33,434 nucleotides of DNA from contig NC_068989.1 of the NCBI RefSeq assembly GCF_001194135.2, positions 40,575,697-40,609,130 of the forward strand, in the 5' to 3' direction. The stretch's first letter is position 1. Every line of letters begins with the position of its first letter. Shown in pieces: positions 1 to 33,434 of this stretch. The position numbers were made by a program, and so were the translations under genes. The notes under the pieces are model-generated. The model had not been told where the DNA came from and made no database searches. It saw only the letters and a list, made by a program, of their open reading frames with translations. The stretch comes from Octopus bimaculoides (Eukaryota).

Positions 1-9
1 AAATTTGCT

Positions 10-360
10 TTAACCCTAACCCTAGGGTTACGGTTAGGGTTAGGGTTAATTGTTTCAGAATCGTTTGTTTATGTAGTCGGCACTTAATGTATATCGGCTG
101 AACGGACGTCAGTGATTGGTTGAAATTACAGAAATACGACAACTTTAATATGGAATAACTTATGGATTTATTTTTTTTTTAAAGAAGACTAAGAGAAAAA
201 GATGTTTTATATGACACGTTCTACCAGTGTTCCAAGTTTCAAAGTGTTTCGTTAATGAAAAATGTGGCCCCCGTTTTAAAAAAGATCCCGAAATCCTACT
301 AAGGAAGTTTGTAAACGGCTGTGATTTCATTTCCAGAATACTTTTCAACACAGCTAATTT
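10..360. repeat. Interspersed repeat starting with inverted telomere-like (TTAGGG) units; possibly a non-autonomous Helitron-like element cut by the window edge
   Basis: TAACCCTAACCCTAGGGTTACGGTTAGGGTTAGGGTTA at ~10-48. The family assignment and right boundary are inference only. Confidence 0.35.
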
Positions 361-944
361 AATTAGTTGTATTTAATTACTAGCATCAATAATCTTCGTG
401 CACGTATGCGTGTATGCGTGCGTGCATGAATGAGTGCGCAAACGTGTATGAACATGTTTGAAGATTGTTGATCGTGATAGAGGTCGTAAAATCTAGCATA
501 ATGTTTTACAATATACGCCCCGGAGTTTTCAGTTCAAATTACTGAGGTCATCTTCAGTTTTTATCATTATTAAATTAATAAGTTTTAAAGAACCCGCGAT
601 GCTTTTCATTCCGTTTACATTGACGTGAGGCTGCATTTTAATGTCTACATACATTTTTACATTCATCTTCATAATGTACAGCATTTGATATATGCTCGTT
701 TCAGTGATCAAGTTACTGGTATGTTTCTTAACCATTTTAATATGGAACAGTTCTCATTTTACAAATATACGACCGGTTGTACAATGACAAGGCTCATTGC
801 TATTAAAGTAAAACGAATAAGAAGATTGAGTCGTAGTAGATTCGTGTAGTGATCTTTGAAGTACAGTAATTAATGTAAGGCAATTTTATCATGCAGCAGT
901 TAGGAATTTAGATTAAAAAAAAAAGAAAAAATAATGGGTTGACC

Positions 945-1450
945 TGAAGGAGGGGTTCGAACCTCTCTGACAACAGGGTCACCATGGCGATGAGTTTTAC
1001 AGGGTTAACTGTTCTCTTGAGCGGTTGGACGTGGACGGTTTCAGAAAGATACGTACAGGAAGAGAATTCCAAAAGGCCTACACTCTTGAATCAGTAACTA
1101 GGCATAGTGGTTTGTGCAGTACTTTGAGAGTGTATATATGTTTGATGAGAGGAGAGTTGAATACATTGAAAGGCCCAGAACAGAGTCGGCAAAAAGTCAA
1201 CTAACTCTGAAGAAATAATACTATTGTATTAAGGGAAGAAAAGTCAGAGCTTAAGAGACAAAAGATTTTGGATTAGTTATGTTACTGAGCCTACTACGTG
1301 TCAGATAGTTGTTTTTGGCTTCTTTATTTATGTTAGGGGGTTTCTTTTTTTCTTATGGAAGCGGTTTAGGATGCCTATGAGTGTAGCAGCTGTACTGTCT
1401 CTCAGTTCAAAGCAGTACTCCATTCAGGGTATTAGATATAAGAAGATTTA
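945..1450 (-). mobile_element. Decayed CR1/L2-group LINE, 3' end of ORF2
   Basis: Minus-strand translation gives AFWNSLPVRIF near 1040-1075, matching the typical CR1/L2 C-terminal 'LWNSLP..VF' motif. Many stops and frameshifts. Confidence 0.55.
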
Positions 1451-1549
1451 AAGAGTATTAGATATAAATGTATTCCTCGGACACGTATATCGTCGAATGA
1501 GGAAATTTTTGATTATGTCAAATATCATTATAATGTTGAAAGGAAAATC

Positions 1550-1945
1550 AGTGTCTCAAACTGAAAACAACAGCCACAGTAAAAGTAACAATAATGAGTA
1601 CAACAAAGAGAACAAGTAAAACAAAGACAAGAAGCACCATACAGAAAATCATAACAATAATAACCAGGGGAAAAACAGTGAGATGCACAGCAATAACAAC
1701 CACATGGAAGACAGCGACAACAACAGCAACATGGATTATAACAACAACAGCAAGCACAGCAAATTCAACAACGACAATAACGGTAGCTGCAACAACAATA
1801 GTAGAAGTAGCATAGATAACAACAAACCCATCAAGAAACACGAATAATATCTACGTTAAAAACAACAACAATCAGAGGATCGAGTGACAATGGTGTAATG
1901 ACAGCAACCGACAATGATAATAACAGCAACAACAACAACTTTTGT
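1550..1945 (+). repeat. Degenerate (AAC/ACA)n low-complexity tract
   Basis: Run of imperfect AACAAC/AGCAAC units; explains the Thr-rich and Val-rich ORFs at 1548-1841. Confidence 0.85.
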
Positions 1946-2062
1946 TATATAGAGCCATGAGAGAGAGACTTTCTACAGTCCCTCATGTTTCTAGAAATAG
2001 ACGTCAAAACCCCTTCAAATCACACTGTACCCTCTTGAATATTAATAGAATAACTTGAATAA

Positions 2063-2272
2063 TTTTCTACTATAGACACAAGGCCTGAAATTTTGCGGTG
2101 AAGGACTAGTTGATTACATCGACCTCAGTGTTTAACTTGTACTTATTTTATCAACCCCGAAAGGATGATCGGCAAAACCGACCTCGGTGACGTCTGAACA
2201 CGGAGCGTAAAGCCGGGGAAAATGCCGCTAAGTATTTTGTCCGGTACGATAACGATTCTGCCAGCTCGCAGC
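2063..2272 (-). mobile_element. tRNA-derived SINE, family 1 (Meta/MESC-like central domain), near full length
   Basis: Minus strand shows an A-box-like TGGCAGAATCG head, a B-box-like GTTCAGACG, a GAGGTCG...TCATCCTTTCGGGGTTGATAAAATAAGTAC core and a GGCCTTGTGTCTATAGTAGAAAA tail. The domain name is from memory. Confidence 0.85.
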
Positions 2273-2849
2273 AATGATGCTTTGAATAATACAGTTCTTG
2301 CTACACAAGATGGTCACGGTTGGAATGACGTCTAATTAAAGACGTTTTCAATCAGGCTTTACTTGAGACTAAATTTACAACTATCGAACCAAAAGGGGTT
2401 CTTACATGTAACTACTCAGCCTGCTAGAAATAGCAGCCAAATCTTTAAGTTTGGCTGCTATTTCCACAAAAGAAGGAAGGAGACATCGTTTAATGTAGCT
2501 ATTATATACTATATTTCACTGATCTATGTGATCACAGTTGAAATGTCTTATTTCATTGGTTAATTCGATTCGAAGCTAACCTGGGGCTAAATTACAACTC
2601 AATGAATAAACAACTATGGTTATACAATGAATAAACAACTACGCGAATGATAAATGTGCTAGAAATGGTAAACTAATTTCCTTTAATGTGCATTATACAC
2701 TTTAAAGAAAAAGAGTATTGACACGCCTTAGATAACATGGTTCTAGAGACATCTAAAAATATCGGATTGCTACAGCTAGAATGCTTTGATCGTATGTAGA
2801 TCTTTTTGATCAGGACTGACCGAGGATTAAAGAATCAGAACCAAAAGAA

Positions 2850-3113
2850 CAGCAGTAATAACAACAACAGCAACAAGAAAACCAGCTGTAATAAAAACAA
2901 TAACAAACAGCTATAGCGATCGAAAAACAGCTATGGAGAACAAAAAATAAAATATATAAATAAAGCTGTGTAGACTGAAAAAGAACAAAAAGCACAATAA
3001 CAACATTTATAATAACAACATAACAAACTAACAAATCTTAATAATAATAACAATATTGAAAAAGAGCAATAGCTTCAACACAACCACAGCCACAAAAAAA
3101 AAAAAAAAAAAAA
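2850..3113 (+). repeat. Degenerate (AAC/AAT)n low-complexity tract ending in poly-A at a gap
   Basis: Imperfect AACAAC/AATAAC repeats. Confidence 0.8.
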
Positions 3114-3190
3114 NNNNNNNNNNNNNNNNNNNNNNNNNNNNNNNNNNNNNNNNNNNNNNNNNNNNNNNNNNNNNNNNNNNNNNNNNNNNN
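3114..3190. other. Assembly gap
   Basis: N run. Confidence 1.
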
Positions 3191-3619
3191 TTGGAATTAC
3201 ATTAAATGAATCATTAAATTTTCCACTAAATTTCCTTCTCACATATCCCACCCCACTTCTCACTAAAATTTTAAATCAAAAACTTAATAAATAATAGATA
3301 GATAAATAAAACTAATATTAATATTTGTGATAAATTAATGCTATTATATGTTGTTTTTTTTAATGTATTTATTCATTATTAGATGAATTAATGTTTTATC
3401 TTTAGTTTGTTTTGATTTTTTTTTGTTTTCATATATTTTTGTATACATTCTTATTTATTTCGTTTTTTACATTTTTGTCTTTGAAATTCTATCGTTTATC
3501 TTCGACCACTTCACATAATATTTCTGAATAATAATTTCACAATATCCACAAACCATTAAGTGTTTATATTCATATTTTATTCTGACTCACATCACTTCAC
3601 CATCTTTCTAAAAACTGCT

Positions 3620-4902
3620 TTTAATGGAGGATCACGACCGGGAATTTTGAGGCAAAGGAAGGACAGCTGGGTTGATGACATTGATTTCATTACTTGAATG
3701 ACACTTGATTATTTTATCGGCACCCGAGCGATAAACAATAAAATTTGTCCCTAGTGAAATTTGAACAGAGAACGTAAAGTGCCGAAATTACAAAGAACTA
3801 TTGTCGGACGTCAAACTATTCCGCGAGTCTGTAGCCTCTGAATTTTATTTCTTATTTAGATTGGTAATTAATTTTGTTGGGATACTATCGATCCTATTAT
3901 ATGAGTGGTACTTTATTATATATCATGTCGACGTTGAAAGGATGAAAAGTAAAACTAGCCTCGGCGGGGTTTGAACTCAAAGCGCAAAGGGGAGAAACAA
4001 ATTATTTTATACGACGCTCTATAGATTCTACCAAATCACTGCCCAAATTATTGTTTTGAATTTAAGCACACGGTCAGTAATTTTGAGGGGGATATGTTAA
4101 GAAGTGCCGCTGACCAATATTCTTTTCAAATTTTGGCACAAGGCCAGCAGTTTCGGAGGAAGAGGTAAGTCGATTACATCGAGCTTACTGGTACTAATTT
4201 TATCCATCCCAAAGGGATGAAAGGCAAGGTCAACCTCAGCAAAATTTTGACTCTGGACGAAAAGACAGACGAAATACCGCAAAACATTTTGCTGGGCGTG
4301 CTAATAATTCTGCCAGCTCACCGCTCTGTCGTCGACCAATATTGAGTGGTAATTTAAGTTATTGATTCGTGAACAACGAAAGGCAAATTAGACCTCAGTG
4401 GGATTTGAACTCAAAACGCAAAGATGCAGATTAAATACTACAGGGCATTTTGTTTGGTGATCTAACGATTCAGCCAAATCGCTTCTTTAGAAACAAAGCT
4501 AGCTTTCTGATATAGGCACAAAACCAGCCAGTACGTGAGAGTACTTTATTTATCGACATTGGAATGATGAAAGGCAAAGTTTATCCTCGGCGAAATTTAA
4601 ACTTAGAACGTTGAGGGCTACAAGGCATTTTATTTGGTGATGTAACAATTCTGCCAATCTGCCACCCCGAAACATATTTTCTAATTTAGGTACAAAGCCC
4701 GTAATTTTGAGGAGGGTAGGCTAGCCGATACCGTTGACCTCAGAACGTGATTAGCAATTTATTGTATGGACAATAGCAGAATAAAAGGTATTGTTGACCT
4801 CAGCGGCATCTGAACTCAGGTTATTGAATATGAAACTGTGAAAGGTTTCAGTAGAAATACAGAAAATTATTTTGACCGACGCTCTGACAATTTTACAATT
4901 CT
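3620..4902 (-). mobile_element. Cluster of about 6 diverged family-1 SINE copies, all minus strand (~3620-3830, 3880-4050, 4122-4325, 4370-4485, 4505-4668, 4680-4902)
   Basis: Recurrent plus-strand AAGG(A/G)TGAAAGGCAA(A/G)GTC(A/G)ACCTC...ATTTGAACTCA core with a GATTCTGCCAGCTC-like head end. Boundaries are approximate. Confidence 0.8.
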
Positions 4903-5065
4903 TTTCTATTCTAGGCACAAGGCCGAAATTTTAGGGGAGGAAACCAGTCGATTAGATCGACTGCAGTACGCAACTGGTACTTAATTTATCGACACCGAAA
5001 GGGTGAAAGGCAAAGTCGACCTCGGTGGAATTTCAACTCGGAACGTAAAGACAGACGAAATACCA
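4903..5065 (-). mobile_element. 3' part (B box, core, tail) of a family-1 SINE split by Tx1-like insertions
   Basis: Begins on the minus strand at TGGTATTTCGTCTGTCTTTACG. B-box-like GAGTTGAAATTCC at 5027-5039. Tail GGCCTTGTGCCTAGAATAGAAA. Flanked by TSD copy 4884-4902. Confidence 0.92.
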
Positions 5066-5300
5066 ATTTCTTTAATGCCCACAGGGGCTAAACTTAGAAA
5101 TGGACAGAACAACTGATGGGATCGATAAATTGGTATGATTTTACATAAAATGTGACTTTTAAAATTAAATGAAATATAAAAAAAATCGAATGAAATTAAC
5201 AATACAGGGACAATACAAATGAAGCGATGATCAGGCCACGTTCCGACCCCACAAGCCCCGATCTATCGCTGGTATCTTTTTTGTTCTCTTTTTCGTCTAT

Positions 5301-5958
5301 TCACACGGTTCCTTTCATGTACAACACCGGTGCTACACGATTCCATCTCTTGTGGAACGTACACTCTGACAGACAACTCCTCTCCAGCCATACTTTCCTT
5401 TTCAAATGCTGACACAATCTGTGTGTGCCTCACATATTGTGTTAAAGTCTCCTAACAATACGAGTGAATGCGACGTGGCCAGGAACTTGTCCATGTCACG
5501 AAAATATTCACTTTGCGGGCCCATAATGTTGGGTGCATAAATAGCAACTAGCCTGATTATCTTGCCACAACTGAATGTCAGGTCAAGAGCGACCAACCTG
5601 CTTTTTGGGTTAGAAAAAAAAACAACTTTTTCTCGGCTACTCGGTTTCTTTTAAGTAGGATCAACACCCCACCTCCTGCCCGACTCGGNNNNNNNNNNTG
5701 GGTTAGAAAAAAAAACAACTTTTTCTCGGCTACTCGGTTTCTTTTAAGTAGGATCAACACCCCACCTCCTGCCCGACTCGGAGAAACGTAATTCTCATAG
5801 TCGTTCAGGAGGGAGAGCAGATCTCTTCGCCCCTTTACCCAGGTTTCCGTTGCAACAATCATATCCAATTTTCTTGACCTGATGTCATTTAGGAAGCGTT
5901 CTTGCTTCCAGATAGACATCAGGCCTCGAACATTTACACAACCAATGTGAATAGACAT
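5301..5958 (-). pseudogene. ORF2 remnant of element B: APE endonuclease fragment fused to the last ~35 aa of ORF2
   Basis: MSIHIGCVNVRGL...IVATETW...GGGVLILL...RLVAIYAPN...LVLLGDFN are APE motifs of L1/Tx1. After a frame change at ~5410 it reads HLKRKVWLERSCLSECTFHKRWNRVAPVLYMKGTV* (stop 5301-5303). No RT motifs. Confidence 0.85.
5689..5698. other. 10-N gap with ~84 bp duplicated on either side (assembly overlap)
   Basis: 5605-5688 repeats 5699-5782. Confidence 0.85.
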
Positions 5959-5968
5959 GACTTACCTG

Positions 5969-7234
5969 TTAATCAAGGCTGTCCGGTGGAGAGGGACCCT
6001 CCACCTTTTCTTGATACAAGGTCGGAAGTGACAGGTCTTGGAAAATAGATCGGTTAAAATCCAGTCTCATTACTGACACAGACTTTCTATACGTATTTAA
6101 TAAAATATTATGAGTCTTTTTGTCCATTTCATATAGTTCATAATTTTTGTATTTGTCCGACAGCTCTGCTATCCTGGTGGATAATTTTTTTGGTTCTTAT
6201 CTCTCTCATTAAATCCTCATTTTTACTATGTAGTGCCACAATTCCTCTGTCCGCTACTTCTTTCCTTGTTGTTTTTGGTTGGACTATTTTTGCTGTCTTT
6301 TTTGGTCGTGGTTCTATTTGTTTTGGTTGGTTTATATTTTCTATTTGTCTTTTGCTAGTTACTTTCTTTTCTGTTTCTTTTTCTTGCTCCTTATCTTCAG
6401 ATTCCTCCTCGCCTTCCCTGCAGTATTTTTTTTATATGACCTAGCTGGCAACACAGAAAACATCGGGGTTGACGCCCCTCGACAAAAACTTTGAGGAACT
6501 GCTCCCCAATTTCTATTTTTGCTGGAAACTGTTCCAATACAGCTTGTTGTGTTTGAAGAATCAGGTGGACCGTGTGGCCAGTCCTATTTGCTTTTTGAAG
6601 TAGTTTTATCTCATCTACTCTTTTTGATAGGACTGCCGCCATCAACTACATAGGGTCGACTTGAGGTGGGACCTTTGGTATTTGTATTTTGGCTGTCCTC
6701 ATACCCATGTATATTGGTATTAAAATCACGTCTTCTGTTTCCAATGATTTCACCGAGTGCAACTGTGCCGTTTCAATATTTTTTAGGTGTACTTCGATGG
6801 TACAGAACATTTTCTCTCTGGCTAGATATGTGATATCCTGCCAGGTGGGTTTTAAACATTTCTGTACCTTTTTCTCGTTTACGCGCTAGATTTTTCTTTC
6901 TTAGTTTTTTTCTTCTCTCTCAGTAAAAACTTTTCTTGCGGTTGAACCTTGACAACGCCGTCTTGAATTGTTATCATGTCCTTGTACATCAACAAATCAC
7001 TTTTATTCGTCGACAGTTGGCGAGTTTTATCTCCAGCTGCAGACGTAAAGCTTCTTTTCTGTTTGCCTTCCTCTGTTTGAAGGCTTTTCTCCTCGATGTT
7101 CCTCCTTGCAACGGGAGTCCTTGATAATAGTGGGAATTCATTTTCAGACGAATCTGAAATATCTTACAATAATATTTTTTTCAACTTTCTTGATCATTCG
7201 AATCCTCGTCAGACGAAGACAAGCTTTTTGGCAT
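5969..7234 (-). pseudogene. ORF1 (gag-like, zinc knuckle) of element B, disrupted
   Basis: MPKSLSSSDEDS... then VQKCLKPTWQDITYLAREKMFCTIEV...IPIYMGMRTAKIQIPKVPP...VFVEGRQPRCFLCCQLGHIKK...PSPPDSLD* (TAA 5969-5971), ending 10 nt before the ORF2 ATG at 5958. Contains internal stops and frameshifts. Confidence 0.78.
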
Positions 7235-7819
7235 CTTGCCAGCAATTAAAGTTTCCCCCTACAGGGGAAAACACACAATAGTATTGTAGTTCGCTTGAAG
7301 CGTTCTGTATTGTTTGTAAAGAATAAAAAGTTTAGAATGGTACAACAATGCACTATTGAACAAAAAAAATGGATTGTTGTAATTTGGTTATCTATAGTCC
7401 GATGATATTTCGGAATTACAATTCCTTCTTCAGATCTTCTTAGCTGGAGACTCTGCTATAAAAAAACTATTATACAAATTTAAACAAGGACAGCAAATAC
7501 AACAGGCAACAAAAACTACACTTACTATATCAACGCACTTCGGTAACAATACCAACACTTCCAACTCACAGAGACGGGATACCGATTTCTTTATTAGGCA
7601 TAAAGCCCTAAACATAAATGCGGGCACCACAAGGACAGACAAGACCACAGTGGGGACAAAAAACATAAAACGAAAGTAAATGAAATGAAAATTATATAAA
7701 AATGAAAAAAAAATGAAAATGCACGCATGGGCCCCACTCCCATGCAGTACCATTTGAACCGTTATATGTATTATTTACTATTGTTCTTTTTTTTCCTTTA
7801 ATTTCATACTTTTTTGTCT

Positions 7820-9105
7820 TTAGTAGCACTTCATTAGTGGTTCGATATCTCTCAAATCCATCACTGGTGGCAACTCTTTAAATTCCACCTCCACTTCTTG
7901 CGGGTCAACGTTATCTCCACACATCTCTTTCAATTTTCTGTAGTTTTCCTCTTCGATCAATATTGCCTTCATATCCTCCGCGTAGACGTATGAAGGCACC
8001 TTTACTCTTATTATTGAATGTAACTTGATTTTTTTTTTCTCTGTTTCAACATTTTTTGGTACGTTACTTAATACCATACTCCTTCTCCTCGTATCTTTTT
8101 TCCTTTCTCTTGGACTTTTGGTTCTCTCTTTTCTTCCTCCATAAATAGTCTCTCCTTCTCACTTTCATACAGTTGGCTTTCCGACACTTTCTCCACTGGT
8201 AACTCCACTTTCTTTTTCCTTCCTACTGCCCTCTTTCACAGTTTCTTAACACCCCCCCTTCTCTCTTCTTTTTCTGCTTCTCTGGCGGAGAACTCATTCC
8301 TCTGCTCCTCCTCCTTTTCTTTATAACTATAGTGAATCTCTTCTCCGCTTCTTTTTCCGTTACCTTGTCCTGTACTACCTGGTGCACACTCTCCTGTCTC
8401 TCCTCCTGTTCTGGTTGTGACTTTCTTTGGGTTCAACATGCCTTCATGTGGCTCCTTTCTCCACATGTGAAACACACTGACGGCCTACCCTCCACAGTAA
8501 CTCTCAGTCTCACATCTTCTGACAGCACAATCTCCTCCACACACTGTCCAAGTCCTCTGTTGTTGCCTAAATCGTTAATTCGATCCCATATCCCCACTAA
8601 TCTACCTTCTGGGTCTTTGTAGCCTTCAGTATCTTCCCGTCTTTCTTATTATATATTATGGCTGTCATCAGCCATTCTTCTTTCATTTCGGGTGGCACCT
8701 TACCCACTCGCACCTCGGCCACACGTTTGCCGCAGTACGAACGCTAGAGCACCCATTCCTCTGTCCTTATTGCCTCTGTGGAGTTCTTTATTGCTTCCTC
8801 CTCGTTGTGAAGCGCACCTCCACAGTGGCGTATCTTCTCCCTCTCGTAATATATGTCATGAATCTTTTTATATTCTTAACACATTCTTCTATGGCATCTA
8901 TTGCTGCTATTTATAGCTTTCTTGTGGTTGCCTTCATGGTTTTGAATATAACCGTTCTTTTTTGTCACGTTGACCGATAGCTCTTCAGGCGGTGTCAGCT
9001 TCAAAATGTTTCCTTCCTTTGTGATTAATTTCTCACTCTCCTTCATCTTTCTAAGCTCCACTTTTATCTCGCATAACTTGGGTCTGCCTCCGGCTCCTTC
9101 TCCAT
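7820..9105 (-). pseudogene. ORF1 (gag-like, zinc knuckle) of element A, disrupted
   Basis: MEKEPEADPSYA(fs)EIKVELRKM...FMTYITRGRRYATVEVRF...YCGKRVAEVRVGKVPPEMKEEWLMTAII...VTVEGRPSVCFTCGERSHMKAC...IEPLMKCY*. Collinear with ORF1 of element B. Confidence 0.75.
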
Positions 9106-9154
9106 TTTCCCACAATGGGAAACAAAATAACAATTAACGAATTAACAACTTTGA

Positions 9155-9219
9155 CAACAATTCAATCAACAATGGCAGCAATTCAAGCAACAATTCAATC
9201 AACAATGGCAACAATTCAA
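9155..9219 (-). repeat. Two 33-bp tandem units in the 5'UTR of element A
   Basis: CAACAATTCAATCAACAATGGCARCAATTCAA at 9155-9186 and 9188-9219, one mismatch. Confidence 0.9.
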
Positions 9220-9259
9220 TAAACAGTTCAACATAAACTCACGTATCAACTTCACAGAG

Positions 9260-9309
9260 ACCGCTAAGCAGTTCGACCGTCGTGCTAACTTTTCTACCGG
9301 TTCACCGCC
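9260..9309 (-). mobile_element. 5' head (A box) of the split family-1 SINE
   Basis: Minus strand GGCGGTGAACCGGTAGAAAAGTTAGCACGACGGTCGAACTGCTTAGCGGT, stopping where element A starts. TSD copy 9310-9328. Confidence 0.9.
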
Positions 9310-9354
9310 CTGACAATTTTGCAATTCTACCACCCTACAGGTACTTTGAATAGT

Positions 9355-9548
9355 CCTTTCTATTATAGGCACAAGGCCTAAACTGTTGAGCAGGGACATA
9401 GTCGATGTAATCGACTCTACTACTTGATTGATACTTATTTCATTGACAATGAAAGAATAAAAGGAAAAGTCGAGCTCGGCAGAATTTGAACTCAGAACCT
9501 AAGGACGGTTGAAATGCCGATAAACATTGCGTCAGCCAGCTCGCCACC
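9355..9548 (-). mobile_element. Family-1 SINE, near full length
   Basis: Head, core and GGCCTTGTGCCTATAATAGAAAG tail. Confidence 0.8.
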
Positions 9549-10237
9549 TTACTGATGCTTTTAATGAGTTTAATATTTAGGAGAGTGAGAATGCCATAAA
9601 TTTAGAAGAGGTGAAGAATACATAGTGTTATTCATTTCAGCTCCCTTCGCTTTAAGTTCAAATCCAGCCGAGGTCATCTGTTCATTTCATCCTGTCTTGG
9701 TCGATAAGCAAAGTGCCAGCCAATTATCCTTCTTCTCTTCTTTCACCCTGTCTCTCTAGAAGTAATCGGCTATGATCTGGTCAAGTGGGAGGAGCTCCAC
9801 CAGATTTAAATGTCTAAGACACGTCGAATATCGTGATGCTACGTTGACAATTCCAGCAGAAGTTAAGAGCCAAAGGCAAAGTCAATAACACTCTATTTTA
9901 TCCATCTGCTATTTCGCAAAGGGTTAAACTCCAAATGTAAAGAGAACTAAATAAAATGTATTTTAAAAGAGCATTTAAACAACATCCTATAAAATATTCG
10001 TAAATAAATAAATGGTTGGATTTCAACTCCTACGTACAAATAAAAAATACTTATGCCAATTTTCGATGTATCTATTTTTATATATTCATTTTAATATATA
10101 AAATCGACTTGAGATCTGATGGCATTTCTTGGTTTTTCTTTTGTGTCTGAATTCAACTCCTACTCGCATTGACTTTACCAGTTATTAGCCTTGATGTGCA
10201 TTGCTATGTACTAGCCTTAATATAATTAGCAATTCTA

Positions 10238-10445
10238 GGCGGCGAACCAGCAGAATCCTTAGTATATTGGCTTTGCAGCATTTCGTCCATCTGCACATTC
10301 TGAGCTCAAATTCCGTCGAGGTCGACTTTGCCTTTCGTCCTTTCGGAGTCGATAAAATAAGTACCAGTTAAGGAATGGGGTTGATGTAACCGACTTATCC
10401 TCCCTTCCCAAACTGCAGGCCCTGTGCCAAAATTTTAAACCAATA
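10238..10445 (+). mobile_element. Family-1 SINE with alternative tail (GGCCCTGTGCCAAAATTTTAAACC)
   Basis: GGCGGCGAACCAGCAGAATCC head, GAGCTCAAATTCC B-box, GAGGTCGACTTTGCCTTTCGTCCTTTCGGAGTCGATAAAATAAGTACCAG core. Confidence 0.85.
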
Positions 10446-10557
10446 TAATTAACAATTCTCCACTTTTGCCTGCTCTAGAAACAATTATTTTGCTTTATAT
10501 ATATTTATTTATTTATTTATTTATGTGTTTCAGCCAAGTGGCTGCGGTCATGCTGGT

Positions 10558-10639
10558 NNNNNNNNNNNNNNNNNNNNNNNNNNNNNNNNNNNNNNNNNNN
10601 NNNNNNNNNNNNNNNNNNNNNNNNNNNNNNNNNNNNNNN
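10558..10639. other. Assembly gap
   Basis: N run, preceded by a 3' fragment of family-2 SINE (10527-10557). Confidence 1.
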
Positions 10640-12049
10640 ATATTCTTCTGCACTCTATGTCGACTTATCACTCAAAGAGGAATTGCAGAAATTTGTTTCT
10701 GAAAACTTTGGATGCTGCCGGAAGACTTCAGTGATGTAAATCATTTCTACTAGGCACAAGGCCTGAATATTTTTAGGGGAGGGAGCATGTCCATTACATC
10801 GATGTGAATGAAGTTGTTTCGTTTCACGTGGTAATTGAAACCGTGATGACCATCTCCGCACGCTAGAATTTTTGCATTCTTCTTTACAACCCGAGGCATG
10901 CATTTGCTGAATATTGTTCATATAGTGGCTCAAGATCTCGAGTTTATGGTGCATGATTTCAACAGAGGGATAAATTCAACGAGTAAAGCGCGACGAGCCA
11001 CGATCGTGGCCGTCAGGCACAGGTCGACAGCATTTAATTAACGGGCGTTTGGTGAAATGTCTGTCGCGAGAAAGTTCAACTAATGACTTTTTAGATGAAG
11101 TAAAACTTGCCACCATTATATACTAAAAAGATATTTTAACTATTTTTTGTTTTTTATGTGTGCATGGTAGTCTCATTTTCATAAAATGTGCTTAGCAGTC
11201 CATGCTATGTAAGTGCGAATGCCAGCGCTTTATAGGTTAAATGTTATAATTTATTTCAAATATATAAACCAAGGAAGTGAAGACACAGCCTATGTCTTTT
11301 GCAGACCCTTTCTCTCTTAATGTGATTGATACCTAACCCGAACAACTTCAGGTCAATATCTGCAAATTAAAATTTGAGCGGATTCAGGGCAATATCAAGG
11401 CTTGAATACAAGTAATACATTGGACTCGGTTAAAAGCACTTGAAAACTAGCCTGTGTTACATGCGACGGCATATTAAGCCAATCGTGCAATTAGTTCCGC
11501 GCACCATTGTTTCTGTTACTATTCTGCTTTATGCTCACTTGTATTTTTGCCCCTAGATGTAAGGTTCATACCGTCAAGGAAAACGTCCAATCTCTCAAAA
11601 AGATGTTAATATTTCTAAATAAATCGGATCGAATCTTACCTTGGCAAGGTTAGAACTTAAAACGTAAGAATAGAAGAATGTTACTTGAATAACTCTGGGG
11701 GCCCTAATGGTTCTTAGCATTACCACATTACCTTCGACTATAATGAAGGAAGTATATAACCGATTACATACTTAACCATATTTTATAAAAGGTTAAACGC
11801 TCTAACCAGGATAGCCAAATTGGATCCCTTAGTGTTTTATATTAAAAAGATATTTCAGGATCATGAAGTAGAACACAACTCACTGAATGTGGAAGGCTAT
11901 TTTCATTAATATTTGGATATAAGAACACCGGTGTTATACGCGCGCGTGCCCACATACATACAACTATATCTGTCACTTATAATATATAATTGTGTTTTCA
12001 GTAACTCATTGTTATTTTATTTATTTATTTATTTTATAATTGCTAGAAC

Positions 12050-12350
12050 GGAATGAAGGAGAAGTACCCATAGCCTTCGCACTCTCCCCACCTGTGATGC
12101 CTGAACCATTAACGTTCAGCTTAAACTGTCACAAGGTGCTACTTGAAGTAAAACATTAGTAAGGCTAGGTTTCCAGAAAACCGAGAGGAAGAACTAGGTG
12201 TAGTGATTAATCCAGGATCTAAAAGTGCTAAACTCAACATGAGGAGTATGAATAGGAGAGATAAGTGAGACAGGTGTGCCAAAAAGGAGATGACACTGAG
12301 AAGCGGAAACCATAACAGTAGCGGTAAAAAATGGGAGAACTAAGGGCAAC
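12050..12350 (-). mobile_element. Decayed CR1/L2-group LINE 3' fragment
   Basis: Minus strand reads VALSSP(fs)FYRYCYG..., resembling the 'LSLFYRYY.G' motif near the C-terminus of CR1/L2-group ORF2. Confidence 0.45.
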
Positions 12351-12429
12351 CTACCCGTGGGTCAGGGGCTGAAATATATCTGACAAAGATTTTATGCCCA
12401 TAAGTCAAGTAGCCTTACTCAGGAGACGG

Positions 12430-12635
12430 TATTCCTATAACGTAAGAATTGTCAGCACACCGGAGAAAATGCTTAGTGGTTGTTTACATTCAGAGTTCAA
12501 ATTCCGTGAGGTTGACAATGCCATTCATCCTTTCAGAGTCGATAAGAAAATATCAGTTAAGTACTGTTGTCGATGTAATCGACTAGCCCACTTCCCGAAA
12601 GTTTTAAGGCATTGTACCTATAGTAGAAGGGATTA
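12430..12635 (+). mobile_element. Family-1 SINE, diverged
   Basis: AAATGCTTAGTGG...GAGTTCAAATTCCGTGAGGTTGAC...CATCCTTTCAGAGTCGATAAG. Confidence 0.75.
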
Positions 12636-13551
12636 TTACAATTAAATAATAATAGGCTGATTTTCTCTCTCTCTCTCTCTTCGGGACTGAAGGAACAGCA
12701 AAATATATGTAGGTGGGATTTTATCTAGGATACATTTCCATTTATTAGAAGTGGTACAATCGATGGTATTTATTTGAACGAGTTATGAATCGAAGTTAAG
12801 CCCCATCGACTAAAAGGCATTTTGCCAGCACGTTATAGATTCTACAAATTAAAGCTTTAATTTCCCTTTCAATAAGACTATCTGTTATTAACACAGAGAC
12901 AAGATAACAAATTTGGGATAGAGAGAGAGGTGGGATAAAGGCCATTTGATAAACTCCAATGATTTTTTAATCGCTTAGTCAAAGATGCTTGTACAAGGCC
13001 CCCATGAGAGGGAGAGGTTCAAGTGGAACAACAGTCCGGGGTAACTGAGCCCTGTGAATTTATAATGGTGAGTAGGGGCACCGAGTCTTTACTAGATGTG
13101 GGGGCTAAGCAACCATGTTTTCGATAGCACAATTTCTGAGAAATCCTAGGCAATCCCATTACTTTTCATTACGTCTGAAGAATAGTAGCGGGGTGATAGA
13201 AAAAGGAATCTTCAAACTAAAAGACCTGGATGAAATATTTGCAACAAAGTGGAGTCTACAAATATGCGACCAAGGGCTTGACAGTATTTGTAAACTGATC
13301 GACAGTTTAAATTTATCAGCTACGTAAGCTTCGCCGGAATTTGAACTTAGAATGCAGAAAATCAGAACAAATACCACATTTTAACTCGTTTAAAGAAGTA
13401 CTAGTACTATACTTGCAATCTACGCCATCGGCTATACCACTTCTTAATAAATATCCGAATCGAAATTCGACAGCGTCAACTTTGTCGTTCATCTTATTCC
13501 AAATACAGATAAAGAATTGCCCATCAGTATTCCATTGAACATTAATAATAA

Positions 13552-13765
13552 TTCTCTCTGTTATAGGCAAGAGGCCTGAAACTTGGGGGAGGGACAATAG
13601 ACTACATCAACCGCAGTACTTGACTGGTACTTTATTTCATCGATTCCGAAAGGATGAAAGGCAACATCGACTCTGCGGAATTTGAACTTAGAACGTAAAG
13701 AATCGGAAGAAATGCTACTAAGTAATTTATCCAGTGCGGTAACGATTCGGTCAGCTCACCTCCTT
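13552..13765 (-). mobile_element. Family-1 SINE
   Basis: Head, core and tail recognisable. Confidence 0.8.
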
Positions 13766-13774
13766 AGCAATTGT

Positions 13775-14305
13775 TTCTTCTAAAGGCACAAGGCCGAGAA
13801 TTTTTAGATGAGTGACGAGTCAATAACATTGACCTGAGTCCTTTGACTGTTACGTCTTTTTATCGATCCCGGATGGATAAAAGGCAAAGTATATCTCAAT
13901 GAACTGAGAATGTAAAAAGAATCGGAATAAACACCACAACCCATTTTCCGACGCCCTAATAGTTCTGTTGACTCAGTGGTTCTCAACCATTTTTTTAATT
14001 TGTGGATCCTTTTGATTACTATTTTACTCTGGTGGACCCCCATAGCCACTCGATGTTTAAAAATCAGTTTTACAAATACAGCTTTCAAAATTCTTATTTT
14101 GTTTTTCACACATTGAACCATGTAGCATGTTAGAGAAAGAAACCCAGCTGTCTCTTGCAATAAATACATCTAAAGGAACCCTTAATGTACTGCTTTGGCG
14201 TCCTGAATTTACTATTCTGCTTACGTGAACCCCCAAAAATCTTATATTAGACCCTCAAAGGCCATACGGACCCCAGTTGAAAGCCACTGTGCTAACTCAT
14301 TACCT
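13775..14305 (-). mobile_element. Family-1 SINE interrupted in its head by a MITE
   Basis: Tail at 13775, core ~13830-13920, head split at 13974-14289. Confidence 0.65.
13974..14289. mobile_element. hAT-superfamily MITE (316 bp)
   Basis: TIRs CAGTGGTTCTCAACC / CAGTGGCTTTCAACT (12/15). Degenerate 8-bp TSD TGTTGACT / TGCTAACT (6/8). CAGTGG termini and an 8-bp TSD are hAT hallmarks. Confidence 0.8.
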
Positions 14306-14364
14306 TCATCCAGTCTACCGCCTTGCTAGTGATGCTATATTTATTTACCCCAGAAAGACGGCGT

Positions 14365-14520
14365 GATGACAAAATCTTTAGCAAGCCGGACAAAATGCTT
14401 AGTGGCATTTCTTTCGGTTTTACATTCTGAGTTGAAATTCCGCCGAGGTCGATAAAGTGAGTCCAATTCGAGCATTGGTGTCGTTGTAATCAATTAACCC
14501 AACCCACCTCAAATTTATCA
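14365..14520 (+). mobile_element. Family-1 SINE, diverged and internally deleted
   Basis: AAATGCTTAGTGGCATTTC...GAGTTGAAATTCCGCCGAGGTCGATAAA. Confidence 0.7.
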
Positions 14521-15867
14521 ACATCAGAAAAGTTAGATAAAAATATCTCGGAGAAAAATAGTAGAACGTATTTTATCCAACGCTCTAATCCATCAGGAAT
14601 TTCACCCTCTTTAAATATTTACCCTTGAAGTATAAACGAGTAGCTAACTTTGGTAGGATTTGAACGTAGAAAGTTGTAATTATTCATAACAATACATTTT
14701 AATCCACCGCTCGTTCATCTCCACAATATACTACAAATAAAATGAATATAAAATAAACACTTTTCCATTTTTGAATATCTTGTGTCTTTTAGAAGATTCT
14801 TTGAAATTTTTCTAAAAGAGTTCACGAACTCAAAAGGGCATATATTTTCTTGCATCATTTTTTATTTTTTATTATTATTATTATCATTTATTCTTATTTC
14901 TTCGGAGACAGTATCTGAAAGTGGTCGCAGAACTGTACGAAGGAAGGCGATCGAAGAAGACTAAACGACAATAAAAGAAGAAAAAAGATTAAATAAATAA
15001 AAGATAGAAAGAAGAGAAAAAGAAAGGAAAGGCAATTTCTCTGTGCGTTAGTCACTGCATTTTGGACAGTTACGAGTGGAACTCCGACTGATTGGAATAA
15101 CATTTTCAACTCTGTGAGATTTCATTACTGTGTTTCTCAACGCAGCCGCACACACAGACACACGTACAGTAAATAAGTTACGTTTTCTCTTTCACTCTTT
15201 TCTTCCGTCCCCCTTTTTTTATGTCAACAATATTAAACTGCATACAGCTGTTTGTAAACAATGCAGCCGATATAACATACGTTTGTGTGTGTGTGTGTGT
15301 GTAAGCAATGACTGTTTTTTTTTTCTCAACATATAAACAACAAATAACTAAAAGAACTCAATAGAGTTATTCATCTTTTACAAATTTTATTGATACCAAC
15401 TTCATCGACTTTGGCTATATTACAACTGATAATAATAATACAGCGGAATTCCGTTATATTTGAAATTTATTATAATTAATAGAATTATTTGCTTAGAATG
15501 TTTGTTTCTTCAATTTAATAATTTCGCTATTTGTTAGAAATTTAAAGCAGAAGACTATATACATGTAATGTAACAGGTAACGATGAAATCAGAGTTTTCC
15601 GTTTAATTAACATTGCACCACCAACATCATACGCGTAAATTGGTGACTGGAAGAAGGAAAGACAGAGAGAGTTAGACAGATAAATAGAGACAGGGAGAGA
15701 GAGAACACTGTTAACGTTGAACAGAGGAAAACTAAATATTTTAAAGGGAAAAACAGAATTTTTTTTCCTACGACTTTCATCGGCTCCTTTAGTTTGTTAT
15801 AGAAAAACATTGACGATTTTCGAAGTCTGCTCACATATAAACTAAAATTTCGAAACTATCTAATCAA

Positions 15868-15868
15868 T

Positions 15869-15958
<90 letters not shown>

Positions 15959-15960
15959 AT
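15868..15960. repeat. (CA)n(TA)n microsatellite
   Basis: Direct reading. Confidence 0.95.
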
Positions 15961-17475
15961 GTAATGCCAAAAATTACATATAACGTTTAGGCGAAGTCAA
16001 GAATACCTACACTCGGTGGTTGGGGTTAGTTTTAGGGTTAGAACTTTCGTTACACCGAAAACCAGTCGTGTACATATTCATTACCTCCGCCAACGTTTAT
16101 TTGAAATTAAAAAAAAATTAATTATTTCTTTTAATTCATCTCAACAATATTTATGAAATATAACTTTCACTTTATTGCCAAAGAGAAAATGTAAAAGTAA
16201 CACAGCTTATTTATAATAACGATAAATGTGGTTTACATATTTGGGACGGAAAAGAAAAGTTAAGTCAGAAACAAAATAAACAATTTAATCGTGAATTGAT
16301 CTAAAAAACGGAAACGAGTTCGGCTGAAGACTACCTCATCTCAATGGATATGGAGATATTTCAAATCAATTAATTCAAACCAATAATTTCATATGTGAAG
16401 ATGACACATTGAGAGAATTTGAATACCATTCAGTAGCGAGAAACATATAAGTTAGCTGTAGTTAAACACTGCGACTGCGAACACCAGAAGTTTTATACGC
16501 ACTCACACACATATATGTATGTATCAGAGGACTATGGAAAGAGCAGCTACATTAGCCTGTGTACCACACTCGGGCACAGGAAACTTACCATAACATTCGC
16601 ACCCTTCCCTGCATAGCTCTAGGATACCACAGTCTCATCCCATCCCTACTACGTCTGTTTTCTCGGTAAAACAGAAAATAGTGGAAGGAGATAGAATAAA
16701 CATTTCAAAAGCAACCGCTCCAACGCACGTTCACACGTTCACGCACCGCACAGATATATTATATACAGCACTGTATGAATGAATTATAACTAACACACAC
16801 ACACACACATGTTATATCTATCTATCTATCTATCTATATATATATATATAACATACTTGTAATGAAATATTAACAGCGTAATACAAATGCTGCGATATCT
16901 GATGTAGTAAGGAAGTTATAAAAGATAGAGAAAAAAAAAGAAAGAAAAAATACACCAATTGCAAGAACCAATGAAGACGTCAATGCACCAACAACAGCGT
17001 TACATTAAAGCACAACAACAAAAATTCCTCGGACATTTAATAAACGTGTGAATGAACGATAAACATGTGAACGACGCTTCTGTAGCTGTACACATTTGCG
17101 TTTGTTTAACAAATCAAAAAGAAACCACAGTTCTAATCATTATCATTGCTGTCATTATCAACACCTTCATCATCATCATTGTTATCATTAGTGTGGACTC
17201 TAAGAGTGAAATGGAAGGAAAATTGATCTGTTATATGATTGCTTATCAATAACGAAATGTTGAAAGAAAATTTTAGAAAAAATTATTCAGACATCTAAGG
17301 TAAGTAAATTATGAATTTCTTTTTAAAAAAGTCAATTGAACCGTATCAATTAATTATTGAATTATTCGTCGAATACGTACTGTTTTGTTTGTTAGAGTGG
17401 TTTATAATTGTAAGCTGGATCCGGTAGTTTTACGTTTGAAGATGTTTTGACAGACATAAGTTTTTCTAAACATTG

Positions 17476-17477
<2 letters not shown>

Positions 17478-17520
<43 letters not shown>
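17478..17520. repeat. (TA)n microsatellite
   Basis: Direct reading. Confidence 0.95.
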
Positions 17521-17522
<2 letters not shown>

Positions 17523-17904
17523 AAGAAAGTTAGGAGTTGTGAATCCAACCCACTACGGGATAATATCTATAATAATTGTGTGTATGTATATATATATAGT
17601 TAAATTCAGGGTTTATATATGAAGGGTTGGGTCAGCTGTTTCGCTGTGCTGAGTAGCATTGGTACAGCAACAACAGAATACGGATAGACCCTTAAAAATA
17701 AAACCTCACAGTCCCCTTCAGTTTTAAAAGCACACCGATATCCCCGCGTCGTCGAAAGCGTTTTGGTTCCACTTTGCAAAATTTCTATTGGTGATTCTTA
17801 TCTATTCTATTCTATGTACGTGTATTTATTTATTTCAGATGTTAAGGCAGAACACGAAATAGAAGATGGTAGAAACTACATATAACTAAAAACTTAGAAT
17901 TAAG

Positions 17905-17939
<35 letters not shown>

Positions 17940-18149
17940 TATAGTTTTAATTATTAATTTTTCTATATGTGACAGTGGATTTTCATCGATGAGTTCATGA
18001 ACCTTGGTTCTTTTCCCTAAAACTATATATTTATATATATCTTACTCTGTGAAGCTCAATTTAATTTTAACTTTCTATAAATTGATTTTAATTGAGTTTT
18101 TACCTGTAATTTGGGATTTTGTCCCAAATATTATTCCCACACAGCGGAC

Positions 18150-18400
18150 GTTGCTGTGTGGGAAGATGCTTGCTTCTCAACCACATGGTTCTGGGGTCAG
18201 TCTCCACTGCGTGCTGGCAGACTCATTACCGTACCGGACAAACGCTTAGCGGTATTTCTTCCGACTTTACGTTCCGAGTTCAAATTCCGTCGGGGTCAAG
18301 TTTGCCTTTAACTCTTACAAGGCCGATAAAATAAATAGAAGTTGAGTACTAGACCTCCCCTCCCCCAGAAATGCTAACCTCGTGCCAAAATGTGTAATTA
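18150..18400 (+). mobile_element. Composite: family-2 (CORE-type) SINE tRNA head joined to a family-1 SINE
   Basis: GCTGTGTGGGAAGATGCTTGCTTCTCAACCACATGGTTCTGGGGTCAGTCTCCACTGCGTG, then CTGGCAGACTCATTACCGTACCGGACAAACGCTTAGCGGTATTTC...GAGTTCAAATTCCGTCGGGGTC. Confidence 0.75.
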
Positions 18401-18904
18401 ATATTAGGTTGCTCCTCTTCTAAGTAAGCAGGAAAGCATTATCATATCAGACATCCCATTGAATCGCAAAAGAAAATAAAGTAAAAAATAAACAAATGCC
18501 CCAAATTAATGAACAACACGCGTAGTCGTTTACGGATCGGAAACTTTGACCACACCTCCCACCCAAACAACAACAGAAATGAAAAAGAAAGTGGCAACAT
18601 GCCAACGTAATATGGAAACGCTCAGTGCTCGACGTGAAATAAAACTGAGAGATAAACAAATGAATAAGAGAATGGGAATGACAGAGAAAATTGAGGACGC
18701 ATCAGGAGAACAGAACTGCACAAAAATAATTACGTATTGAGCGACATATGATAGGTTACAAAAAGATGAGCCACAAGATAGTAAGGTGTTCATCCTGCAG
18801 TGAACCATCATCTGGCGAGCAAGCATAAAGTTATTTGAAAGATTTCTTTATGTTTTGTGTTAAAAGGTGTTGTAATATAGATAAAAGTACACACACACAC
18901 ATGC

Positions 18905-19259
18905 ACTTATTTGTTTCATGTTTCTCATGTTTCAGTCATTACACTGGAACCCTATTGGGGCACAATCTTAAATAGGTTCAATCGAACGAGTCAAGTCCAG
19001 TGCCATTTTTTTCATTTTCTTAAAAAAAACAAATAAATAAATAAATAGAAAGAACGGTACTTATTCTATCGGCTCTTCTGCCGACCCGCAAATTGCGGGA
19101 GCGTGAATACCGGTTGTCAAACGGAGGTGGACAGCACATAGCCCACCCCCACCACATACAAAGTATGTGCATGTGTCTGTGCATACATACATACATACAT
19201 ACATACATACATACATACATACATACATACATACATACATACATACATACATACATACA

Positions 19260-19290
<31 letters not shown>

Positions 19291-19706
19291 GTGTGTGTGT
19301 GTGTGTGTGTTATTTTATTTCTTTACTACCCACAAGGGGCTACACACAGAGGGGACAAACAAGGACAGACAAACGGATTAAGTCGATTATATCGACCCAG
19401 TGCGTAACTGGTACTTATTTAATCGACCCCGAAAGGATGAAAGGCAAAGTCGACCTCGGCGGAATTTGAACTCAGAACGTAGCAGCAGACGAAATACCGC
19501 TAAGCATTTCGCCCGCCGTGCTAACGATTCTGCCAGCTCGCCGCCTATATGTGTGTGTGTGTGTGTGTATGTGTGTATATGTATAGACTCACACATACGA
19601 CGGGCTCCTTTCAGTTTTTATCTGCCAAATCCACTTACAGAGTTTAAGTCGGCCTAGACTATAATAGACATTTACACAAAGTGTCACAGAGTGGCACCTT
19701 ATAGAT
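18905..19706 (-). mobile_element. Old family-2 (CORE-type) SINE with an expanded internal (CATA)n/(TG)n microsatellite, interrupted by a family-1 SINE
   Basis: 3' half at ~18905-19170 and 5' half at ~19590-19706 are homologous to the copy at 22108-22533. Confidence 0.65.
19311..19545 (-). mobile_element. Young family-1 SINE variant with a Tx1-like 3' tail; contains an intact target site
   Basis: GGCGGCGAGCTGGCAGAATCGTTAGCACGGCGGGCGAAATGCTTAGCGGTATTTCGTCTG head, GAGTTCAAATTCC B-box, tail TTGTCTGTCCTTGTTTGTCCCCTCTGTGTGTAGCCCCTTGTGGGTAGTAAAGAAAT. Confidence 0.93.
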
Positions 19707-20023
19707 GTAGGTTTTATCTACAAAAGATATATGAACTGATAAGAAAAAACATGATACTTTTATTTTAAAAAATCTATATAAGCATGTTCCAACATGTAGG
19801 AGGCACTTTGGCATCTAGGTAGAGCCGTATGTTTTCGTTTTAAACAAAAGATAACAATTTCCGAAACATTTAATTCTGAAATTCTGCACGCAAAACCAAA
19901 ATACTGGATTCCTGTTCTCCAGATACTGGGAAAGCTTTACATAAGAAAATAATTAGTTTTAGGTATAATCGTTCTATTGAAAAAAAACTTCCATTCGTAG
20001 AAAATATTAGGAATGTTATAGAA

Positions 20024-20410
20024 GTCGTAGTGTTGTAAGAAGCATGTTTCCCAACCACATAGTTCCAGGTTCACTTCCTCGGCGTGACAACTAGGGCAAG
20101 TGTTTTCTACTGTAGCCACGACCCGATCAAAGCCTTGTGAGTGGATTTGGTTGTCAGAAACTGAAAGAAGCCCCTCATGTTCCTCTGTGTGTGTGTGTGC
20201 GTGTGTGAGACTTTGTGTTTGTTTCCCAACCACCGCGTGACAACCAGTGTTTGTGTGTTTATGTCCCTGTAACTTAAAGGTTCGGCAAAATTCACCGATA
20301 GAATAACAATCGGGTTTTAACAAAAGAAAAAAAAGTACTGAGGTTCATTCATTCGACTAAAATTTTCAGGCAGTGCCCCAGTATGTCCGCACACTAAAAC
20401 AAGTAAAGGA
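20024..20410 (+). mobile_element. Family-2 tRNA/CORE-type SINE, full length, diverged
   Basis: tRNA-like head with GGTTCACTTCC, CORE-like AGGGCAAGTGTTTT, internal (TG)n, 3' end AAACAAGTAAA. Confidence 0.8.
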
Positions 20411-20413
20411 CAT

Positions 20414-20445
<32 letters not shown>

Positions 20446-20477
20446 ATGATTGTGTGTAACATTTATGTCTATAGCAC

Positions 20478-20513
<36 letters not shown>

Positions 20514-20613
20514 NNNNNNNNNNNNNNNNNNNNNNNNNNNNNNNNNNNNNNNNNNNNNNNNNNNNNNNNNNNNNNNNNNNNNNNNNNNNNNNNNNNNNNN
20601 NNNNNNNNNNNNN
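20514..20613. other. Assembly gap within a (TA)n microsatellite
   Basis: N run. Confidence 1.
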
Positions 20614-20709
20614 GTGTATATATATGTATATGTACATACTGTATAGTCACAAACACGTAGTATTTATTTACTTACGTCCATGCTCGCATGTCCGTTTCCT
20701 TCATACACA

Positions 20710-20753
<44 letters not shown>

Positions 20754-20949
20754 TGTCCACCTATACAGGAGTGTGTGTGTGCTTGTGTGTGTATATATAT
20801 GTGCCCTCACGTAAGCATTAGATTGTTCAATCAAGCATTCAGTGGTAAGATTTTATACTCATATAGGGAAACAAAAATTAAATAATAATTATCTTGATAT
20901 ATCCGTAGATACCAAAATGTTTATTGATATTGTGCATGCACGTATATCC

Positions 20950-21883
20950 CTAGCCGCTTAGGCGCTTAAACCCGAAACTATTACAGTACCTTGTGTTGGA
21001 TTTAGCTGGTGTCGATGGTACCTTTGGCATAATACAATGGCAGCCAGTTCTGGCATTTGTATAACACTGAATGCCAAATGTTGGTACTAGCCCTTCTAGG
21101 ATTCTCCATATGTATATTATTGCATATCTATCATGCCTTCGCTCCAGAGTGTAAAGTTGTAGTTTTCTCAGCCTCTCCATGTAGCTTATCCGCTGCACTG
21201 TTTCAGTTTTTTAATTGTAGTGCCGTTGGACTACTTCAAACTCCGCTGTCAGTTTTGCACTATATGGTGACTATAACTGGGAGCAGTTGTCCAGGCGGCT
21301 GAGAACAAAAGTTCTTCACAGGGTCAACATAGTTTCTTGGTCTCGTCTTGAAGGACCTCAGTATCAATCCTACAAGTTGTCTGCACTTTGCTACCATTTT
21401 GCTAATGTGCATTGCACATACTGATCCCATGTCCTTCACTGCCTGTAACTCTGAGATTGTATTGCCTTCGGGTCTTGTATATGTACTGTATTCGTAAGTT
21501 GATAGTGCAGTGCTTGAAATTTGCAGCATTAAACTGCATGTTGTCTATTTCGGCCCACTTGTATATTGAATTTAGGTCCCGCTGTAAGCTTGTGACCTCA
21601 TTTTGGTTTTTTGTTTCCTGTGATAAATTTGTATAGTCGGCAGAGCTAGTGACAGTGGCTGTTCGAGTGACCGTGGGCATGTCTAAGAGGGATATTATGA
21701 ACAGTAATGACGCCAGAACAGTCTCCTTGGGGACACCACTTAGGATTTGAGTTTTCTCAGAAAAGGCACCATTGGCTACAACTACCTGACTTCTGTGTTT
21801 TAGGAAGTCATGCAGTCACTCTCCCAGTTTATCAGCAATGCCAAGGTCTCGTAGCTTATGACTTAACATAATATAATTTTACA
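20950..21883 (-). mobile_element. CR1/L2-group LINE fragment: degraded RT domain and C-terminus
   Basis: HKLRDLGIADKLGE*LHDFLKHRSQVVVANG...SGVPKETVLASLLFII...SSADYTN (for FADDT)...LQRDLNSIYKWAEIDNMQFN...VKDMG...LQLYTLERRHDRYAIIYIWRILEGLVP. Confidence 0.85.
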
Positions 21884-21970
21884 AACTTCGAGAAGGCTTG
21901 AAATGAAATTTTTATCTTTTAACAGCAACGTTTAAAAGATAAAAACTTAATTTCAAGTCTTCTCGAAGTT
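21884..21970. repeat. Near-perfect inverted repeat (39-bp arms, 9-bp spacer)
   Basis: AACTTCGAGAAGGCTTGAAATGAAATTTTTATCTTTTAA versus the reverse complement of 21932-21970: 36/39 identical. Confidence 0.9.
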
Positions 21971-22107
21971 GAGTTCTGTAGATTTTTAGCGAATAAACTT
22001 TTAGTGAAAATAACTCTTTGAGGCCTTCGACTTTTTTATTCAAAGGGTTTTTAAACCTAAACTTGAAGGCCATTATTTATGATATACTCTCTTTTCTCTT
22101 TATTTTT

Positions 22108-22324
22108 TTACTTGTTTCAGTCATTTGACTGCGGCCATGCTGGAGCACCGCCTTTAGTCGTGCAAATCAACTCCAGGACTTATTCTTTAGAAGCCTAGTA
22201 CTTATTCTATCGGACCCTTTTGCCGAACCGCTAACTTACGGGGACGTAAACACACTACCATCAAGCGATGGTGGGGGGACAAACACGGACACACACACAC
22301 TCACACACACACACACACACACAT

Positions 22325-22383
<59 letters not shown>

Positions 22384-22533
22384 TACGACAGGCTTCTTTC
22401 AGTTTCTGTCTACCAAAGCCACTCACAAGGCTTTGGTCGGCCCGAGGCTATAGTAGAAGACACTTGCCCAAGGTGCCACGCAGTGGGACTGAACCCGGAA
22501 CCATGTGGTTGGTAAGCAAGCTACTTACCACAG
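22108..22533 (-). mobile_element. Family-2 tRNA/CORE-type SINE (like octopus OR-type SINEs), near full length and well preserved
   Basis: Minus strand GTGGTAAGTAGCTTGCTTACCAACCACATGGTTCCGGGTTCAGTCCCACTGCGTGGCACCTTGGGCAAGTGTCTT (B-box plus CORE-like CCTTGGGCAAG), internal (TA)n(TG)n, 3' end GACTGAAACAAGTAA. Confidence 0.9.
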
Positions 22534-23384
22534 ATATTAGTCTAAAGCCGTTTTCGCCTTGACATTTCCTGTCTTACAATAATGGTGAAAATATATGCCA
22601 GTGGTATAATGAAGGACATGTTATCTTCTAAATCGTATAAAGTTGGCAATGCTTTAGGTTTACAATTGAATGTTCGATACTAATAATACGGTAGATTCGC
22701 TGTCTACGTAATATATTACACATGTGAATGCGAGTAGCCTAGCGACTAGAGTCTTGTACTCACCATCGCAAGATTAGTTATGCGACGGTGTGGCTTTCTA
22801 TTCAGAGGAAACGGTGCTCTGCCCGCCTACCCAGCGGGATAGCATCAACTGAAAGTTACAAGGATGTGGGTAACTTCTTTGTAACTAGTGGTGCGTAACA
22901 ACATTCAAGAACCTGGTCGATACATTATATGTCAACTCTTTATAAATCAACTCTTTATTATAAGTGCTAGTAATTTACTGATTTTATATATAGGTAGGTA
23001 GACAGAGGGATACATAGACGGACAGATATGCATACAGAAATAAATATACACAGAGAGGGAGAGAAAGGTGCATACATGTATAGATTTATGGATTAGATTA
23101 ATTTCACTAAATATATCAGCGACTCCTTAAATTTCTAATTTTGTGCTTACGTTTAAAATCTTTTTTGTCTCGTTTTTTACGTTGTCTTTAGTATCGTTGT
23201 TAGTGTTGCATCAGAAGGATTGAAGAAGGAATTATACAAACCTTCCAACTTATGACAAAAGGTTTTACAGTATCTAGTTCCATCTTTTTAACATCTTAAT
23301 TAAAATCCAACGAAGGTGAACTTTGCTTCCGCTCCTCCTGAATCGATTAAATACACAGTGATCAAATAGAGACTTTCGTTCTCT

Positions 23385-23782
23385 TTTCTACTGTTGTTGT
23401 TGTTGTTGGCACTCCGTCGCTTACGACGTCGAGGGTTCCAGTTGGCCCAATCAACGGAACAGCCTGCTCGTGAAATTAACGTACAAGTGGCTGAGCACTC
23501 CACAGACACGTGTACCCTTAACGTAGTTTTCGGGGATATTCAGCGTGACACAGTGTGACAAGGTTGGCTCTTTGAATTACAGGCTCTACAGAAAGGGGAA
23601 GTAAGAGTGATAGAAAGTTGTGGTGAAAGAGTACAGCAGGGTTCTCCACCATCCCCTGCCGGAGCCTCGTGGAGCTTTAGGTATTTTCACTCAATAAACA
23701 CTCACAACGCCCGGTCTGGGAATCGAAACCGCGATCCTATGACCACGAGTCCGCTGCCGTAACCACTGGGCCATTGGGCCTC
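23385..23782 (-). mobile_element. Family-3 tRNA-derived SINE with (AAC)n tail
   Basis: Head TGGCCCAGTGGTT (A box)...GGTTTCGATTCCC (B box); 3' end CGACGGAGTGCCAACAACAACAAC. Confidence 0.85.
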
Positions 23783-25159
23783 TATTCTTTTCTACTAAAC
23801 CCAAAGATATAAGCTTGTTCCGCCATAAAGACAATATTATTATTATGTTGTTGATCACTTTCCTCTCTCAGTAAGCGACGATAAAGTAAATCTATGATCA
23901 AGGACACCCCAAACGTGATCCCCACCACATTTCTATAAGATATAATAAATCTAGAACTACATTATCTTGGATACAAATGTCTCCTGTTTTGAACTTCTAA
24001 AACATTTAGCTGATATTTTTAGCAAGACGAGCTTTCTATGAATACACCTTCCTTCTTCGGTTCATCTTTATCATTACTGATGTGGACGAAGTATGGTATA
24101 AGGACAGTTATGGGGGATCCCCAGACAGACTTATATTTAGTACTTAGTAACACTTCACTACTATTTGACTTCAAAGACACTCCCTTCGCTACCCTCTCAA
24201 CGTTATTTCTCATTCTATTGCTTTTCTTACAAAATATTACCAACATTTAATCCACTCGAGAAAGTATTGTAATTATGCCGTAATCAAATACATACTTTAA
24301 GATAATGTAAGAGCTGCCAGAGATCCAAGTCAGTGACCTGCTTTCGATTATTTTGGATTTATAACGATAAAAACTAAAATAAAAATAAAATAATTATCGC
24401 ACACCTATGCTTACACATTTTATTTTTGAACCCCACTTCAATGAATCTAAAACATTGGGTTTGTGTGAGAAAAGTGATAGCATAATCTGTTTATTTTGCT
24501 TTTCATCTCTCAGGGGGTCGATAGAGTAAATAAGAACCATATTGCGGGGTGAAATCGGTCGACTTACGACCTACAAAGCTGTGCGCTCTGTTGCTGATGC
24601 TGAAGTCATTAAGCACGTGTTCTCTAGAGTAGTAAGATCCCGGAGAGCCTAATTTGTGATGTGATTTTGAGTCTCAACTAAATCTTTATTTTTTTTTTTT
24701 CTTAAAAATAAGACACTTCCTTGTTGTAAAGGCTCTGGATAAGATGATTAGCCTTTTTTTTTTTTTCTCTTACACTATTTTTCGTTTGTTTGATTCTTTA
24801 TTTATTGCATTCATTTCCAAACACTCTATCATTCACGACTGGTGATGGCTGTATTTTCCTGAACAAAACATAGGATACCGCATTAGACAAATTTCTTTGT
24901 TTCGCTGCGATCCATTCGGTTCTCTTAGGTGAAGATAAGTTTTATGCTTCCAAGTTCGATATAATACGCACGTACCAGTCGAATATTAATAAGAAATTAA
25001 TCGGACATTGAATGGAATGAAGTACTTTTGAAAAAATGTTATACTACACTCAAATGTGATCCTGTACTTCCTGTATTCATAGCTCACCGATGCTGCAAAT
25101 ATCAAAAACTAAAATTGTTTCTTAACTACAAAAACATCGGTTTTTAAAATTTGCACATG

Positions 25160-25350
25160 GATGAAAATTTGGGGGATGATAATATTGATTAAATTGATCT
25201 CAGTACTTGACTAATACTTTATTTTAATGACCATGATTAAATGAAAGGCAAAGCTGACTTCGACAGAATTTGAACTCACAGTTTAAAGGGCCGTGAATAA
25301 CTACTCCGTTGTTTTGTCCGACATTCTTAAGATTCTATTAATCCACGACT
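25160..25350 (-). mobile_element. Family-1 SINE, diverged
   Basis: AATGAAAGGCAAAGCTGACTTCGACAGAATTTGAACTCA core. Confidence 0.7.
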
Positions 25351-26286
25351 CCTTCCTAATATATTGGTTTTCTGTTGATTTTTAATATTGTTATTATTAT
25401 AGAGCATAAATGGTAAACAACTCTAGCTGAAACCTCATTTCTCTCGGCAATTGTCATAATTTTCATTCATGTAATTTCCCTAATCTCACAAATGCATTAC
25501 TTATAGTAAATAGATAAATGTATAAAAATTATCATTGCACATTCCCATAATAAAATGATCAGACTTTTAATCTATGTAACTATCAACTGTTTCTTACAGA
25601 ATCAAAAACATGAAATCTTATTTAATTACTGGAATACTAAATTGCTGTATTACCAAATTGGTAGTTTTATTGCGAATGATAACCAATAAATTTTAGAAAA
25701 CAGTTCAAGAAATTGTCTCTATGTTACTAGTAGTACAAGTTAATTTTAAATTTTGTTGTGGTTTAGTACAAGTCATCTAGTATCTCTATGTTGAAAGATG
25801 CTCCAATCAGTCTTTTCTAGTTATATATGTGTGGTGTGAGTGTGTGTTGTTGGTTCCAGCAGGTTAATCGAAAGTGTGAAGTTTCATTACTTCTTAGCAG
25901 TTTCAATATTTGTTAACATATTTCGAACGGCCGTTAGTAGAACCAGTAAACACTGGTTGATATGCACTGATGCATTTGGCTACGACTATCTGTCACTTAA
26001 AATTTAAGTTCAAGTCCTACCTGACTTGATATAATCTCAATTTACACCCAACGCAAATTATATGCAACTATAATCTAAAAATTGGCAACACAGACACATG
26101 TATGAGCCTCTTTGTGGTAACACCACCTGCTACAAATAGGGGGAACATATTCCCAAACAACCCCCGATAATAAATTTTAAAAAATAAGTGGCGGTGTTCA
26201 TAAAAAGAGCATATTTCTAGATTTAGGAAAGGAAGGGATGACGATGGTTGGATTACATTTGGGTATAACTCTGATAGGTCAGGACC

Positions 26287-26444
26287 TATATATAGATATG
26301 TATATGTAAGAATATATATAGATATGTATATGTAAGAATATATATAGATATGTATGTATAAGTATATTCACATATATGTATGTATATATATAAACGCATA
26401 TATTTATGTATATATATGTATATGTATGTATGTGCATACATGTG

Positions 26445-26475
<31 letters not shown>

Positions 26476-26545
26476 GTTTATATGTACATATATTCATGTA
26501 TGTCTACATATTTATATGTATGTGTATATATGTATATGTGTATGT
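26287..26545. repeat. (TA/TG)-rich compound microsatellite including a 26-bp tandem unit
   Basis: TATATATAGATATGTATATGTAAGAA occurs twice, followed by a TATG/TA mosaic. A decayed family-2 SINE 3' half follows (~26545-26690). Confidence 0.85.
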
Positions 26546-26719
26546 GTCTCTTTGCACTCCCCTACCCATCGCTTTACAAGTGATGCTTTTTCACGTCCCC
26601 GTGTCTTCGTAACTCTGCAACAGCATGGTCAGAGCGATGATAAATTACTCGATATTAAAGAAATGTAGCAGCAAGAAGATATACGAGTTAGCATTCATAA
26701 ATTATTAACAGAGAGAGCT

Positions 26720-27000
26720 ATGTAAACATTCTTATACAGCCTTTCTGGTTGTTATCTGGAGTGGATGCTATATGACTAGCCCAGCCATCTACTGTTGATT
26801 TCGCCATAAAAAGATACCGGCTCTTTAATTCTGAATTCGTAGTGACGCCATAAACTTTGTTTATTGTTGAAGACTGGTTTTTACGTCTCTTGTCATGTAA
26901 CTTCACTCCACGCATGTTATCCATTGTTTAAGGTCCAATTTTAAACTCAGTTTTTGGCTCGGATACTGGCTTGTAGGTAGGGACCCAAAGCCTGGTGTAA
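26720..27000 (-). mobile_element. Decayed RTE-clade LINE 3' fragment
   Basis: MRGVKLHDKRR...GWASHIASTPDN resembles the RTE C-terminal 'MLGV.L.DR.R...W.WAGH.AR..DN' pattern. Confidence 0.55.
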
Positions 27001-27531
27001 CTTCTCAAAAGACTGACCCATCACCAGCTGTTTAACATCAGAGTATTTGCAGGGTTATGTTGCCCCTGCACACACGCACTCAGATACAGATACAATTACG
27101 TGTGTGTGTGTGTGTGTGTGCGTGTGTGTGTGTGTGCTGAAGAATTTCGAATGAGATGCATAATGGAAGTCAACCTATGCTTACAACTTCAATAAGGTAT
27201 TAATCATAATTTGTCCACTGGTTTTTTTCTTTTTTTATAGTTACATCCGAGTTATCTACGGAGTATATAAACAAAAGCAATATCAAATGCGTGATTTGGT
27301 CTTTTTACTATAACATCTTAAATTATATGATTTTTCATCATATAATTTATGCTGTAATAAGGAGATAAACTTAATCCTGTTATATTCTGTCCTTATTCTG
27401 CCCATTGTGCAGTGCATCAATCTTTCGATAGGGACCTATGTACGATGGGTGAAAACGATTGTAGTGATTAATAAAGTATCTCGTGGGTCCCATTTTCTCT
27501 TTCTCTTGTATGATTTTATTTATATATATAT

Positions 27532-27590
<59 letters not shown>
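27532..27590. repeat. (GA)n microsatellite
   Basis: Direct reading. Confidence 0.95.
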
Positions 27591-27598
<8 letters not shown>

Positions 27599-27809
27599 AG
27601 ATAGATCTGATGAGATTTTCTTAGGTCCCTTCGAGAGCCGTTTTTACGCGGTTAAGGTCTTAAATATGGTAGCGTGTAACTACTTTAACTTATTTCTTTC
27701 TGGGGTTTGAGAAAGCACCTAATGCTTTCCATTCTACTATAATTGTTCCATTTAGTAATTGAAGCCAAAAAAAAAAAAAATCGAATCCCTAATTTAAACC
27801 TCTGGGTTT

Positions 27810-28200
27810 ATAACTTGATTTTCATCGATTTTTCAAGGATTTCGTAACTTGTTTTTTCCTTCCAACTTTTTTCTCCAATCTTTCTTTTTATAAATATATT
27901 TTGAATTCTATGCTCTGTATGAGAATAGCATGTGTCCTGATAGTTTTGATTTGGGTTTCTATGTGAATGTCTCTCTCTCTCTCGAACATTTTCCTCAGCC
28001 AAATTCCCATCTTCTTCTGCAGACCATGACAACTCCAAAATTTTTCTTTCATCTTTGCATTATATCTGACAGCATTATTTATTCGGAATATTGTTATGTT
28101 CCACTTGGTAATTTCGTAATTCTGATTACTGTGTAGTTTTCTGAATGCCTCTTTAAATTCTTTTCCCAATAACGATACTGCATCTTATCGTTTGTTAACT
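27810..28200 (-). mobile_element. Possible highly decayed RTE-like LINE 3' fragment
   Basis: Frameshifted pieces KKNFGVVMVC...SKLSGHM...KKLEGKNKLRNP loosely match RTE 'RKIFG...RL.W.GH...LEGKR.RGRP'. Confidence 0.35.
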
Positions 28201-28629
28201 ATCAACAGTGTGATTGGACTCTTTTCGGTACTTTATTTGTATTACTCCCTAGAATAATTTCCCTCATCCTTTTATTAATGCTTGTATTTACGAAGAAGTA
28301 CCTTCTATTCGGGGTATTCATCTAAATTTCAATATATTAGAGTGAACCAAACTTGTTATTCCTTCACATAAACTATCGAGCCGATGCCGTTTCTTTCCTC
28401 AAACGTATGTCTTATGTAACTCTGTTCTTTATATTTTCTTTTGCCCTCATATAAGAATTCATTGTTTTAAATCTTGCGTTGATCATTTTATGTGTTTTTT
28501 TGTGTAGGACAGCTTTTCATTGCACAGAATGACTGATAGTGTTTGTTCTGAATCTTCACACTCTGAATTGAAACCCCACCTATGTCAACTTTATCTGTCT
28601 GAAGTCTATGTTATATCCTATTAAAATAC

Positions 28630-28870
28630 GTGGATTGGCGGAAGTGTAATCAACGACGTACAGGAAGTCTTGCGGTACTTATTCTAGATTTTGTGTTCTG
28701 AGTCCTATACAGAGTTGACACTCTACTGATTCTACTATTTCCTACTTTTCAGTACCACCAACATCAACGTCATTTTTATCATTATTATATTCGAATCAAA
28801 AGCCGACTTTGCCTTTCATCCTCTCAGCCTCAATAAAATAAATACCAGCTGAACACAGAGGTCCATATGT
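28630..28870 (+). mobile_element. Highly diverged family-1 SINE with a ~70-bp internal insertion
   Basis: Head-like 28630-28705, then unrelated sequence, then CCGACTTTGCCTTTCATCCTCTC...AATAAAATAAATACCAG. Confidence 0.55.
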
Positions 28871-29129
28871 CAAGCCTCATTACTGTTCATTTTTACTATT
28901 TATAGCTGGATATTCTTCAGACGCTCCTTCAATTTCTGCATTGATTTCCTTAATAGAAATTTATTTTTGTGGATTTTATTTTCCTTTTGTGTTTCTGAGT
29001 TATTGAAAAACATTAGTGATTGATCAACCGTTTTCGTTACTTGCTCAAGGAGGAAAACTTTTAAAAGAACTGTTTTTGAAGACATAAATATTAATGCCAG
29101 AGTGTATTACCGGTTTGTGATAAACTCTA

Positions 29130-29750
29130 CAGGAATGGAAGTTCTGTTATCTTGGTGTGGTCGAGAAGCATGCAGAGCGACGAAGCTTTTCTCCAGCACT
29201 CGAGGATTTCTGAGTTGCGGGTTTTATCGAATATCTGTCACGCGAGGACGCATGCTGCTATTAGCTAAGCGCACTTTTAAAACCATCTCATCACCTTCCC
29301 TTTTCCAAGAAATACAGGTAGCGTTTATCTGTCTGGTAGTCTAACGAAGGATGTGTGGTGGACCAAAATGTCTCTGGTTAAACGCTCGTCAGCTTTTGCA
29401 AGCTTTACTTTGCATAGGAAAGTGAGGGTGGAAAGAAGAGTGCTGCCTTCCCACAAATTTGTTGAAAGGTGAGTGAACGTGACAACAACTCTCCGAGTGT
29501 ACGGGCTTACACTGAACATACACCTCTAGATTCACGGAGGAGAAAGTAAGTGTTTGTCCTCCTGGTTAGGCAACCGAGGTTTGTGATGTTCCCACAATAG
29601 CTATTAGGAGTCTGCCCTCTTTAGGGTAATTTTTATTGTTTCAATTTTCTTCTTTCTTTGTTTTTGTTTGACAGTTTACAGCCATTCTTGTAATCCCTCA
29701 TCATATCACTGTGTTGTATCATCTTGTGCCGTCCTTGCTCTGTGTGTAAG
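29130..29750 (+). mobile_element. L1/Tx1-clade LINE 3' fragment 'C' (ORF2 C-terminus plus 3'UTR)
   Basis: Frameshifted ...AFICLVV...KDVWWTK...TLHRKVRVERRVLPSHKFVER*VNV...GLTLNIHL* matches the element B C-terminus (HLKRKVWLER...F.KRW.RV). The 3'UTR ends GTCCTTGCTCTGTGTGTAAG. Confidence 0.7.
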
Positions 29751-29910
29751 CAGCATTTCTTCCGATTTTATATTTGGAGTTCAAATTCTGTTGATGTTGA
29801 CGTTGTTTTTCAGCCTTTCAAGTTCAATAACATAGGCACCAGTTAAGCACTGGGGCCCATTTAATCAACTAACCATCTCACAAAAAAAATCGGGCTTTGT
29901 GCCTCTAGTA
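29751..29910 (+). mobile_element. Family-1 SINE lacking its 5' head, starting at the Tx1 target position
   Basis: Begins CAGCATTTCTTCCG...GGAGTTCAAATTC, aligning to CGGTATTTCGTC; tail GGGCTTTGTGCCTCTAGTAG. Confidence 0.7.
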
Positions 29911-29911
29911 G

Positions 29912-30127
29912 TAAGAATTAAAGGCAGCGAGTTAGCAGAACCGTAAGCGCGCTAGACAAAATGGTTAGCAGGTTTTAGTCTAGTTTTACATTCTAAATTC
30001 AAACTCTACCCAGGTCGACTTTCACCGTTTCAGCGTTGATTAAATGAGTACCAATTGTGTATTGGGTTGATGTAATCGGTTATAATCCTACTCTAAAATT
30101 TCATGCCTTGTGCTGATAGTAGAAAGG
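29912..30127 (+). mobile_element. Family-1 SINE followed by (GAT)n/(AAT)n/(ATT)n repeats (30128-30246)
   Basis: GGCAGCGAGTTAGCAGAACCG head; tail TGCCTTGTGCTGATAGTAGAAAGG. Confidence 0.8.
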
Positions 30128-30193
30128 ATGATGATGACGATGATGATGATAGTAATAGTAATAATAATAATAACGATAATAATAATAATAATA

Positions 30194-30247
<54 letters not shown>

Positions 30248-30249
30248 CA

Positions 30250-30595
30250 ACAGCGGTGAGCTGGAAGTATCGTTAGCCTGCCGGGCGAAATGCTTAGCTG
30301 CGAATTGGCAGAATATTTAGCATACCACACAAAATGATTTGCATCAATTAGTCCAGTTACATTCTGAATTCAAACTTCGCCAAAGTCGACTGGGCCATCT
30401 GTCCTTTCGAGCTCGATAAAATAAATAACAATTGCGCATTGTGATGAATGTAATCGACTAACCCCCGCCTCCCAAAATTTCAGGTTTCGTACCTATAATA
30501 GAAAGGATCTTTGGGTTCATAAAATAAGTACTAGGGTCAATGTAATCGACTTAAAACCTCCCTGAAATTGCTGGTCGTGTGCCAAAATTTGAAAC

Positions 30596-30632
<37 letters not shown>
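30250..30632 (+). mobile_element. Family-1 SINE plus a further 3' fragment with the alternative tail and (ATT)n
   Basis: CAGCGGTGAGCTGGAAGTATCGTTAGC head (interrupted), core ~30360-30430, tail ~30500. Second tail GTGTGCCAAAATTTGAAACC(ATT)n. Confidence 0.7.
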
Positions 30633-30635
<3 letters not shown>

Positions 30636-31775
30636 CAAACGTACTCACTGTCAAAATGTATTGTGGGTGGCATTTTATAAAATACAAAGATTCCTGCAAT
30701 GAAGATGATAAATTGTTTGTTTTGTTTTTAACATAAATGAATTTACATTCACGCCAATAATGCAAACACTGAGTCGGTTATTTTGTTAGCACAGCTGTTT
30801 AGATACATATTATTACTTTTCAAAGTGGAAGTCATTCACATAAAAATTTTTGCGTAACACAACGCTTCATGTCTCCAATCGAAGGTTTAGTGGGTTCGCT
30901 GACCCAGAACAGCCAATGAGTTCTAGTAAAAGTACTCATAACAAAATATTTCCAGCTAAACAAAACAGGAACTCCCGTAGAGTGAACAGTAATTTCTTTC
31001 ACAGATTCCAGCCTTTATATATAGTGTGCTGTTACAACAACCATGTCGATTCCAGTTGACTCTGATCAAACTGATTCTTCTTCGTGCTTATAACCACTGT
31101 TTTTGCATTACTTAACGTCGTTCGAATTATAGGTCATATTCCTATGATGTCTCATTCCACAGTATTCGAAAAAAAATTAGCCACTCTCATCTGGATCTAC
31201 GTATTACGTCCAAATGTTGTTTTGTATACTTATTTATTTCCTTTTATTTTTCAATGAGAACATTCCGTGCTGATATTTTACTGCTTAGTTTTGGAGAGAA
31301 AATACTAAACAAAATGTTTCAACAAAGTGTTTACGTGCAGTGAATATACTGAATGAATAATGAGGGATATAGTGGCTATTTTTGGTAGAATTAGATGGAG
31401 ATATCATGCAGCTCGTTATAGTTAATGGTATTGCTTAACCTCATATCGTCTGGAAAGAAGCAGCCTATGGTCAGATGCATTCCTAACTATATTTCCTACT
31501 ATCAGTGGCTGATCTACTATAAAATTAATGAAGCTTAAGCTAATACCTGAGGGGCCCTCTGATCAACTTCATTTCTTCATTTTGTCAATATTTTTATTTT
31601 TTGGTATTTTGCCATGCAGACAGGGCCGATAAGACGAAATAGACTGAGAAAAAAGTTTTGTCTATACACCAGTCACCTAAAAAAGAATGGTGCTAGTGAA
31701 ACAACAAAGAAAAGTAAAAAAAAAAATGTATGTTTGTGTGTTTGAATGTATATATATATATATATATATATATAT

Positions 31776-32263
31776 NNNNNNNNNNNNNNNNNNNNNNNNN
31801 NNNNNNNNNNNNNNNNNNNNNNNNNNNNNNNNNNNNNNNNNNNNNNNNNNNNNNNNNNNNNNNNNNNNNNNNNNNNNNNNNNNNNNNNNNNNNNNNNNNN
31901 NNNNNNNNNNNNNNNNNNNNNNNNNNNNNNNNNNNNNNNNNNNNNNNNNNNNNNNNNNNNNNNNNNNNNNNNNNNNNNNNNNNNNNNNNNNNNNNNNNNN
32001 NNNNNNNNNNNNNNNNNNNNNNNNNNNNNNNNNNNNNNNNNNNNNNNNNNNNNNNNNNNNNNNNNNNNNNNNNNNNNNNNNNNNNNNNNNNNNNNNNNNN
32101 NNNNNNNNNNNNNNNNNNNNNNNNNNNNNNNNNNNNNNNNNNNNNNNNNNNNNNNNNNNNNNNNNNNNNNNNNNNNNNNNNNNNNNNNNNNNNNNNNNNN
32201 NNNNNNNNNNNNNNNNNNNNNNNNNNNNNNNNNNNNNNNNNNNNNNNNNNNNNNNNNNNNNNN
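31776..32263. other. Assembly gap after (TA)n
   Basis: N run. Confidence 1.
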
Positions 32264-32470
32264 TTGCATTTAATGTAATGCTCGCATTACTTAAATAAAT
32301 GGAGTAGCATGAAACGTGCGTACTGCAACCATCTTTGAAATCCGTGTTGCTTATTTTGATTTTTTGATCACCTAGTTTTTGGAATGGTTTTTATATAATA
32401 CCATACCATACTATATTCTGGTGCCTAAACATAAGTACCATATTCAATTTTTGAATCTAAATCTAAACCT

Positions 32471-32508
<38 letters not shown>

Positions 32509-32929
32509 CGATAACAAGAAACAAACAAAAAAAAGTTTTATTCTCTCTAGTTTAAGTTCCCTCTCCAAGAGCAGCATAGTGCCAGGGAAGTGAAAAAGAA
32601 AAGTAAAGAAAACATGTATGTAGATGTGTGTGTGTGTGTCTATGTATGTATATATGTATGTGTGTGTTTGTATGAATGTATATAGAGAAATAGACTGAAA
32701 AATATGTTTTATTGTCTAGTTGAATTCCTTTTTCCAATGCAACTGACCAATGATGATCTCAAACTGACCGTTTCAAAACATAGGGTTACACACAAACACA
32801 CATTAGCACTGCTAAGCTTTATTGTCTCATTAAGTCTTCGAAATCTTCCTAACATGTACACACATACACTCGATTTTTCCACTCATCGATATTTTTTTTT
32901 TTTTTTTGGAGAACTTAAAGCACTCAAAG

Positions 32930-33434
32930 ATCCCATGAGTCTCAAGTAACGCCGACATCAAGTTTGAACAAAATACGTCAAAATTGGTAAAAGTTATGGT
33001 TGAAAATGGGGTGTAGCCAATTTCAGTGAGAAATCCTATAAGGAATTGGTTTATCGATTTTTCATCCTGATTGAATGGAAAACCCCATAAGGAATCAGTC
33101 TATTGATTTTTCACCCCAAATAGGACTCCAGAGCCCCTTTTAGCTAGGCTCAGGAGCCTCCGAAAAGCAGCGACTAATCCTGATCTCGACCTAACTCCTC
33201 CTAAGAGTACTATCGGTCAAGGCTATCTCGAAGATATGCATTGGAGAAGGTTGCCTCGGAGATCTTCCTCGAATATCTGCATTGGAGAAGGTTGCATTTT
33301 TGTAGCATATTAGGATGTCACAGGAATTCATTCAGCGAAAGAAAAAAAATTCCCAATTATTCCGGGATTGGGGGGAGGAGGCCTCGCCCCACCCCTTTTT
33401 TTCCGAACGAAAATAAGGGATTTACAGCATATTA
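32930..33434. repeat. Probable interspersed repeat with internal duplications (unclassified)
   Basis: Imperfect ~38-bp duplication (GAAATCCTATAAGGAATTGG... / GAAAACCCCATAAGGAATCAG...) and a 17-bp duplication GCATTGGAGAAGGTTGC. Confidence 0.45.

Follow-up and report, generated by a model that had tools for sequence, protein, structure and literature searches.

The window analyzed here, the whole stretch of 33,434 nucleotides (33 kb) of Octopus bimaculoides DNA, contains at 4884-9328 a composite repeat that is read on the minus strand, as are all coordinates given below for the SINE host and for the two elements, A and B, that it harbors (Table 1). Direct reading revealed a single SINE copy that is broken after GCTTAG, encloses element A, an 11-bp copy of the target and element B, the two elements being arranged head-to-tail, and continues at TGGTATTTCGT past element B. 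In nhmmer searches, the head of the host SINE (9309-9260) corresponded to positions 3-55 of the SINE model and its body (5065-4903) to positions 49-207 (E = 5.8e-47). The final four nucleotides of the head (CGGT) constitute the upstream copy of a 4-bp duplication belonging to element A. As the TSDs agree at 18/19 positions, head and body are parts of one and the same SINE copy. The layout of the filled site proposed in the initial annotation was borne out almost to the base by this reading.

Table 1. Features of the composite repeat, in minus-strand order, and of the intact reference SINE
Feature	Position	Strand	Length	Sequence	Comparison or evidence
Upstream TSD copy of host SINE	9310-9328	-		AGAATTGCAAAATTGTCAG	18/19 vs. 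4902-4884
Host SINE head	9260-9309	-	50 nt	last letters GCTTAGCGGT	nhmmer, alignment, direct read
Element A	7585-9259	-	1675 bp	begins CTCTGTGAAG, 3' end TAATAAAGAAAT	
Regenerated target (spacer)	7574-7584	-	11 bp	CGGTATCCCGT	8/11 vs. TGGTATTTCGT at 5065-5055
Element B	5066-7573	-	2508 bp as assembled	begins CTCTGTGAG, 3' end ATTAAAGAAAT	
Assembly artefact within element B (10-N gap and duplicate)	5606-5781	-			83/83 identical
Host SINE body and tail	4903-5065	-		from TGGTATTTCGTCTG to CCTAGAATAGAAA	nhmmer, alignment, direct read
Downstream TSD copy of host SINE	4884-4902	-		AGAATTGTAAAATTGTCAG	TSD comparison, direct read
Intact reference SINE	19311-19545	-		empty site GCTTAG^CGGTATTTCGT	empty site at 19505-19489

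Element A opens with a 5' UTR, which contains a 33-bp tandem repeat (9231-9155), followed by a decayed ORF1 with its ATG at 9105, its last stop at 7820 and a knuckle, CFTCGERSHMKAC, of the form CX2CX4HX3C at 8474-8436, and a 3' UTR in which a hairpin (7609-7596) precedes the end TAATAAAGAAAT. ORF2 is absent and element A is therefore unable to move by itself; blastn did not detect any further copies of it in the window. Mammalian HAL1 is an ORF1-only non-autonomous LINE derivative, and element A resembles it in the retention of 5' UTR, ORF1 and 3' UTR without ORF2, while one decayed copy is no proof that such an ORF1-only form ever amplified. Element B, which measures ~2415 bp once the duplicate at the gap is collapsed, starts with a 5' UTR followed by a decayed ORF1 (ATG at 7234) with the knuckle remnant CFLCCQLGH at 6462-6436 (CX2CX4H, final Cys lost) and by an ORF2 of which the first ~150 amino acids, an APE endonuclease, are present (5958-5402, one frameshift in a T-run). 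Past the endonuclease, an internal deletion leads into a 3' UTR with a hairpin at 5088-5077 and the end ATTAAAGAAAT. The 10-N gap in element B (5689-5698) is bordered by flanks identical over 83 bp (5699-5781 equaling 5606-5688). It is an unmerged overlap that is remote from every junction and leaves the junctions unaffected, and the reading frame of the endonuclease is kept with or without the duplicate because 83 + 10 nucleotides amount to 93, i.e., 31 codons.

At the DNA level, a blastn comparison of elements A and B did not yield any match, whereas their ORF1 products are homologous with 27% identity (E = 5e-14); neither ORF1 matched an entry in a Pfam search. Owing to this strong divergence, A and B are separate insertions and not a duplication, in agreement with what had been claimed before, and the data support the view that they are diverged members of one LINE family that inserted independently and whose ends are complete. 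In our preferred explanation, both are dead copies with internal deletions that belong to two diverged subfamilies within one LINE family of the L1/Tx1 group. With regard to this group, the endonuclease fragment of element B matches Pfam Exo_endo_phos (4.5e-10), and the closest solved relatives of its profile are human L1 ORF2p endonuclease chains (3.6e-7), while no chains named R1 or TRAS endonuclease were listed at E ≤ 1 in the same search against solved structures. A reverse-transcriptase domain survives neither in A nor in B. Judged from these domain matches, a placement of the elements in the L1/Tx1 group appears supported, though not specifically one in the Tx1 clade. L1-Tx1 families have been annotated in octopus genomes (PMC13282606, PMC8967140).

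Junctions and target duplications

According to the initial annotation, both elements end at one SINE base and a regenerated copy of the target separates them. Both points can be read directly from the DNA: the two LINE 3' ends adjoin YGGTAT at the identical base, and AAAGAAATYGGTA was matched at those two sites only within the window. The elements also have their termini in common. The first eight nucleotides, CTCTGTGA, are the same in A and B (P(identical) = 1.5e-5), and their 3' ends consist of a short hairpin followed by TAAAGAAAT without poly(A).

For the spacer, chance agreement with the downstream target at this level or better has a probability of 1.2e-3 (P(>=8/11)), and all three mismatches are C/T transitions. 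While its nature as a regenerated target stands, its length had been given as 12 bp (9/12). This reading is equally possible because the border letters C/CT are common to element and target; nevertheless, a start of element B at 7573 and a spacer of 11 bp are most likely, because both elements open with CTCTGTGA. The spacer unites the upstream copy of the 11-bp duplication of element B with the downstream copy of the 4-bp duplication of element A. When A, spacer and B are removed, the host SINE differs from empty copies solely by the 4-nucleotide duplication CGGT/TGGT. Divergence between the copies of a duplication amounts to 3/11 for element B vs. 1/19 for the host SINE.

In a 33-kb window, a second random insertion would hit the phosphodiester bond already used with a chance of ~1e-5, and this figure bears on a reading that dispenses with targeting altogether and attributes the structure to local duplication, misassembly or chance nesting in a SINE-rich genome. 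The scaffold is indeed gapped, with at least one unmerged overlap inside element B, and it is densely covered by SINE fragments (29 nhmmer matches in 33 kb). On the other hand, A and B cannot be aligned as DNA and are therefore not the products of a duplication, the junction running from A through the spacer into B shares 11 bp only, the gap is near no junction, and the TSDs of the host SINE agree across the entire structure. We regard an origin of this kind as highly improbable.

The target SINE

The empty site deduced earlier from the intact SINE at 19311-19545 was confirmed, and it coincides with the apical loop, a tetraloop, of a conserved, though imperfect, 14-bp inverted repeat (19516-19485). 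The SINE head folds with -45 kcal/mol (z = -4.4), and direct counting of pairs over 11 copies revealed that 76.7% of cells preserve the 14-bp hairpin; RNAalifold applied to the decayed SINE copies did not recover it. Neither ARAGORN nor Rfam recognized a tRNA in the SINE head, the latter even at E ≤ 10, so that the label "tRNA-SINE" rests on an A-box-like (TGGCAGAAT) and a B-box-like (GAGTTCAAATTCC) motif identified by eye.

The tail of SINE 19311 contains a hairpin (19340-19328) followed by TAAAGAAAT and aligns with element B over 48 nucleotides and with element A over 58 nucleotides, scores reached by 0/500 shuffles. As judged from this alignment, it clearly derives from the LINE family of A and B. 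Type-1 SINEs also have tails like that of element A (0-6/500 shuffles reaching the score), and a hairpin of 4-5 bp located ~11 nucleotides from the end was present in all tails that were folded.

Six SINE copies in the window, including the host, are surrounded by TSDs of 9-22 bp. SINE 19311 itself is flanked by a 22-bp (AC)nATAT duplication and resides in an (AC)n repeat, not at the target, and for this reason the machinery that copies tails of its type is not strictly specific for CGGTAT. The four other copies with clear TSDs (9-19 bp) lie at A/T-rich sites and not at CGGTAT, type-1 SINEs likewise sit at A/T-rich sites, and several intact SINE targets in the window are unoccupied. In addition, one SINE has inserted into another at 30252-30588, the upstream border of this insertion coinciding with the GCTTAG position of the A/B site, and another SINE in the window begins at model position 47.

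The position of the junction in the tetraloop of a stable hairpin invites the explanation that the composite arose in a single event by template switching, in which case the shared junction would mark a stall point on RNA rather than an endonuclease site. Retrotransposition at the AGAATTG... site would have started on SINE RNA, stalled at the hairpin apex and switched to a B RNA at its 3' end. After complete copying of B, the SINE RNA would have been re-entered a few nucleotides downstream of the stall, and a second stall at the same base would have been followed by a jump to A RNA and, finally, by a return to SINE RNA on which the head was finished. In chimeric retrocopies of the U6-L1 type, multiple RNAs follow one another end to end within one TSD pair, and the composite lies inside a single TSD pair as well, A/T-rich and 19 bp long like those of ordinary SINEs in the window. 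Moreover, jumps from end to end predict junctions at the precise 3' and 5' termini of the LINE RNAs, such as those observed, and a start near the stall point is also seen in the SINE that begins at model position 47. We nevertheless consider this route unlikely. Four switches would be needed within one event, and two of them would be re-entries into SINE RNA at internal positions with microhomology of 0-2 nucleotides, whereas the template jumps known so far land on the 3' end of the acceptor RNA. Unlike in U6-L1 chimeras, where acceptors are joined at their 3' ends within one TSD pair, one RNA would thus have been re-entered internally twice. Furthermore, the overlaps of 4 and 11 nucleotides are exactly what staggered nicks produce, and sequential targeted insertion is documented to give tandem copies that sandwich a TSD.

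The same inverted repeat might act at the DNA level as a structural hot spot, such that a nick-prone hairpin or cruciform loop provided the same pre-existing break twice to a LINE that was of relaxed specificity or independent of an endonuclease. The central location of the site in the repeat, the border of the SINE-in-SINE insertion and the insertion of the partner SINEs at unrelated sites would be compatible with this. However, complete LINE 3' ends, use of the same bond and short duplications fit endonuclease-dependent priming better than the repair of random lesions, and the clustering of SINE break points is not significant when the host copy is left out (2-3/16-17 internal borders, P ~0.04-0.17). 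We therefore rate a hot spot of this sort as improbable, too.

A fixed SINE site as candidate LINE target

The presence of two elements at one SINE nucleotide suggests that a fixed SINE site is the target of a LINE family, a behavior already known from other LINEs, and the A/B pair is probably best viewed as a site-specific LINE of known kind with a new target. SINEs of the window sit at A/T-rich positions with TSDs of 9-22 bp, whereas A and B entered at G^CGGTAT and have TSDs of 4 and 11 bp; this contrast argues for an endonuclease with a distinct specificity. Points that weigh against the targeting view are the insertion of SINEs with tails of this LINE type at (AC)n and A/T-rich sites, the unoccupied targets in the window, a related copy from another species that lacks an upstream SINE head, and the stronger divergence of the duplication of element B relative to that of the host SINE. 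That a sequence-specific endonuclease picked the site, the order in which A and B arrived and a corresponding behavior of the remaining members of the family are points that we infer from two events at one locus.

Site-specific insertion could have proceeded as follows. The family would be equipped with an ORF1 carrying a zinc-knuckle motif, an APE-type endonuclease, the fixed 5' end CTCTGTGA and a 3' hairpin followed by TAAAGAAAT, and each element would have entered via target-primed reverse transcription. The family's endonuclease would place its bottom-strand nick across from GCTTAG^CGGT, which occupies the apical loop of the SINE inverted repeat, and the top strand would be cut four nucleotides downstream in one event and 11 nucleotides downstream in the other. 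The resulting duplication would restore the recognition sequence beside the first insert, and because it is re-created there, a second family member could enter at the same bond, giving rise to the head-to-tail pair. Whatever the order of insertion, the sequence that is recognized must be contained in GCTTAG^CGGTATTTCGT or ^CGGTATTTCGTCTG....

In the Tx1 clade, families with fixed targets inside other transposons are known, e.g., Xenopus Tx1L in Tx1D and crocodilian Tx1-Mar, with its partner SINEU-3, in Mariner-N4_AMi; for SINEU-3, tandem copies sandwiching the TSD have been reported, and the target preference is common to 90% of its copies (Kojima, 2015, PMC4494074). Like Tx1L and Tx1-Mar, A and B are APE-type LINEs residing in one orientation and at a single fixed point within an abundant interspersed repeat. 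As in the Tx1-Mar system, a SINE shares the 3' tail of the LINE and poly(A) is lacking, and as in SINEU-3 the tandem encloses a regenerated TSD. In contrast to Tx1L and Tx1-Mar, the target of A and B is a SINE, entered in its hairpin loop, and the host is a mollusc, and unlike SINEU-3 the partner SINEs in the octopus window do not share the target preference of the LINE. The likeness is to Tx1-clade LINEs, while the placement of A and B themselves reaches the L1/Tx1 group only. Dewa, Keno and Mutsu are further Tx1-clade families that, as far as they are cited in a later paper, target tRNA, U2 snRNA and 5S rRNA genes (Kojima and Fujiwara, 2004, cited in PMC4494074). On that account, a small-RNA-like multicopy target would be a common trait, since box-like motifs reminiscent of a tRNA occur in the host SINE; the target of A and B is, however, a dispersed retroposon and not a tandem gene array, and its head is not recognized as a tRNA by ARAGORN and Rfam. 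No description of SINE targeting by an octopus LINE was found in the papers searched.

Only tentatively, and with more doubt than for the locus itself, we propose that a cephalopod LINE of the L1/Tx1 group lands in the hairpin loop of a very abundant SINE which borrows the 3' tail of that very family, that the SINE, a parasite of the LINE, would at the same time serve it as a safe haven and that the re-created site lets arrays grow. If targeting holds genome-wide, a SINE, and with it a molluscan example, would join the list of Tx1-type targets, which to date comprises small-RNA genes, microsatellites, DNA transposons and LTR elements. The LINE would then land in SINEs that bear the tail of its own family, and a short recognition sequence in a hairpin loop (at most GCTTAG^CGGTATTTCGTCTG) would be at hand for studying how specificity arises in L1-like endonucleases. 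Octopus repeat annotation would be affected as well, as automated consensus building tends to merge such LINEs with their SINE flanks.

Related copies in other sequence collections

Used alone as a protein query, the endonuclease fragment did not retrieve any matches, while a profile built from 24 family fragments found seven short proteins. Concatenated open frames of the LINE ends, used as query for junction-bearing contigs, yielded nothing, and a metagenome scan for the junction AAAGAAATYGGTATYYYGTC gave 25 matches, none of them with SINE or LINE. A full HMMER scan detected ~60 short fragments of the same family, all stemming from a few sequencing runs (SRR118693xx) and from ENA metagenomes; the names of the longest homologues were not informative. 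Among the related LINE copies from another octopod-like species no SINE flank was seen, the ends of these copies not being definable. One roughly 5'-complete copy (L031; 66-71% identical in the APE region) is not preceded by a SINE head, its terminus being inexact. A candidate 3' end in the same copy and a match to ACTGC..AGCGGTC in another locus (L033) scored no better than shuffles and were rejected. Neither a LINE terminus nor a SINE-target junction was recognizable at loci L001-L002 and L028-L042. These loci, located on 12 contigs, are 66-76% identical to the endonuclease region of element B, and the genome from which they stem is much poorer in this SINE, with three matches in ~23 kb vs. 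29 in 33 kb in the window.

Host SINE and the insertion sites of elements A and B

Read directly on the minus strand, the region 4884-9328 is a single SINE copy that harbors two decayed L1/Tx1-like LINEs, termed A and B, in its interior. Together with the empty site of an intact reference SINE (19545-19311, minus strand), this confirms the observation in the initial annotation of both elements at one SINE site. The coordinates given there are right except for the start of B, which is more likely 7573 because A and B then both open with CTCTGTGA. The spacer of regenerated target between them thereby becomes 11 instead of 12 bp long, with a border uncertain by 1-2 nt since the target goes on with CT. 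The TSD copies of the host SINE are identical at 18/19 positions and, with A, spacer and B removed, its sole difference from ten other copies in the alignment is a 4-nt duplication, CGGT/TGGT.

Coordinates of the insertion structure and of related features
Feature	Position	Strand	Remarks
Host SINE TSD, upstream copy	9328-9310	-	AGAATTGCAAAATTGTCAG
Host SINE head	9309-9260	-	3' end reads GCTTAGCGGT
Element A	9259-7585	-	directly after SINE head
33-bp tandem repeat in A 5' UTR, 2.3 copies	9155-9231	-	sense strand CTTGAATTGTTGCCATTGTTGATTGAATTGTTG
Spacer, 11 bp	7584-7574	-	CGGTATCCCGT
Element B	7573-5066	-	directly after spacer
Assembly gap inside B	5689-5698		flanked by identical 83-nt stretches
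Host SINE body and tail	5065-4903	-	restarts with TGGTATTTCGTCTG
Host SINE TSD, downstream copy	4902-4884	-	AGAATTGTAAAATTGTCAG
Uninterrupted target site, reference SINE	19505-19489	-	GCTTAGCGGTATTTCGT
14-bp inverted repeat of SINE head, loop TAGC	19485-19516	-	conserved; equivalent segment in other SINE copies
Reference SINE, LINE-derived tail	19311-19385	-	22-bp (AC)nATAT duplication, inside long (AC)n/(ATGT)n microsatellite
SINE body beginning at model position 47	29640-29760	+	T-rich sequence and GTCCTTG...CTCTGTGTGTA upstream
SINE-in-SINE insertion	30252-30588	+	outer SINE flanked by (ATT)n

As had been claimed, the 3' ends of A and B join the target at the same base: both are followed by YGGTAT at the same bond, and AAAGAAATYGGTA was matched at only these two places in the whole window. 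The chance that a second random insertion in 33 kb uses the same bond is about 1e-5. Regeneration of the target between the elements is likewise borne out, the spacer agreeing with the downstream target copy at 8/11 positions (P = 1.2e-3; originally 9/12) and all three mismatches being C/T transitions. An origin of the pair by duplication is rejected because A and B cannot be aligned, which upholds the view of two separate insertions.

The A-B junction has only 11 bp of common sequence, assembly gaps are distant from all junctions and the host TSDs match across the structure; misassembly is therefore unlikely, and artefact or chance as such is very improbable. The gap inside B is >600 nt away from every junction and has no influence on the insertion finding; the identical 83 nt on either side of it are an unmerged overlap. 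As duplicate and gap together amount to 93 nt, i.e., 31 codons, the endonuclease frame runs on with the duplicate either kept or collapsed. Four more gaps are located at 3114-3190, 10558-10639, 20514-20613 and 31776-32263.

Composition and relatives of elements A and B

In element B, ORF1 is decayed and retains the remnant of a zinc knuckle (CFLCCQLGH); the first ~150 residues of the ORF2 endonuclease are also present, and a deletion joins them directly to some 330 nt of 3' UTR. Pfam Exo_endo_phos was matched by this endonuclease fragment (4.5e-10). With a profile built from this and 23 related fragments, the closest solved structures were human L1 ORF2p endonuclease chains (3.6e-7), and no R1 or TRAS endonuclease chains were listed by name at E <= 1. 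Element A has a 5' and a 3' UTR and, between them, a decayed ORF1 that contains CFTCGERSHMKAC; ORF2 is wholly absent. Possessing both termini and ORF1, this single copy may represent an ORF1-only non-autonomous derivative instead of a random deletion. The 33-bp repeats in its 5' UTR recall the monomeric repeats that form the promoters of certain LINEs.

By blastn, A and B did not match each other. Their ORF1s are homologous (27% identity, E = 5e-14), their first 8 nt are common (CTCTGTGA, P = 1.5e-5) and their 3' ends are alike, with (A/T)TAAAGAAAT after a 4-bp hairpin and without poly(A). Shared termini combined with diverged, homologous ORF1s show A and B to be members of two old subfamilies within a single family of the L1/Tx1 group, with the Tx1 clade proper as a candidate placement. 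L1-Tx1 families are included in octopus repeat annotations (PMC13282606, PMC8967140). Both elements have complete ends and deleted interiors, and both are dead.

Searches for further copies outside the source genome (protein searches and a full HMMER scan) yielded short endonuclease fragments only. Related copies, 66-76% identical to the endonuclease region of B, reside on contigs 0.9-7.6 kb long that stem from sequencing runs of a different species with fewer SINEs. LINE ends are not definable on these contigs, and none of the copies contains the SINE-target junction. A SINE head is absent upstream of the roughly 5'-complete copy on contig L031, a weak indication that targeting is not common to all relatives. 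Scanning metagenomes for the junction sequence gave chance matches only. The LINE 5' end CTCTGTGAGTTGGAAG (7561-7573 and 9247-9259, minus strand) is loosely similar to the B-box-like region TTCTGAGTTCAAAT of the SINE, and its pattern also matched, with 4 mismatches, the SINE B-box region of another such contig, L032. This likeness may be due to chance or to an old capture of SINE sequence.

Insertion at the loop of a SINE hairpin

Within the SINE, a long inverted repeat has the target as its apical loop, a point absent from the initial annotation. In the reference SINE, GCGGGCGAAATGCT pairs with GGTATTTCGTCTGC, leaving the loop TAGC in which the insertion point is located. For the 95-nt SINE head, a folding energy of -45 kcal/mol (z = -4.4) was obtained, and across 11 SINE copies 76.7% of cells are paired in the hairpin register vs. 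31-53% in slid registers; this pairing reflects inheritance, not proven covariation. The hairpin was missed by RNAalifold alone, and the SINE head was not recognized as a tRNA by ARAGORN or Rfam.

Two successive events of target-primed reverse transcription would fit the geometry, each starting from a bottom-strand nick opposite GCTTAG^CGGT and with the top strand cut farther downstream, by 11 nt for B and by 4 nt for A. Either B would have inserted first and A then into the upstream copy of its duplication, confining the recognition sequence to GCTTAG^CGGTATTTCGT, or A would have preceded B, which then entered the downstream copy, confining it to ^CGGTATTTCGTCTG...; both orders fit equally well. 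We regard a site-specific LINE, known from two events at one locus, as a fairly probable explanation of the pair, and this interpretation, already put forward in the initial annotation, is partly supported. A one-event chimera, formed when reverse transcriptase stalls at the hairpin apex of the SINE RNA and jumps to LINE RNAs, would make sense of the hairpin, of the exact LINE ends and of there being only one outer TSD. It requires four switches, however, two of them re-entries at internal SINE positions, and appears improbable. The same degree of doubt applies to a nicking hot spot of structural origin that served both insertions independently of any recognition sequence, as intact 3' ends and short duplications favor endonuclease-dependent priming. 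A small share of the probability is assigned to none of these explanations.

With a site-specific LINE, A and B would behave like the well-documented target-specific Tx1-clade elements, among them families that use one position of another transposon, e.g., Tx1L in Tx1D and Tx1-Mar in Mariner-N4_AMi, or that target LTR elements and Harbinger transposons (PMC4494074). Tandem copies sandwiching a TSD have been reported for a partner SINE, SINEU-3 (PMC4494074). Unlike these systems, the target is a SINE, at its hairpin loop, the host belongs to a different phylum and the target family bears a tail stemming from the same LINE family. No description of SINE targeting of this kind was found in the searchable literature. 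If real, the target class would be new for an already known kind of element and of moderate interest for transposon specialists.

At 30252-30588, an outer SINE is interrupted after GCTTAG (model position 51), the place targeted by A and B, by a full SINE (30297-30499) and restarts at model position ~119, about 60 nt of target being lost. The geometry differs from that of A and B because the coinciding border is the 5' border; taken alone, the coincidence is not significant.

SINE tails and SINE placement

Alignments of the reference SINE tail extend over 48 nt with B and over 58 nt with A, and their scores were reached by 0/500 shuffles; this SINE subfamily therefore took its 3' end from the LINE family of A and B. 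The commoner SINE tail GGCCTTGTGCCTATAATAGAAA is less strongly similar to the end of A (0-6/500 shuffles), and a short hairpin is kept in all tails. The SINE body at 29640-29760 is accompanied by an 11-mer that also occurs, unchanged, in the LINE-type tail of the reference SINE; no coding similarity was found upstream of it. This could be a third, 3'-truncated tail adjoining the target, with an alignment that is not significant (reached by 6-7/300 shuffles).

Inspection of TSDs in the window places the SINE copies away from the LINE target, between A/T-rich duplications of 9-22 bp (AATATTGGTC, ATTATTCAA, AATATAATTA..., AGAATTG...). This is the main internal caution for targeting: either the relatives that moved the SINEs had an endonuclease with other preferences, or something besides the enzyme contributes to the preference seen for A and B. 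That SINE duplications begin in A/T-rich sequence suggests an L1-like A/T preference of the SINE mobilizer. The 33 kb contain 29 SINE fragments, with head-to-tail packing at 4130-4900 and 13561-13975 (minus strand) and at 29749-30120 (plus strand), where SINEs begin a few to 25 nt after the A-rich tail of the preceding copy.
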